This document shows positions 1 through 64,000 of a DNA stretch of 64,000 nucleotides, one piece after another. The DNA is from Kiritimatiellia bacterium (GTDB taxonomy: Bacteria; Verrucomicrobiota; Kiritimatiellia; JAAZAB01), in NCBI GenBank assembly GCA_040767085.1, contig JAXGPF010000004.1:96001-160000 (forward strand), read 5' to 3'. The translations under genes were made by a program, and so were the position numbers. A model generated the notes under the pieces. That model saw only the letters and a program-made list of their open reading frames with translations, did no database searches and was not told the origin of the DNA. The first letter of the stretch is position 1; each line of letters starts with the position of its first letter.

Positions 1-1491
1 CCGCATATCCTGCATGGCTTCCAGCAATTGCCGGTCCAGTTCCGGCAGTTCCACCCAGCAGTCTACGCGCTGCACCGGGCGCAAATCCGCCCCGCGCAAA
101 CGCGCGGTCGCGGCGGCGTTGAAAGCGGCGCTGAATTCCGGCAAGGCGGCGCGGCGCAGCGCCAGCCCGGCGGCCGAGGCGTGACCGCCGAAGGCGGCCA
201 GATGCCGGGAACATTCCCGCAGGCATTCCAGCAGGTTGAACCCATCAATCCCGCGGGCGGAACCGCGGCCCAGGTCATCGCCATCGAACGACACCACCGC
301 CACCGGCCGGCGGTAACGGGCCGTCAGGCGCGCGGCAACAATGCCGATAACCCCCGGATGCCAGCCTGCGCTCGCTGCCACCAGGCCGAATTGCGCAGCG
401 GAATCGAACTGGCGGCCCCTGCCCTCAAGCTGCTCGACCGCCTCATCGTAAATCCGGCTTTCGATTTCCTGCCGCGCACGGTTGGCGCTATCCAGTTCGC
501 CTGCCAGAACGGCCGCGCGGGCCGGATCTGACGTCAGAAGCAATTCCAGGGCGGGCTCCGGCGTTTGCAGCCGGCCCACGGCATTCACCCGCGGTGCCAG
601 GCCGAAAGCCACATGGCCGGCGCTGATCTCGCCCGTGAGGCCGGCACGCTCGATCAATGCCTGCAGTCCGACGCGTCCGATGGAATGCAGTAGTTCCAGC
701 CCATGCCGGACCAGGACGCGGTTATCCTCCAGCAACGGCGCCACATCCGCCACGGTGCCCAGCATGACCAGGTCCAGCCAGGCTTCCAAATTCAGGCGGG
801 CGGCGGCCGGCCGGCCCCCTGTGGCCAGCGCGCGGCAGAGCTGGTAAACCACGCCCACTCCCGCCAGCATGCAAGCCGCCGGGTCGCTGCCCAACTTGGG
901 ATTCACGACGGCGGCAGCCTGCGGCAGTTCCGCACCCGGTTCGTGATGGTCGGTGATAATCACGTCAATCCCGGCGGCCGCCGCCAGCGCGCAGGTCTCC
1001 GCGGAGGTGATGCCCGTATCCACCGTAATTATCAGGGCGGGATTGCCCAGCGCGCGACAACGGTCCAGGGCCGCGGGAGTGAACCCGTAGCCCGTCTGCA
1101 TCCGATTGGCCAGGCAGGGCGTAACAGAGGCCGCTCCGAGCGCGCGCAAGACCTGGAGCAGGAGCGCCACGCTGGTAATGCCGTCGGCGTCGTAATCGCC
1201 GAAAATCACGATTTCTTCCCGGGCATCCACCGCCCGCCAAAGGCGCGCCGCGGCGGCCGGCATATCCGGCAAAAGCAGCGGATCGCCCAGGTCCGTCAAG
1301 GCCGGCCGCAAAAACCGGCGTACGGCGGCGGCGTCCGGGAGCGCGCGGGCCGCCAGCACGGCGGCGGCCGCGCGCGGCAGATTGAAGTCCGACGCCAGTT
1401 GCGCGATGCGAGCCGGATCGACGTCGGCCGTGCGCCAGATCCGCCCGGCGCCGGCCGCCGCTGTTTGCGCGCAATCGCAGGCCATGGTCAT
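1..1491 (-). CDS. recJ: ssDNA exonuclease RecJ (runs off left edge of window)
   Basis: Manual translation gives VIFGDYDADGITS, IITVDTGI and DVIITDHH (DHH family motifs). ATG at 1491 overlaps the secDF stop (ATGA). Not in the ORF track because it has no stop inside the window. Confidence 0.92.
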   Translation of the reverse strand, partial: MTMACDCAQTAAAGAGRIWRTADVDPARIAQLASDFNLPRAAAAVLAARALPDAAAVRRFLRPALTDLGDPLLLPDMPAAAARLWRAVDAREEIVIFGDYDADGITSVALLLQVLRALGAASVTPCLANRMQTGYGFTPAALDRCRALGNPALIITVDTGITSAETCALAAAAGIDVIITDHHEPGAELPQAAAVVNPKLGSDPAACMLAGVGVVYQLCRALATGGRPAAARLNLEAWLDLVMLGTVADVAPLLEDNRVLVRHGLELLHSIGRVGLQALIERAGLTGEISAGHVAFGLAPRVNAVGRLQTPEPALELLLTSDPARAAVLAGELDSANRARQEIESRIYDEAVEQLEGRGRQFDSAAQFGLVAASAGWHPGVIGIVAARLTARYRRPVAVVSFDGDDLGRGSARGIDGFNLLECLRECSRHLAAFGGHASAAGLALRRAALPEFSAAFNAAATARLRGADLRPVQRVDCWVELPELDRQLLEAMQDMR

Positions 1492-4013
1492 TTTTTTACG
1501 GCTTTCCCCGGCCGTTTCGAGCGGTACAGGTTCAGCATGACCGGCACGGCGATATATATGGTCGAATAAGTGCCGGCGACCACGCCGATAAATAGCACCA
1601 ACGCAAAATCGTTGATGGCGCCGCCGCCGAACACCAGCAGAATGGTGACCGCCAGGAAGGTGGTCAACGAGGTGAGGATGGTGCGGCTGAGCGTCTCGTT
1701 CAGGCTGGCGTTGCACAATTGCTTGAAGGTCTGCCGGTCGTCGGCGGCGTTGGGCTGCGCCTTCAGTTTTTCGCGGATCCGGTCGAAGATCACGATCGTG
1801 TCGTTGATGGAATAACCCACGATCGTCATCAACCCCGCGATCACCGTCATGTTAATCTGCCGGCCCAGCAGGCAATAAACGCCTACGCACACCAGCACGT
1901 CATGCACCAGGGCGACAATCCCCCCGATGGCGTAAGCGAACTGAAAACGCCAGGCGATATAGATCACCATGCCGATCATCGAAAAGAGCAGGGCCTTGGC
2001 CGCCCGGCCCACCATCTCGTTGCCGATCTGCGGACCGACCACATCCTCGCTGAGCAATTTGAAGCCAGCCTCCTCGAATTTCGTCGTCATGGTCTGCTTG
2101 GCCAGTTCGGCGCTGGCGGCATCCGTGCGCAGTTGGAGTCGCTCGCCGCCGCCGCTCAATTCACGCTGGTACTGAATCTGGGTTTCGCGCGCGCCGGCTG
2201 CCGCCAGCGCGTCCCGGATCGCCGCCAGCCCCGGCTTCTGCTGCTCCGCAAAGCTGAAAGTCAAAGACGCGCCGCCGGTGAAATCCGTGCCGAGGATGCG
2301 CGTGTGGTCCTTGGCCGCCCGGATTCCCACCAGCACGCTGCACACCAGCACCACGATGATCGAAAACGTCAGTGCGGGCTTGTACAACTTCAGGAAGTTG
2401 ATTTTCCCGGTGCCGCGGAACATGTTCAACATGCGGATGCGCTGGACCTTGCCGCGGCGGATGACCAGGTCGAAAATCAGGCGGGTCACCACCAGGGCGG
2501 AATACATGCTCACCATGATGCCGGCGGTCAGGGTGACGCCGAACCCGCGCACCGGCCCGGTGCCGAAAATGAACAGCAGCACCGCCGCCATCACGGTGGT
2601 CAGGTTGGAATCCAGGATGGTCAGGAAGGCCTTGTCGTAACCCGCGACCACCGCGGGCCCCAGGCGCTTGCCCAGGTTCTGCTCCTCCCGGATGCGCTCG
2701 AAAATCAGGACGTTGGCGTCCACCGCCATGCCGATAGTGAGCACAATGCCGGCGATGCCGGGCAGGGTCAGCACGGGCAGGCCTACGCCTCCCCCGCCGG
2801 CGCCGGTAAACAAGCCCATGACGCCGGCGGTAACCATCATCGCCAGCGGCAGCAGCAGCATGTTGCACAGCAGTCCGAGGTTGGCGATCAGCCCGCCCCA
2901 GAAATAATAGATCAGCATGAATACGACCACGGCCGCGCCGCTGAAAAACGCCGCGCGCAACCCGCTGGCGATGGAGTCCCGGCCCAGGGACGGGTCCACG
3001 CTGCGCGATTCGATGATTTTCACCGGGGTCGGCAGCGAGCCGGCGCGCAGGACGATGGACAGGTCCTGGGCTTCTTTCAGGCTGAAATTGCCTTCAATCA
3101 TGGCTTCCCCGCCGTAAATCGCCGTCTTGATGAACGGCGCGGAATACAATTTGCCGTCCATGACGATCGCCAGGTAACGCCGGCCGTTTGGATTGGGATT
3201 GCGGGCGCCGCCGGGCGCGTAGTCCGCCGTGATATTGGCAAAGCGGCGGGCGCCCTTGGCGTCGAACGACAGCGAAACGTAAGGCTGGCTGGCAGGACCG
3301 TATTCCACCTTGGCGTTGCGCACGGCATTGCCTTTCAATTCGCTGCGTTGCCGGACAAAATACGGGATATAGAGCTTATGGCCGCCGATCAGCCGTTCCT
3401 CCAGCATGAAGCGGTAGCCGGGCGGCGCCTGGAAACCGGTGATTTGCGCGCGCCAATCCTCGCCCAGCGCTTCGCCCGCCGCGCGGATGCGCTGGTAATA
3501 ATCGCCGCGGCGGCCCTCGGCATCCATGTGCACAATTTTAAAACCATCCGGCGCCAGCCCCTTGTCAAACAGCTTGCGCACCAGATCGTCGTTGTCCTCG
3601 TGCACCATGCTGAATTCCAGGAAAGCCGCGCTCTGGATCAACTGCGCCGCGCGCTCCTGGTCTTCCGCGCTGGAGCCGGGAATCTGCACGGCAATGCGGT
3701 TATGATGCTCGGGATAAATTACCGGTTCCGCCACGCCCAGAGCGTCCACGCGGTTGCGGATGATCTCGAGGGCTTGCTCCTGGGCCTCGCGCACCTTGCC
3801 CGGCAGGCGGTCCCGCACCTGGGCGTCGGTCAGATCGCGGTACTCCTCGCGCAACTGGCGGAAAAGGTCTTCCTCGTCGATCTCCACCGTAAAACTGGCG
3901 CCGCCGCGCAAGTCCAACCCCAGCTTGATCTTGTCCGGCGGAATGACCAGGGCCAGCGAGAATGCCATGAATACCGCCAACAGCAGCCACTTCCAAATCG
4001 CGTGCTTGTCCAT
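1488..4013 (-). CDS. secDF: Protein translocase SecD/SecF fusion
   Basis: LGLDLRGG, IGMAVDANVLIFERIREE, GTDFTGG and GYSINDTIVIFDRIRE motifs; 841 aa. Confidence 0.96.
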   Translation of the reverse strand: MDKHAIWKWLLLAVFMAFSLALVIPPDKIKLGLDLRGGASFTVEIDEEDLFRQLREEYRDLTDAQVRDRLPGKVREAQEQALEIIRNRVDALGVAEPVIYPEHHNRIAVQIPGSSAEDQERAAQLIQSAAFLEFSMVHEDNDDLVRKLFDKGLAPDGFKIVHMDAEGRRGDYYQRIRAAGEALGEDWRAQITGFQAPPGYRFMLEERLIGGHKLYIPYFVRQRSELKGNAVRNAKVEYGPASQPYVSLSFDAKGARRFANITADYAPGGARNPNPNGRRYLAIVMDGKLYSAPFIKTAIYGGEAMIEGNFSLKEAQDLSIVLRAGSLPTPVKIIESRSVDPSLGRDSIASGLRAAFFSGAAVVVFMLIYYFWGGLIANLGLLCNMLLLPLAMMVTAGVMGLFTGAGGGGVGLPVLTLPGIAGIVLTIGMAVDANVLIFERIREEQNLGKRLGPAVVAGYDKAFLTILDSNLTTVMAAVLLFIFGTGPVRGFGVTLTAGIMVSMYSALVVTRLIFDLVIRRGKVQRIRMLNMFRGTGKINFLKLYKPALTFSIIVVLVCSVLVGIRAAKDHTRILGTDFTGGASLTFSFAEQQKPGLAAIRDALAAAGARETQIQYQRELSGGGERLQLRTDAASAELAKQTMTTKFEEAGFKLLSEDVVGPQIGNEMVGRAAKALLFSMIGMVIYIAWRFQFAYAIGGIVALVHDVLVCVGVYCLLGRQINMTVIAGLMTIVGYSINDTIVIFDRIREKLKAQPNAADDRQTFKQLCNASLNETLSRTILTSLTTFLAVTILLVFGGGAINDFALVLFIGVVAGTYSTIYIAVPVMLNLYRSKRPGKAVKK

Positions 4014-4018
4014 GCGTT

Positions 4019-4378
4019 TTACTCCTTCGTATCCTTGCGCAAATCGTTGTCATCCTGCAGCACCCGGGTCACCGCGGAGCGGACCGCTTCCACCTTGGTG
4101 TTGTCGGCAATCTTGATGACAAACACATCGGGCTTGACGTTGGCCACCACGCCGATCAATCCCCCGGCAAACAACACCCGGTCGCCGGTCTTGATCGAGT
4201 CAATCAACTTGCGCCGTTCCTTCTCCCGGCGCTGTTGCGGCAGGATCATCATGAAATAGAACAAAGCCACCATGATCACCAGCCAGCCGATCAGCAACCC
4301 CGGAGATTGCTGCTGACCCGCGCCGCCGGGACTCCCGCCCATGCCCAACGCCAGCATACTCGCCATTGATGTCATCAT
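4019..4378 (-). CDS. yajC: Preprotein translocase subunit YajC
   Basis: Single TM followed by FYFMMILPQQRREK...GDRVLFAGGLIG; tgt-yajC-secD synteny. Confidence 0.93.
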   Translation of the reverse strand: MMTSMASMLALGMGGSPGGAGQQQSPGLLIGWLVIMVALFYFMMILPQQRREKERRKLIDSIKTGDRVLFAGGLIGVVANVKPDVFVIKIADNTKVEAVRSAVTRVLQDDNDLRKDTKE

Positions 4379-4404
4379 CCGTGTCCCCCTGCATCCTCGC
4401 TTGG

Positions 4405-5556
<1,152 letters not shown>

Positions 5557-6159
5557 TTAAAATGCCTGCCGGCTTTTCATGGCGTTGGCCAGGGTGAGGG
5601 CATCGGCATAAGCCACACCGCCGCCGGCAGGGATGCCCATGGCAGGACGCGAGACCAGCAGATTGCGCCCGGCCAGGCGGCTGCGGATGAAACTGGCCGT
5701 AGCATCGCTTTCTACATTGCTGTTCAGCGCCAGGATAACTTCCCGGAAGGATGCCCGCTCAATCCGCGCCAGCAGGGAACTCATCCGCAAATCCTGCGTA
5801 CCCATCCCGTTCATCGGCGAAAGCCGCCCCATCAGCGCATGGTAGCGACCGCGGTAGCCGCCGGCCTGCTCGATCCGCATGATGTCGGCCGGCGCCTCCA
5901 CCACGCAAAGCAAGCCGTCGTCCCGCGCCGGATCAGTGCATAGCCGGCAGGGATCCTCCTGCGCCGCCGTCAAGGCGCCGCACCGGCCGCAGCAGCGCAG
6001 GCTGGCAGCCACTTCCTGCAAGGCGGCGGACATCTCCGCGGGCAGATTGGATTGATCCGTCAGCAGACCGAACACCAGCCGCTCGGCGGAGCGGCGGCCG
6101 ATGCCGGGCAGTCGCCCGAAACAATCGCGCAGTTTTTCGAATGCGGGATGATAGCGCAT
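5557..6159 (-). CDS. recR: Recombination mediator RecR
   Basis: LPGIGRRSAERL HhH, C4 zinc finger, TOPRIM-like LCVVE; dnaX-ybaB-recR synteny. Confidence 0.94.
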   Translation of the reverse strand: MRYHPAFEKLRDCFGRLPGIGRRSAERLVFGLLTDQSNLPAEMSAALQEVAASLRCCGRCGALTAAQEDPCRLCTDPARDDGLLCVVEAPADIMRIEQAGGYRGRYHALMGRLSPMNGMGTQDLRMSSLLARIERASFREVILALNSNVESDATASFIRSRLAGRNLLVSRPAMGIPAGGGVAYADALTLANAMKSRQAF

Positions 6160-6210
6160 GGTGAAGATCAATCGCGGGCGTCCGCCGCTTTTTCCACGGA
6201 CCGCTCAGGG

Positions 6211-6528
6211 CTACATTCCCGGCAAATCCGGCATCCCCATTTCCGACATCAGGCGGCGCATCTCGGCCGCGCCATGCTTGCGGGCGGCATCCAGGGCGCC
6301 TTCCACCGCCGTCAGCACCATTTTTTCCAGGACGGCAGGCCGGGCCGGGTCCATCGCCGCCGGATCAATTTTAACAGCCGCCACCGAACCGTCGCCGCGG
6401 GCGGTGACCGTCACCTGGCCGCCGCCCGCGGAGAAATCTACCGTCTGCTGGCGCAGTTGCGCCTGGATTTTCTTCACATTGCGCTGCATGCTGGCGGCGT
6501 CTTTGATCATCTTGAACATGTTTTTCAT
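6211..6528 (-). CDS. ybaB: YbaB/EbfC nucleoid-associated protein
   Basis: SAGGGQVTVTARGDG motif; lies between dnaX and recR. Confidence 0.9.
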   Translation of the reverse strand: MKNMFKMIKDAASMQRNVKKIQAQLRQQTVDFSAGGGQVTVTARGDGSVAAVKIDPAAMDPARPAVLEKMVLTAVEGALDAARKHGAAEMRRLMSEMGMPDLPGM

Positions 6529-6542
6529 AGCGGCCTTGCTCC

Positions 6543-8315
6543 CTACTCCCGGATTTCCTGAATGCTGCCGTTAAACTTGTCTAAAACCTTCTGCACTTTC
6601 TCATCTGCCATCCATTTGCGCACGGCGGACTTGCCGCCGGCGGGCGCGGCCGGTTTCTCGTCCTTGCCCGGCTTGGCAGGTTCCACCCGGTGACTGGCGG
6701 CGGCCGGCGGAGTCGCGCTTTTGCCTGTCGGCGCGCCGCCGGTGGCCGGCAATTGGTCGCACAATTCGAAAGCCACCTCCACGGGGCGGCGCAAAGTTTC
6801 CTCCACGCCTTTCTGGACGGCCAGGCGGTTGCGCGATTGCTGCAATTGTTCCAGGCGGTCGGCAAATTCGCGGTCAATGCCGATGACCACTTTATCGCCC
6901 TGGACGGACAACGGCGCCGCGTCCAGGAGGTACGTACGGGCCCGGATGGCAATACGCCCCACCCTTTCTATAACCAGGGGCCATTCCCGCAGCAGACGCA
7001 AGTAGTCGCCTGCCGGCGGCTCGGGCACGGCGGCGGAGGCCGCCGGCGCCAGTTTCAATTCGCCGGCGGCTGGCGGCGTTTTAACCGCCGCGGCGGCGTT
7101 CCGTCCGGCGGCCGGCGCTGCCGCCACGGCCGCGGGGCGCGGCGGGGGCGGCGTCATGGGCCCGCCGGGGGCGCCGGGCAATTGGCGCCGCAAGGTTTGA
7201 ATCTGCTCGAGCACTTCGTCCAGGCTGACCGCATCGCGCAGCCGGGCGCAGCGGATCAAGGCGGTTTCCACCAGCGTGCGCCGCGAAAGCGCATAGCGTA
7301 TGCGGTCCAGCGTATCCATGAGGATTTCCGCCATGCGCAGCAGGCGGCCGGCTTCCGCCTGCTCCGCCTGGCGGGCCAAAAGCGCCGTTTCCGACTCGAT
7401 CAGTTCGCCGGCGGCCGCGGCGCCGACCTCGACCAAAATCAGCAGGTTGCGGAAATGCTCCAGCAGTTCCACCAGCAGGCGCTGCATGTCTTTCCCCTGC
7501 CCGTCCAGTTCGTCCACCAATTTCACCGTCTGCAGAATGTCGCCGGCCAGGATCGCCCCGGAGAGGGTTTCCAGGGCATGGCGCGAAATCAGGCCGAACA
7601 CCGCGAGCACATCGGCTTCCTTGATCTGCCGGCCCTGGAAGGAAATCATCTGGTCCAGGGCGGACTCGGCATCGCGCAAGCCGCCTTCGGCGGCGCGCGC
7701 CAGCGCCAGCAAGGCATCGCGGTCCACATCCACCTTTTCCGCGCCGGCAATCAATGCCAGGCGCTCGACTATCAGCGGGGCGGGGATGCGCCGCAGGTCA
7801 AACCGCTGGCAGCGGGAGAGAATGGTGGCGGGGATGCGCTCGGGATCGGTGGTCGCCATGAAAAATTTTAAATGCGGCGGCGGCTCCTCCAAGGTCTTCA
7901 ACAAGGCGTTAAACGCCTCGTTCGTCAGCATGTGGACTTCGTCAATGATGTAGATTTTAAACCGGCCCTGCGGCATGAACCGGGCGTTGTCGCGCAATTC
8001 GCGGATATTGTCAATGCCGCGGTTGGAGGCGGCGTCGATTTCCTGGACATCCAGGTTGGTGCCGGCGGCGATTTCGCGGCAGGAGTCGCACACCCCGCAG
8101 GCCTTGACCGCGGGGCCCTTGACGCAATTCAGCGCCCGGGCGAAAATCCGGGCGATGGTGGTTTTGCCCACGCCGCGCGGACCGACAAACAGGTAGGCAT
8201 GCGCCACGCGTTCCGATTGGATGGCGTTTTGCAGGGTGGTGATCACATGCGCCTGGCCCACGACATCGTCGAACTGCTGGGGCCGCCACTTGCGGGCTAT
8301 AACTTCATAAGCCAT
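6543..8315 (-). CDS. dnaX: DNA polymerase III subunit gamma/tau
   Basis: ARKWRPQQF, GPRGVGKTT, EIDAASNRG, DEVHML and SRCQ motifs. Confidence 0.96.
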   Translation of the reverse strand: MAYEVIARKWRPQQFDDVVGQAHVITTLQNAIQSERVAHAYLFVGPRGVGKTTIARIFARALNCVKGPAVKACGVCDSCREIAAGTNLDVQEIDAASNRGIDNIRELRDNARFMPQGRFKIYIIDEVHMLTNEAFNALLKTLEEPPPHLKFFMATTDPERIPATILSRCQRFDLRRIPAPLIVERLALIAGAEKVDVDRDALLALARAAEGGLRDAESALDQMISFQGRQIKEADVLAVFGLISRHALETLSGAILAGDILQTVKLVDELDGQGKDMQRLLVELLEHFRNLLILVEVGAAAAGELIESETALLARQAEQAEAGRLLRMAEILMDTLDRIRYALSRRTLVETALIRCARLRDAVSLDEVLEQIQTLRRQLPGAPGGPMTPPPPRPAAVAAAPAAGRNAAAAVKTPPAAGELKLAPAASAAVPEPPAGDYLRLLREWPLVIERVGRIAIRARTYLLDAAPLSVQGDKVVIGIDREFADRLEQLQQSRNRLAVQKGVEETLRRPVEVAFELCDQLPATGGAPTGKSATPPAAASHRVEPAKPGKDEKPAAPAGGKSAVRKWMADEKVQKVLDKFNGSIQEIRE

Positions 8316-8369
8316 GATCAAATCCTTCCGGTTGTCTTTGCCGCGATATTTTCCCGCCCGGGGCGCGCA

Positions 8370-9522
8370 TTAGCGCGCCGCCGCATTTCCACCGGCCTTC
8401 CCGTTGCCCGCGGCGGCGCGGTTGTGCTTCAGCCAGGCTTCAATAAACTGGTCCAGTTCGCCGTCCAGCACGGCGGCCACGTTGCCGGTTTCGGTTTCCG
8501 TGCGGTGGTCCTTCACCATGGTATAGGGCTGCATCACGTAGGAGCGGATTTGACGTCCCCAGGCGATCTCGCCCTTCTCCCCGTAAAAACGCTCCATCTC
8601 CTTCCGCTTCCGGTCCTCGCGCCATTCGTACAGACGGGCGCGGAGCAATTTCATGGCCTTGGCCCGGTTGGCGTGCTGCGAACGCTCGGTCTGGCAGGCC
8701 ACGACAATGCCGGAGGGCAGATGGGTGATCCGGATCGCGGAATCGGTTTTGTTCACATGCTGCCCGCCCGCCCCGCCGGAACGATAGGTATCCACCTTCA
8801 AATCCTCGTCCTTGATTTCCACGTCAAAATCGTCATCAATTTCCGCCACCACGTCCAGCGAGGCAAAGGAAGTATGCCGCCGGTGGTTGGCGTCAAAGGG
8901 ACTGATCCGCACCAGCCGGTGCACGCCGCGCTCCGCCGCCAGGCAGCCGTAGGCATACTCGCCGTTCACGGCAAAAGTCACGCTCTTGATCCCGGCTTCA
9001 TCGCCCGGCAGCATGTCCAGCACCGCCAGTTCGAAATCCCGGCGTTCGCAGTACCGGCGATACATGCGGAAGAGGATTGCCGCCCAGTCGCAGGACTCGG
9101 TGCCGCCCGCGCCGGCATGCAGGCTGAGAAAGGCGTTGTTGCGGTCGAATGGTCCGGCCAGCAGCGACTGAATTTCCAGCCGCGCGAAGGCGGCTTCCCA
9201 CTGCGTTAATTCCTCCCGGACATGCGCGGCGGCGGCCGCCGCCTGGTCGGCATCGGACTCCTCCCGCGCCAATTCGAGCATGACGCGGGAATCTTCCAGC
9301 CGGCGGGCCAGCGCGCGGCAGGGCTCCAGCACCGCGCGGTGGGCATTGGCCTGGTTGATCAGCGCCCGCGCCGCACTGGCATCTTCCCAGAAATCCGGCG
9401 CCGCCATCCGTTGTTCGAATTCAGCAAATTGTTTTTCGCGCTGGGCGCAGTCAAAGATACCTCCGCATTTCGCCCAGCCGCCGCTCCATTTCCTCAAGAC
9501 GCTCTTCCAGTTCCTCCAGCAT
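8370..9522 (-). CDS. prfB: Peptide chain release factor 2, with programmed +1 frameshift
   Basis: SPF and GGQ motifs. A 23-codon leader from ATG 9522 ends ...CGG AGG TAT CTT TGA C (9456-9450), the canonical RF2 shift site. Confidence 0.96.
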
Positions 9523-9649
9523 GTCCAGCTTCCCCTATGCAAAATCCGCCCGCGCGCCGCCTGGCGGTCAATTTATCCGGCATTGCCAAAAAACGCATTA
9601 TGCCCGATCCCCCGGTATTTGGCAAGCCGGCAAAAAGAAAAATCCATCT

Positions 9650-9721
9650 GATCCGCAGATTGCGCAGATTCAGAAACGGAGGGATGATCCGCAGATTGCG
9701 TAAATTCAGGGACAGAGGGAT
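9650..9721. repeat. Two tandem 36-bp units with a CCGCAGATTGCGCAGATT core
   Basis: gatccgcagattgcgcagattcagaaacggagggat and gatccgcagattgcgtaaattcagggacagagggat. Confidence 0.8.
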
Positions 9722-9723
9722 GG

Positions 9724-9803
9724 CACCAATCATGGCGGCAAACTCGCCTTGCGAGACGTCGAGATACTCACGAACGACTCGAATATCAGGGGCTTGATCT
9801 CGT
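9724..9803 (-). pseudogene. 80-bp duplicated internal fragment of the HigA-like antitoxin gene
   Basis: Near-identical to 10764-10844 (two substitutions and one G deleted). Confidence 0.85.
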
Positions 9804-9851
9804 TTCAACTCAATTGGATAAAACAATGGCCTGCATTCATCTTGTGTGCCT

Positions 9852-10226
9852 TTATTTTTTTGGAAAATACTTGACCATATTCAATCCCTTGAAGTCCTCA
9901 TCCTGCGTCCAGAGAGTTGCCGCATGTTCGCGTGCGGCCGCGAGGATGATGCTGTCCGCCATCGGCAACGAGTGCTTCAGGCTGAACGCAGCGGCAGATA
10001 ACGCTCGCTGCGGCGTAAGATCGACCAAGTGGCCGCGTTGCATGGCGGCGGCAGCCAGCAACGCCGCTTCTTCTCCTGATTCGCGCAGGAGAACCTTAAA
10101 GACTTCGCAGATGGACACGGTAGGCACAACCAGCGAATCCAAATCCTTGAGAGGAACGGCAAAACGTGAAGCGTTTTTTCCGTCGGAAAAGTATTCCAGC
10201 CAACCTGATGAGTCCACGACATTCAT
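9852..10226 (-). CDS. vapC: VapC-family PIN-domain toxin (cassette-borne)
   Basis: MNVVDSSGWLEYF...LPMADSIILAAA...LWTQDEDF PIN signature. Confidence 0.9.
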   Translation of the reverse strand: MNVVDSSGWLEYFSDGKNASRFAVPLKDLDSLVVPTVSICEVFKVLLRESGEEAALLAAAAMQRGHLVDLTPQRALSAAAFSLKHSLPMADSIILAAAREHAATLWTQDEDFKGLNMVKYFPKK

Positions 10227-10429
10227 ACTCGATCCGCCTCTCTCGAAAAGTCCGTGTTGATTCCTTTCACAAACCCCCTGAGGTCCGAAATGTCGCGTTC
10301 CGGGATAAGCTCCACGCGTCCTGAATACTCAATCACCTGCATCCTCTGTCCGGGGCGAAGTTGCAGGTTATCTCGTACCGGACGGGGGATAACGATCTGA
10401 TATTTGGGTGATACCGTCACTGCATGCAT
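10223..10429 (-). CDS. AbrB/MazE/SpoVT-family antitoxin
   Basis: VTVSPKYQIVIPRPVR motif; overlaps the vapC start by 4 nt. Confidence 0.9.
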   Translation of the reverse strand: MHAVTVSPKYQIVIPRPVRDNLQLRPGQRMQVIEYSGRVELIPERDISDLRGFVKGINTDFSREADRV

Positions 10430-10500
10430 GATGAATCCTCCATCGATCTGTTTTCGTAGTACAATATTCCAATCGATGGGTCGCTGTCAATTATCTTTAA

Positions 10501-10634
10501 GCCCAACGGCGAAATGTTAAGCGCAACTGACGGAGACCGCAAACTCGGCTTCCGATCGAACGGCAATTTTACAAATCAGGCTTTTGAAATCCGCGTCGCC
10601 CTGGTTGAGAATCGCCTGGATTTGTTTGTTGGGC
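10501..10634 (-). other. Composite/degenerate attC-like site
   Basis: On the minus strand GCCCAAC (10634-10628) ... GTTGGGC (10507-10501). 10501-10568 is a close copy of 13431-13498. Confidence 0.65.
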
Positions 10635-10932
10635 TGGTTCTTTGTCCATGCAGAGCGTCAAGAACTGCAGCCGGATTGTGTGCAGCGATGGTCAGAAGCG
10701 CTTTCGCCGGCCCCTCGGGCTGGCGTCGGCCTTGCTCCCAGTTCTGGAGGGTCCGGGTGCTGACACCAATCATGACGGCAAACTCGCCTTGCGAGACGTC
10801 GAGATGCTCACGAACGACTCGAATATCAGGGGGCTTGATCTCGTAGAACCGGCTGGGTGTTCGGCGTCCCGCCTTGATCTCTCCGGCCTCCTTGATGCTG
10901 GCGACCAACCTGGCAAACGTGTCTGCTTTCAT
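10576..10932 (-). CDS. higA: HigA/NadS-like XRE HTH antitoxin
   Basis: SQGEFAVMIGVSTRTLQNWEQGRRQPEGPA; the C-terminus reads on into the attC-like site. Confidence 0.85.
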   Translation of the reverse strand: MKADTFARLVASIKEAGEIKAGRRTPSRFYEIKPPDIRVVREHLDVSQGEFAVMIGVSTRTLQNWEQGRRQPEGPAKALLTIAAHNPAAVLDALHGQRTSPTNKSRRFSTRATRISKA

Positions 10933-11243
10933 GTTAACCACTCCTTGACCAACTCCCGGAGGAATTTTAGTTGCGCCGGCGTGAGGTCATCTTGATCTAT
11001 CTTCTTGTACGGCAAAAGCATGTAGATCGTATCCGGCATATCCCAGTAGTATATGACCCGCAGGGCACCGCGCTTGCCAATACCGGGTAGCTTCCACCGC
11101 ACCTTCCTCAATCCACCTCAGCCGCGGATGAGGTCCCCGGCATCCGGCCTGAACATCAGCGCCGTCTGCAATCTTCGGTACTCTTCATCCGGCAAGAGGC
11201 TTCTGATCTCTTTCGTGAACACGGAGGTCTCAATGAAAATCAT
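10929..11243 (-). pseudogene. higB: RelE/HigB-family toxin with premature TGA at codon 42
   Basis: MIFIETSVFTKEIRSLLPDEEYRRLQTALMFRPDAGDLIRG*GGLRKVRW...GKRGALRVIYY; stop at 11120-11118. Confidence 0.85.
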
Positions 11244-11249
11244 GGAAAT

Positions 11250-11277
11250 ATCATACGCCAATGACGTATATTGTCAA
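11250..11277 (-). promoter_or_regulatory. Sigma70 promoter of higBA with overlapping palindromic operator
   Basis: TTGACA-16 nt-TATGAT ending 6 nt before the ATG (near leaderless); ATACGtCAtTGgCGTAT dyad. Confidence 0.7.
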
Positions 11278-11302
11278 TCTCCGATTTCATCCTTTTTCTG
11301 CT

Positions 11303-11361
11303 GCCCAACGTCACTTCTATGGCGCGGCCTTCAGGCCGTCGCTTGCAGGAGCCGGTTCGGC
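11303..11361 (-). other. attC-like site (59 bp)
   Basis: GCCGAAC...GGCCTGAAGGCC central hairpin...GTTGGGC, directly after a cassette ORF. Confidence 0.78.
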
Positions 11362-11419
11362 GGTCTTCTGATCGAGGGCCTCCAGGGCGCGAGAAATCGC
11401 CTGAATCGCAAGACGGAAG

Positions 11420-12520
11420 TCAAAGCCGGCGCACGCGTTCGAGTCGCGCGATCTGTTTCTGTCGCCGCTCGCTGTTCGTCTCGTCCGATTCCTTCGACTG
11501 CGGGACAAGCGACCACGGGCATCCGGCGCCTTCCATGAGGATGTCCCCGATCTTGCCGTACTCTTCGGCGGCGGCGAGTAGACGCTCGCGGGCTTCGCCC
11601 TTGAACAACGCAGCCTTCACCTTGAGCCAGCGGGAAGCGATAGGACGATTCTGCGTGAGCACGTCGTAGCACCAACCGCTGCCCTGCATACACGCCTTCG
11701 GGTCCTTAACCTTGCCCGCCTCGACATCGCGCAGATACTGGAGCCAAAACGCGTAGGCGGCATCGCCGGAAAGATAGTGGCCTTCAATCTTATCCTTGCG
11801 GTACCACATGTCGACGGCCTGCCTCAGGGCGGCGAGCGTCAGTTTGCGTTCATCGGCGCGCTCGCTGGCCAACTTGGGCTCCAGCCAGACGACCACTCCC
11901 CAAGGCCACTTGTCCCTGCCGCCAGCGAAGCCGGCAGCCTCGTCGTACCAGAACGGTTCACCGCCCCGCTTGTGATACGGATGAACGCACCACCATCGCC
12001 TGCCCTCGTCGGCGTACCCGATGATCAGGCCCTCCTCTTCGGCGACATAGTTCACGGGAATGCCGCGGTCGAGGCTCGTCTTGATCGCGGCACAGACTTC
12101 AGCGCGGAAGGCCTTGCCTTCCCCGGCGTTCCGTTCCGTCCTCCCCGGGAACGACTCGTATATCTTGGTTCGCCAGGGAATCGCCTTGTTGCTGTTCTCG
12201 ATGCACATGTACCCGCAGCAGGGATGTCCGGCGCTGGGACAGAGTCGGTTGTCGATGCCGACACGGAACGCGAACCCGCCGTAGCACACGAGGTCATCGT
12301 ACGTCATCGTTTCGCCGACGGCCTGGAGGATTCGAGCCTGCGCTCCGTGAACACTCGATCGACAGTCGGCGGGGCTGAAGCCCTTCACGCCATCGAGCCA
12401 CACCTTGCCGTCCTCTCGCCTGACCTTGGATGCCATGTTGTTACCTCTGTTCGTGTCGGCGGCAACGGCCACGCCTGCCGCAATCACCGCACAAAGCCAT
12501 GCGACCACGCCCTGTTTCAC
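11420..12520 (-). CDS. Secreted hypothetical protein (cassette)
   Basis: 366 aa with a signal-peptide-like N-terminus; bounded by attC-like sites. Confidence 0.75.
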   Translation of the reverse strand: MKQGVVAWLCAVIAAGVAVAADTNRGNNMASKVRREDGKVWLDGVKGFSPADCRSSVHGAQARILQAVGETMTYDDLVCYGGFAFRVGIDNRLCPSAGHPCCGYMCIENSNKAIPWRTKIYESFPGRTERNAGEGKAFRAEVCAAIKTSLDRGIPVNYVAEEEGLIIGYADEGRRWWCVHPYHKRGGEPFWYDEAAGFAGGRDKWPWGVVVWLEPKLASERADERKLTLAALRQAVDMWYRKDKIEGHYLSGDAAYAFWLQYLRDVEAGKVKDPKACMQGSGWCYDVLTQNRPIASRWLKVKAALFKGEARERLLAAAEEYGKIGDILMEGAGCPWSLVPQSKESDETNSERRQKQIARLERVRRL

Positions 12521-12531
12521 TCGATTCTCCT

Positions 12532-12590
12532 GCCCAACGTTACGGCTCTGTGGTCCCGTGTAGCGGGTACGCTGAAGCCGGAAGTTTTTA
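12532..12590 (-). other. attC-like site (59 bp, degenerate R'')
   Basis: TAAAAAC...CGGCTTCAG...ACCCG/CGGG...CAGAGCCG...GTTGGGC imperfect palindrome, right after a stop codon. Confidence 0.72.
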
Positions 12591-12830
12591 CTATTCCATC
12601 CCCAGCCTAGCGATAATGTCTTTTGCTTGTTCTGTTTGATTTTCAGGAACCATAACTTTCATGCTTCCTGCGCCTATACTCATTCCACCCATTTGGACGG
12701 AAGAAAATATTTCGTTTTCGACGTAGCAAGTGATATTCGCTTGCTCCAACGCCGCGCGAATCATTCCAGCTTGGACAGGATTGCGTGGCTGATAAACAGC
12801 TATAAACTTGGTATTATCTTGTTCGTTCAT
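12591..12830 (-). CDS. DUF2007-like small protein (cassette)
   Basis: QAGMIRAALEQANITCYVENE...KVMVPENQTEQAKDII pattern; low GC. Confidence 0.75.
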   Translation of the reverse strand: MNEQDNTKFIAVYQPRNPVQAGMIRAALEQANITCYVENEIFSSVQMGGMSIGAGSMKVMVPENQTEQAKDIIARLGME

Positions 12831-12840
12831 TTATTTTCAC

Positions 12841-12926
12841 ATCCAACGTCAGCGTTAATGCTGAGGCGCGCCTGGTGCGCCGCTAACGGGTGGCTGTAAG
12901 CCGTACCGTTCAGCGGCTGGTTAGGG
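12841..12926 (-). other. attC-like site
   Basis: CCCTAAC (overlapping the stop of the upstream gene)...GTTGGAT; the left half resembles the site at 61807-61865. Confidence 0.78.
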
Positions 12927-13430
12927 ATTACTCTTCTTTGCTTGTCGTATCCAGTGAGGGATGGAAATCAACGATGCGACAGCGATTCCCACTCCCAAAG
13001 AGATCGTGCAGTAGAATGGTATGAAGATGAACGCGATGGCCGACGTGGATGACACTGGTCCATCAGTGTACAACGGCAGCCAGACCGAAACATGTGCGGG
13101 CACCATGAGTGCCAGTATGCCGACAAGACCGCAGACACAGAAGAAACAGAAACGAGCTCTCGTGAGCGTGCTCGTGAGAGCACGCAAGATGACAGAAAGA
13201 ATGCCAAAAGGAATCAGTCCAATGATGGCAAGAAGGAACAGATTGTGCCCCTCTGCAAACTGTCGGTGGGCAATATCTCGCAATGACTCGACTGGCGCTA
13301 TGCTGCCGACTGTGATTTCGAGGAGGAAGATCACAAGAGAGGGGGTAACCAAGCCAACCACGACGATGAGGTTCAGGCACGTCCGCCTGAACTTATCGAA
13401 CTGTCCATCTGTTTCGTTCATTCTCTGCAT
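12921..13430 (-). CDS. Four-TM membrane protein (cassette)
   Basis: Hydrophobic segments; cassette starts GTTAGGG and ends with the complementary CCCTAAC. Confidence 0.75.
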   Translation of the reverse strand: MQRMNETDGQFDKFRRTCLNLIVVVGLVTPSLVIFLLEITVGSIAPVESLRDIAHRQFAEGHNLFLLAIIGLIPFGILSVILRALTSTLTRARFCFFCVCGLVGILALMVPAHVSVWLPLYTDGPVSSTSAIAFIFIPFYCTISLGVGIAVASLISIPHWIRQAKKSNP

Positions 13431-13520
13431 CCCTAACGGCGAACTGTTGAGCGCAACTGACGGAGACAGGAAGCTCGGCTTCCGGGCGAACGGCAGTTAC
13501 GCTCGGCCGGTCGGTTCGGA
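13431..13520 (-). other. Head recombination site of array 1 (attC- or attI-like)
   Basis: TCCGAAC...GAGCGTAACTG / CAGTTGCGCTC inverted repeat...GTTAGGG. Confidence 0.7.
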
Positions 13521-13660
13521 ATTTCCCCAAGCTTATCCTGGCCGGACTTTCCATCTATGCCGGATGATAGGCGATTCCCCGATTAATACGCAATATTTTT
13601 CTGTTTTCCTTGGTTGACCGAGCGGAAAGTACAAGAATCCTTGACTGACACCTTGACCCT
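13509..13660 (-). promoter_or_regulatory. Conserved ~155-bp array head element with promoter (copy 1)
   Basis: Reverse complement closely matches 61884-62041; contains TTGCGT-18 nt-TATCAT pointing into the cassettes. Confidence 0.72.
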
Positions 13661-13785
13661 TCGTGATCTTCGTGCCCTTCGTGGTTAATCAGCAAAGGAA
13701 CAAAGGGGCAGAGGGGCAGAATCTGGGTCTTTCGCGTTCCTTGTGTTCTTTTGCGGTTAATTCATTCCCTTCGTGGCCTTCCATG
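13657..13785. repeat. 9-bp-period short repeats (CTTCGTG / TTCGCG-TTGTG-TTGCGGTT)
   Basis: cttcgtgatcttcgtgcccttcgtggttaa and ttcgcgttccttgtgttcttttgcggttaa. Confidence 0.6.
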
Positions 13786-13868
13786 AGATAAAACGCAGCC
13801 GTGGGTTCACGCAGGATCGAGCATAAATTGCATTGAATTGACACCGCCGCCAAACTAGACTGCCCGGC

Positions 13869-15125
13869 ATGGAAGCACTCTGGCAAAGTCTCGCGCCGCA
13901 CCTGCCGGTACTGTTGATTTTCAGCCTGACCTACCTGGGGGTGGCGCTGGGCGGCATCCCGGGCCTGGCGCTGGATCGCACGGGCGTGGCGCTGCTGGGC
14001 GCCATCGCCATGGTGGCCGCCGGCTGCGTTTCCATTCCCGACGCGCTGTTGATGGTGGACGCCAACACCATCATCCTGCTTTACGCTTTGATGCTGCTCT
14101 CCGCCCAGTTCCGCCTGGCCGGCAGCTACACCATGACCGTCCTGCACCTGCGGCGTTTCATGGGGCGCCCGGCATCCTTCCTGCTGCTGGTCATGCTCAG
14201 TTCCGCCATCCTCTCGGCCATCCTGGTGAATGACGTGATCTGCCTGGCCTTGACACCGGTGCTGACCGTGCTCCTGCTGCAGTCCGGGCTGAATCCCGCG
14301 CCTTACCTGCTGGGCTTGGCCATCGCCAGCAACATCGGCTCGGCCGCCACGATCATCGGTAACCCGCAGAACATGCTGCTGGGCCAAACCGGGCACCTGG
14401 ACTTCGGGGCATTCCTGGCATGGTGCGGCCCGCCCTCTTTCTTGGCGCTGCTGGCCGCCTACGGCTGGATTATGCTGGCCTACCGCGGACGGCTGCGCCG
14501 CGCCGGCGGCGCTGCCCCTGCGGCGCCCGGCGGCGGGGCCTGGCCGGTGTTCAACCCGCACCAGAACCGCAAGGCGCTGGCCATGGCCATCCTGTTGATC
14601 GCCCTCTTTTTCACGAATATTCCCCGGGAACTTACCGCGCTGGCGGTGGCCGGGGTGCTTTTGTGCAGCCGGAGCATGCACACCCGCGAAATGCTGGCGC
14701 TGGTGGACTGGCACCTGATCACCCTGTTTTGCGGGTTGTTCATCGTCACCGGCGTGCTGTCACGGACGGGGCTGCCCCTGGAATTCATGCATTGGATCAC
14801 GGCCCAGGGCGGCAATCCGCAAAACCCATACGCGCTTACCGCACTGGCCGCCGGCCTGAGCAATCTGGTGAGCAATGTCCCGGCGGTGATGCTGTTGCTC
14901 CAATTCCTGCAGCCGGATGATCCCGCTACCTGGTATATCATGGCCCTGGCCAGCACTTATGCCGGCAACCTGATCACCATCGGCAGCATTGCCAACCTGA
15001 TCACCATCGAGCAGGCGGGGCTTTGCGGCGTTAAAATCAGTTTCCGCGAACACGCCCGGGTGGGCGTGCCGGTGACCGTTTTGTCATTGCTGATCCTGGC
15101 GGCATGGATTGCCGTCTGTTTTTGA
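13869..15125 (+). CDS. ArsB/NhaD/CitMHS-type anion permease
   Basis: SAILVNDVICL, ASNIGSAATIIGNPQN, SNLVSNVPAV and AGNLITIGSIANLI motifs. Confidence 0.88.
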   Translation: MEALWQSLAPHLPVLLIFSLTYLGVALGGIPGLALDRTGVALLGAIAMVAAGCVSIPDALLMVDANTIILLYALMLLSAQFRLAGSYTMTVLHLRRFMGRPASFLLLVMLSSAILSAILVNDVICLALTPVLTVLLLQSGLNPAPYLLGLAIASNIGSAATIIGNPQNMLLGQTGHLDFGAFLAWCGPPSFLALLAAYGWIMLAYRGRLRRAGGAAPAAPGGGAWPVFNPHQNRKALAMAILLIALFFTNIPRELTALAVAGVLLCSRSMHTREMLALVDWHLITLFCGLFIVTGVLSRTGLPLEFMHWITAQGGNPQNPYALTALAAGLSNLVSNVPAVMLLLQFLQPDDPATWYIMALASTYAGNLITIGSIANLITIEQAGLCGVKISFREHARVGVPVTVLSLLILAAWIAVCF

Positions 15126-15199
15126 CCAACCCAATGGATCCTTTACCACCGCTTCTCCGTTTTAGCGAGAATTCGGTTCGGAATGGCGGTTATGGCCTG

Positions 15200-15610
15200 C
15201 GCATCCTATCCCGGACACCGCCCTTGTAGTGGCGCAACTGTGTTGCGCTTCCCGTCCCGGACGCCACTGTAGCGGCGCAACTGTGTTGCGCATCCCATTC
15301 AGAACGCCGAACGCAGTTCGGCCACTACATCCGGAAATTTCCCATCATAGCAAGCGCGGCGGCATAATTTGCTCACGGCTGCGTCATTCCAGGAAAAGAC
15401 GGCTCGGTACGGAGACATCGCCCTACCGGGAGAATGCTCTGTAGGTAGGGCGACGTTTCCGACGGAGCCGCGGTCGGACGGCTCGCCCGGAGGTCTCGCC
15501 CCACCATTTCATAAGCATTTGCCATGGATATAGCCCTTGTAGCGGCGCAACTGTGTTGCGCATTCTATCCCGGATGCCGAACGCAGTTCGGCCGCTACAT
15601 CCGGAAGTTT
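15200..15610. repeat. Cluster of GTAG-type REP elements (two families, BIME/REPIN-like)
   Basis: GTAG(T/C)GGCGCAACTGTGTTGCGC at 15226, 15269 and 15539 with inverted partners; GGTAGGGCGACGTTTCCGACGGAGCCG family at about 15400-15506. Confidence 0.8.
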
Positions 15611-15690
15611 TCAGCATGGAATGAGCGGCCGTGCTTAATTTCCGCGGAAACTGCTTGCCAAGCCGGCGTCTTTCCCTATTATTTCCCCCC

Positions 15691-16920
15691 ATGTCCAATA
15701 CGGCTACCATTCAGATCGAGCAGCAGGAAACCATGGTCATGGACCAGGCCGCGCGCACCGCCGCCGCCGGGATGACGGCTGCCGCCCGGACTGAAAAGCG
15801 GCCGGTCGACCCGGAATTCGAGGAATTGGTTGCCAATTACCGCGCCATCCTGCACAACCGCAGCATCCCCTACCCGGTAGCCTACCAGTTCGTCAAAGAG
15901 CTGGGCCACGGTCGGCAGGGCGTGGTGTTCCTCGGCATCCGGCACGGCGCCCGCGGCTGCCTGACCCACCATGCCATCAAACTGTTCGATCCCAGCATCT
16001 ATTCCAGCGCTTCACGTTACTGGACGGACATGGGCCGCGTTGCCAAACAAATCTCGCTGCTGCAGCCGATCAACAACAGCAACCTGGTCTCGCGCGATTT
16101 TTACGAGGAATGCAACGGCATCGGCTACATGCAGATGCAGGCGATTGACGGCGTGGATTTGCATTTCCTCTTGGACCGCAAGCAGATCGAGGTAGCGCGC
16201 CGGCGGAGCACGCCCGAGGAATGGGAGCATTTTTCCCGCGTGCTGTTTCAGGTGGAAGACGACCGGATCAGCCTCCAGCCAGGCGCGGCACTGCACATCC
16301 TGCGCAACGTGCTGCGCGGCCTGGACGTGCTCCATGACAACGGCTTCCTCCACGGCGACATCAAACCGACCAACATCATGATTGACGTCCAGGGGACCAT
16401 CAAGGTGGTGGACTTCGGCCGCGCCGCCCGGATTGGCGAAAAGGTCAATATCCTGCTGGGCAGTCCCCTTTACATGGCCCCGGAAGTCCACCGGCGCGAA
16501 CCGGGATTCGTCCAGTCCGACATTTTCAGCACCGGCCTGCTGGGCCTGGAACTGCTGCGCGGGCGGCAGATTACCGCCTATGCGGAATTGAACGAAAATG
16601 CCCTGATGGACTTTAAAAACGCCCTCGTGCGGCACCTGGAAGATTTTCTGCCGGAAAGCGTCCTGCAGAACATCGAATTCACCAACGTGCTGCGCCGTTT
16701 CCTGGAGTCGGAAATCGTCAACCGGTACGCCAGCGCGCGCGAAGCGGAATCGGGCGAACAGAGCCTTATGTCCGCCCGGCAATGGATGTCGGATTTCGAA
16801 CGCGAAGCGGAATACGAGCGCGAATTGGAAGACTACCTGGACAAGCTGGTGGACCCGGAAACCGGCGCTTTGAATCCGCATTTCGCGTCAGACAACCTGA
16901 CGGCCGTGATCATCACCTGA
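15691..16920 (+). CDS. Hanks-type Ser/Thr protein kinase (cytoplasmic)
   Basis: LGHGRQGVVF, AIK, HGDIKPTNI, DFG, YMAPE and SDIFS motifs. Confidence 0.9.
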   Translation: MSNTATIQIEQQETMVMDQAARTAAAGMTAAARTEKRPVDPEFEELVANYRAILHNRSIPYPVAYQFVKELGHGRQGVVFLGIRHGARGCLTHHAIKLFDPSIYSSASRYWTDMGRVAKQISLLQPINNSNLVSRDFYEECNGIGYMQMQAIDGVDLHFLLDRKQIEVARRRSTPEEWEHFSRVLFQVEDDRISLQPGAALHILRNVLRGLDVLHDNGFLHGDIKPTNIMIDVQGTIKVVDFGRAARIGEKVNILLGSPLYMAPEVHRREPGFVQSDIFSTGLLGLELLRGRQITAYAELNENALMDFKNALVRHLEDFLPESVLQNIEFTNVLRRFLESEIVNRYASAREAESGEQSLMSARQWMSDFEREAEYERELEDYLDKLVDPETGALNPHFASDNLTAVIIT

Positions 16921-16927
16921 CGGTCAA

Positions 16928-17836
16928 TCAGGCAGCGGGCGCGGCGCGCAATCCCAGGAGGCGCTGCGCCGCCCAGGCCGCGGCAAACGTCAGGCCCACT
17001 CCCGCCAGGCCGGCCAGTCCGCCGGCCAGCCAGGCATTGCGGATCCCGGGCAGGATGTAATCCGGCAGCAGCCCGGCAAAGGCCGGCGCGGATGCATGCA
17101 GGAAGTGATATTTCGCCGCCACCCACTCCAGGCCGTCCGGCCAGGTGGACGCCAACGGGCTTAACAGCAGCGCCATCACCGCGGCCGCTGCCAGCGGGGC
17201 AAGCGTCAGCCGCCGCGCGCCGCTTTGCGCCGGCTTGGACGCGAAAGCCGCGCAAAGCACGGCGGTAAGCACAGCTTCACCCAGGCCGATCAACGCATGC
17301 GCCCCCAGCATGGACGGCAGCACCGTCCCCAGGGCCGCCTGGCCATCCAGGGCCAATTCCAGGCTGACCGCCAGGGCGGCCAGCATGACGGAAATCCAGG
17401 CGGCCAGCATGCCGGCCAGACGGCGTCCCGCCGGAGTGCCAGTCCTGGCCGCCAGTTGCTGGCGTATCCAGCCGCCGGCGCCGGCGCCGATCAACGCCAT
17501 GTTAAAGAGGTTGGCGCCCAGCACGGACATCCCGCCGTCGGCAAACACGAGGCTCTGCACGGCCACCACCAGGGCTATAGCCAGGATGCCGGAGGGAATC
17601 CCCAGCAAGCTGGCGGCGACCACCCCGCCCAGCAGATGCCCGGAAGTGCCATGCAACACGGGAAAATTCAGCATCTGCCCGGCGAAAATCAGGGCGGCGA
17701 CGGCGCCAAAACGGCCGGGGGACGGCTGATCCGGGGAGCGGGCGCTGCGCCAGGCGGCGGCAATGATTACCACCGCGCTGACGGCGGCGGTTACGGGGCA
17801 AAGGTTGCCTTGCAGCATGGAATCCGGAATATGCAT
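16928..17836 (-). CDS. CbiM/NikM-type ECF substrate component fused to a PDGLE domain
   Basis: MHIPD N-terminus, GTSGHLLGG and PDGLE motif. Confidence 0.9.
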   Translation of the reverse strand: MHIPDSMLQGNLCPVTAAVSAVVIIAAAWRSARSPDQPSPGRFGAVAALIFAGQMLNFPVLHGTSGHLLGGVVAASLLGIPSGILAIALVVAVQSLVFADGGMSVLGANLFNMALIGAGAGGWIRQQLAARTGTPAGRRLAGMLAAWISVMLAALAVSLELALDGQAALGTVLPSMLGAHALIGLGEAVLTAVLCAAFASKPAQSGARRLTLAPLAAAAVMALLLSPLASTWPDGLEWVAAKYHFLHASAPAFAGLLPDYILPGIRNAWLAGGLAGLAGVGLTFAAAWAAQRLLGLRAAPAA

Positions 17837-17881
17837 AAGATGCTCCCTGAGTTAAACGCAATATCGCAAAACATTGGTGCC

Positions 17882-17910
17882 TTTATAGCGTGACCATAAA
17901 ACTGCGTCAA
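17882..17910 (-). promoter_or_regulatory. Sigma70 promoter for the CbiM/NikM gene
   Basis: TTGACG-17 nt-TATAAA. Confidence 0.6.
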
Positions 17911-17929
17911 GCGTTGTTTTAGACGGCGG

Positions 17930-18140
17930 TCGGGCGGCATCTTTCCGGATAGCGCCACATCCTGCTTCATCAGACTACGCAGGACAAGCAGTGGCCGTGC
18001 ACGCCGAAGCCATGCGTAGGCGGGCGTTCGGCGTCTTTCCGGATTGCGCCACGCAGTGGCGCCACTACAACCAGATTACTGTAGCGGTCCGGCTTTGCCG
18101 GACATTCCGGAATCCGGATTACACCACATACTGCTTCATC
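17930..18140. repeat. GTAG REP cluster with nested mini-palindromes
   Basis: GCGCCACGCAGTGGCGCCACTAC (18046-18068), GTAGCGGTCCGGCTTTGCCGGAC (18081-18103) and an interrupted copy at about 17937-17995. Confidence 0.72.
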
Positions 18141-18178
18141 CCGTCGTCCGTGTCATAAGGCGAATTGCTTTGGACGCG

Positions 18179-18934
18179 TCAGAAAGGCGTCGCTAAATCC
18201 ACGAATTCCGCCGCGATTTTAAACCGCCGCGCCAGCAGTTCCGCCAGCGCGCGCACGCCAAAGGTTTCCGTGGCATAATGCCCGCCGAAAATCGCGTTGA
18301 CACCGTATTCCCGCGCCAGGTGCCAGGCCGCCAGGGTCGGCTCGCCGGAAAGAAACACATCCACCCGATCGCGCCCGGCCTCGTCCAATTCCGCCGCGCC
18401 GCCGCCGGAGACCACCGCCACCGTGCGCACCAAGCGCGGGCCAAATTCCATGGTCCGCAGTTCCGCGCCTAAAATCCGGCCGGCCAATTTTTTGAAATCC
18501 GCATAGGGCATGGCCCGGGGCAGACGGCCGGCGAAACCGATCTGCGCCCCATGATACCAGCCGAACTTGCGGAGCTGCCGCAAGCCCAGGGCGCGGCAAA
18601 TGCAGGCATTGTTGCCGTAGCGCGGATGGGCATCCAACGGCAGGTGGCAGGCATACAGCGCCATGCCGCGGTCGAGCAGAAATTTCACGCGGTTGTAATT
18701 CAAGCCGGTGATGCGTTTCAGGGAATCGCCCCAACTGATGCCATGATGGCAGACCAGCAGGCTGGCCTGGCGGCGCGCGGCGGCCTGGAAGAATTCCAGG
18801 CTGGCATCCACGCCGCAGCAGACCCGGCGCACCGGCCCGTCGCCCGCCACCTGCAAGCCGTTATGCGAAACGTCCTGCCATTCCCCGACCTTCAGTGTCC
18901 GATCCAGAAATGCCGCGATAGTTTCAATATTCAT
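18179..18934 (-). CDS. Nif3-like dinuclear metal-center protein
   Basis: NGLQV, LLVCHHG, HLPLDAHP and GHYATE motifs. Confidence 0.92.
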   Translation of the reverse strand: MNIETIAAFLDRTLKVGEWQDVSHNGLQVAGDGPVRRVCCGVDASLEFFQAAARRQASLLVCHHGISWGDSLKRITGLNYNRVKFLLDRGMALYACHLPLDAHPRYGNNACICRALGLRQLRKFGWYHGAQIGFAGRLPRAMPYADFKKLAGRILGAELRTMEFGPRLVRTVAVVSGGGAAELDEAGRDRVDVFLSGEPTLAAWHLAREYGVNAIFGGHYATETFGVRALAELLARRFKIAAEFVDLATPF

Positions 18935-18953
18935 TTTAGCCGCCTCCGCTGTG

Positions 18954-20621
18954 TTATTCCGAGTATTCCGCCCGGACTTCATCCATGATCCGGGGCACAT
19001 CCGGATATAGCACGTTGAAACCGCCGTCCGGCTGGCCATGCACTACGAACGAACTTTCGTAGACGATGAATCCGGCATGGCCCAGTTGGCGGCTCTGGCG
19101 CAGGTAATTCCGGAACATGCGCTGCCAGCGCGGGCGGTAAGTGATGGAGGCCATGTATTTCCGGAAATGCCGCGGCAGACTGCGCGGAGTGGCGGCGGCG
19201 CGCGTCAGGCGGTCAAAACGCGCCGGGGTATCGGTCATCAGGGTGATTTCATCCGCCAGCCCTTCCCGCACCCATTGCTGCCAGTCAAACACGATCGGGA
19301 AAAATCCGCCGCGGACCTCGTCCCGCCCGACATGGACATGCATGCGCTTGCCGCGCCGATGGATCAAGGCCGCCGCGTCGCGGACGAAAAGCGTATAAAA
19401 ATCGCCCAGCACCATCCAGCGTCGCCGGTGCGCGCCCGGCGCCCCGGGATCAAACCCCCGCCGGCGGCACTCATCCAGCACGGGCGGTTCAAAGCCGTAA
19501 TTTTCCCATTCCATGCTGCGATTATGATTACCCACGCGCAAGTCCACGCCGTCCACCCCGGCCGCCAGGCATTCGCGCACATGCTGCAAAAACATCCGTC
19601 GCACCGCCGGATACGCTGGCGACAGCGCGCCGATAACGTCAGCTTCCTTGCCCTTGGCCAGCGCCAGGCCGCCCTGGTCATTGTCCAGGGCGAAGCGGGT
19701 TGCGCGCAGGAAACGTGTGCCGCCCTTGGGGTGCCAGCCGAAAAAATAGCCTTGCGGGATCAAATCATCCCGCAAGCGCCGGCCGGCGGCACTCAGGCGC
19801 CGCTGCAATCCCGCATACCGGGCCGCGCGGGAAAACAAGCCGTAGGTGAATGGCAATGCCCCGCCCTGCTCGTCGCGCAATTCCACCAGTTCGCTCAAGC
19901 GATGGCTGAATTTTTCCCGGGCGGCGCCCCGCACCCGCAACGCCAGAAACGGTTCACGGATGCTCAGGCCTGTCAGATAAACAACGCGCCCCTGCTGGTC
20001 TGCCGACTCGCGCACGGTTACCGGCCCGCGATAACGCCGGTAACGGCAATTGTCCGAGCTGACCAGGATTTCGAGCCGGCCGCGCCACCGACCCGGTGCG
20101 TCCGGTCGGTCGGACCGCACAACGATCTCGCCGATGCGACGCCGGTCCAGGTCCGCGGGAATATCATCCTGCCGGCGCCGGATACGCAAATGCCGGTTGC
20201 GCACGAGGCACTCGGCCGCCCAATGCACGCGCCCGCTGAGCGCATCCAGGCGGCCGGCACGGCGGGCGGCCGGTGTGCCGAATGGGTGGGTTTGGTCAAA
20301 TGCCAGGTCAAAGGGCTTGTAAACCGCGTAAATTTCCATGCCCAGGGCATGCGCCAGACGCACTGCCACCGGCAGGAATTCGCCCCGGAACGCACGCCGG
20401 GTGGTGTCGTAATTCCGGATCAACTCGGCCGAAAGCGGCCCTTCCCAAAGCCGCTCGCGATGCCGCCATGTGTAAATCCAGTAAATGCGGTTAATGCCCC
20501 AGGACTGGTAAAGTTCAAACAGGCGCTGCAGGCTGTCGGGGGTAAAAGAAGTGTTGATCAGGTCGTCCGGAAAATCAAAACAGATCGAATACCGGTAAGC
20601 CGTTGAACTGGAATGCGGCAT
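18954..20621 (-). CDS. Hypothetical protein, possibly glycoside-hydrolase-like TIM barrel
   Basis: Long ORF with GGAGG RBS; GVDGVDLR segment. Confidence 0.6.
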   Translation of the reverse strand: MPHSSSTAYRYSICFDFPDDLINTSFTPDSLQRLFELYQSWGINRIYWIYTWRHRERLWEGPLSAELIRNYDTTRRAFRGEFLPVAVRLAHALGMEIYAVYKPFDLAFDQTHPFGTPAARRAGRLDALSGRVHWAAECLVRNRHLRIRRRQDDIPADLDRRRIGEIVVRSDRPDAPGRWRGRLEILVSSDNCRYRRYRGPVTVRESADQQGRVVYLTGLSIREPFLALRVRGAAREKFSHRLSELVELRDEQGGALPFTYGLFSRAARYAGLQRRLSAAGRRLRDDLIPQGYFFGWHPKGGTRFLRATRFALDNDQGGLALAKGKEADVIGALSPAYPAVRRMFLQHVRECLAAGVDGVDLRVGNHNRSMEWENYGFEPPVLDECRRRGFDPGAPGAHRRRWMVLGDFYTLFVRDAAALIHRRGKRMHVHVGRDEVRGGFFPIVFDWQQWVREGLADEITLMTDTPARFDRLTRAAATPRSLPRHFRKYMASITYRPRWQRMFRNYLRQSRQLGHAGFIVYESSFVVHGQPDGGFNVLYPDVPRIMDEVRAEYSE

Positions 20622-20803
20622 GACCACCTCCTGTTGCCTGCGGCGGCTACGACCCTTGACGGACATGCGTCAAATTCCGGGATCAACGCACAGGCTTGGG
20701 CCAATTTCAAAAGCCCCCCGGCGGGTTTACCCCGCCGGAGATCAAGATTATGCAAAACGCCACATGTTGTTCCAGATGCGTTGACCCCGGCCGGGCAGCG
20801 CCA

Positions 20804-23764
20804 TCACGGCCGCGGCATGGCGTGCTCGTCGGCCGGGGCGATCACCACGACTTCATGGGCGTAATCGCGTTTGCGCTTGCCGCGCTTCTCGCTGTCCCAC
20901 CAGTCGCGGGTGACTTTGTCCAGGTACTCGGCATCCGACTCGCCGTGCTTGCCGGTGAAGTCGGACAGGTCAAACTCCTCCGGCAGCGGCAGGTAACGCC
21001 GATGATCCTCCGGCAGACTGACTTGAAACCCGTTTTTCAAATCCTCGGGCGTCCAGAACCCGGAAGCGCCCCATAAATCGCCCGGGCGTGAAATTTCCAT
21101 CTGCTTGCCCAGCATCAGCAGACGGAAAGCCTTTTTCTGGATTCCCATCGCCGCGACGTCAACCTTGACGTTGGCGACGGCCGGTGTCCGGTCGGGAAAC
21201 AGGGCCACCGCGATCCAGTTGCCCTTTTTCAGGGCAGAGCGCACGGCGACCGGCGTGGCGCCGCTGTCCGCCACCACCGGCGGGCGGGCATGCTCGCGCA
21301 GGCAGGCGTTCAGCGCCGCCGCCAGCGCGGGATTGCCGTTTTGCGACAACTCGGCGCCGGCGTCAAAATGCAGGGCAATCACCCGGCCCTGGCCGATAAT
21401 TTTTTCGGTGACCGCCGGCGCGCCGTCGGCGAAGGCAGCCAGGACCGCCGCGCCGTCCGCGACGGTTGTCAGCCGCCGGGGCGTTTCCCTGGCGATGGCA
21501 ATGGTCTGGCCCTTCCAGGTGAACGCAGCGGCAACGGGCGGCGCTAATGCGCCGTAAGCCACCCCGGCCATTTCCACGGTGCGGTCGAGTTCATTGGCCA
21601 TATCCGCGCGGGCGGAGCTCCAGTCAGCGTCAATGGAAACCACGGCGCCCCCGTTTTCCACGAACTGGCGCAAACCGTCCAGCGCCTCTCCCGGCAGGCC
21701 GCGGGCGGCGAAGGGCGTGGCCACCAGCACGCGGTAATTTTCAAACAACTCCGTCGCCTGGCTGTAAATCCGCCGGACATCCTGGTTGCGCTGGACGGCG
21801 TTGAACAGGGCGCCCAGCCGGTTCCACGGCGGCACCGGATCCGGCGCCAGCATTTCCAGCGCCTGGTGATTCTCCAGGAAAGCAACGCGCGCCAGCGGCT
21901 CGGCATCAGCGAACATGCGGATGGTGTAAATGTGGCGGGCGAATTGCTGGGCGTAATGCGGATCGTTGCCGAACATGATCAGCCGCCAGAGATGGTTGAA
22001 GGTGAACATCAGCCCGCCCGGTCCGCCCAGCATGTTCATGGTGGTATAATGCCCCCAGGGGGCGTAAATATGGGTCCATTGCAGGCTGTTGGGATACCCC
22101 CGGCTGGCGCCGAGAATGAAATCCGCCCCCAGGCGCGACAGCGCGATGTTGTCCATGCCAAATGACCATTTGCCGGGGATGTAGACCGTGGTGACGCCCA
22201 TCCGCAGCCCGCGCTTGTGCGCATGCTCCACCAGGCCCCGGAAGTAATCGGTCATGACTTTCTGCTTGAAAAGGATGTAGCGCCGGCGCCAGGGGTCGGC
22301 CGGGTCTTTCCAGCGGGTGCGCAGCTCAAGCCGCGCGGCGAAATCCGCGGGGAGTTTTTCGCCGAAATTTTCCAGGCAGAATTTTTCAATGGCCGGCAGG
22401 TCGTCGCCGTGAAAATCGGCGTAGTTGAACCACAGTTCGTCCAGGGTTAGCAGGCCCTCGAAATTGCCCAGCGGTTTGAATTTATCCGCGTATTCGTCCA
22501 GCATCATCCGGCAGCGGTCAAGGCAGGCGGGATTCAGCAGGTCTTCCATGTAGTGGCTGCCGCCGTACAGGTAAAACTCGCCATTGGCGTTCCGCGCGCC
22601 GTACTTTTCGGCGAATTCCCTGGAGCGCGAACAGGAATGCCAGGCCGCCCAGACATTCATTCCTTCCGGTGTCGCCAGCCGGATGAGTTCCGCCAGCGGG
22701 TCAATGCCGATGTATTGTTCCTGGGAGTCGGGCACCGTGGTTTTGTGAGAAACCTTCTCGCCGTACATGTCGGTCCAGTAGATGATGTCCGTGATGCCCA
22801 GCCATTTCAACTGGAGGATGTCGTGTTTCAGACGGTTCAGGAAAAATTCCCGGCCATCCGCCCCATCAACCCTATGATTGCGCCGCCAGGACATGCCGTC
22901 GTAGGTAATGAAAAACCGGCCGCCGATCTCGGTCACCGGCGGCAGGGTGAGGTAGCTGCCGCGCAGCATTTCATTGCCGAACCAGTTGGTGCCCGGGAGA
23001 TTGCGGGCGAGTTCGTCAAGCTTGATGTCGGCTTCCGCCTTTGTGCGCCGCGCGGCCAGTTCGCCGGCCGGCAGGCTGGTCAGACGCGGGGCGCCCGCCG
23101 CCCAGTCAATGGCGTTCAGCACCCATTGCAACTCCGCTCCGGCCGGCTCCTTTTCAGCCTGCTTGTAATCGGTCGGGTCGTACCAGTAACCCGGCAGCGC
23201 CCCGTTAAACACCACCCGGCCCGCGCCGGCGGCGCCGGCCACGGCCACCGCCGCGCCTTCGCGGTCAATCAACGCCGCGATCCCGTCCGGCCCCGGTTCC
23301 AGGTAAAGGTGGTCGCTGAAGGCGTGTTCGAATTCCGCCGGCAGCCCGGCGGCCAGCGGATGGGCCGGATCCTGCACCCGCAGGATGCTGTCATCGCGGC
23401 GGTCAAGGACTTTAAGGGCGACATTGGGGAAGAGGGTTTCCGGCCGGTAGCGGCCGCAGGCGGCATGGTTCAGGATCACGCCGCCGCCGCAGGCTACAAA
23501 GATTTTGATATTCTTGATTTGTTCCGGCTGTTCCAGGCTGGTGCTGCCGACATATAGCACGTCGGCTTGCATCAAATCCTCGACGGTGATGGCCTTGAGC
23601 AGGACGGGTTGCGTTCGGGCGTCTTTTTTCAGGGCATCCAGCACCGCCCGGGCGCCGAAGCCGGTTTTAAACACCGCCACCTTGACCGGTTCGGCCAATC
23701 CGGCCGCGGCCGCCGCGGCCAATCCCAGCGCCAGCAATCCGGACTTCAAAAATAAACAGCGCAT
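20804..23764 (-). CDS. Large secreted protein, putative glycoside hydrolase with GATase-like domains
   Basis: Signal peptide, GGAG RBS, FVACGGGVI and FVENGGAVV motifs; about 986 aa. Confidence 0.65.
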   Translation of the reverse strand: MRCLFLKSGLLALGLAAAAAAGLAEPVKVAVFKTGFGARAVLDALKKDARTQPVLLKAITVEDLMQADVLYVGSTSLEQPEQIKNIKIFVACGGGVILNHAACGRYRPETLFPNVALKVLDRRDDSILRVQDPAHPLAAGLPAEFEHAFSDHLYLEPGPDGIAALIDREGAAVAVAGAAGAGRVVFNGALPGYWYDPTDYKQAEKEPAGAELQWVLNAIDWAAGAPRLTSLPAGELAARRTKAEADIKLDELARNLPGTNWFGNEMLRGSYLTLPPVTEIGGRFFITYDGMSWRRNHRVDGADGREFFLNRLKHDILQLKWLGITDIIYWTDMYGEKVSHKTTVPDSQEQYIGIDPLAELIRLATPEGMNVWAAWHSCSRSREFAEKYGARNANGEFYLYGGSHYMEDLLNPACLDRCRMMLDEYADKFKPLGNFEGLLTLDELWFNYADFHGDDLPAIEKFCLENFGEKLPADFAARLELRTRWKDPADPWRRRYILFKQKVMTDYFRGLVEHAHKRGLRMGVTTVYIPGKWSFGMDNIALSRLGADFILGASRGYPNSLQWTHIYAPWGHYTTMNMLGGPGGLMFTFNHLWRLIMFGNDPHYAQQFARHIYTIRMFADAEPLARVAFLENHQALEMLAPDPVPPWNRLGALFNAVQRNQDVRRIYSQATELFENYRVLVATPFAARGLPGEALDGLRQFVENGGAVVSIDADWSSARADMANELDRTVEMAGVAYGALAPPVAAAFTWKGQTIAIARETPRRLTTVADGAAVLAAFADGAPAVTEKIIGQGRVIALHFDAGAELSQNGNPALAAALNACLREHARPPVVADSGATPVAVRSALKKGNWIAVALFPDRTPAVANVKVDVAAMGIQKKAFRLLMLGKQMEISRPGDLWGASGFWTPEDLKNGFQVSLPEDHRRYLPLPEEFDLSDFTGKHGESDAEYLDKVTRDWWDSEKRGKRKRDYAHEVVVIAPADEHAMPRP

Positions 23765-23946
23765 ACGCAGCTCCTCCTGTTTGACTTGACAAAAAGAATC
23801 CAGTTCGACCATGCTCCACAGTCAAACATGCTTTTCAAATTAGGCTGCCGCCCGTTGTTTGTCAATGAATTACCGCGGCATGAAATTACCATTTCCGCCT
23901 GCATCAGGAAGTCTGAAGTTTGACTTATATCGGTCAAACATTGTAT

Positions 23947-25626
23947 CCAGAAAGTGTGATAGCGCGCAAATAAAATTTCAGAAAAGTCTTGACAAATAGT
24001 TGGTGGTCAATATATTACACTTGCGGGAAGCGTAGTTTTCTTGGTCATCAATTTGGTGAAAGGCTTTTGCCGTGAAATTCGTTATTCAAGCAAGCCGCGA
24101 GATGTTGGAAAGCAATGCCGGGTTAGTGTTGGCGGGAAAGATTTTAGCCGGACTGGATTTGGATCGGCGGGCGAACGGAATAGCGATTGAGAAAATGCTG
24201 GAGCCACGGATCAAGAATGCGGATGTGATACGCGCATATTTTGGGTTGCTGGTGTTGGGGCGTACGGCATTTGAAGACATTGAATTGTTTCGCGAGAGCG
24301 GATTTTTTCGGCGGGCGCTTGGGATTAAACGTGTGCCGTCGGCGGAGACATTGCGGCAGCGTTTGGATGGTTCGAACGGGCGATTTGACGAGATGATCAA
24401 AGAAGCGAATGCAGAGATGTTGAAAACGGCGAAAATGAGCAGTGTGCGGACGGAATTGGGCGAATATATGCCGGTAGATGTGGATGTGTCGCCGTTTGAA
24501 AATGCCAAATCCCATAAAGAAGGGACCGGTCGGACATACAAGGGTACCGATGGGTATGCGCCGAACTTTGCGTATGTGGGCGCGGAAGGATATATGTTGA
24601 ATTGCGAGTTGCGGCCCGGGACGCAGCATTGTCAGAAGGGGACGCCAGAGTTTTTGCAAGAAACATTCAGGTTGTTGCACCGCCTGGATGTCAAAGAGAG
24701 CGTGTTGGTGCGAATGGATTCCGGCAATGATGCGGCGCAAAACGTGAGGATGTGTCGCACGGAAGGCAAGCATTATTTGATCAAACGCAATCTTCGCCGG
24801 GAAAAATTAGAAGACTGGCTTGGGATAGCGCGGATTTACGGCGTGGCGCATGAGCCGCGCGCCGGCAAGACCGTGTATATTGGATCATGCATCCGGTTTA
24901 TGGATGATGGGCGCGGGAAATTGGAGCCATGGCGCATAGTATTTGAAGTGACGGTGCGGACGATTACCGCCAAAGGCGAGCAGCTTTTAATTCCGGAATT
25001 GAAAGCGGATACATACTGGACGGATTTAGGTGAGCATCCAGAAACCGTGATTGATTTGTATCATGCGCACGGCACCAGCGAGCAATTTCACAGCGAACTG
25101 AAGAGCGATATGGATGTTGAACGATTGCCGTCGGGCAAATTCAAGACAAACGCCACGGTATTGCAGGCGGCCATGATGGCCTTCAACGCTTTGCGGCGCA
25201 TTGGGCAAGGATTATTGATGTTGAAGGAACGTTTGGGATTAACGCTGGACGTAGAACGTCTGCGGTTGCGGAGCGTGTTGCGCGATATTATGTATCTGGC
25301 GTGCAAATATGTTGAACGCAGTCGCGGTTATTTTTTGAAAATCAGCCATAGCAGCCGCTGGTTGTTTGCGGTGCAGTGTTTATACGCGCGGTTATAATGG
25401 CTGATGTGGACTGGTCAGTAGTTGGGTCACAGCCGGAGTGTGTCCCAAAAAGGCAAAATAATCAGTTGACTTACTCGAAGGATGTGGTAATTTGGCAAAA
25501 ACGTGAGAAAAATGTGTTGGTGACGGAGAATTTAGAAATGGGCCATTGAAAATCCGGCGATGGCTGATTGCAAAACACAATTCCGGAAAAATTAGCGTGA
25601 CGGGCAAAGCCCGTCACGGATTCAGG
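23947..25626 (+). mobile_element. IS1380-family insertion sequence (1680 bp)
   Basis: Imperfect IRs CCAGAAAGTGTGA / TCACGGATTCAGG; flanked by TTGTAT at 23941-23946 and 25627-25632. Confidence 0.85.
24072..25397 (+). CDS. IS1380-family DDE transposase
   Basis: PSAETLRQR, VDVD, LVRMDSG and YHAHGTSEQFHSELKSD...RLPSGKF motifs. Confidence 0.92.
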   Translation: MKFVIQASREMLESNAGLVLAGKILAGLDLDRRANGIAIEKMLEPRIKNADVIRAYFGLLVLGRTAFEDIELFRESGFFRRALGIKRVPSAETLRQRLDGSNGRFDEMIKEANAEMLKTAKMSSVRTELGEYMPVDVDVSPFENAKSHKEGTGRTYKGTDGYAPNFAYVGAEGYMLNCELRPGTQHCQKGTPEFLQETFRLLHRLDVKESVLVRMDSGNDAAQNVRMCRTEGKHYLIKRNLRREKLEDWLGIARIYGVAHEPRAGKTVYIGSCIRFMDDGRGKLEPWRIVFEVTVRTITAKGEQLLIPELKADTYWTDLGEHPETVIDLYHAHGTSEQFHSELKSDMDVERLPSGKFKTNATVLQAAMMAFNALRRIGQGLLMLKERLGLTLDVERLRLRSVLRDIMYLACKYVERSRGYFLKISHSSRWLFAVQCLYARL

Positions 25627-25671
25627 TTGTATAGTTGATTTTTCAGGCAACATCTCAACGAGGAGCATGCC

Positions 25672-26748
25672 ATGGATATGACCCAACCTAACCCGGCCAA
25701 TTATCGCATTCCATTTGTTTTAAACGACTTTAACGGCATGCCGTACCGCTACCTGGGCCGCTCCGGACTGCGCGCCTCCAATATGGGGCTGGGCGCGTGG
25801 AAATTCGGTTTCCCCGCCACCGGCGACGGCGCGCGCACCGATGCCCGCGACGCCTGGAAAATCCTCGATCGCGCCATTGAACTGGGAGTGGCGTTCTGGG
25901 ATACCGCCAATCGCTACAACGATGCCTCCGGCAATTCCGAACGCGTGATCGGCCAATGGTTCAAGCAAAACCCCGACCAGCGCCGCAACGTGGTGCTGGC
26001 TACCAAGGTAGTCGGCGGCATCGACGGTTGGACGCCCAACCATTGCGGCGCTTCCCGCGCCAACATCCTGGACGCCACGGCCGCCTGCCTGCAGCGTTTG
26101 CAGTTGGATTACATTGACATTTTATACCTGCACCGCTTCGACGGCGCCACCCCGGCCGAGGAAACTCTGTCGGCCATCGAAGACCTGGTCGCCCGGGGCT
26201 GGATCCGGTATTTCGCCGTCTCGAATTTCACCGTCGAGCAAATCAAACTCTTTCAGGATGCCGAAAGCCGGGCCAGTTGCCGCTGCCGCGCCGTGGCCGT
26301 CCAGAATAAATTCGATATTCTTGGCGGCGAATCTCCGCGCCACCCCGGAGTGCTGGAATTCGCGGCGTCGGGCGCGCTCAGCTTTATCGCCTATACCCCG
26401 CTGGGTGGCGGCTGGCTGACAGGCCGTTACCTGGACCTGGCCAAAGCCGGCCCGGGCGACCGCCTGTATGACGAAAAAAACCTGGACCGGGCCGCGGCGG
26501 CCGTCAACCAGGACAAAGTCCGGGCCTTGCATGAAATCGCCTGCGCCGGCGGCATCTCGGCGGCCCAACTGGCGTTGGCCTACATGCTGACCCTGCCCGG
26601 CATGGGCCCCTGCATCCCCGCCGTCTCTTCCGTCGCGCAACTGGAAGCCAATGCCGCCGCCGGCAAACTGACACTGCCGCCGGAACAAATCCGGCAGGTA
26701 CGAGAAATCTGCGGCCAAGCCGGCATGCCGGCCGGCGGGGAAAGCTGA
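25672..26748 (+). CDS. Aldo/keto reductase
   Basis: LGRSGL, FWDTANRY, LATKV, LQLDYIDILYLH and YTPLGGG motifs. Confidence 0.92.
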   Translation: MDMTQPNPANYRIPFVLNDFNGMPYRYLGRSGLRASNMGLGAWKFGFPATGDGARTDARDAWKILDRAIELGVAFWDTANRYNDASGNSERVIGQWFKQNPDQRRNVVLATKVVGGIDGWTPNHCGASRANILDATAACLQRLQLDYIDILYLHRFDGATPAEETLSAIEDLVARGWIRYFAVSNFTVEQIKLFQDAESRASCRCRAVAVQNKFDILGGESPRHPGVLEFAASGALSFIAYTPLGGGWLTGRYLDLAKAGPGDRLYDEKNLDRAAAAVNQDKVRALHEIACAGGISAAQLALAYMLTLPGMGPCIPAVSSVAQLEANAAAGKLTLPPEQIRQVREICGQAGMPAGGES

Positions 26749-26894
26749 CCGTTTAATAAAAACCGTAAAAACACAAAATATTTACACGAAACCCGCTCCC
26801 GCTGACGTTATCTTGATTATGCCGGTTAAAGACCAGGCTGGAACACACAAGCGTTGCTTGCAAAAGCTGACTTTCGAAAGCAACTCGATTGTGA

Positions 26895-28784
26895 ATGAAA
26901 TTGCTGCGTATGTCATTATTTTTTAAAAGATTTTTCAAGGCCGCCAGCGCACTGACCGCTGGAGCGCTGCTCCTCCCGCTGTCCGGTTGCCGCTCGCCCG
27001 CCGACTATCGTCAGCAGGCTGACCGGACGGCCTACGGGATCGTCGAGCGGGCGCAACAGAAAGTCTTGGATAAATCCGAGCCTTTCGCCATCGAGCCGCC
27101 GGCCGATACCCTGCGGCGCAAGCTGCTGCTGGACCAGGATTTGCCCCATGCCGGCCCCGCCGCGCTGGGCTCGGAGCATTTGCCGGCCATCCCTCACTGG
27201 CCGGATACCGGCGCGCCGCCGACGCCGGCACTGGATCCGGCCGCCGCGTTGCCGGAGATCACCCGCCTGACTTTGACCGACACACTGCAGATCGCCGCGC
27301 GCAACAACCGGGACTATCAATCCCGCAAGGAAGACGTTTTCCGGGCGGCCCTGGCGCTGGACCTGGAAGCCAACCAGTTCCGCAGCCTGCTGGCCGGGGA
27401 TGCCGGCTCCGAATTCGAAGCCAATTACCGGGGCGAGGATAATATCCGCGGGGTGGCCAATCAAGGCAGCCTTTCCTGGCAGCGGCGGCTGAAATACGGC
27501 ACACTTCTGACCACGCATTTCGCGGTGGACCTGGTCAAACTGCTGACGCTGGAACGCTCGTCCTCGCTGGGCCTGATGGCGGACGCCACCATCACCATTC
27601 CGCTGCTGCGCGGCGCCGGTCGCCATATTGTCGGCGAACCCCTGACCCAGGCCGAGCAGGACCTGGTTTACGCCCTCTTCAACTTCGAACGTTACAAGCA
27701 GAACCTGAGCGCGCGCGTGGCCACGGAATACATGTCGGTCATCCAACAACTGGACCAGGTGGACAATGCCGAAGATAATTACCGCCGCCTGGCCTCCTCC
27801 ACCGAGCGGGCGCAACGCCTGGCCGACGCCGGCCGCCTGCCCCAGATCCAGGTGGACCAGTCGGTCCAGGACGAACTCCGCTCGAGCGACCGGCTGACCT
27901 CCGCCCGCCAATCTTATGCGGGACGGCTTGATCAGTTTAAGATCACCCTCGGCCTGCCGGTGGATGCGGAGATTGAACTGGACCGCGATGAATTGCCGCA
28001 ACTGGCCCGGACGGCCGGGCTGGCCGCCGGCGAGCAGGACAAGGATAAGGACGACGGAAACGGCGCGGCAGACAGGGATGCCGCGACCGCCCGCGGCCCG
28101 CTGGAAATGGATTCCAGGCAAGCCATCAAAATCGCCCTGGAGCACCGACTGGACTTGCGCGCGGCGCTGGGGCGGGTGTACGACGCCCAGCGGCACGCCG
28201 TGGTCGCCGCCGATGCCCTGCGCATGGGGCTGACGGTCAAGGGCGGCGGCGCCATCGGCGAAAGCCGGAGCCTCTCGTCGGCCGACCTGCCGGACGCCCG
28301 GCTGCGATTCGACGAAGGCGTTTATTCCGCCGGGCTCAATCTGGACTTGCCGTTGGAACGCACGGCGGAGCGCAATGCCTGGCGCAACAGCCTGATCGCC
28401 CTGGAGCGGGCCGTGCGCGACACCCAGAACCTGGAAGACCAGATCAAGCTGGAGGTGCGCAATTCGCTGCGCGAAATGCTCCAGGCCCGCGAGAGCTACC
28501 GGATTCAAAAGCAATCATTGTCCGTGGCCGAGCGGCGGGTGGACAGCACGGAATTGTTTCTCGAAGCCGGCCGCGCCCAGGTACGCGACATCCTGGAAGC
28601 CCAGGAAGCGCTGGTGTCCGCCCGGAACTCGCTTACGGCAGCCATGGTCAATTACCGCGCCGCGGAAATCAAGCTGCAGCGCGACATAGGCGTCCTCGCC
28701 GTGGACACCGACGGCCGCTGGCAAGAATATATACCGGCTGACCACCAGCCGGTCACGGATTCAGGGGAGAAGAATGATGAATAA
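26895..28784 (+). CDS. TolC-family outer-membrane lipoprotein
   Basis: Lipobox LSGC, helical repeats; adjacent to adaptor and ABC genes. Confidence 0.85.
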   Translation: MKLLRMSLFFKRFFKAASALTAGALLLPLSGCRSPADYRQQADRTAYGIVERAQQKVLDKSEPFAIEPPADTLRRKLLLDQDLPHAGPAALGSEHLPAIPHWPDTGAPPTPALDPAAALPEITRLTLTDTLQIAARNNRDYQSRKEDVFRAALALDLEANQFRSLLAGDAGSEFEANYRGEDNIRGVANQGSLSWQRRLKYGTLLTTHFAVDLVKLLTLERSSSLGLMADATITIPLLRGAGRHIVGEPLTQAEQDLVYALFNFERYKQNLSARVATEYMSVIQQLDQVDNAEDNYRRLASSTERAQRLADAGRLPQIQVDQSVQDELRSSDRLTSARQSYAGRLDQFKITLGLPVDAEIELDRDELPQLARTAGLAAGEQDKDKDDGNGAADRDAATARGPLEMDSRQAIKIALEHRLDLRAALGRVYDAQRHAVVAADALRMGLTVKGGGAIGESRSLSSADLPDARLRFDEGVYSAGLNLDLPLERTAERNAWRNSLIALERAVRDTQNLEDQIKLEVRNSLREMLQARESYRIQKQSLSVAERRVDSTELFLEAGRAQVRDILEAQEALVSARNSLTAAMVNYRAAEIKLQRDIGVLAVDTDGRWQEYIPADHQPVTDSGEKNDE

Positions 28785-30540
28785 TATTCTGCAAATATTT
28801 GCCGGGCGCCGGCGCGCCATCCGCGCGGCGGCGGCACTGTCCGCCTTGGTTGCAACGGCGGTGTTTTACGCCGTCTGGAATGCGCGCCGCCCCGCGGAGC
28901 AGGATTACCCGATCGCCGCCGCCCAGCGCGGACCGCTTACCATTTCCCTCATCGAATCCGGCTCCATTCAGAACAGCCGCAGCGCCATAGTCAAAAACGA
29001 GGTGGCGGGCAATACCACCATCATTTACCTGATCCCCGAAGGTACGCAGGTGAAACAAGGCGATTTACTCGTGGAACTTGACTCCAGCCAGCTCGAAGAT
29101 AACCGCACCAAGCAGCAAATCACCGTTATGAACGCCGAAGCGGCCTTTGTCCGCGCCCGTGAAAACCTGGAAGTCGTGCGTAACCAGAACGAGAGCGATA
29201 TTGCCAAGGCGGAACTGGCCCAGCGGTTCGCCCAGCAGGACCTGGTGAAATACCGGGAAGGTGAATACCCGCGCGAATTGCAGAAAGCCGAGTCGGACAT
29301 CAACGTCGCCCGCGAAGAACTCCAGCGCGCCCGGGACAAGTTCGAATGGTCTGCGCGCCTGGCCAAGGAAGGCTACCTCACCCGCACGGAACTGCAGGCG
29401 GACGACCTGGCCGCCAAGCGCGCGGAAATCAATCTCGCCCTGGCGGAATCGGCCCTGCAATTGCTCGAAAATTACACCCACCAGCGCAGTCTCGACCAAC
29501 TGACCAGCGACGTTGAGCAGACCGCCCAGGCACTGGAGCGCGTCCGGATCAAAACCGCCGCCGACCTGATCCAGGCCGAAACCGAATTGAAAACCCGCGA
29601 GTCGGAATATAAACGCCAGCAGGCGGAACTGGAAAAGATCGAAAGCCAGATCGAAAAATGCCGGCTCACCGCGCCCGTGGACGGCATGGCGGTTTACGCC
29701 ACCAGCAGCGCAGGCGGGCGCTGGCGCCTCTCCGAACCGCTCCAGGAAGGCCAGCAGGTGCGCGAACGCCAGGACTTGATCCACCTGCCGACGGACGATG
29801 CCATGATCGCGGAAATCAAAATCCAGGAAGCGGCCTTGCGCAAAATCAAGGTCGGCCTGCCGGTCCGGATCACGGCGGACGCCCTGCCCGGGGCCGTTTT
29901 CACCGGCCAGGTCAGCCATATCGCCTTCCTGCCGGACTCCCAAAGCGCCTGGCTGAATCCCAATCTCAAGGTTTACAATACCACCGTCAAGATCGAGGGC
30001 AATGCCGCCCAACTGCGGCCGGGGATGAGTTGCCGGGCCGAAATCATCCTGGCCCGTTACCAGGACGCCATTTTCATCCCCCTGCAATCCGTCACGCGCG
30101 TCGAGGGACAGACCGTCGTTTACCTCCCCGGTTCCCGCGAACCGGAAATGCGGCAGGTTACTATTGGCCTCGACAATAACCGCGTCGTCCATATCCGGGA
30201 CGGATTGCAGGCGGGCGACCTGGTGCTCCTGGCTCCGCCGCTCGCCCCTTCAGCGCAAGGCGAGGACGAACCGGCGCCGGACGATCCGGCGCCCGCGGCG
30301 GAACCGGAAGCCGGCGCGTCGCTGCCGGCCAACGGCAACGGCACACCGCCGGCCGCCGAGCCGGCGGCCAGACCCCGCCCCGCCCGTCCGGCAGACGGAG
30401 CCCGTCCAGCAGACGGAGCCCGTCAGACAGACGGAGCCCGTCCGGCAGGCGGGGCCCGCCAGGCAGGCCCTGCCCGCCAGGCAGGCCCTGTCCGCCAGAC
30501 AGGCCCTGTCCGCCAGCCGCCCCGGGAGGCCGCCCCATGA
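28774..30540 (+). CDS. Efflux periplasmic adaptor (MacA/HlyD-like)
   Basis: EGTQVKQGDLLVELD, LTAPVDG, LRPGMS motifs; long coiled coil. Confidence 0.88.
   Translation: MMNNILQIFAGRRRAIRAAAALSALVATAVFYAVWNARRPAEQDYPIAAAQRGPLTISLIESGSIQNSRSAIVKNEVAGNTTIIYLIPEGTQVKQGDLLVELDSSQLEDNRTKQQITVMNAEAAFVRARENLEVVRNQNESDIAKAELAQRFAQQDLVKYREGEYPRELQKAESDINVAREELQRARDKFEWSARLAKEGYLTRTELQADDLAAKRAEINLALAESALQLLENYTHQRSLDQLTSDVEQTAQALERVRIKTAADLIQAETELKTRESEYKRQQAELEKIESQIEKCRLTAPVDGMAVYATSSAGGRWRLSEPLQEGQQVRERQDLIHLPTDDAMIAEIKIQEAALRKIKVGLPVRITADALPGAVFTGQVSHIAFLPDSQSAWLNPNLKVYNTTVKIEGNAAQLRPGMSCRAEIILARYQDAIFIPLQSVTRVEGQTVVYLPGSREPEMRQVTIGLDNNRVVHIRDGLQAGDLVLLAPPLAPSAQGEDEPAPDDPAPAAEPEAGASLPANGNGTPPAAEPAARPRPARPADGARPADGARQTDGARPAGGARQAGPARQAGPVRQTGPVRQPPREAAP
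30380..30517 (+). repeat. Coding tandem repeats (18-bp then 15/18-bp units) in the adaptor C-tail
   Basis: Encodes RPADGA x3-4 then RQAGPA/RQTGPV. Confidence 0.75.
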
Positions 30541-31241
30541 ACACCGCTGACCAGCCGGCGCTGCCGTTGCTTGTCGAACTCCGCCGGGTCCGCAAACATT
30601 ACACGATCGGCGGCGCCACCGTGCAAGCCCTGGCCGGCGTGGACCTGCAAATCCGGCGGCAGGAATTCTGGGCCATCATGGGCCCCAGCGGCTCAGGCAA
30701 GAGCACGATGCTGAACCTGCTGGGCTGCCTGGACCGGCCCACCGCGGGGCAATACATCCTCAACGGCCACGATGTGAGTTCCCTCGACGACGACGCCTTG
30801 AGCGATATCCGCCTGCGCGAGTTGGGCTTTATTTTCCAGAGTTTTAATCTGATTCCGCAGTTGACCGTCCGCGAAAACATCGAGTTGCCGCTGTTTTACC
30901 TGGGCTGGGATGCGGCCCGTTCCGCCGAACGCGCCGCCGACCTGGCGGCGAAGGTCGGCCTGGGCAACCGCCTCCACCACCGGCCCACGGAATTGTCCGG
31001 CGGCCAGCAGCAGCGCGTGGCCATCGCGCGGGCCCTGGCCAACGACCCGGCCGTGCTGCTTGCCGACGAGCCGACGGGCAACCTCGACACTGCCACCGGT
31101 CAACAGATCATGGATTTCCTGATCCACCTGCACCAGAGCGGCAAAACCATCATCATGGTGACGCATGAACCGGAAGTCGCCGCCTATGCCGCCACCCGCA
31201 TGCACATGCGCGACGGCGTGATTGACCGGATCGAGGCCTGA
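30537..31241 (+). CDS. ABC ATP-binding protein (MacB/LolD type)
   Basis: [18 protein letters not shown] and [10 protein letters not shown] motifs. Confidence 0.94.
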
Positions 31242-31243
31242 CC

Positions 31244-32509
31244 ATGCATCAATCCCGCATCATCCGCAACATCCAACTGGGAATCAACACCCTGATGCTC
31301 CATAAACTGCGCTCCGGCCTGACCGTCCTGGGCGTGGTGTTCGGCGTCGGCAGCGTCATCGCCATGCTGGCCGTGGGCGAAGGCGCCGGCCAGGAAGCCA
31401 TGCGCCAGATTCGCAAACTCGGCAGCAACAACATCATCCTGACTTCCCTCAAACCGACCGCCGACGAGCAAGCCTCCTCGCAACGCACATTCATGAGCAT
31501 CTACGGTCTGCTGCACGAGGATGAAGTGCGCATCCGCGAAACCATCCCCGGCGTCCGCCGCACCGTCCCCGTCAAGCAAATCCGGCGCGAAGGCCGCCTG
31601 GGCGAGCGCGCCCTGGAAATGCGCCTGATGGGCACCACCCCGGACTGGTTCGAACTGGTGAACCGGCCGCTGTTGGCCGGCCGCACCCTGACAGCCGCCG
31701 ACATGCAAAGCTGGTCGCCCGTCTGCGTCCTCACCGAACTGGGCGCGCGGCGCCTGCTGGCCGCCCGGCACACGCTCGGGCAATCCGTGAATATCGGCGG
31801 CGAGTTGTACCAGGTCGTCGGCATCGTGCGCAACGAGGACTCGGAAGGCGGGGTGCAGACCCCCGACCAGCAGACCGACGCCTACATTCCCCTGAACGTC
31901 GCCCTGGCGCAGTACGGCGATGTCTCGATCCGCATCACCGCCGGCACGCAGGAGCGCGAGCTGGTGGAACTGCACATGATCCTGGTGGAAACGCGCTCGA
32001 TTGACGAGGTGGAGCAAACCGCCGCCGCCGTGGAGACCATGCTGCGGACGTTCCACCGCCAGGAGGACTACAAGATCAGCGTGCCGCTGGCGCTGTTGCG
32101 CCAGGCGGAAAACACCAAGCGCACGTTTAATATCGTGCTCGGGTCAATTGCCGGCATCAGCCTGCTGGTCGGCGGCATCGGCATCATGAACATCATGCTC
32201 GCGTCCGTCACCGAACGCACCCGCGAAATCGGCATCCGGCGCGCCATCGGCGCCAAGCGCGGGCATATTGTCGGGCAATTCCTCATCGAAACGATCGTGC
32301 TCTCCATGATTGGCGGGCTGGGCGGGATCGCCCTGGGATTTACCATTCCCTGGCTCATCAGCCAGTTCACCGGCATGCCCACCCTGGTGCCGACCTACGG
32401 CATCGTCCTGTCCATCGGCATCAGCCTGGGCGTCGGCATGATCTTCGGCATCTACCCCGCGCGCCGCGCCGCCAATCTCGATCCGATCACCGCCCTGCGG
32501 CATGAGTAA
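31244..32509 (+). CDS. MacB/FtsX-type ABC permease
   Basis: LLVGGIGIMNIMLASVTERTREIGIRRAIGA motif. Confidence 0.94.
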   Translation: MHQSRIIRNIQLGINTLMLHKLRSGLTVLGVVFGVGSVIAMLAVGEGAGQEAMRQIRKLGSNNIILTSLKPTADEQASSQRTFMSIYGLLHEDEVRIRETIPGVRRTVPVKQIRREGRLGERALEMRLMGTTPDWFELVNRPLLAGRTLTAADMQSWSPVCVLTELGARRLLAARHTLGQSVNIGGELYQVVGIVRNEDSEGGVQTPDQQTDAYIPLNVALAQYGDVSIRITAGTQERELVELHMILVETRSIDEVEQTAAAVETMLRTFHRQEDYKISVPLALLRQAENTKRTFNIVLGSIAGISLLVGGIGIMNIMLASVTERTREIGIRRAIGAKRGHIVGQFLIETIVLSMIGGLGGIALGFTIPWLISQFTGMPTLVPTYGIVLSIGISLGVGMIFGIYPARRAANLDPITALRHE

Positions 32510-32726
32510 GGAGCCCGGCGGGCGGCTTTGCCGGATGGGCCCGTTCCGCCCCCTGCAACACTGCAATTTATCGGGAATGGATGGCGACACACCGATTTGG
32601 ATGGCCGGCCGCGACTGGACCGGATCCTGAGTTTTGTCGAAGGGCCGCGGGCGTAGGTTGCTGGCCTGGAGTACCGGAGATTGCTGCTCTGATTTCCCGG
32701 GCTTCCGCCTGTGTTCATTCCCGATT

Positions 32727-34007
32727 TTAATCCGGTATCACCAACTCGAATTCTTCCCAGCTTGCGCGCGGCGTAAAGTCTTTGCGTTCGGCCATCCGCT
32801 GCCCATGCGATACCTGGACGGTGTAACCGTATTCGGTACGGTCCAGGCGGCCGTCCCGGCCGGCGGCGATATGGATGTCGGTCAGGATCAAGGCGCCGGT
32901 TTCACCCGGCCCCGGGGTGCGGCCGGCGACGCCGGTAATTGCCTGGTAATTGTCGAATTCTCCTGCCGGCATGACGCCGGGCGGGACAATCTTGACCACC
33001 GCGCCCGCCAGCGGCCGCCCGGCGCGGTCGGCGGTCTTGACCACAACATGCCGCTTGGAAACGAAAAAGGCGCCGGGCTGCCCGGAACAGGTCCCCCGAT
33101 CGGCGGCATCGAACTCGCAATCCACGGCCACCAGGCGGCCTTTATGATTCAACGCCCAATCCAGGCGGTTGCCGGCAAAACGGCATTCGCGTAAAACGCC
33201 GTCGCGGGTGACGTCCACGGCCGTGCCGCAATCCTGAAAGGTACAGCCCCGGACCTCCGCCTGGTAAGTGCCGGAGACGGCGACGCCGCATTTTTCAAAA
33301 TGGCTGTTTAAATATGTTCCGCTGCCCAGCATTCGCCCGAACACGCCCTTAACGCCCCGCACCGTGGCGTTGATCAACTCCAGCCGGTCAATCCCGCCCA
33401 TCCAGGCCGTTTCGATCGGCTCATCGCCCCGGCCGGATACCAGGCTGTTGTAAACCAGCAACTGCCCGCCGGCGTTTTTGGAGGAGACGCCGTAAAATCC
33501 GCCTATTACCAGGCGGCAAGGGCCGCGGGCATGTTTTTCCAGCAGCAGCGCGCCATGGATGCCCGGAACATCGGCCACACCCAGTTGCAGCCGGTTGACC
33601 AGGCCGGTCCGGCGCAGCATCCAGAGCTCGGTGGCTTTCCCGGGAGTCAAGTCGCGGTTTTCACCCGCCAGCCAGTTGGGGTACACGCGGAGTTCCCCCT
33701 GCACGATCAGAATTTCATCGGGACAGGCGGCATCGCCGATTTGGAAAAAGGTGCTGCTGCCGTCGTTCCACCCAATGACCAGGTTGGCGGCCACGATGAC
33801 GGTTTTGCCATCGGCATCCGCATGAACGCGCCCCCAGCCGAAAGTCCGGTCAATGCGCGCCAGCATCCGCGGAGTGCAAGGGAAATCCGCCGGGTAATCC
33901 GCCACGTGGATGGTTTCGGTGGCGGGGCAATATTCCACGGCCGGCCGGGCTGGCTGTCCGGCTACGATCATGCTCAATAACACCAGTATCCGGAAGCCGC
34001 TGTTCAT
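32727..34007 (-). CDS. Secreted hypothetical protein (possible beta-helix)
   Basis: Signal peptide; repeated CxFxxCG-type turns; overlaps the upstream gene by 4 nt. Confidence 0.6.
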   Translation of the reverse strand: MNSGFRILVLLSMIVAGQPARPAVEYCPATETIHVADYPADFPCTPRMLARIDRTFGWGRVHADADGKTVIVAANLVIGWNDGSSTFFQIGDAACPDEILIVQGELRVYPNWLAGENRDLTPGKATELWMLRRTGLVNRLQLGVADVPGIHGALLLEKHARGPCRLVIGGFYGVSSKNAGGQLLVYNSLVSGRGDEPIETAWMGGIDRLELINATVRGVKGVFGRMLGSGTYLNSHFEKCGVAVSGTYQAEVRGCTFQDCGTAVDVTRDGVLRECRFAGNRLDWALNHKGRLVAVDCEFDAADRGTCSGQPGAFFVSKRHVVVKTADRAGRPLAGAVVKIVPPGVMPAGEFDNYQAITGVAGRTPGPGETGALILTDIHIAAGRDGRLDRTEYGYTVQVSHGQRMAERKDFTPRASWEEFELVIPD

Positions 34008-37000
34008 GGTTCGAATTCCGTCGGTTCGAGTCCGGATTCAAGTTGCAGGGCGTCGAGGAAGATCGGGCCGGAAGCCTGGATCCGGTCGCCGCCGGCCAGC
34101 AGCAGCATGGCGACGGCTTTATGGTTCCGGTAGCGCGCCGGGATGGTAACCCGCAAATGGTAACGCCGCCAGGTATTGCCGGAGATTTCAACGAATTGCC
34201 GATGCTCGCCTTCGAACATGTCGGACTGGAACCACAACTTGACCGGATCGGCCGATGCCGTCCGCGCGTAAAACGAAAAGACATAGGTTTGGGCCGCGGG
34301 CAGTTGCGGGCCGGTTTTCCAGTAAAGATTGCCGTAGGACCTGGCGATATACAGACATTTTTCGCCATGAAAGGGCTGGTTGGTAGTCAGGCCGACGGCC
34401 GCGCCGGGGGCGCCGATGCGGATGCCCCCGCCCTGGGGCGGACCGTGCGGGATGTAATAATCCGGCCAGCCGGCGACGCTTTCCATCTCAAAACTCGGAT
34501 TCGGCAGAATATTCTTGAAGCCGATCCGGCCCTCGCTGTCATACCCGGATTCCACCGGCCCTTCCGTCCCCTGCGGCGCAATGACGATGGAAATCCGGAC
34601 CGGCCCGCTGCCGGCAATCGCGCTGAAAACATACGAACGCACCCCGCGCGCGGGCAGCGTGTCAACAAACGCTCCATCCTTGATCATGCCGAGTTTTCCG
34701 TCAAACAGGTCGTTCAGGGAGGTGTCCGCCAAGCCCTTGACTGCGGCGGAAATCTCAACCGGGGAGCGCCGGACATTCGCGGCAAGCAGGACATACCGGC
34801 CGTCGGGGAACCGCATCAGGCGGCATTGCACATCCGGAACCTCATCCCGCAGCGGCGCCCAATTGCCGGGGGTATAGGAAATTTCCTGTTCCGGATCGGG
34901 CCCGGCCAGGGCCGGGGTCATGGCGTTGATGCGCTCGGCGACTGTCTTTAATCCCTGCCATTGTCCGGCGGTGTTGATCAATCCGTGTGTGAAATAAATG
35001 ATGCCGCGGGTGCCGTGGATCAATGCCAGGTAGGACTGACAGATTTGTTCCGGGCCGGAAATCATCCGCTTCTGGGACGCGCTCCACAGCGACGACATGG
35101 GGACGGTCCACGGCAGCAAGCCTTTTTCCCGGGCGCGTTTGACCGTGCGCGCCGTCACGCAGGACACCCAGTTGATGCTGCCCCGCGGCGGGTTGCCGCC
35201 GGGAATCCAGTATGGATCGGTGCCCAGCGCATCGGCAAAGTCAGTGTATTTTGCGCCTTCCGGAATTTTGGAGGAATAAATCACAAAGACCGGCCGGTAA
35301 GGATCAACCTCGCGGATGGCGTCAGTCATGCGCGTCAATTCGACCTCCAGGTCGGCTTCCCGGAATTCGGGCGGCTCATCCAGCGTATTGTAGGCCATCA
35401 GGCTCGGCATTTCGCGGATCGCCCTTACATTCGCCAGCATCAGCGGCAGGTGCAGGCCCATCCAGTCCGCGGCGATTTCATTGCGCTGCGCGCGGGTGAG
35501 CCGGTTCCACGGGGTAGCGCCGGCAATGGCCAGGTATTTCCAGTGCAGCAAACCGCGCTCGAGCTTGGCCAGGGCCGCCGCATGTTCCCCGCCGGGAAAA
35601 TACTTTTTCAAACTGGCCATTTCTGCCGCGCGATTGGCGGTTTTTTCCGGACGGACCATCAGCATCAAGCCGTGTTTCCCGGCCAACTCCGCCACCTTGA
35701 CGAAATCGTCGGGAGTCATCGGCTGCGGGTATTTGCCCAGGCCGAGATCGGTCCACCACAAGACCGTGTTGAATCCAGCCGCGGCGATTTCGCGGTATTG
35801 GGCATCGTCCACATCCATGCAGAAACCGAGCGGGAAGAAAGGCTGTCCGTCCCGCAGCAGCATGCCGCCGCGCGCCCGATCAATTTTCCATTCCCGCCCC
35901 GGCGCCGGCGGACATTTGACAAATTCAAAATCCACGTCGAAAATTTTACTCCCGGCGTGATCCTCCAGCGCCAGGTTGAACGCACGGCGGCCGGCCGGAA
36001 TATCCGTGATTGGAAAATTCATGGCGCCTTTGGGCCGGCCAGCCGACTGGCGGGCCAGCGGCTGGCCGGCCTGGCCGCGGATGACAAGGAATTTGCCGGA
36101 CAGGATGTTTTCGGGCATGCCGATTTCGTAAAGCGCGGCGGCGTCGGCTTCGCTGGTGTAATAATTCAGGCGCGTCATGGCGTGCAGGACTTCGAAGCCG
36201 GAGGCATTCCGGATTTGCCAGGTCTGGAACGGCATCCGCGTCCGCGGGTCGAGCAGCACCACGTCAATATCCCGCTGGCCGATCCCCGCCACCGGCACTT
36301 CAACATTCGCCGGAAAAACCTGGCGGGAATTCACGGGAAACAGGCCGGTAAAGCGCCGTTCCGCGCCGGCGGTTTTCTCGATCACCGCCACTTCCACCGT
36401 GCCGGTGGCGGTGGTCATGGCTTGCAAGGTGAGGTTGACGTCATAACACATTTGCCCGTCCGCTTCGCGGAGTTCACCCGCGGTCACACTGCCGGCATTG
36501 ACTACCAGCGGAAAATCCGGCTTCAGCGCGGCATCCAACCCGGTCAACTGCGCCATCTCGGACCGCCTGGTCCATTCGGTGGTTGGCGCGAGTGTGCTGA
36601 CCTGTTCCTCCAAGCCGATTTCCACCGCAAATTGATCATATTTTTTCAACACTTTTTTGCGGAATATGTTCAGCCGCACATCCTTCAAATCGCCGTAGCC
36701 GGCCAGGTCAAACAGGGGAATGGCCAGTTCGGCGGTCCAGCCCGCGGGCGTGACTTGCGTGGCCGAGGGCCAGGAGATGGCGGGTTGCCCGGCCGCGGCG
36801 GAAAGCATGCGCTTGAGTTCATGCGCGTTGTTGAAATTCAGCACGTAACGGAACACCTGGCGGTCATCGTCCAGGCCGGGATTCAGAAATATCTTGATGC
36901 ATTCATCGCCATAAACGTTCCCGCCGAAATTTTCGGTTACCTTGGCGTGCATATCGCCGGCATCCGGGTGCCGGCAGGCGATGGCCAGATAAAGCCATTG

Positions 37001-37258
37001 GCCGTCGGTCAGCATCTGCACCGTCGTATCGGCATTGGGCGTGTAACGCACTTTTTTAAACTCGAAATCGTAAAACGCCGGGCTGACCCAGGCTGTGTCC
37101 CAGCAGGCATCATCCGGAACACCGTCCAGCACCGGCGTGGCATCCGTCAGGGGAACCCGGATTGGCGGCCGGTCAGATGCCCTGGCGGAGAAAATCAGCA
37201 GGGCGGGAAGGAGGGCACAGAAGGCTAGATTGCGGGTGTGCATTTTCATGGTGTTCAT
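34004..37258 (-). CDS. Large secreted carbohydrate-active-like protein (CBM9/DOMON-like, GH-like barrel, CBM4/9-like)
   Basis: PVLDGVPDDACW, WTAELAIP, DGQPFFPLG, YNTLDEP and NILPNPSFE motifs. Confidence 0.7.
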   Translation of the reverse strand: MNTMKMHTRNLAFCALLPALLIFSARASDRPPIRVPLTDATPVLDGVPDDACWDTAWVSPAFYDFEFKKVRYTPNADTTVQMLTDGQWLYLAIACRHPDAGDMHAKVTENFGGNVYGDECIKIFLNPGLDDDRQVFRYVLNFNNAHELKRMLSAAAGQPAISWPSATQVTPAGWTAELAIPLFDLAGYGDLKDVRLNIFRKKVLKKYDQFAVEIGLEEQVSTLAPTTEWTRRSEMAQLTGLDAALKPDFPLVVNAGSVTAGELREADGQMCYDVNLTLQAMTTATGTVEVAVIEKTAGAERRFTGLFPVNSRQVFPANVEVPVAGIGQRDIDVVLLDPRTRMPFQTWQIRNASGFEVLHAMTRLNYYTSEADAAALYEIGMPENILSGKFLVIRGQAGQPLARQSAGRPKGAMNFPITDIPAGRRAFNLALEDHAGSKIFDVDFEFVKCPPAPGREWKIDRARGGMLLRDGQPFFPLGFCMDVDDAQYREIAAAGFNTVLWWTDLGLGKYPQPMTPDDFVKVAELAGKHGLMLMVRPEKTANRAAEMASLKKYFPGGEHAAALAKLERGLLHWKYLAIAGATPWNRLTRAQRNEIAADWMGLHLPLMLANVRAIREMPSLMAYNTLDEPPEFREADLEVELTRMTDAIREVDPYRPVFVIYSSKIPEGAKYTDFADALGTDPYWIPGGNPPRGSINWVSCVTARTVKRAREKGLLPWTVPMSSLWSASQKRMISGPEQICQSYLALIHGTRGIIYFTHGLINTAGQWQGLKTVAERINAMTPALAGPDPEQEISYTPGNWAPLRDEVPDVQCRLMRFPDGRYVLLAANVRRSPVEISAAVKGLADTSLNDLFDGKLGMIKDGAFVDTLPARGVRSYVFSAIAGSGPVRISIVIAPQGTEGPVESGYDSEGRIGFKNILPNPSFEMESVAGWPDYYIPHGPPQGGGIRIGAPGAAVGLTTNQPFHGEKCLYIARSYGNLYWKTGPQLPAAQTYVFSFYARTASADPVKLWFQSDMFEGEHRQFVEISGNTWRRYHLRVTIPARYRNHKAVAMLLLAGGDRIQASGPIFLDALQLESGLEPTEFEP

Positions 37259-37269
37259 TTCAGGAGAGC

Positions 37270-37346
37270 AAATTTCAAAACTTAAGTTTTGAAGTTTAAA
37301 GGTTTACAGTTTTAAGGTTTTACGACATAACACCGAACACTGAACC
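37270..37346. repeat. Degenerate heptamer repeats with inverted arms
   Basis: AAGTTTT/GAAGTTT/AAGGTTT/CAGTTTT followed by AAACACC/GAACACT. Confidence 0.5.
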
Positions 37347-37553
37347 TTGCTTTCAGCCATCATTGCTTTTAATAAGTATGCTTTTTATTGCCGCTAAGCG
37401 TCAACAAAATTTTATCTGGCGCACTTTATCCGCCGTTTCCCCCGATCATGACAAAGCCGCAAACATTGTTTGACTTGGATTACCGGTTGTTTATGATGGA
37501 GGCCATTTCAAAACTCTGACCCTGCACTGAGGAAATCCGCGCCGCGCCCCGAC

Positions 37554-38867
37554 ATGCCTGCACGAAACCATGCCAACCTGCCGCCGTCCGCGGCGGATTT
37601 CACCCGCGCCGAGTCGCGCCGCGGGATGCGGCACGCCATCATGGCTTCCTGCTGGGGCGCGATTCCCCAGATTCTCCTGCGCGACAGCAGCATCATGATC
37701 CTTTTCGCGACGCTGATCGGCGCGGGCGAGATGATTTCCATCGCCACAACGGCCCTGCTGGACATGGCCCAGGCGCTGCTGATTCTGCCTTTCGGCTATC
37801 TTACCGCCCGGACCGGCAAACGCCGGATGATCATCGGCGCCACGCTGGCAGGCATGGCAGCATTTTTACTGAGCACAACGGCGCCCTGGTTCGGCCCGGC
37901 CGCCGGACTGGCGCTTTTGTTATCCCTCTCCGTCTTCGCGACAACGATCGGCGCCTGTAATTCCGCCTGGTTCCCGCTGCTGGATGACATCGTGCCCCCG
38001 GCGGAACGCGGCCTGTTTTTCGGGAACCTGCGTTTTTCCTGGCAGTTGGTGACGGCGATCTTCGTGCTGGCATCCAGCGCCCTGGTGGGCGCGCGGGCCA
38101 GCGTTTCCATGCTGCAAATGGTCATCGCCGCCGCCGGCCTGGCCCTGCTGGGCCGCGCCTGGCACGTCAGCCGCATGCCGGAAAAACCGGCGCCGCCTCC
38201 CGCTGCCTGGCGGGATGTCATAGCCGATATTCTGGCCAATCAGCGCCTGACCAGTTTCGCGGTTTACCTGTTTTTCCTGTACCTGTCGGCCTCGGCCACC
38301 GTGCCGGTGGCCTTCATGTTCGCCAAGCAGGCGCTGGCGTTGCCGGATAACCTGGTGGTTTTCTGTTCGGCCTGCCTGATGGCCGGCCTGATCATCGGCT
38401 ACCAGGCCGGCGGCCGCCTGGTTTACCGGCATGGCGTCAAACGGGTTTTTCTTTCAGCCCACCTGGCTTTCGCCCTTGTCAATTTCCTGCTGCTGCTGGT
38501 GCGCGACGGCAGTTATCACGCCGTGATCCTGCTGATCAGCCTGATTGCGGCATACGGTTTCTTCACCGCCTGCGCCTCGGTGGCGGTCTCCAGCGAGATT
38601 TTCGCGCTGTCGCCGGCCAATAACAAGATCATGTCCATCGGGTTCGGCGTCAGTTTTTACACCGCCGGCATCGGCCTGTCGCGCATTCTGGCTTCCCTGG
38701 TTATCGGCGGCGGCATACTGGCGCCGCATTGGCGCCTGGGCGGCGCGGTCATGACCAAGTACCACGCGCTTTTTATGGTTTACGGCGCCGGGGTGCTGCT
38801 GGCGACCGCGCTGCTGGCGATTGTCCCGGCCATGATCAAGCATGTGCACCGCCTGCCCCCGACCTGA
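37554..38867 (+). CDS. MFS transporter
   Basis: About 12 hydrophobic segments; GYLTARTGKRR motif A variant. Confidence 0.85.
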   Translation: MPARNHANLPPSAADFTRAESRRGMRHAIMASCWGAIPQILLRDSSIMILFATLIGAGEMISIATTALLDMAQALLILPFGYLTARTGKRRMIIGATLAGMAAFLLSTTAPWFGPAAGLALLLSLSVFATTIGACNSAWFPLLDDIVPPAERGLFFGNLRFSWQLVTAIFVLASSALVGARASVSMLQMVIAAAGLALLGRAWHVSRMPEKPAPPPAAWRDVIADILANQRLTSFAVYLFFLYLSASATVPVAFMFAKQALALPDNLVVFCSACLMAGLIIGYQAGGRLVYRHGVKRVFLSAHLAFALVNFLLLLVRDGSYHAVILLISLIAAYGFFTACASVAVSSEIFALSPANNKIMSIGFGVSFYTAGIGLSRILASLVIGGGILAPHWRLGGAVMTKYHALFMVYGAGVLLATALLAIVPAMIKHVHRLPPT

Positions 38868-39023
38868 TTTTGCGGGCGGCGATGCCGCCCCGCCTCTTTA
38901 CGTTTTACGTTTTTGCCGTGTGATTCGGGGATTCCATTGCGCGTATTGCAGGCAGCCGGATGCCGAACACCGTTCGGCCCCTACAGCCACCTGGTTGATC
39001 ATGCCGTAAAAAAGCAAAAACAG

Positions 39024-39051
39024 TTGCATTCCGCGGCGCGCATGCTAGAAT
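39024..39051 (+). promoter_or_regulatory. Promoter of trpR-trpB2
   Basis: TTGCAT-16 nt-TAGAAT with an extended -10 TG. Confidence 0.55.
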
Positions 39052-39094
39052 GACTTTGTTTCTACTTGTAGTAGCATGGCGGAGAACGGACAAC

Positions 39095-39379
39095 ATGGGC
39101 GTGGATGACCTGCGCGAAATCGCCGAAGTGCTCGCGGAAATGCGCCGGCCGGCGGAAGTGCGCGACTGGCTGCAGGCCTTGTTGACGCCCCGCGAACGGG
39201 AGCGCCTCTGCCTGCGCTGGCGCCTGGTATGCCTGCTCGCGGACGGCGTGCCGCAGCGGGAAATTGCCAAACGGCTGGGGATCAGCTTGTGTAAAATCAC
39301 CCGCGGCTCGCGGGAAATCCAGCGCGGCCCCGGCCTGTTCCGCCGGATGGTGCAGCTCCGCGCTGCGTCGCGGCGATAA
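39095..39379 (+). CDS. trpR: Trp repressor family protein
   Basis: [33 protein letters not shown] motifs. Confidence 0.88.
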
Positions 39380-39411
39380 AATTTATTCAACCAAACACGA
39401 GGAGCCGGAAA

Positions 39412-40782
39412 ATGAGCGAAGACGTGAAAGTATTCCTGAGCGAAGACGAAATGCCGCGGCAGTGGTACAACATCCAGGCGGACTTGCCGCACCCCCTGCC
39501 GCCGCCGCTGAAGAAAGACGGCAGCCCGGTCGGACCGGACGACCTGGCGCCGGTCTTCCCCATGAATATCATCGAGCAGGAAGTCAGCCGGGAACGCTGG
39601 ATTGACATTCCCGAACCGGTGCTTGAAAAACTGCGCATCTGGCGCCCCAGCCCGCTCTGCCGGGCCGTCAACCTGGAAAAAGCCCTCAGCACTCCGGCTA
39701 AAATTTTTTACAAGAACGAAGGTCTCTCCCCCGCCGGCAGCCACAAGGGCAATACCGCCGTGGCCCAGGCCTATTACAACAAGGCGTTCGGCATCAAGCG
39801 CATCACCACGGAAACTGGCGCCGGCCAGTGGGGCAGCGCCCTCGCCATGGCCTGCCAGATGTTCGGCCTGGAATGCAAGGTATACATGGTGGGCATCAGT
39901 TTTCACCAGAAACCCTTTCGGAAAATGCTGATGCGGGTGTGGGGCGCGGATTGCGTACCCAGCCCGAGCCGCGACACTCAATCCGGCCGCGCAATTCTGG
40001 AACAAACACCCGATACCCCGGGCAGCCTGGCCATTGCGATCAGCGAAGCCATCGAAGACGCTGTGACGTCCAAGAACACCCGTTATTCGCTGGGCAGTGT
40101 TCTGAACCACGTGCTGTTGCATCAAAGCATCATCGGTCTGGAAGCCCAGAAACAGTTCAAAAAAATCGGGCTTTACCCGGACGTGGTGATCGGCTGCGTC
40201 GGCGGCGGGTCGAACTTCGCCGGCATCACTTTCCCGTTCATCTGCGACAAGATTCACGGACGCGACGTGCGCCTGGTGGCGGTGGAACCTACAGCCTGCC
40301 CGACCCTGACCCGCGGCCCGTTCGTTTACGATGCCGGCGATGTGGCCATGATGACGCCGCTGCTGGCGATGCACAGCCTGGGCCACAGTTTCGTGCCAGC
40401 CGCCATCCATGCCGGCGGGCTGCGCTACCATGGCATGGCGCCGCTGGTCAGCCACGTTGTGCGCGAGGGATTGGCCGAAGCCTGCGCCATCCAGCAGTTG
40501 GAATGTTATGAAGCCGCCATGCTCTGGTCGCGCACGGAAGGTTTCATTCCTGCGCCGGAAACTTCCCACGCCATCGCCGCGGCCATCCGGGAAGCCAAAC
40601 AAGCCCAGGCCGAAGGCCGTGAACGCGTAATCCTCCTGAACTGGTCCGGGCACGGCTTGATGGATCTTACCGGCTACGAAGCGTATCTGGACGGCAAATT
40701 GAGCAATTACACCCTGCCGGAAGCCGACCTGCAAAAATCCCTGCACAAATTGGAAGGCCTGCCGAAACCGCCGCCGCTGTGA
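39412..40782 (+). CDS. trpB: TrpB2-type tryptophan synthase beta-like PLP enzyme
   Basis: [18 protein letters not shown] and HAGGLRYHG motifs; no adjacent trpA. Confidence 0.93.
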
Positions 40783-40897
40783 TTAGTCGTGTGATTTGCT
40801 GTTGACTTTTGCGGGCGCGACGGCAGAATATGCTCCAATCAATGGACTTGGCGCGCCGGCGCCATGCCTGCACAAACAACGGAAGGATGCTGTAACA

Positions 40898-41053
40898 ATG
40901 TCTCAACATGCCAGTTTGAAGGCGGCCAACAAAATTGTCACCAAACGCAACGTGCTGAAGCGTTTCGAACGCGTGGATTTACTGCGCGCCCGCGGAAAAT
41001 GGAAAGATGGCGACCGGGGCTTGGGCCTGCCGAAGACCAAACCCCAGGAATAA
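40898..41053 (+). CDS. PVC-superphylum small basic protein
   Basis: MSQHASLK...KRNVLKRFERV...GLPK, the recognisable PVC signature protein. Confidence 0.85.
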   Translation: MSQHASLKAANKIVTKRNVLKRFERVDLLRARGKWKDGDRGLGLPKTKPQE

Positions 41054-41098
41054 ATCCGCCCGCGTGAAACGCGCGCCGATCGTTCCGAGGCTTACCCA

Positions 41099-42040
41099 AT
41101 GCGTGCCAAGCAAGTCATCCTGTTGCTGTCGGCGTGTCTGGTCTGCGCGACCGCGCTGGCGGAGTCCGGCGCGGAAGAGCAGTTGACCGTCCTGCGCCAG
41201 AATGTCAACCTGCGCGCCAAGCCTTCCATCGCCGCGGAGGTTGTGGCCCAGGTTTCCGCGCCGGAAAAATTAACGGTCAAAAGCGTAACCGACGAATGGG
41301 TGGAAGTGCTGCCGCCGCCGCATGCCGAATTATGGGTCCTGGGCGATTACGTCCGGGATGGCGTCATCCAGTGCAACACCCGGGTGAACGTGCGCGCCGG
41401 CGCCGGCATCAATTTCAATATTGTCGGCCAACTCACCAACGGTGCCGCCGTCAGCGTGCGCGGCACGCATGCCGACTGGATAAAAATCGCCCCGCCGGAA
41501 TCCACTTCCCTCTGGGTCGCCAGGTCCATGGTGGAATTAGCCCCGGCGGGCACGGCGGAAAGCGCCGCAACGGAAAGCGCCGCGGCGGTCGAAGCCGCGC
41601 CGGCGCCGGAACCGCCCCCGCCGACGGACGAACCGCGGCCGGAAGCTCCTCCGACCCCGGCCGCCCCACTCCCGACCCTGCCGCCGCCGGCGCCGGCTTC
41701 GGAACCTTTACTGCCGTCGCCCCCCCCAGCTCCGCATGCGGCGCCGGCATTAGTCAAGCCGCCGGCGGATCTGGATCTGCATCCCGCCAAGCCCCAGGGG
41801 CAATGGCGGCAGTACGAGGGAGTGCTGCGGCCGCGCAATTTCATTTTCGGCGCGCCCAGCCGGTACCGCCTGGCGCAAGACCGCGCCGGCGTGGAAGCCA
41901 CCATCTGCCACGTGCGCGGCAACGAAGCGCAATTGCGCGCGCTGCTGAACCGGCGCATGGTCATCAGCGGCCGCGAATACTGGGTGAAACGCCCGGACAC
42001 CCATCCCGTGCTGGTGCCGGAACGGATCGTGCTCAAGTAA
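41099..42040 (+). CDS. Secreted tandem SH3b-domain protein with Pro-rich linker
   Basis: Signal peptide; VNLRAKPS and VNVRAGAG SH3_3 motifs. Confidence 0.8.
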   Translation: MRAKQVILLLSACLVCATALAESGAEEQLTVLRQNVNLRAKPSIAAEVVAQVSAPEKLTVKSVTDEWVEVLPPPHAELWVLGDYVRDGVIQCNTRVNVRAGAGINFNIVGQLTNGAAVSVRGTHADWIKIAPPESTSLWVARSMVELAPAGTAESAATESAAAVEAAPAPEPPPPTDEPRPEAPPTPAAPLPTLPPPAPASEPLLPSPPPAPHAAPALVKPPADLDLHPAKPQGQWRQYEGVLRPRNFIFGAPSRYRLAQDRAGVEATICHVRGNEAQLRALLNRRMVISGREYWVKRPDTHPVLVPERIVLK

Positions 42041-42045
42041 GCGCC

Positions 42046-42252
42046 CGTCCGGGCGAGCCGCCAGGGCTGCGTCATTCTCAGAACAGACGGCTCCGTCGGA
42101 GACGTCGCCCTACCTTCAGCAGATTCCCCGGGTGGGGCGAGACCTCCGGGCGAGCCGCCAGGTAGAAGGGCGAGACCCCGCTCATAGCGGGGTAAACCGC
42201 CGGCTTGTCCCGCCTGGCGCGGGGGCGAGCCGCCGAGAATGACGCAGCCGTG
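42046..42252. repeat. REP cluster between convergent genes
   Basis: CGGCTCCGTCGGAGACGTCGCCCTACC and GGTGGGGCGAGACCTCCGGGCGAGCCG, the same family as 15400-15506. Confidence 0.78.
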
Positions 42253-42265
42253 GCGGCGCCGCCAA

Positions 42266-42703
42266 TCAGGGCGTGGTTTTCGCCGGGAAGTATAACAGCC
42301 GGACGACTTCTTCGAAGGAAGCCTTGCCGGATTCCGACCAGCTGACGCGCGTGCGGACGGAGAAGAGTTGTTCTTCCTCATCCAGTGATTCGCCCTCGAA
42401 CCGCTGATATACGAAACCATCCACGAGTTCTTCCGGTCCCGCCGCCACATCTTCCGGCAGATTCGTCGCACTGATCGGATACATGGCCTCGCCTTGTTCC
42501 ATCACCGAGCGGGCCGTCTGGTAGTTGCGCGACAGGCGGATGACGGCCAGGCAGCGCGCCGTGGTTTCCGCCAGCGCAAACACGCTGATGCTCAAAATGG
42601 CCAAAGCCAGCACCGCTTCCAGCAGGGTGAAACCCGTCCTGGCCCGAGGCGCGGGGACAGGCGGCGGACATCTGGAATTCTGGAGTGAGGCTTGCATCCG
42701 CAT
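42266..42703 (-). CDS. Prepilin-type pseudopilin (GspI-like)
   Basis: G-FTLLEAVLAL N-methylation motif. Confidence 0.8.
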   Translation of the reverse strand: MRMQASLQNSRCPPPVPAPRARTGFTLLEAVLALAILSISVFALAETTARCLAVIRLSRNYQTARSVMEQGEAMYPISATNLPEDVAAGPEELVDGFVYQRFEGESLDEEEQLFSVRTRVSWSESGKASFEEVVRLLYFPAKTTP

Positions 42704-42730
42704 CGGTCTTCCGTTAAACCTGCGCCGCAA

Positions 42731-43228
42731 TTAATCCGTCGTCACCCGCACCGCCGCCAGGGCATCCACCTTGACGATCAGCCCGGCGCCGTGCTGGTCC
42801 ACCATGCGCACGACAAAAGGCCGGCACATGCCGTTCCGGAAATAAGGCACCGCGCAGAAGCCGGCGTCCGCCGGTTCGCCATCGGCGACCGCCACGGACT
42901 CCAGCATCACGCCTTCCAGGTTGCGCGTAAATCGCGGCAGCTCGGCATTGCTGGACACCACGTCAATCTTGCCGGAATCCAGATCGAAGGTCAACGCCAC
43001 TTCCGCTTGTTTCAAGACGGCCATGCTGCGCGCGTAACGCGAAACCGTCACCAGGGTCCGGCCGGCGACACGCAGGCGGTTGCCGCGGATGGAATGGACA
43101 AAATACGGCATGGAAATGCCGATGACCACGCCCAGCAGCACCAGCACCAGGAGCAATTCCACCAGCGTGAACCCGCCGCGCGCGCCGGCGCGGCGGAGGC
43201 GGATCGGCTGTTCAGTTGGTAATGTCAT
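42731..43228 (-). CDS. Pseudopilin (GspH/FimT-like)
   Basis: G-FTLVELLLV motif; ARSMAV segment. Confidence 0.8.
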   Translation of the reverse strand: MTLPTEQPIRLRRAGARGGFTLVELLLVLVLLGVVIGISMPYFVHSIRGNRLRVAGRTLVTVSRYARSMAVLKQAEVALTFDLDSGKIDVVSSNAELPRFTRNLEGVMLESVAVADGEPADAGFCAVPYFRNGMCRPFVVRMVDQHGAGLIVKVDALAAVRVTTD

Positions 43229-43646
43229 CGCCGCCGCCGTCGGCGCCATTGGGCCCGTAGGACTTGATTTCGTACCCGCCTTCCTTCAGCGAGTAAACGA
43301 ACTCGTGGCCCCAGGGATCCTTGGGGATTTCGCCCTTGGGCAGATACGGCCCCTTCCAATTCTCTTCCGAGGTCTTGGCGATCAAGGCCTGCAGGCTGGG
43401 CGGGAAATTGCCGTTGTCCACCTCGTACAGATTGATCGCCGTGCTTAAGTTGGCGATGCTGGTCTTGGCCGCGGTAATCTGGGCGTCGCGCCCCCGGCCG
43501 CTCAAGCGGGGCATGACCACGGCGGCCAGCACTCCGATAATCATGACCACCAGCAGGACTTCGATCAGGGTAAAGCCGCCCTGCCGCCGGTGCGCCGGAA
43601 TCCGGGCAAATTTTGCTGAGTTTTGTGAGTTTTGTAACTTCTTCAT
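43212..43646 (-). CDS. gspG: Type II secretion major pseudopilin
   Basis: GFTLIE, WKGPYL, IPKDPWG and SYGPNG motifs. Confidence 0.92.
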   Translation of the reverse strand: MKKLQNSQNSAKFARIPAHRRQGGFTLIEVLLVVMIIGVLAAVVMPRLSGRGRDAQITAAKTSIANLSTAINLYEVDNGNFPPSLQALIAKTSEENWKGPYLPKGEIPKDPWGHEFVYSLKEGGYEIKSYGPNGADGGGDDITN

Positions 43647-43703
43647 AATACGGCTTCCTGTTTAGCATCAAAACGGACACATGTCAAATAGAATGTCGGG
43701 GAC

Positions 43704-45089
43704 TGTCGTAAACAAATGACTTGGCCGCATAATTAACAAATGATTTGTCCGCTTAAAGCTGTCAGGATGGTGCATTCAAAGGGGGGTTATATGGATGAAT
43801 ATCCGAAGGCAGCACTGGAGCGGGCAATGAAGGTACAGGAAGTGATCTTGCGTGCGATTGAAGGGCGGTTAATGTGGTGGGAGGCGGCGGAGATACTAGG
43901 TGTGAGCTACCGGACCATGCGGCGCTGGAAAGGGCGCTACGAGCGGTATGGTTACGACGGGCTGCTGGATCGTCGGCGGAAGATACCGGGGCCGCGGCGC
44001 GTGCCCCTTGCGACGGTGAAGCAGGTGCTGAGGTTGTACCGAGAAGAATACATGGATTTCAATGTGAGGCATTTTCACGAGAAGCTGCAGGCGGAGCATG
44101 GGATCGAGCTCAGTTATCAGTGGGTCAAGAGCGCCTTGCAGACGGCCGGGTTGGTGGCGAAGGCCCGGAAACGAGGGCCGCATCGGCAGCAGCGGGAACG
44201 GCGACCAATGGCGGGGATGATGTTGATGGTGGATGGCAGCACCCATGCCTGGTTGCCCCTGCTGGCGGGCCAGAAGCAGGATCTGATCCTGGTGATGGAC
44301 GATGCCACCAGCGAAGTCTACACGGCCTATCTTGTGCCCCAGGAAGGGACATTAACGGTGATGAAGGGGTTGAAAGAAGTCATTATTAAACATGGGGTTT
44401 TCTGCAGTCTGTACACGGATCGTGGCAGTCATTTCTTTTATACGCCCAAAGAAGGCGGGGCGGTGGACCGGCGTCAATTGACGCAAATTGGACGGGCGTT
44501 GCAACAGTTGGGGATCGAACATATTCCGAGCTATAGCCCCCAGGGACGTGGGCGAATAGAGCGGATGTTTAAGACCTGGCAAGGGCGCCTGCCGCAGGAA
44601 TTAAGGCAGGCGGGAATCCGGACGATGGCCGAGGCCAACGTCTATATTCAACAACAGTTTCTGCCTTCCTTCAATCGCAACATGAAGGTGAAGGCGCGGG
44701 AAACAGGAACGTGTTTCGTGCCTTGCGGTGAGCAGGATTTGGACAGCATTTTCTGTGTGCAGCATGCGCGAGAGGTTCAAAATGACAATACCGTGGCTGT
44801 CGGGAGTCGCCGCTTGCAGATTGGACCATCAAAATGGCGTTTCAGCTTCGCCAAGTGCCGGGTTAAAGTCTGCGAGCACCTCGATGGCACGGTGTCCATC
44901 CGTTATGGCCCGCATGTGGTTGGCCGCTACCAAGGACCGTTGAACATTTCGGCGTCGCTGGAGGACGTCGCATAAACTTTTTCCTCCCCCGCGGGGGAGG
45001 AAAATCCTCACCCCAGGAGCAACAACACACAATAACAAATCGGACAGATCACTTGTTACAAAAAGCGGACACTTGACTTGTTACGAACA
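43704..45089 (+). mobile_element. IS1202-family (ISNCY/IS481-related) element, copy 1, 1386 bp
   Basis: TGT...ACA ends with imperfect IRs; 16-bp direct repeat ATAGAATGTCGGGGAC at 43688-43703 and 45090-45105. Confidence 0.88.
43740..44975 (+). CDS. HTH + rve DDE transposase (start may be a downstream Met)
   Basis: VDGSTHAW, MDDATS, LYTDRGS and SPQGRGRIER motifs. Confidence 0.92.
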   Translation: MICPLKAVRMVHSKGGYMDEYPKAALERAMKVQEVILRAIEGRLMWWEAAEILGVSYRTMRRWKGRYERYGYDGLLDRRRKIPGPRRVPLATVKQVLRLYREEYMDFNVRHFHEKLQAEHGIELSYQWVKSALQTAGLVAKARKRGPHRQQRERRPMAGMMLMVDGSTHAWLPLLAGQKQDLILVMDDATSEVYTAYLVPQEGTLTVMKGLKEVIIKHGVFCSLYTDRGSHFFYTPKEGGAVDRRQLTQIGRALQQLGIEHIPSYSPQGRGRIERMFKTWQGRLPQELRQAGIRTMAEANVYIQQQFLPSFNRNMKVKARETGTCFVPCGEQDLDSIFCVQHAREVQNDNTVAVGSRRLQIGPSKWRFSFAKCRVKVCEHLDGTVSIRYGPHVVGRYQGPLNISASLEDVA

Positions 45090-45107
45090 ATAGAATGTCG
45101 GGGACCC

Positions 45108-46355
45108 TCATACATTCAGTCCGCTGGTCACGTCGAAAACCGCCATCAGGACGCTGATGGCGACGAACCCGACCAGCACCGCCATGACCACGATCAGGAT
45201 CGGTTCCAGCAGCGTGGTGAAAATCTTGACGCTGCGGTCGAGCATGGTCTCATAACGCCGGGCGATGTGCTCCAGAGCGCCGCTCATATCGCCGGTTTCC
45301 TCGCCGATGGCCAGCATGTCGGTCAGCATGGGGGGAAAAACCTTGCCGGCGGCCAGCGGCCCGGAAATGGTGGTGCCGTCGGTCACTCGTTCGCGGGCGT
45401 TGCGGATTTCCCGCGCCAGCACGGCGTTCTGGACCGTGCGCTCGCTGATGCTCAGGGCATCCAGCACGGAGACGCCGTTGCCGATCAGCATGCCGAGCGT
45501 CTGCGCGAACTGGGTAAACGAACTGGCCATGACCATCCCGCGCACCAGCGGGAGTTTCATCTGCATGGCATGCCACCACAGCCGGCCGGCCGGTGTGCGC
45601 AGGTAACGGCGGGCCATGACCGCCGCCATGACCGCCGCGCCCAGCACCAGCCAGCCGTAGCTGATCAGGCCCGAACTGATGCCGATCAGAATCCGCGTCG
45701 GCAGCGGCAGGGTGCTGCCCAGGTCCTTGAATATGAGGGAAAAGCGGGGGATGACGAACACCATGGTGAAAATCATAGTGCTGATACCCGTCAACATGAC
45801 AATGCCGGGATAAACCAGCGCCATGTATATTTTTTCACGGATTTCCTGCATGCGTTCGTAGTAAGCTACAATCCGCTGCATGATTTCCGGCAGGGCGCCG
45901 CCGGCTTCCCCGGCGCGGATCAGGCTGGCGTACAACTTTGGGAAGGACTCCGGGTACTTTCCCAGCGCTTCGGAAAGACTCGCGCCCTGGACAATGTCGT
46001 CGCGCAGACCGCGGACGATCCGGTCGCAATCCGCGCGGGCGCGCCGGTGGGAAAGCGTGTTTAAAGCGTTGCCGAGTTTCATGCCGGAAGCCAGCAGATC
46101 GCTGAGTTCCGTGGTGAAGGTCAGCATTTCACGGGCCGCCATCCGCGGCCGCTGGTCGCGCCGCCAATGCAAGCCGCGGCGCGGCTGGGCGGCTTTGCGC
46201 AAGGCTTCGGCGTTTTTCTCTTCGACCTGCACGGGGATCGCGCCCTGGCGTTCGATGTGGGCCAGGGCGGCGCGCCGATCAGGCGCCTCAACGTTGCCGG
46301 TGATTTTCTCGCCGGCGGCATTGCGTGCGGTATAGACAAAAATTGGCATAGTCAT
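45108..46355 (-). CDS. gspF: Type II secretion / type IV pilus platform protein GspF/PilC
   Basis: IRAGEAGGAL, ALVYP and AIGEETGDM...LLEP motifs. Confidence 0.9.
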   Translation of the reverse strand: MTMPIFVYTARNAAGEKITGNVEAPDRRAALAHIERQGAIPVQVEEKNAEALRKAAQPRRGLHWRRDQRPRMAAREMLTFTTELSDLLASGMKLGNALNTLSHRRARADCDRIVRGLRDDIVQGASLSEALGKYPESFPKLYASLIRAGEAGGALPEIMQRIVAYYERMQEIREKIYMALVYPGIVMLTGISTMIFTMVFVIPRFSLIFKDLGSTLPLPTRILIGISSGLISYGWLVLGAAVMAAVMARRYLRTPAGRLWWHAMQMKLPLVRGMVMASSFTQFAQTLGMLIGNGVSVLDALSISERTVQNAVLAREIRNARERVTDGTTISGPLAAGKVFPPMLTDMLAIGEETGDMSGALEHIARRYETMLDRSVKIFTTLLEPILIVVMAVLVGFVAISVLMAVFDVTSGLNV

Positions 46356-47626
46356 TCCCGCCGGACAATCTCCGCGCCCAGAGCGCGGAGGCGGCCGGCG
46401 ATGTTTTCATACCCGCGGTCAATCACCTGGGCATTGCTGATGACCGTAGTGCCGCGCGCGGCCAGGGCCGCGATCAGCATGGCCATCCCGGCGCGGATAT
46501 CCGGACTGGCCAGCGGCACGGCATGCAGCCGCGCCGGCCCGATCACCACCACGCGGTGAGGATCGCATTGGACAATCCGCGCGCCCATGTCAATCAGCCG
46601 ATCCACAAAATACAGGCGGCTTTCGAACATTTTCTCGAAAAACATGCAGGTGCCATGCGTCTGCGTGGCGGCCACGACGGCCACGCTCATCAGATCGGAC
46701 GGGAAGGCCGGCCAGGGGCCGTCTTCGATTTTGGGAACAGCGCCGCCGGCGTCCTCCGCCACCCGCCGGCGGCGGACCGCGCGCAAGCTGAGCGTGTCGC
46801 CGCGCATGGCCAGCGGCATCCCCAGGGTTTGGAAGGCCCGCGCCAGGGGCCGGACCGCCGCAGGATCAACACCCTGGACGGTCAAGGCTCCGCCCGTTAC
46901 GGCGGCGGCGGCGAGAAAACTGCCCACCTCGATGTGATCGCAGCAGATCGCATGCTCGGCGCCGTGCAGGGCATCCACGCCGTCCACTTCCAGCCGGTTG
47001 GTTCCCAAGCCGCCGATGTTCGCGCCCATGGCCTGCAAGAGCCGGCCCAGGTCCTGCACGTGCGGCTCGCAAGCGGCGTTAAAAATCACCGTCCGCCCCC
47101 GCGCGAGCACCGCCGCCATGAGGATGTTTTCCGTGGCAGTGACGCTGGCTTCGTCCAGCAGGATTTCCGCGCCGCGCAGATGGCCAGCGCGGAAGGTGTA
47201 GGCGCTGCCCATGTCGATGCGGGCGCCCAGGGCGCGCAGTCCTAGCAAATGCGTATCCAACCGCCGGCGTCCAATGACATCGCCGCCCGGGGGATAAAGC
47301 GTAACGCACCCATGGCGCGCCAGCAGCGGGCCGGCGAAGAGCAGCGACGAACGCACCCGTCCGCACAAATCCCGGTCCAGTTCGCATTGGCGCGCGCCGG
47401 CGGCGCACAAGGTCAATACATGCCCGCGGAGGACGACCGACACGCCCAGGCCTTCCAGAATCTGCAACATGGTCCGAACGTCGTCAATCAACGGCACATT
47501 GCGCAAGACCACCGGCGCATCGGTCAACAGGCACGCCGCCAGCATCGGCAAGACGGCGTTCTTATTGCCCGCCGGCCGGAATGTACCCCGCAGAGGCTTG
47601 CCGCCATTGATGATCAATCGGGCCAT
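46352..47626 (-). CDS. murA: UDP-N-acetylglucosamine 1-carboxyvinyltransferase
   Basis: GNKNAVLP, PGGDVIGRR (Asp at the catalytic Cys position), SVTATEN and DIRAG motifs. Confidence 0.94.
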   Translation of the reverse strand: MARLIINGGKPLRGTFRPAGNKNAVLPMLAACLLTDAPVVLRNVPLIDDVRTMLQILEGLGVSVVLRGHVLTLCAAGARQCELDRDLCGRVRSSLLFAGPLLARHGCVTLYPPGGDVIGRRRLDTHLLGLRALGARIDMGSAYTFRAGHLRGAEILLDEASVTATENILMAAVLARGRTVIFNAACEPHVQDLGRLLQAMGANIGGLGTNRLEVDGVDALHGAEHAICCDHIEVGSFLAAAAVTGGALTVQGVDPAAVRPLARAFQTLGMPLAMRGDTLSLRAVRRRRVAEDAGGAVPKIEDGPWPAFPSDLMSVAVVAATQTHGTCMFFEKMFESRLYFVDRLIDMGARIVQCDPHRVVVIGPARLHAVPLASPDIRAGMAMLIAALAARGTTVISNAQVIDRGYENIAGRLRALGAEIVRRE

Positions 47627-47632
47627 GCCAAA

Positions 47633-49624
47633 TCATTTTCCCAGCATTTCCCGGGCAATGCGAACCACGTTGTCGGCGGTGAAGCCGAATTCCCGCGCCA
47701 GCACCTTGTAAGGCCCCGAGAGGCCGAACTGATTTAAACCGAAAACACGGCCCTTGGGCCCGACATATTTTTCCCAACCCATCCCTACCCCGGCCTCCAA
47801 GACCAGGCGCAGCTTGCAGGCCGGCGGCAGAACTTTGCGCCGCAGTTTTTCCGGCTGATGCTCGAAGAGTTCCCAGGAGGGCATGCTGACGACCCGGACA
47901 TTGATCCCCTCGCCGGCCAGCACGGCGCCCGCCTCCAGCGCCAGCGACACTTCCGAGCCGGAAGCGATCATCAGGAATTGCGGCCGGCCTTGGCCGCTCT
48001 GCCAGAGCGTGTAAGCGCCCTGCTCGAGCAGGCGGGCGGGCGGATATTTCGCGCGGTCCAGCACGGGCACATTCTGGCGGGTCAGCAGGATGGCCGTCGG
48101 GCCGGCGGTGTTCTTCAATGCCGCCGCCCAGGCCGCGCCGGTTTCCGTCGGATCGGCGGGGCGGATCACCGTCAGGCCGGGCATCACGCGCAACGCGGCC
48201 AGGTGCTCCACCGGCTCATGCGTCGGGCCGTCCTCGCCGACATAAAAGCTGTCATGCGTGAACACGTAGATGACCGGCAGGCGCATGATGGCGGCCAGCC
48301 GGATAGCCGGCCGGCAGTAATCCGAGAAAACGAAGAACGTCGCGCCGTACACGCGGAAGCCGCCGTGCAAGGCCATGCCGTTCATGATCGCGCCCATCGC
48401 ATGCTCGCGAATGCCGAAGTGGAAATTGCGCCCGGCATAGGCGCCGGGGCCGACATCGCCCTGGCCGTCCATGATCGTGCGCGTGCTTGGCGCCAGGTCG
48501 GCCGATCCGCCGACCAGGTACGGCACGGCGCGGGCCAGGGCCTGGATGACGGTGTGCGAGGCATTGCGCGTGGCCACGGGCTTGGCGGGATCGAAGGCCG
48601 GCAGCAGCTTGTCCAGGTCCGCGGGCAGCGCCAGGTCCCCGGCCGCATCCCAGGCGGCGGCCAGGTCCGGCGCGGCCGCGCGCCAGTCCTCGAAGCCGCG
48701 CTGCCACCGGTCGCGTTCCGCCTGCCATTCCGCGCGGCGCGCGGCGAAGATGGCGGATGTTTCCGCCGGCACGTAAAACGACTGGTCTTCCGGCAGGCCG
48801 AGATTGCGCTTGGTGGCCTTGACTTCTTCGACGCCCAGCGGCGCGCCGTGCGATTCGGCCTTGCCAGCCATGTTCGGGCTGCCCTTGCCGATGATCGTGC
48901 GGCCGATGATGAGGGTCGGGCGTTCCCGCTCGCGCCGGGCGGCGGCCAACGCGCCGTCAATGGCGGCATAGTCGTGGCCGTCAATTTCAAGCACGTTCCA
49001 ATGGTAAGCTTCAAACCGTTTCCGGACATCGTCGCTGTACGCCAGGTCGGTGGCGCCTTCAATCGTGATCCGGTTGAAATCGTAATAAACCACGAGCTTG
49101 TTAAGCTTGAGATGGCCGGCCAGCGAAAAGACTTCGTGCGAAATGCCTTCCATCATGTCGCCGTCGCTGCAGAGCGCGTAGGTGTAATGATCCACCGGGC
49201 GGCGCTCCCCGCGGTTGAACCGCGCCGCCAGCATGGCCTCGGCCAGCGCCATCCCGACGGCATTGCTGATCCCCTGCCCCAGCGGCCCGGTGCTGGTTTC
49301 AACGCCGGAGGTCACGCCATGTTCCGGATGCCCCGGGGTGCGGCTGCCATACTGGCGGAATTGCTTCAAATCCTCCAGCGCCAGATCATATCCTGACAAA
49401 TGCAGCAGGCTGTAAAGCAACATGCACCCATGGCCGGCGGAAAGGACGAACCGGTCGCGGTCCGGCCAGGCCGGGTCGGCCGGGCAATGTCTCAAATGCT
49501 TCAGGAACAGCACGGACGCGAAATCCGCTGCACCCAGGGGCAGCCCCGGATGGCCGGAATTGGCCTGCTGCACGCCGTCAATCGAAAGTCCCCGCACTGT
49601 ATTCGCCACCATTTCAAAATTCAT
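47633..49624 (-). CDS. tkt: Transketolase
   Basis: [24 protein letters not shown] and GEDGPTH motifs. Confidence 0.96.
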
Positions 49625-49744
49625 CTCGCTCCTCAAGTTGTTCAATTCCCGCGCAGCGCGGCGGTCCGGTCCGCACAGGGCCGGTGCCAAATGGTTAACA
49701 TCTTAACGCAAACCTCCTGAAAATGCAATGCCTATGCCGGTTTG

Positions 49745-51130
49745 TGTCGTAAACAAATGACTTGGCCGCATAATTAACAAATGATTTGTCCGCTTAAAGC
49801 TGTCAGGATGGTGCATTCAAAGGGGGGTTATATGGATGAATATCCGAAGGCAGCACTGGAGCGGGCAATGAAGGTACAGGAAGTGATCTTGCGTGCGATT
49901 GAAGGGCGGTTAATGTGGTGGGAGGCGGCGGAGATACTAGGTGTGAGCTACCGGACCATGCGGCGCTGGAAAGGGCGCTACGAGCGGTATGGTTACGACG
50001 GGCTGCTGGATCGTCGGCGGAAGATACCGGGGCCGCGGCGCGTGCCCCTTGCGACGGTGAAGCAGGTGCTGAGGTTGTACCGAGAAGAATACATGGATTT
50101 CAATGTGAGGCATTTTCACGAGAAGCTGCAGGCGGAGCATGGGATCGAGCTCAGTTATCAGTGGGTCAAGAGCGCCTTGCAGACGGCCGGGTTGGTGGCG
50201 AAGGCCCGGAAACGAGGGCCGCATCGGCAGCAGCGGGAACGGCGACCAATGGCGGGGATGATGTTGATGGTGGATGGCAGCACCCATGCCTGGTTGCCCC
50301 TGCTGGCGGGCCAGAAGCAGGATCTGATCCTGGTGATGGACGATGCCACCAGCGAAGTCTACACGGCCTATCTTGTGCCCCAGGAAGGGACATTAACGGT
50401 GATGAAGGGGTTGAAAGAAGTCATTATTAAACATGGGGTTTTCTGCAGTCTGTACACGGATCGTGGCAGTCATTTCTTTTATACGCCCAAAGAAGGCGGG
50501 GCGGTGGACCGGCGTCAATTGACGCAAATTGGACGGGCGTTGCAACAGTTGGGGATCGAACATATTCCGAGCTATAGCCCCCAGGGACGTGGGCGAATAG
50601 AGCGGATGTTTAAGACCTGGCAAGGGCGCCTGCCGCAGGAATTAAGGCAGGCGGGAATCCGGACGATGGCCGAGGCCAACGTCTATATTCAACAACAGTT
50701 TCTGCCTTCCTTCAATCGCAACATGAAGGTGAAGGCGCGGGAAACAGGAACGTGTTTCGTGCCTTGCGGTGAGCAGGATTTGGACAGCATTTTCTGTGTG
50801 CAGCATGCGCGAGAGGTTCAAAATGACAATACCGTGGCTGTCGGGAGTCGCCGCTTGCAGATTGGACCATCAAAATGGCGTTTCAGCTTCGCCAAGTGCC
50901 GGGTTAAAGTCTGCGAGCACCTCGATGGCACGGTGTCCATCCGTTATGGCCCGCATGTGGTTGGCCGCTACCAAGGACCGTTGAACATTTCGGCGTCGCT
51001 GGAGGACGTCGCATAAACTTTTTCCTCCCCCGCGGGGGAGGAAAATCCTCACCCCAGGAGCAACAACACACAATAACAAATCGGACAGATCACTTGTTAC
51101 AAAAAGCGGACACTTGACTTGTTACGAACA
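49745..51130 (+). mobile_element. IS1202-family element, copy 2, 1386 bp
   Basis: Same length and protein as copy 1; own 16-bp direct repeat TGCCTATGCCGGTTTG at 49729-49744 and 51131-51146. Confidence 0.88.
49781..51016 (+). CDS. HTH + rve DDE transposase
   Basis: Translation identical to 43740..44975. Confidence 0.92.
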   Translation: MICPLKAVRMVHSKGGYMDEYPKAALERAMKVQEVILRAIEGRLMWWEAAEILGVSYRTMRRWKGRYERYGYDGLLDRRRKIPGPRRVPLATVKQVLRLYREEYMDFNVRHFHEKLQAEHGIELSYQWVKSALQTAGLVAKARKRGPHRQQRERRPMAGMMLMVDGSTHAWLPLLAGQKQDLILVMDDATSEVYTAYLVPQEGTLTVMKGLKEVIIKHGVFCSLYTDRGSHFFYTPKEGGAVDRRQLTQIGRALQQLGIEHIPSYSPQGRGRIERMFKTWQGRLPQELRQAGIRTMAEANVYIQQQFLPSFNRNMKVKARETGTCFVPCGEQDLDSIFCVQHAREVQNDNTVAVGSRRLQIGPSKWRFSFAKCRVKVCEHLDGTVSIRYGPHVVGRYQGPLNISASLEDVA

Positions 51131-51286
51131 TGCCTATGCCGGTTTGGACTTCCCCAAAAAATCACTGTCATCCCATAGGGTTAATCTGTCACCTAAAAAT
51201 GACAATATTCTTTATGAAAACTGGAGTTTTTGTGCGCATGCAAGCGCCCCCTAGGCACGGCCGCCAAAGTGTGTTAAGCTGCCGGC

Positions 51287-51781
51287 ATGCAGACCAAACC
51301 ATACGCAGACAGACAGGGCTGGGCGCGGCGGACAGCAGCGCTGGGCGGCTGGCTGATCCTGACATATTCAGCGACGCTGACAGGGATGCTGATCCAGGCT
51401 GACGGTTGGTACGCGGCATTAAACAAGCCGGCATGGCATCCGCCCGGCTGGGTGTTCGGGCCGGTATGGACGCTGTTATACGGCATGATGGCAGTGGCGG
51501 CATGGCTGGTCTGGCAACACGGCGGTTGGCGCGCGCAACGCGTTCCACTGGGATTGTATCTGCTGCAATGGCTGTTAAATGCCGCATGGACACCACTGTT
51601 TTTCGGCCTGCATCGTCCGGACCTGGCTTTCGCCGCGATTCTTGCGTTACTGGTGGCCATCGCGGCAACCTTGACCGCCTTTGTGCGCGCCAGGCCGGCA
51701 GCCGGACTCCTGCTTGCGCCCTACGCGCTTTGGGTTGCCTTTGCCGCCATGCTCAATTTTGCCATCTGGCAATTGAATTGA
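51287..51781 (+). CDS. tspO: TspO/MBR tryptophan-rich sensory protein
   Basis: WYAALNKPAWHPPGWVFGPVWTLLY and LNAAWTPLFF motifs. Confidence 0.93.
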   Translation: MQTKPYADRQGWARRTAALGGWLILTYSATLTGMLIQADGWYAALNKPAWHPPGWVFGPVWTLLYGMMAVAAWLVWQHGGWRAQRVPLGLYLLQWLLNAAWTPLFFGLHRPDLAFAAILALLVAIAATLTAFVRARPAAGLLLAPYALWVAFAAMLNFAIWQLN

Positions 51782-51874
51782 AGCTCGCAATTGATGGTAA
51801 AAATATGGGTGATATATAAAGGCGAGTGTCAAATGGCAATTTCATGCCGGCGAACTTGCTCAAATGGCTCTCAT

Positions 51875-51947
51875 AAACGCCCCAAAACGCCCCGCTAAAC
51901 GCCCCAAAACACCCCAAAACGCCCCAAAACGCCCCGCTAAACGCCCC
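51875..51947. repeat. 10/12-bp tandem repeat AAACGCCCC(A/GCT)
   Basis: Seven consecutive units visible. Confidence 0.8.
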
Positions 51948-52117
51948 AGGATGGGGCATTTCCTGTTAATCTCCCCAAGCATTTGCCGCAACCTGAATGC
52001 ACAATCTGCAGGGTCAATCGCACAAGAGACGGCCCCCAAAAAAACACCCGCTTGACTTTTGCGGGCGTGATGTCACATACTTAGAAACATGCTCAAGCTG
52101 TAGGAGTTCTGTCCCAA

Positions 52118-52378
52118 ATGACGATCCAGGAGTTCATAGCGAAGTGGCGCAAGGTGGAACTGAAAGAACGGTCTGCCGCTCAAACCCATTTCATTGACCT
52201 TTGCAGAGTTTTTAACCATCCCGACCCCGTTGCCGGTGACCCGACCGGCGAGAGCTATTGCTTCGAGAAGGGCGCGGTAAAAGCTGGGAGCGCGGGCGTC
52301 CCGCCCGCACAGGGTTTCGCCGACGTCTGGAAGCGTGGCTTCTGGGGGTGGGAATACAAGGGCCGGCACAAAGCCTGA
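52118..52378 (+). pseudogene. N-terminal remnant of an MmeI-like (type IIL/IIG) restriction-modification enzyme
   Basis: EFIAKW...ERSAAQTHFIDLC...YCFEKG...FADVWKRG..WEYKG, then stops at 86 aa; family members are much longer. Confidence 0.75.
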
Positions 52379-52692
52379 TTTTCAGGACAGTTTACGGTGT
52401 TTTTTAGAAATCCATATCACCACAGCCACCTCCACAAAACGGCCTAAAAAACATCGAATTTCCTGGGAAATGTGACACTTAAAATTGGTAACTGTCTTAA
52501 CGGCAACCCGCTTTTGGGAGCTTTTGGGTTTAGTCTGATTTGAAAGGTGATTTATATGGGGTTTTACAACACACCCCCGCCCGCATGCGCGACCGGCGAT
52601 TGATCGGCAAAAAATGTGTGTGGCGTTGTGTGTGTTGCGTGCCATCATATTTCAGCATGTTTCACAAAATCACACGACACACATGGAAAAGC

Positions 52693-52729
52693 AAAAAACC
52701 CCCGAATTCCTTAAGGAATCCGAGGGTTT
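52693..52729 (-). terminator. Intrinsic terminator after tRNA-fMet
   Basis: CCCTCGGATTCC-TTAA-GGAATTCGGGGG followed by a T6 run on the minus strand. Confidence 0.75.
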
Positions 52730-52741
52730 ATTGCTGAAAAT

Positions 52742-53069
<328 letters not shown>

Positions 53070-53151
53070 TGCAAATACTTATTCAAACATACAAAATGCC
53101 GCATTTAATGCAAGAATATTTTGAAAGAAAAAAGCTCAGAAAAAATCCAGC

Positions 53152-53862
53152 TCAGAAAAAATCCAGCGGGCCGGCGGCGGCGCGCGATGCGGCGGCGCGC
53201 TCAATCGCCTGGATTAGCCGGCATGCCAGACTGGTTTTACGCAGGCGGGGCCAGTCCGCGCGCCGGCCGTCCGCGGCCAGCAGCGTCACCTGGTTGTCCG
53301 CGGCATCGAAGCCAATGTCGGGGCGGGAAACGTCGTTGGCCAGAATCAGATCCAGACCCTTACGCCGGAGTTTCTTCCGCGCGCCGGCCAGCAAGTTCTC
53401 CGTTTCCGCGGCGAATCCGATAAACAAGCGGCGGCCTTTGCGGCGGCGGACGCGCAACAGGATATCGGCGGTGGGACGCAAAACCAGGTTCAACGCCCCG
53501 GCGTGTTTTTTAATTTTGCGACGCACCGGCCGCGCCGGCCGCCAATCGGCCACGGCGGCGGCCATGACCAGCACGTCGCACCATGCCACGTGCCGCTGCA
53601 CGGCGTCCAGCATTTCCTGCGCTGTGTTCACCCGCGCCAGGCGGATGCCGGCCGGCGGGTTCAACGCCACGGGGCCGGAAACCAGGACTACGGCGTGGCC
53701 GCGGCGCGCCGCGGCGCGGGCGATGGCATAGCCCATCCGGCCGCTGGAGCGGTTGCTGAGATAGCGCACGGGATCCACCGGCTCCCGGGTCGGCCCGGCG
53801 GTCACGAGGAACTTCAGCCGCGGCGGGTGCCGGGCTGGCGGCGGCTTGGTTTGCACGGACAT
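53152..53862 (-). CDS. coaB: Phosphopantothenate--cysteine ligase
   Basis: VTAGPTREPVDPVRYLSNRSSGRMG, AAAVADW and GFAAET motifs. Confidence 0.92.
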   Translation of the reverse strand: MSVQTKPPPARHPPRLKFLVTAGPTREPVDPVRYLSNRSSGRMGYAIARAAARRGHAVVLVSGPVALNPPAGIRLARVNTAQEMLDAVQRHVAWCDVLVMAAAVADWRPARPVRRKIKKHAGALNLVLRPTADILLRVRRRKGRRLFIGFAAETENLLAGARKKLRRKGLDLILANDVSRPDIGFDAADNQVTLLAADGRRADWPRLRKTSLACRLIQAIERAAASRAAAGPLDFF

Positions 53863-53875
53863 GTTCCAGCGCCTT

Positions 53876-54421
53876 TCAGACAATTAATCGCTGCAGCGCG
53901 GTGAAAATCTCGGCGGGCTCGGCCATGCGGCCTTGCCCCGCAACGCCGCAGGCCAGGTCGCCGGCGCCCGGCCCGACGATGGCCGCGCCGCGCGTTTTCA
54001 ATATGGCCGCGTTCGCCGCCGTGGCCGGATGCTGCCACATGGCGGAATTCATAGCCGGCGCCAGCAGCAGCGGCGCCGGGCAGGCCAGTGCGACGGCCGT
54101 GAGGGCGTCGTCCGCCAGGCCGTGCGCCAGCTTGGCCATGACGTTGGCAGTGCAGGGGGCGATCGCCATGGCGGCGGCATGTTCGGACCACGCAAGGTGC
54201 GCCGGGGCCCAGGTGGCTGGAGGAGCGAACATGTCGGTTAAAACCGGATGGCGGGAAATGGTGCGAAAAGTCAGTTCGCCGACGAATTTACCGGCGGACG
54301 CCGTCATTACCACCCGCACGGCATAGCCCGCCTTGACGATCAAACGCGCCAGTTCCGCGGCCTTGTAGGCGGCGATCGAACCGGTCACACCCAGAATCAC
54401 TACCTTGTTTTGCTTGCTCAT
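53876..54421 (-). CDS. coaC: Phosphopantothenoylcysteine decarboxylase
   Basis: GVTGSIAAYK, APCTAN and APAMN motifs. Confidence 0.92.
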   Translation of the reverse strand: MSKQNKVVILGVTGSIAAYKAAELARLIVKAGYAVRVVMTASAGKFVGELTFRTISRHPVLTDMFAPPATWAPAHLAWSEHAAAMAIAPCTANVMAKLAHGLADDALTAVALACPAPLLLAPAMNSAMWQHPATAANAAILKTRGAAIVGPGAGDLACGVAGQGRMAEPAEIFTALQRLIV

Positions 54422-54457
54422 ACAATCTCCCTCCAGGCAACCGATGGCTGGACGCCG

Positions 54458-55093
54458 TTAGATACCCCGGCCCGCCGCCGCCGGCCGCCGCTGTTCGGCC
54501 TGCACAATACCGCGCAGCTCGTAATAAGCGCGTTCCAGGTCGTCATTCATCACGGCATATTGATATTCGTTCCGCGCCTGCATTTCGCGCCCGGCATTGT
54601 CCAGCCGGCGCGCGATTACCGCCGGAGCATCCTGCCCGCGCGCTTCCAGACGCCGGCGTAATTCCTCCATGCTCGGCGGCAGAATGAAAACATCCACATA
54701 CGAGCGCGCCAGCAGCGAATCGGCTTCGCGGCGGAGCAGGCGGCGGATGCGGCCGGCGCCCTGCACATCGATATCCATCAGAATGTCGCGCCCGGCGCGG
54801 AGCGCCGTTTCCACGGGGCGGCGCGGCGTGCCGTAAGCGTAGCCATGCACCTCGGCCTCTTCCAGCAATGCGCCTTGCGCGGAGCGCCGCCGGAACTCCT
54901 CCGGCGTCAGAAAAAAATAATCGCGGCCGTCCGTTTCACCGGGCCGGGGCGGGCGGGTGGTGCAGGAAACAGAGTAATCCATGGACGGAAACTCCTGGAG
55001 CAACCGCCGGCAGAGCGTGGTTTTGCCGGCGCCGGACGGCGCTGAAATCACCAGCAGCAGCGGCCGGGAGAAGGATGTGGGAGTCGTCTTCAT
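54458..55093 (-). CDS. gmk: Guanylate kinase
   Basis: SAPSGAGKTT, SCTTRPPRPGE and DIDVQGA motifs. Confidence 0.95.
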   Translation of the reverse strand: MKTTPTSFSRPLLLVISAPSGAGKTTLCRRLLQEFPSMDYSVSCTTRPPRPGETDGRDYFFLTPEEFRRRSAQGALLEEAEVHGYAYGTPRRPVETALRAGRDILMDIDVQGAGRIRRLLRREADSLLARSYVDVFILPPSMEELRRRLEARGQDAPAVIARRLDNAGREMQARNEYQYAVMNDDLERAYYELRGIVQAEQRRPAAAGRGI

Positions 55094-55971
55094 TCCAGGT
55101 TTTGCGCCTGCTCGCGCACCCGCTCCAGTTCGGTTTTAGCCTGGACCGCCAGGCGGGCGCTGGCGGCATCGCCCACCTTGGCGCCGGCGGTATTGATTTC
55201 GCGGAACATTTCCTGCAGCAGAAAATCCAGGGTGCGGCCCACCGGTTTGCGCGCGCGCAGACAATGCTCCGCCTGCTGCAAGTGGCTGCGCAGGCGGGTC
55301 AATTCCTCGGCGATGTCGCTCCGCATGACGGCAGCGGCAATCTCGCGCTCCAGCCGGCTGGAGGTCAGCGCCGCGCCATCCGGCGCCCAGGCCCGGATTT
55401 TCCCGCGCAAGTGCCGCCGGGCCCGGGCCGCCGCGCGGGGCGCCAAACGCTCGAGGCGTCCGACGGCCTGGGAAATTTTGCGCAACCGGGCCGCCAGGTC
55501 CGCCGCCAGGGCGCGGCCTTCCACCAGGCGCATGCGGTCCAGTTCCGACAACGCCTGCCGGACGGCGCGGCGGATGGCAGACTGGAGGATGTCCGGCGGA
55601 AGCTTATCCGGCGCGGCGGCCCAGAGGCCGGGAATGGCCAGCAGATGCGAGGCCCGCAAATCATCCGCCAGGCGCAGACGCCGGGCCAGCCGGCGGGCCT
55701 GGGCCACGACGGCGGCGGCGGCCGGCTCGTCCAGCACGGCGCTGGCGGGCGGCTGGCCGCGGCCGGCGGCAGCGAAGATCCGGCACAGCACCGCGCCCCG
55801 GCTGATGCGGGAGCGCACCAGGCGGCGCAGATCATGCTCCATGAAGCCCAGTCCCGGCGGCAGGTCCAGGCGGATATCCGTCTGGCGGTGGTTCACCGCC
55901 GAAATTTCCACGCTGATCGTGAAGGGGCCGGCCGGCGTCTGTCCCTTGCCATATCCGGTCATGCTTTTCAT
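55090..55971 (-). CDS. yicC: YicC/YloC-family endoribonuclease
   Basis: MKSMTGYG, DIAEELTRL, GRTLDFLLQEMFREINT and REQAQNLE motifs. Confidence 0.92.
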   Translation of the reverse strand: MKSMTGYGKGQTPAGPFTISVEISAVNHRQTDIRLDLPPGLGFMEHDLRRLVRSRISRGAVLCRIFAAAGRGQPPASAVLDEPAAAAVVAQARRLARRLRLADDLRASHLLAIPGLWAAAPDKLPPDILQSAIRRAVRQALSELDRMRLVEGRALAADLAARLRKISQAVGRLERLAPRAAARARRHLRGKIRAWAPDGAALTSSRLEREIAAAVMRSDIAEELTRLRSHLQQAEHCLRARKPVGRTLDFLLQEMFREINTAGAKVGDAASARLAVQAKTELERVREQAQNLE

Positions 55972-57281
55972 GAGACGGCCTCCGCCCGGTCCAGTTCCAG
56001 GGAGGCCCGGTAAATATTATCGAACAATTCCGCCAGCCGGCCGCAGGGCGCGGCGGAAAATGCCAGCCGCACCACGCCATTCATGACGATCACGCCGGTG
56101 GAATAGTCGGCGATCAATTTTTGCCGCAACTGCTCCGGGTCAACCCGCCGCATTTGCAGGCACATGAAATACCCGGAATTGAAAGGCAATGGGGTGAATT
56201 GTCCGGCATATTCGGGATGCGCCGCCAGGATCCGCCGCACTTCCCGGTAACGCTCCCGCAGCAATTCGTACTTGGCCTGCTTGGCGGCGGCGTAGTCCGG
56301 CTCGGCATAGGCCTTGGCCAGCAAACTCTGCGCCAGTTGCGAGCAATTGGAAATCGAGCCCCGGATGGCACCGGCGGTTTTGGCTTCCAGGGCCTGGTAC
56401 AATTCCGGCGCGGCCCGGGCGATGCCGTAGGTGAGAAAGCCCACGCGGAATCCCCAGACGTAATCTTCCTTGGTAGGGCCGTCCAGCTTCACCGCCAGCA
56501 GGTTGGGATGCAGGCCGCAGAGCATGGCAAACAGCGACTCGCGCAGGATGCCTTCCTCGAACACCAATCCGAAATAGGCATCGTCCACCAGCACCACTAT
56601 TTTCAATCCGCGCTCGGCCGCTTCCAGCAGTGCGTCGCGCAACTGGCCCGCTTCCGCGAGCGTGGGGGTATAACCGGACGGATTATTAGGGAAATTCAGC
56701 AACACGATCAGCCGCCCCGCCCGGTGTTGGCGCAGCTTTTCCGCAAATCCTGCGACATTGAATCCGCCGCCCGCGAACGCCGGGTAGGTTTTCAGGCGGG
56801 CGTCCCAGGTCAAATTGAAGATCAGTTCGTAATTCTCCCAGTACAGGTCAGGCAGCAGCACCGTATCGCCGGGGTCGCAGAAAAGGCAGCCGCAGAGATG
56901 CAAGCCATGCGTCAGCGCGCTGGTGACCACCGGCAGGCTGAAGGACTGGCCGGCGAGGGAGGGATTTTTATGCGCCAGCATCTCCCGCCAGATCTGCCGC
57001 AGGACCGGCTGGCCGAACGAGGGCGCGTAAGAAACCAGGCTGCTCACGGGCAGGCGCACCTGCGAGGCGATGCATGGCAGGGACATGGGCGCGCCGTCCT
57101 CCTCCAGCGCCGTGCCGATGGTGGCGTTGATCTCGCGGCCTTGGGCCTCGGCGGACTGGGCCAGGATGCCCTGCCGGGGAAAATAAATCTCGCGGCCGCG
57201 CCGGGAAAGCATTTCCATGACAGCGGCGCCGGAAGCCTCGATCGTTGCGTTTAATTGTTCAGCCTGCGGGTTCAACCCCAT
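55968..57281 (-). CDS. Class I/II PLP aminotransferase
   Basis: NFPNNPSG, DDAY and GPTKEDYVWGFRVG motifs. Confidence 0.9.
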   Translation of the reverse strand: MGLNPQAEQLNATIEASGAAVMEMLSRRGREIYFPRQGILAQSAEAQGREINATIGTALEEDGAPMSLPCIASQVRLPVSSLVSYAPSFGQPVLRQIWREMLAHKNPSLAGQSFSLPVVTSALTHGLHLCGCLFCDPGDTVLLPDLYWENYELIFNLTWDARLKTYPAFAGGGFNVAGFAEKLRQHRAGRLIVLLNFPNNPSGYTPTLAEAGQLRDALLEAAERGLKIVVLVDDAYFGLVFEEGILRESLFAMLCGLHPNLLAVKLDGPTKEDYVWGFRVGFLTYGIARAAPELYQALEAKTAGAIRGSISNCSQLAQSLLAKAYAEPDYAAAKQAKYELLRERYREVRRILAAHPEYAGQFTPLPFNSGYFMCLQMRRVDPEQLRQKLIADYSTGVIVMNGVVRLAFSAAPCGRLAELFDNIYRASLELDRAEAVS

Positions 57282-57387
57282 AAAAAACCTCCAGCGGCGT
57301 TAAAATGATTGCATACCGATAAAATATAGTATTTAATTATCCATCCTAACTCAATCAATAATATTTCCGCGGACGTCCCGCAATAGG

Positions 57388-59559
57388 ATGTCACCCATGA
57401 CAAATGCACCTTCCCCCACCCCAGCCGCCGCCGGCTTGGAGGAAAAATTCCTGAATCTGCTGGCCGACCCCGCCGCCTCCGCGGCGGCGCTGGCCGAGGT
57501 TTTACAAGCCCTGGCCGGCGCCGCCGGACCGGCCAAGGCCGATGCCAGCGCCGAGTTATGGCAGGGAGAATTGGCCTCCCGCCGGCAGACCGATGACCTG
57601 CTGGACCTGCTGCGCCTGCGGGCGGGGTGGCGGGACGACGGCCATTTCAAACGCGCTGCCGGCCCCTGGCTGGAAGATTATTTCCGCACCGACACCCGAG
57701 AGCTGACGCTGACCCGCAATGCCGGCTGGAACGATCCCGGCGTCTCGGCCGTTGAAGCGCTCCGGCGCCTGGCAGTGCTGCGCGGACTGCATCCCGGCGC
57801 CGCTTGCTACGAGAAGACCTGGGGCGCCGGGCGTATCCGCGAAATCAATGAATACCACCAGCAGGTTGAGATCGATTTTGAGCGCAAGCCAGGCCACCGC
57901 CTCGCGCTGGCCCACGCCGGCGCCAATCTCATGCTGCTGCCGCCGGAAAACATTCTGGCGCTGCGCCAGGCTGATCCGGCGGAGGCGCGGCGGCGGATGG
58001 AGGAATCCCCGGGAGCCGTCGCCCGGGAAGTCCTGCTGACTTTCGGGCCGTTTACTCCCGTCCGCCTGCAGGAGTGGATGACGGCGCACCTGCTTTCGGA
58101 AGCCGCCTGGAAAAAATTCTGGGATGCCGCCCGTAAAAATCTCAAGGAAGACCCGCTGGTCACCCTGCCGGCGCGCCGGAACGAGCCGATTGTCATCCAC
58201 GACCGCGAGCAGACCGCCGACCCGCAATGGCAGGCGGACTTCCGCCGCGAAAACGATCCCGATAAAATCCTGCAGACGGCGGATGAAATCCGCGCCCGCC
58301 CGGGGCCGCTGCCGCCGAATGTGCAAAACCTGCTCGCGGAGCGGCTGGGCTTTGTCCTGTGCTCCGCCGGCAAGCGCGAACAGGCCCGGCGCGCGCGCGC
58401 CTGGCTGGCGCTGGAGGAGATGGAAGCCGCGCCGCCAGGCGCGGACCTGGCAGCCGCGGCGGCGGAGTTGCTGGCCCCGGAAGCCTTCGCCGCGGCCCTG
58501 GCCGCACTGCCCGTCCGCAGCCAGGCGCCGTTCTGCCGCTGCCTGCTCCGCCGGCAGCCGGAATTGTTCGGGCAGATTCTGCCGGAAATACTGCGCGCGG
58601 CGGACGCCGGCGCCTTACATGAAATCTGGCGCGCCCTGGCAGACGCAGGCGCACAAGAGCACGCGGCGGAGCTGCTGCGCGAATTGCTGCAGGCGCCGGA
58701 GCCCCCCTTGGAACTGGTCGCCTGGCTGTGCCGCAATGCGGCCATCCGCGACCAATTCAACCTGGCCGCGCCTGACCGGCTGGCCTTCATGGTCCTGAAC
58801 CTGCTCGAAAACCCGGCCATGGAAGGCGTGGGCCGCACGCGCGCCCGCAACCAACTGCGCGACTCCCTCTCCGACCCGGACTGGCTGGCCGCGGCGCTGC
58901 AGACGATGGGGGAGCAGCAGCGCCGCGATTTTGCGCTGCGCCTGCAAACCGCCAACCTGGGCTCCGACATCAACAACGCCGCGCTCCTGCTGCTGGCCGT
59001 CAAGCTGCGGCCGGAATTGGAGCAGGCGCTGCAGGGAGCCGCCCCGGCGCCGGCCGCGCCGGCGCGCCTGACTTCCCGGCATTCCTACCACGCGCGGCAG
59101 GCGCAACTGCACAAATTGATTACGGAGGAAATCCCCGCCAACAGCCGCGAAATCGGCGTCGCCCGCGGCTACGGCGACCTCCGGGAAAATTTCGAATACA
59201 AAGCGGCCAAGGATACCCAGGGGTTGCTGATGCGCCGGCGGATGGAATGGGAGCAAATGCTGGCGGAGGTCCGCGCCACCGATTTCGCCAATTTCCCGAC
59301 TGATCGCGCCGGGCCCGGCGCCTGCGTGACGCTGCGCTACGACGATGGCCGCGAAGAAAAATACCATATCCTGGGCGAATGGGACCATGACGAACAATTG
59401 GCCATCATCTCCAACCGCTCCCGCCTGGCGGAAATTCTGCGGGGCCGGCGCGCGGGGGAACGGGTGGAAGTCCCGGATGGCAGCGGCCAAATGCGCGGCG
59501 CCCTGGTTTCGGATGTCGGCGGCTTGAGCGAAGCCGTGCGCGCCTGGATCAATGCCTAA
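57388..59559 (+). CDS. greA: Long GreA-type transcription elongation factor with N-terminal extension
   Basis: C-terminal ARGYGDLRENFEYKAAK and YHILGEWD motifs; 723 aa, as in chlamydial/PVC long GreA. Confidence 0.85.
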   Translation: MSPMTNAPSPTPAAAGLEEKFLNLLADPAASAAALAEVLQALAGAAGPAKADASAELWQGELASRRQTDDLLDLLRLRAGWRDDGHFKRAAGPWLEDYFRTDTRELTLTRNAGWNDPGVSAVEALRRLAVLRGLHPGAACYEKTWGAGRIREINEYHQQVEIDFERKPGHRLALAHAGANLMLLPPENILALRQADPAEARRRMEESPGAVAREVLLTFGPFTPVRLQEWMTAHLLSEAAWKKFWDAARKNLKEDPLVTLPARRNEPIVIHDREQTADPQWQADFRRENDPDKILQTADEIRARPGPLPPNVQNLLAERLGFVLCSAGKREQARRARAWLALEEMEAAPPGADLAAAAAELLAPEAFAAALAALPVRSQAPFCRCLLRRQPELFGQILPEILRAADAGALHEIWRALADAGAQEHAAELLRELLQAPEPPLELVAWLCRNAAIRDQFNLAAPDRLAFMVLNLLENPAMEGVGRTRARNQLRDSLSDPDWLAAALQTMGEQQRRDFALRLQTANLGSDINNAALLLLAVKLRPELEQALQGAAPAPAAPARLTSRHSYHARQAQLHKLITEEIPANSREIGVARGYGDLRENFEYKAAKDTQGLLMRRRMEWEQMLAEVRATDFANFPTDRAGPGACVTLRYDDGREEKYHILGEWDHDEQLAIISNRSRLAEILRGRRAGERVEVPDGSGQMRGALVSDVGGLSEAVRAWINA

Positions 59560-59660
59560 TAATATCCCGCGGGACACAGCCATACTGGTTTCGCGCCGGT
59601 CTCCCCAAAATCAATCTGCGCCGCGGCGTGGGGGCGTGGGGTCGGACCGTAGGGGGCGTG

Positions 59661-60090
59661 GGGTCGGACCGCGGCAAGATGTTATTTGACAGGTGGATAG
59701 CCCGATATTATGGCAAAAAAACACTCTTAGCGGTGTTTTTTGGCGGGCTTTTTGTGTTATAAGCACTTATATTCGTATCATGCCAAGAAAAATCGGTATT
59801 TCTTGTGTGGTCATTTATGGCACTTGACCCATAGATGTCACAACCGTGTTTTTTTTGCTGAAATTCGGCAAGGACCGTGGTGGCCAAAAAATTATGAACC
59901 GGCGGAAATTGGCGATAGAGCAAGAGCCGATTGCTGGTGAATCGGAAGCGTATATGCTGAGGGAGCAGCCCATTGGCTATGGGAATACTTAATGCTTATT
60001 TTGGTAATGAAAAAACGGCGCTAAGGGCCTTAAAAGCAGCTTAAATATCTTTAAAGCATTGGTGTTTAGCATATTGCCGAGGTCCGACCC
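59661..60090 (+). mobile_element. Internally deleted RAYT/Y1 (HUH) transposase-like element with 21-bp inverted termini
   Basis: GGGTCGGACCGCGGCAAGATG (59661-59681) vs CATATTGCCGAGGTCCGACCC (60070-60090), 19/21 match; encloses transposase remnants. Confidence 0.7.
59780..59990 (+). pseudogene. Frameshifted RAYT-like transposase remnant (N- and C-terminal pieces only)
   Basis: MPRK/NRYFLCGHLWHLTHRCHNR/FLLKFGKDR across two homopolymer frameshifts, then AYMLREQPIGYG; no HUH motif left. Confidence 0.62.
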
Positions 60091-60144
60091 TCTGGCCCAC
60101 CCTCTGGCCACAGGTTAGCCTGATAATACTGTTCGAACAACACC

Positions 60145-61470
60145 ATGAGAACACAGCAAGCAGTGCCATACGTCACAGAACCTGGACGCCGGACTCCAAT
60201 CGCGGGCGAAGTCGACGTGGTCGTTGCCGGTGGTGGCCCGGCTGGGATCGCGGCAGCGTTGGCGGCTGCGCGCAGCGGTGCCGGGGTGAAGATGCTTGAA
60301 ACGCGCGGGTGCCTTGGCGGCGTCTGGACGGCAGGACTTCTCACCTGGATGTTCGAAATGGACCAACCCGGCATTCCCCTGGAGATCACGCAACGGCTCG
60401 ATGCGCTGGGAGCACGAAGGGGCGTTCTTCCTTCCATGTACTCGTACGATCCCGAAACCATGAAGCAACTGCTTGAGAACATGTGTTCCGAGGCGGGTAT
60501 CGGGATTCAACTCCACACCCGCGTTGCGGGTGTTATCGCCGATGGCGAGCGACTGTCCGCGGTGCTGACGGAGTCGAAGTCGGGCCGACAGGCGTGGCGC
60601 GCGGCGGTCTTTGTGGATGCCACCGGGGATGGTGACCTGGCCGCGCTTGCCGGCTGCACGTATGACATGGGAAGGGCCCCCTCCGGCGAATGCCAACCCA
60701 TGACGTACATGGCATTGGCAACGGTTCCGGATGCCGAGCGGCTCTCTCCCTTCATCTCCGGCGGAGATCTTTCGCATCACCTGGAGGCCGTCGGCCGGTT
60801 TCTCGCAGAAATCCGGAGGGCCGGAATAGAACCTTCCTATGCTCGGCCGACGCTCTTCCAGATTCGCGGCGAACTTTTGGCCGTCATGGTGAACCACGAG
60901 TATGGCGTCTCGGCGACCGATGCCGACGCAATCACGCGGGCGACGATCCGCGGCAGGGAGGAAGTGAACCGGATTGTCCACGGTCTGCGCAAACTAGGCG
61001 GCGCATGGTCCGACATGCATCTCGTGGCGACGTGCGAGCATATCGGCGTTCGCGAAGGGCGCCGCATCCACGGCCTCTACACCGTCACGGAGGATGACTT
61101 GGCCGCCGGTCGGAGGCAGGTGGACGCCGTCTGCCGCGTCAGGTTCGGAGTCGACGTCCACTCCACGAACCCCGCCGCCGGCAAGGGACAGGAGAGGTCT
61201 CCTTTCAAGATGAAGCCGTACGATGTTCCCATGAGGGCTCTCGTCGCGAAGGAAGTGTCCAATCTCCTTCTCGCCGGGCGCTGCATCAGCGGGGATTTCA
61301 TCGCCCACTCGAGTTATCGCGTCACGGGGACAGCGGCTGCCACTGGTCAGGCAGCGGGAGCGGCGGCGGCGCTGTCTGCACGAATGGGCAAGTCACCGGC
61401 GGAGTTGCCGTGGGCCGATATCTCGGAGCTGCTCCAGAAGACGGTGCGCTTCGAACCAGGGCGTCCATGA
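60145..61470 (+). CDS. FAD-dependent oxidoreductase (cassette)
   Basis: VVVAGGGPAG, FVDATGDGD and LLLAGRCIS motifs; cassette starts GTTCGAA (60131) and ends with the complementary TTCGAAC (61450). Confidence 0.9.
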   Translation: MRTQQAVPYVTEPGRRTPIAGEVDVVVAGGGPAGIAAALAAARSGAGVKMLETRGCLGGVWTAGLLTWMFEMDQPGIPLEITQRLDALGARRGVLPSMYSYDPETMKQLLENMCSEAGIGIQLHTRVAGVIADGERLSAVLTESKSGRQAWRAAVFVDATGDGDLAALAGCTYDMGRAPSGECQPMTYMALATVPDAERLSPFISGGDLSHHLEAVGRFLAEIRRAGIEPSYARPTLFQIRGELLAVMVNHEYGVSATDADAITRATIRGREEVNRIVHGLRKLGGAWSDMHLVATCEHIGVREGRRIHGLYTVTEDDLAAGRRQVDAVCRVRFGVDVHSTNPAAGKGQERSPFKMKPYDVPMRALVAKEVSNLLLAGRCISGDFIAHSSYRVTGTAAATGQAAGAAAALSARMGKSPAELPWADISELLQKTVRFEPGRP

Positions 61471-61823
61471 TACCTTCGACCCGCGGACGGATGTTTTCGT
61501 ATGACAGGGATAGTTGCCACCGAAACCACCGCCGATATACGCTCTGCAGCTACCATTTCAACGAGGGTCACGAAGGGGGTTGGAAGAGATGCCCGAAATG
61601 CCGGAGCGAATTTGAACCCGAAATGGTCGCGTGGTATGGCACCAATGAATACAACTTTGAGAAGATGCCCGATCCTCCACCATACGATCCGACGAAATGC
61701 TCGCGCTGTGGTGTCATCATCAACCTCGGCCCCGATGGCTACACCAGATCAGGCGATGAGTATTGGTGCAAATCATGTGCAGCGGAAGAGAGGAAGAAAA
61801 ATATGCGTCGAACCAGTGTCTGA
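61467..61823 (+). pseudogene. Probable 5'-truncated cassette gene encoding a Cys/His-rich zinc-binding domain
   Basis: CHRNH...C..H...H, CPKC, CSRC and CKSC; follows an incomplete attC and ends in an attC. Confidence 0.55.
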
Positions 61824-61865
61824 ACGGTACGGCGGAAGCCGCCCCCCGTTAGGCGCACGTTGGTC
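61807..61865 (+). other. attC-like site (59 bp)
   Basis: GTCGAAC...CTGAACGG...GGCGGAAGCC...CCGTTAGG...GTTGGTC. Confidence 0.78.
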
Positions 61866-61883
61866 CAGGACGTAAAGGTGGTA

Positions 61884-62041
61884 AAGGTGTCAGTCAAGGT
61901 GTCGGTTAAGAATTCTTGTAGTTTCCGCCCGGTCAACCAAGAAACATAAAAACACATTGCGTTTTAATCCAGGAATCGCCTATCATCCGGCATAGATTGA
62001 AATTCCGGCCGAGATTACCTTGGAGAATTTCCGAACCGACC
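61884..62041 (+). promoter_or_regulatory. Conserved array head element with promoter (copy 2)
   Basis: Matches the reverse complement of 13509-13660; contains TTGCGT-18 nt-TATCAT. Confidence 0.72.
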
Positions 62042-62071
62042 TGCCACAAGAAGAGAGAAAGGGATATCGAC

Positions 62072-62422
62072 ATGAGTGGTTCTCGAAAACGGTTTATCGT
62101 GCCAGTCTCTGTAATTCTACTGGGCGTCACCTGGTTGCTGAACGTACTGAAGATCCTTCCAGGCGTGGACTGGATATGGACGGCAGGACTCGCTGCCGTA
62201 GGCATTCTGACCTTGGCGCTGGGTGGCATCAATAAACTGACCGCCGTGATCGGGCCATTCTTGATGGTCGCCTCGGTCTCCTCAATTCTCCGGCAGACAG
62301 GAAGACTGGAGATTGATCGGGAGGTCCCGATCTTGACCATCGTCCTGGGATGTCTTCTTCTACTCGTGCAGCTACTGAACATCCCATTGCCAGAATTGCT
62401 CAGGCCAGAAGATGAGAAATGA
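62072..62422 (+). CDS. Small four-TM membrane protein (cassette)
   Basis: Hydrophobic 116-aa ORF with purine-rich RBS; followed by an attC-like site. Confidence 0.75.
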   Translation: MSGSRKRFIVPVSVILLGVTWLLNVLKILPGVDWIWTAGLAAVGILTLALGGINKLTAVIGPFLMVASVSSILRQTGRLEIDREVPILTIVLGCLLLLVQLLNIPLPELLRPEDEK

Positions 62423-62426
62423 TTCG

Positions 62427-62564
62427 GCAGAATACGGCGTCGCACGGTACGCTCGCAAACTCGTCCCCCATGAACGCATATTGGTTTTTAAGAGAAGACG
62501 GCACAACCAGCCGTCCCACCCTATCGCCGTGAAGCCAGGCTCAGGCTGAACGGCAACGTTGGTC
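62427..62564 (+). other. Two back-to-back attC-like sites
   Basis: Degenerate GCAGAAT...ATTGGTT (62427-62486), then GCACAAC...GTTGGTC (62501-62564). Confidence 0.65.
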
Positions 62565-62575
62565 CAGGAGAAGAC

Positions 62576-63304
62576 ATGACGAAGCATATTGGGATTGTCG
62601 CATGCAGCGCTGAAGGGGCCGCCTTGTGCTATCGGACTCTGTGCAAAGAAGCGCCCGCACTTATGGGCGAGCACATGCATCCTGAAGTCTCGATGCACAC
62701 CCATCCTCTTGGCGAATACATGGTTCATATCCGATCGGGCAACTGGCCCAAAGTGGCAGAACTGATACTGTCATCCGTGACCAAACTAGCGGAAATCGGC
62801 GCCAAGTTTGCCGTTTGTCCGGACAACACGATCCATCAGGCTTTTCACATCGTTGTGGCACAGTCGCCCATCCCCTGGCTCCACATTGCCGGGGCGGTCG
62901 CCGCCGAGGCAAGCGCCCGGAGGCTCAAGACGCTTGCCGTAACCGGAACGAAGTACCTGATGACGGGCCCCGTATATCCAGACACACTGGCCGAGTTCGG
63001 GCTGACCGTCCAGATCCCGGACGAACGTGACCGAGAACGGATTGATACCATCATTTTTAAGGAACTCGTCAACGGGCTGTTCACCGAGGAATCCCGGATG
63101 TACTTCAACACCGTCGTCCAGAGGATGAAGGATCGCGGATGCGATGCGGTAGTGTTGGGGTGCACGGAAATCCCACTACTCGTTGACCCGAACGACTGTC
63201 CATTGCCGATACTCGATTCGACCCGCCTTCTGGCTCGTGCCGCGCTGCGGGAAGCAATGAAAGAGGACCAACCATCTGGTTCAGGCGACGCTTTGCAGCG
63301 CTGA
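62576..63304 (+). CDS. Aspartate/glutamate racemase family protein (cassette)
   Basis: CPDNTIH and VVLGCTEIP catalytic Cys motifs; cassette starts GTTGGTC and ends with the complementary GACCAAC (63266). Confidence 0.9.
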   Translation: MTKHIGIVACSAEGAALCYRTLCKEAPALMGEHMHPEVSMHTHPLGEYMVHIRSGNWPKVAELILSSVTKLAEIGAKFAVCPDNTIHQAFHIVVAQSPIPWLHIAGAVAAEASARRLKTLAVTGTKYLMTGPVYPDTLAEFGLTVQIPDERDRERIDTIIFKELVNGLFTEESRMYFNTVVQRMKDRGCDAVVLGCTEIPLLVDPNDCPLPILDSTRLLARAALREAMKEDQPSGSGDALQR

Positions 63305-63589
63305 CCTTCCCCCTTGATCCATCCGCTAAGAGAGTCCAACAGAGAGCATCATAGACCCGTTTTTTCGGTTGTCCGCCCCTCTTTGTGCTTCCATACCGGC
63401 CCCTTGGGAGGGAGGGGGGATCGAACTATCGCCCTCAGGCTATCGGCGACCCGTGGTCGCGGCGCCGCGGGGCGCGCCCGCCGGGTGCTTCCTGCTTGAC
63501 TTTTGGCCAGCGTTGTTTTAAAAATTCCTGCATCAGTTTAACGTAAAGCGCGCCAGCAGGCGCGTCCACAACACCAGGGGTAAAAAGGC

Positions 63590-64000
63590 ATGAACAAGAT
63601 GCATCCATACAGCAACCGGTTGATAGCGCTGGCGCTCGCCGCCGGCATGGCCAGCCTGAGCGGTTGCGCGATGTTCCGCATGAAAGTCACCGACACGGAT
63701 GTGGAGGAAATGCCCACGCTGGACGCCCGCTACGGCGCCCAGGACCTGCGCAAGTTGAGCCAGGATGTGGCCGACGAACTGGCCGCCAGCCCGTTCATCC
63801 AGGAGCAGTCCGGCAATCCCGTCATGATCATTTACGGCATCCAGCCGCGCACCACCACCTTCGTGGACACCCAGGCGCTGACCGACCGGATTAAAACCAC
63901 GCTCCTGCGCAACTCGCGTGTGCAATTCGTCAACGAAGCCCGGCGCGACCAATTGCTCAAGGAACAGGGCTACCAGGCCGCGCAGGCCACCGACGAGTCC
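63590..64000 (+). CDS. LpoB/YcfM-like lipoprotein (runs off right edge)
   Basis: Manual translation: lipobox LSGC, DLRKLSQDVADEL, VDTQALTDRIKTTL and VQFVN. Confidence 0.7.
   Translation, partial: MNKMHPYSNRLIALALAAGMASLSGCAMFRMKVTDTDVEEMPTLDARYGAQDLRKLSQDVADELAASPFIQEQSGNPVMIIYGIQPRTTTFVDTQALTDRIKTTLLRNSRVQFVNEARRDQLLKEQGYQAAQATDES

Follow-up and report, generated by a model that had tools for sequence, protein, structure and literature searches.

Remnants of a RAYT-like transposon border a probable decayed chromosomal integron in a Kiritimatiellia bacterium

Results

A cassette array between greA and lpoB

The DNA analysed here (the window) is a stretch of 64,000 nucleotides from a Kiritimatiellia bacterium. 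Within it, an island at 59560-63476 on the plus strand, the strand of all window features below unless stated otherwise, lies between a greA-like gene and the upstream region of lpoB. The island has a lower G+C content (0.42-0.57 in parts), and homology to four same-genus genomes ends at 59559 and restarts at 63476-63487 (63589 in genome G004). No empty or intact site was recoverable from these four genomes, in all of which greA and lpoB are located on separate contigs; two of the greA contigs end less than 400 bp from greA. A BLAST search of the island against its own genome returned only the two known repeats and no duplicated cassette segments beside other element termini.

Four ORFs follow a transposon remnant in the same direction, in agreement with an initial sequence-only reading that had described a run of co-oriented cassettes after the element. 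The first (60145-61470) encodes a 441-aa FAD-dependent oxidoreductase (PF12831, E 1.8e-100), and the fourth (62576-63304) encodes a 242-aa member of the Asp/Glu racemase family (PF01177, E 4.7e-31; TIGR00035, 124.5 bits, over the cut-off of 93.1). The second (61491-61823) encodes a cysteine-rich protein of 110 aa that appears zinc-ribbon-like by eye, and the third (62072-62422) a predicted membrane protein of 116 aa; neither had a Pfam or NCBIfam match.

The attC sites were called with two home-made models (R1 and R2) and by homology, not with IntegronFinder. Two sites are whole: attC-A (61807-61865; R'' GTCGAAC, R' GTTGGTC), which is the top hairpin candidate in the region, and attC-B (62501-62564; R'' GCACAAC, R' GTTGGTC). 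A model seeded with attC-A matched correctly oriented attC sites in intact integrons of the genus (L135, 34.3 bits, E 1e-6; L134, 21.8 bits), attC-B aligned over its full length with the cassette 3 attC of an intact integron, that of genome G003, and a covariance model built from two sites of this genome found attC in the integron arrays of G003 and G002 on the expected strand. The architecture of R''(..AAC) and R'(GTT..) boxes, spacer and L''/L' stem is present and matches that of the intact-integron sites, with a single-strand folding energy not better than that of shuffled sequences (z -0.87 for attC-A and -1.43 for attC-B). Three further sites are degraded. A vestige at 61448-61460 retains the R'' side only (TCGAACCAG) and aligns with the 5' end of attC-A; it formed no hairpin (z +0.92) and matched neither R1 nor R2. 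A dead attC occupies 62430-62487, with AAC mutated to AAT in R'' and GTT to ATT in R'; it is homologous to the attC carried by a cassette of contig C24 (78% mean column identity in the alignment), and the sequence-only reading did not mention it. The last attC keeps its 5' part (63266-63298; R'' GACCAAC and the inner stem) and has lost its R' side; this call, made from an inverted match to the R' region of attC-B and from the alignment, is the weakest of the set. By these home-made models and homology, the array holds two whole and three degraded attC sites and qualifies as a CALIN, which has at least two co-oriented attC sites and no intI nearby. A further cassette array, likewise absent from the sequence-only reading, occupies about 10400-13690 on the minus strand of the window.

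An attI stump heads the array

At its head, the array has an attI stump (60112-60137). This stump comprises the final ~26 nt of a promoter-attI module and terminates in ...GATAATACT/GTTCGAA. The GTTCGAA at 60131, 41 nt past the right arm of the element, had been taken for a lone half-site; the motif is present, but it belongs to a stump that aligns with the attI end of the integron on contig C43 of G002, whose intI scores 350 bits with TIGR02249 (cut-off 265 bits), and with a remnant in G003. In three intact integrons of the genus, the same ...AATAATACT/GTT motif heads cassette 1. The Pc promoter upstream of attI is absent here, the part with TTGACA-17-TATAAA, which is visible by eye in other copies of the module, being replaced by the HUH element. 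At least six further integrase-less promoter-attI modules occur elsewhere in the genome. A common 5' boundary is found in four to five integrase-less attI modules, and four other modules are followed by attC sites in the correct orientation (model R2).

The claim that the array has no integrase held up: nothing in the genome scored over the TIGR02249 cut-off in a profile search, the assembly contains no intact intI, and no intI remnant was found at the array locus. The best match in the genome, a fragment scoring 101 bits, lies 148 kb away and looks by eye like an internally deleted intI pseudogene. Because the assembly is 95% complete, an intI could sit in unassembled sequence. Among related genomes, intI was found in 16 of 41, including two of the four within the genus.

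A deleted copy of a Y1/HUH RAYT-like element

The transposon remnant (59661-60090) is a MITE-like, non-autonomous copy, shortened by internal deletion, of a ~975-bp Y1/HUH RAYT-like element. The 430-bp element with inverted termini proposed earlier is therefore real, although a repeat search gave arms of 24 nt rather than 21 bp (59661-59684 and 60067-60090; 88% complementary, 382 nt between them). These termini are not a chance occurrence, because the same element recurs elsewhere in the genome, contig C27 carrying six pieces of it and C18 another one (85-94% identity). As had been proposed, only the two ends of a RAYT-like transposase gene remain: DNA identity and tblastn indicated that the 5' part (from 59781) and the last ~35 codons (59885-59989) are retained, the latter corresponding to residues 212-245 of 246 at 86-88% identity.

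A full-length copy elsewhere in the genome (L001, 5883-6855) contains a 246-aa ORF. This protein matches Pfam Y1_Tnp (PF01797, E 2e-11, 44.5 bits against a 23-bit cut-off), which confirms the suspected Y1 transposase homology and is a feature shared with the IS200/IS605 family. H60, H62 and Y120, which form the HUH and Tyr motifs, are invariant across six homologues. A full copy with 86% identity is present in another genus (G016), and no match at such identity was found in the same-genus genomes, indicating horizontal spread of the element. Of 85 family loci, drawn from many phyla, 35 keep the GGGTCGGACC core at both element ends. Both tips of the window copy also carry stuttered duplications that had been overlooked: a 20-nt unit occurs twice with a 22-nt spacing at the left tip (59630-59671), and CCCTCTGGCC occurs twice across the right tip and its flank (60087-60109). 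Stutters of the left-tip type were found beside 10 of 35 family members, compared with none of 350 control windows.

Ragged junctions have ordinary causes

The sequence-only reading had listed four cuts at non-attC positions and concluded that the junctions did not look like IntI products. Three of the cuts were verified, namely the vestige at 61448-61460, the end of a repeat at 62045 and an IS3-family end at 63299; the fourth, near 61870, falls away with attC-A being whole. An IS3-family insertion sequence has left an end stump (~105 bp) at 63299-63403. The stump shares 94-97% identity with the ends of three full copies (C11:12309, C2:41387 and C27:262665), of which the C2 copy has a transposase that matches rve, rve_3 and HTH_21. 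In the last attC, the stump substitutes for the R' side, and it provides the stop codon of cassette 4. The IS3-family stump, one lost attC and point-mutated attC sites account for the ragged junctions, and the view that these are non-IntI products is not supported. The segment previously regarded as a GGTGTC-ended HUH element is a 150-bp promoter-like repeat module without HUH features (61893-62045), its own attC being absent. Copies with 85% identity, both followed by attC, are located at 13509-13657 of the window (minus strand) and at C2:219388-219537; the repeat was not found in 40 relatives and had no Rfam match.

The element adjoins integron sites within the genus

At three of the four loci in this genome, the element boundaries are 1-7 bp away from attI or attC, while 0.38% of the genome is within 200 bp of one of the 34 catalogued attI/attC sites. 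In two same-genus genomes, all three MITE copies of the G003 type touch such sites: one follows the last attC at a distance of 3 nt, another lies ~95 nt beyond an attI remnant, and the third separates a toxin-antitoxin-like ORF from its attC. Within this genus, the transposon family thus adjoins integron sites with unusual frequency. Outside the genus, two of 35 elements were associated with attC, which equals the background, and both were apparent false positives; 12 further family loci, including some in five other genera of the class, gave no covariance-model match below E 0.75. The suggested enrichment of termini near attC is hence borne out within the genus and not beyond it.

Discussion

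The locus is ordinary in kind, a worn integron bordered on one side by a broken hairpin-type transposon and on the other by a broken IS. It shares co-oriented cassettes with attC sites, the lack of a nearby integrase and a neighbouring IS with the CALINs, or decayed sedentary chromosomal integrons, covered in the relevant parts of Cury et al. 2016 (PMC4889954); there, 38% of CALINs have a neighbouring IS, IS are inside 23% of complete integrons and 12% of CALINs, and loss of intI with disruption of integrons by IS is among the proposed routes to CALINs. The array differs from a complete integron in having no adjacent intI, and from those CALINs in keeping a recognisable attI stump, in a genome with at least six more integrase-less promoter-attI modules. 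An HUH/Y1 element also stands at the boundary of an integrase-less array in Halorhodospira halochloris, where the IS200/IS605 element ISHahl1 lies directly past the last attC of a CALIN, as described in a part of PMC7923331. ISHahl1 is a tnpA-tnpB element of the IS605 group with subterminal hairpins and no inverted repeats, as that part states for the IS200/IS605 family in general, whereas the element here is RAYT-like, with a single 246-aa gene, conserved 24-nt terminal inverted repeats, deletion derivatives and a recurrence at several integron sites. Its terminal inverted repeats thus set it apart from IS200/IS605. The ISCR/IS91 elements, which mobilise adjacent DNA by rolling-circle transposition, are of the Y2 type, and only Y1_Tnp was found here.

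A RAYT is a single-copy gene associated with a genome-wide REP/REPIN population. The best family match of the 246-aa protein is the REP-associated tyrosine transposase NF047646, at 69 bits and so below the 80-bit equivalog cut-off, and its closest solved relative is E. coli TnpA-REP (PDB 4ER8, E 0.019; RAYT reference PMC8266576). It resembles these enzymes in its HUH and Tyr motifs and in the position of its gene between inverted copies of a short conserved sequence, and differs in having ~100 additional C-terminal residues, multiple copies with deletion derivatives, and horizontal spread. No genome-wide REP population of the element terminus was detected (an 11-mer occurred 9 times, against 8 for its reversed control), and the abundant REPs of this genome (GCCGAAC..GTTCGGC with GTAG) have a different sequence.

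We consider it likely that the locus is a decayed chromosomal integron without its integrase, in which the HUH element resides and has likely promoted decay, rather than having built the array. Since the attI stump and both whole attC sites have homologues in intact integrons, an integron integrase in all likelihood built the array and would have gathered the cassettes by attI x attC recombination. A later deletion would have taken away the cassette promoter together with the integrase gene and spared only the last ~26 nt of attI, and the non-autonomous RAYT-like copy is located exactly at the endpoint of that putative deletion. An IS3-family insertion would have truncated the far end of the array and then shrunk to the 105-bp stump. 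Since the genome lacks an integrase, the attC sites would be drifting, one with both conserved triplets mutated, one reduced to a vestige and one truncated. We infer this order of events from the present arrangement, and recombination between two HUH element copies may have eliminated intI; the G003 integron has the layout that such a deletion would need, with one copy just past intI, on its 3' side, and a second, in direct orientation to the first, behind the last attC. Simple decay leaves unexplained why element boundaries touch attI or attC at three of four loci, and why one 5' boundary is common to four to five integrase-less attI modules.

The sequence-only reading had instead viewed the array as a product of HUH/Y1 elements that capture and scatter pieces of integron arrays, and not of an integrase. 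The array does adjoin an element terminus, and the whole integron of G003 is bracketed by two direct MITE copies (99% identical) that could in principle form a composite unit. HUH-mediated mobilisation of CALINs is already the subject of speculation in a part of PMC7923331, which lends the idea some company and removes its supposed novelty. Against capture stand the attI stump at the start of the array, attC sites of the integrase type homologous to those beside intact intI genes, and the other explanations available for the ragged junctions; no cassette is joined straight to a terminus at a repeated, element-defined position, nor do duplicated cassette segments lie near other termini. We therefore regard it as very improbable that the element assembled the array.

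Several readings concern the cause of the association. Retention is a plausible though far from assured cause: the element may insert without site preference and persist mainly in cassette arrays, which are dispensable, horizontally exchanged DNA. This agrees with the IS common in and near integrons and CALINs (PMC4889954, in part), the unrelated IS3-family stump in the same array and the absence of a family-wide link to attC, but cassette arrays account for well below 1% of the genome, so that retention alone would need to be very strong, and not all insertions are neutral, since two C27 copies extend into the 3' ends of cassette ORFs. A slightly less probable cause, compatible with the decayed-integron explanation, is targeting, in which the element in this genus would prefer insertion at or beside folded attC and attI, and recombination between copies would then remove intI and reshuffle arrays. 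The 1-7 bp distances against the 0.38% share of the genome near a site, the three G003-type copies that all sit in arrays and the cassette co-orientation at five of five loci favour it, as do the unlike flanks, which indicate that the copies moved independently and not as one cassette. Yet the loci are few, related and non-independent, the C18 copy and the 86%-identical G016 copy lie between ordinary genes, the association is absent family-wide, and the position relative to attC varies (after R', before R'' or in place of the site); moreover, attC sites take up almost all non-coding DNA of an array, and an insertion that is tolerated there will thus fall near one. Known attC-associated elements would offer an analogy. 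IS1111-attC elements encode a DEDD transposase and group IIC-attC introns are retro-elements, and both insert at a defined attC position. Both are likewise found preferentially at attC and co-oriented with cassettes (see also PMC3001079); the element here has another enzyme and a variable position (3-7 nt after R', before attC or replacing attC), with targeting as a candidate reading. It is improbable that the MITE copies spread inside cassettes as cargo of integron integrases, as the genus's wealth of integrons and the G001:C71 copy within a cassette, between ORF and attC, might suggest; the sequence directly outside the termini is unlike in every copy, and no common carrier cassette was seen.

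Clustering of ssDNA-dependent elements is also speculated upon in a part of PMC7923331. We raise as a long shot that a sublineage of a widespread RAYT-like HUH element family with conserved GGGGTCGGACC termini is specialised on integrons, inserting beside folded attC and attI, with direct copies driving integrase loss, array reshuffling and possibly the movement of promoter-attI-cassette blocks. If true, such an integron-specialised sublineage would explain the at least seven integrase-less, attI-headed arrays of this genome, several of which share a module boundary.

Origin of the integrase-less cassette array

As judged by comparison with intact integrons of the same genus, the array in the window, which spans positions 96001-160000 of contig C23, is an integrase product. 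Homology with four same-genus genomes stopped at 59559, the stop codon of a long greA-like gene, and resumed upstream of lpoB at 63476-63487 (at 63589 in genome G004), so 59560-63476 constitutes an island. Its G+C content fell to 0.42-0.57, compared with ~0.61 genome-wide, and a search of 59400-63700 against Rfam gave zero matches at E values up to 1. The greA and lpoB genes lay on separate contigs in all four same-genus genomes, with other genes following greA in G004. At two loci, L021 (G002:C162) and L022 (G001:C174), a greA-like gene with a short C-terminal extension was followed by REP-like GTTCGG repeats, and both contigs stopped <400 bp from this gene, which suggests that, within the genus, the greA-adjacent site is rich in repeats or varies.

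The site at 60131, previously taken for a lone half-site, was directly preceded by AGGTTAGCCTGATAATACT. The sequence before it aligned with that before the first cassette of an intact integron in genome G002 (contig C43), whose integrase scored 350 bits and exceeded the cut-off, and in a remnant in genome G003. The same junction, AATA(A/C/T)TA(C/T)T followed by GTT, also headed the arrays of the intact integrons of G003 and of contig C38 in G002. This homology identifies the site as the last ~26 nt of attI, the integron's own recombination site.

Two whole attC sites were recognized in the array. The top hairpin candidate of the region was attC-A (61807-61865); a covariance model seeded solely with attC-A and one site from contig C27 matched sites in the G003 and G002 integron arrays on the expected strand, with scores of 34.3 bits (E 1e-6) and 21.8 bits (E 0.0016). 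The second site, attC-B (62501-62564), aligned over its full length with the attC of cassette 3 in G003. The single-strand folding energies of attC-A and attC-B were not better than those of shuffled sequences (z -0.87 and -1.43), so it is their architecture and homology, and not thermodynamics, that identify them as attC.

The genome also carries classical REP-like clusters, composed of a GTAG-type motif and a 17-nt palindrome GCCGAAC-NNN-GTTCGGC (variant GCGCAAC..GTTGCGC), at window 15232-15600, C4:62323, C9:47269, C22:553507, C22:560597 and C23:260103. Their arms have the same sequence as some attC R''/R' boxes and imitate attC in simple scans. The possibility that the C27 and window sites are REP derivatives sharing the GCCGAAC/GTTCGGC boxes was rejected, as these sites have inner hairpins of 45-60 nt, lie directly after ORFs and match sites of intact integrons. 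A genome-wide hairpin scan gave 616 candidates and was left out of the genome-wide catalogue, because it was noisy and confounded by the GCCGAAC..GTTCGGC REPs. Searches for attC were run by cmsearch on individual loci; the home-made model R1 gave 3 sites in this genome among the 13 candidates that passed a prefilter, and BLAST-short with 19 attC seeds added few. A further perfect hairpin repeat, CTTAAAC...GTTTAAG (52-63 nt), was present in several copies (C23:82683-82734, C4:12306, C5:125206, C22:53664, C26:14839, C26:19305 and C26:108430).

Ragged junctions within the array

The sequence-only reading had listed cuts at non-attC positions and taken them to suggest that HUH elements collect and scatter array pieces. 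Those near 61480, 62041 and 63305 corresponded to an attC vestige, a repeat end and an IS3 stump, respectively, whereas 61870 was not a cut. The vestige (61448-61460) retained the R'' side only and did not fold. The repeat, of 150 bp (61893-62045), has other copies at window 13509-13657 (-) and C2:219388, and each of these has an attC after it, which the copy in the array lacks. By eye the repeat contains a sigma-70-like hexamer pair; it had no Rfam match, and a search of 40 relatives gave no copy. At 62430-62487 lay a mutated attC homologous to that of a C24 cassette, with AAC changed to AAT and GTT to ATT. The stump (63299-63403) matched the ends of three full IS copies at 94-97% identity; the transposase of this IS matched rve, rve_3 and HTH_21, which places the IS in the IS3 family. 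The stump has replaced the last attC's R' side and provides the racemase stop codon. No HUH terminus was present at 63299, 61893-62045, 62430-62487, 61448-61460 or 61870. The junctions are explained by the IS3 stump, the missing attC, and the mutated and vestigial attC sites.

Related arrays and promoter-attI modules

A second integrase-less array, headed by the 150-bp repeat copy at 13509-13657, occupied window 10400-13690 (-) and held a toxin-antitoxin-like pair. Its attC-like sites were located at 11303-11361 and 12870-12926 (degraded R'), with others recognized by eye at ~10500-10570, 12535-12590 and 13430-13500. In addition, at least six further promoter-attI-like modules of ~150 bp, with TTGACA-17-TATAAA and ending in AATAATACT before GTT, were found in the genome at C2:218900(+), C22:605630(-), C22:127975(-), C22:119431(-), C24:9271(-) and C26:87896(+). 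Each of these six was followed by cassettes and none was accompanied by an integrase; the second home-made model, R2, matched attC sites downstream of four of the six. Four or five modules had the 5' boundary GCATAAAGCC in common, which simple deletion does not explain. The presence of many promoter-attI modules without any integrase in one genome may merit specialist attention.

The RAYT-like element and its family

A repeat search placed the inverted arms of the element, 24 nt long and complementary at 88%, at 59661-59684 and 60067-60090, for a total length of 430 bp. By BLAST, contig C27 carries six further pieces and contig C18 one more, at its end. The full-length C27 copy (locus L001, 5883-6855) carries a 246-aa ORF with a Pfam Y1_Tnp match (E 2e-11). 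The top NCBIfam model for this ORF was REP-associated tyrosine transposase, with a score of 69 bits, short of the cut-off of 80; its top solved relative was E. coli TnpA-REP (4ER8, E 0.019), the matches of the PDB sequence search being marginal only. The HUH histidines and the tyrosine were unchanged across six homologues. Of this gene, the window copy retains the 5' end and the last ~35 codons, which bears out the proposed RAYT-like transposase remnant, and with only the gene ends left it is a non-autonomous deletion derivative.

The family is a large one with a wide distribution: in a collection of species representatives, 596 of 610 matched stretches, from many phyla, encoded a relative. 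In 35 of the 85 family loci examined, both ends bore GGGTCGGACC or a near variant of this core. The terminus 11-mer is not specific, its count in the genome being similar to the control count. A full copy in another genus was 86% identical and lay between ordinary genes. The four same-genus genomes (G001-G004) gave no close homologue, with best matches of ~28-34% identity, or none. The ends of family members often adjoin stuttered tandem copies of their last few bases together with neighbouring flank (loci L043-L122; window 59630-59671 and 60087-60109). Such tips were seen in 10 of 35 elements (two rows being one locus) versus 0 of 350 control windows. They may record repeated cleavage and rejoining by the enzyme and, as a possible record of how it cuts and rejoins DNA, may be worth specialist time.

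Association of the element with integron sites

The element family occupies four loci in this genome. In the window, 3 bp separate the right tip from the attI stump. The C24 locus is a left-end fragment with the first 21-24 codons, set directly against the 5' edge of an attI module; on C27, four pieces lie inside a cassette array, and one of these follows an attC by 7 bp. The C18 copy has no integron site nearby. For the 34 sites of the catalogue, stretches within 200 bp of a site make up 0.38% of the genome, giving a naive probability of ~2e-7 for at least three of four loci. As the catalogue has gaps, each locus was tested at several ends and the loci lack independence, the true probability is larger, though still small.

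Proximity of termini to integron sites held in this genome (3/4 loci) but not across the family. Among 35 members from other lineages, an attC-like hairpin within 200 nt was found in two, both apparently false positives, with ~1.6 expected by chance. At 12 loci, which included five other genera of the class, no match to model R2 had an E value under 0.75, and tyrosine recombinases within 5 kb were limited to weak matches at 2 of 85 family loci. In 41 genomes searched, the MITE (a non-autonomous copy) of the G003 type had three copies, all in arrays, and their differing flanks argue against simple hitchhiking. The association may reflect insertion of the element at folded integron sites, its retention in dispensable DNA, or both. 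It is a genuine lead, limited to the genus, and may deserve specialist attention.

Probable decay of an integron

No sequence in the genome exceeded the TIGR02249 cut-off for the integron integrase gene, intI; the lineage is nonetheless rich in integrons, as 16 of 41 related genomes had such a sequence, including G002 and G003 within the genus. The sole integron-integrase-like sequence, C23:307113-307349 (locus L003 1440-1806, C23:~307050-307420), resembles an intI pseudogene with an internal deletion, its N-terminal motif, by eye, being joined straight to the C-terminal catalytic part.

The island is, on present sequence evidence, an ordinary integron in decay, with debris of mobile elements. 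In this reading its integrase side was deleted, with the HUH element at the deletion endpoint; the far end of the array was truncated by the IS3 element, and the recombination sites are drifting without an integrase. In G003, an intact integron (loci L135/L156, G003:C4:6484-20500) with intI, attI and five cassettes lies between two directly repeated MITEs of the same element family. The first is ~280 bp past the intI 3' end, and the second (99% identical, direct orientation) is 3 nt after the last attC. A second attI remnant, integrase-less, is located just upstream of the first copy. We infer that recombination between two such MITE copies would excise the integrase, and this arrangement is a plausible precursor.

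The element and the array without an integrase were both confirmed by the element copies, the array sites and the TIGR02249 search. The HUH-driven mechanism suggested for cassette capture and dispersal was not supported, as the attI stump and attC sites are homologous to those of intact same-genus integrons. Passages of PMC7923331 describe a CALIN (a cluster of attC sites lacking an integron integrase) whose last attC is immediately followed by an IS200/IS605 element, and speculate that HUH elements might mobilize a CALIN with no integrase involved; the idea was thus already in print there as speculation. Passages of PMC8266576 mention integrons solely as an analogy for hairpin recognition. 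Titles and abstracts among the matches listed tied no RAYT-like family to integron sites.

An IS-mediated origin of CALINs was proposed in the relevant part of Cury et al. 2016 (PMC4889954), and the route reconstructed here corresponds to it. Read in this manner, the junctions of the region show one by one how a cassette cluster without an integrase forms, through loss of the integrase side at a transposon copy, IS truncation of the far end and site drift. If the element does target integron sites, its HUH enzyme would join the short list of elements recognizing folded attC DNA.
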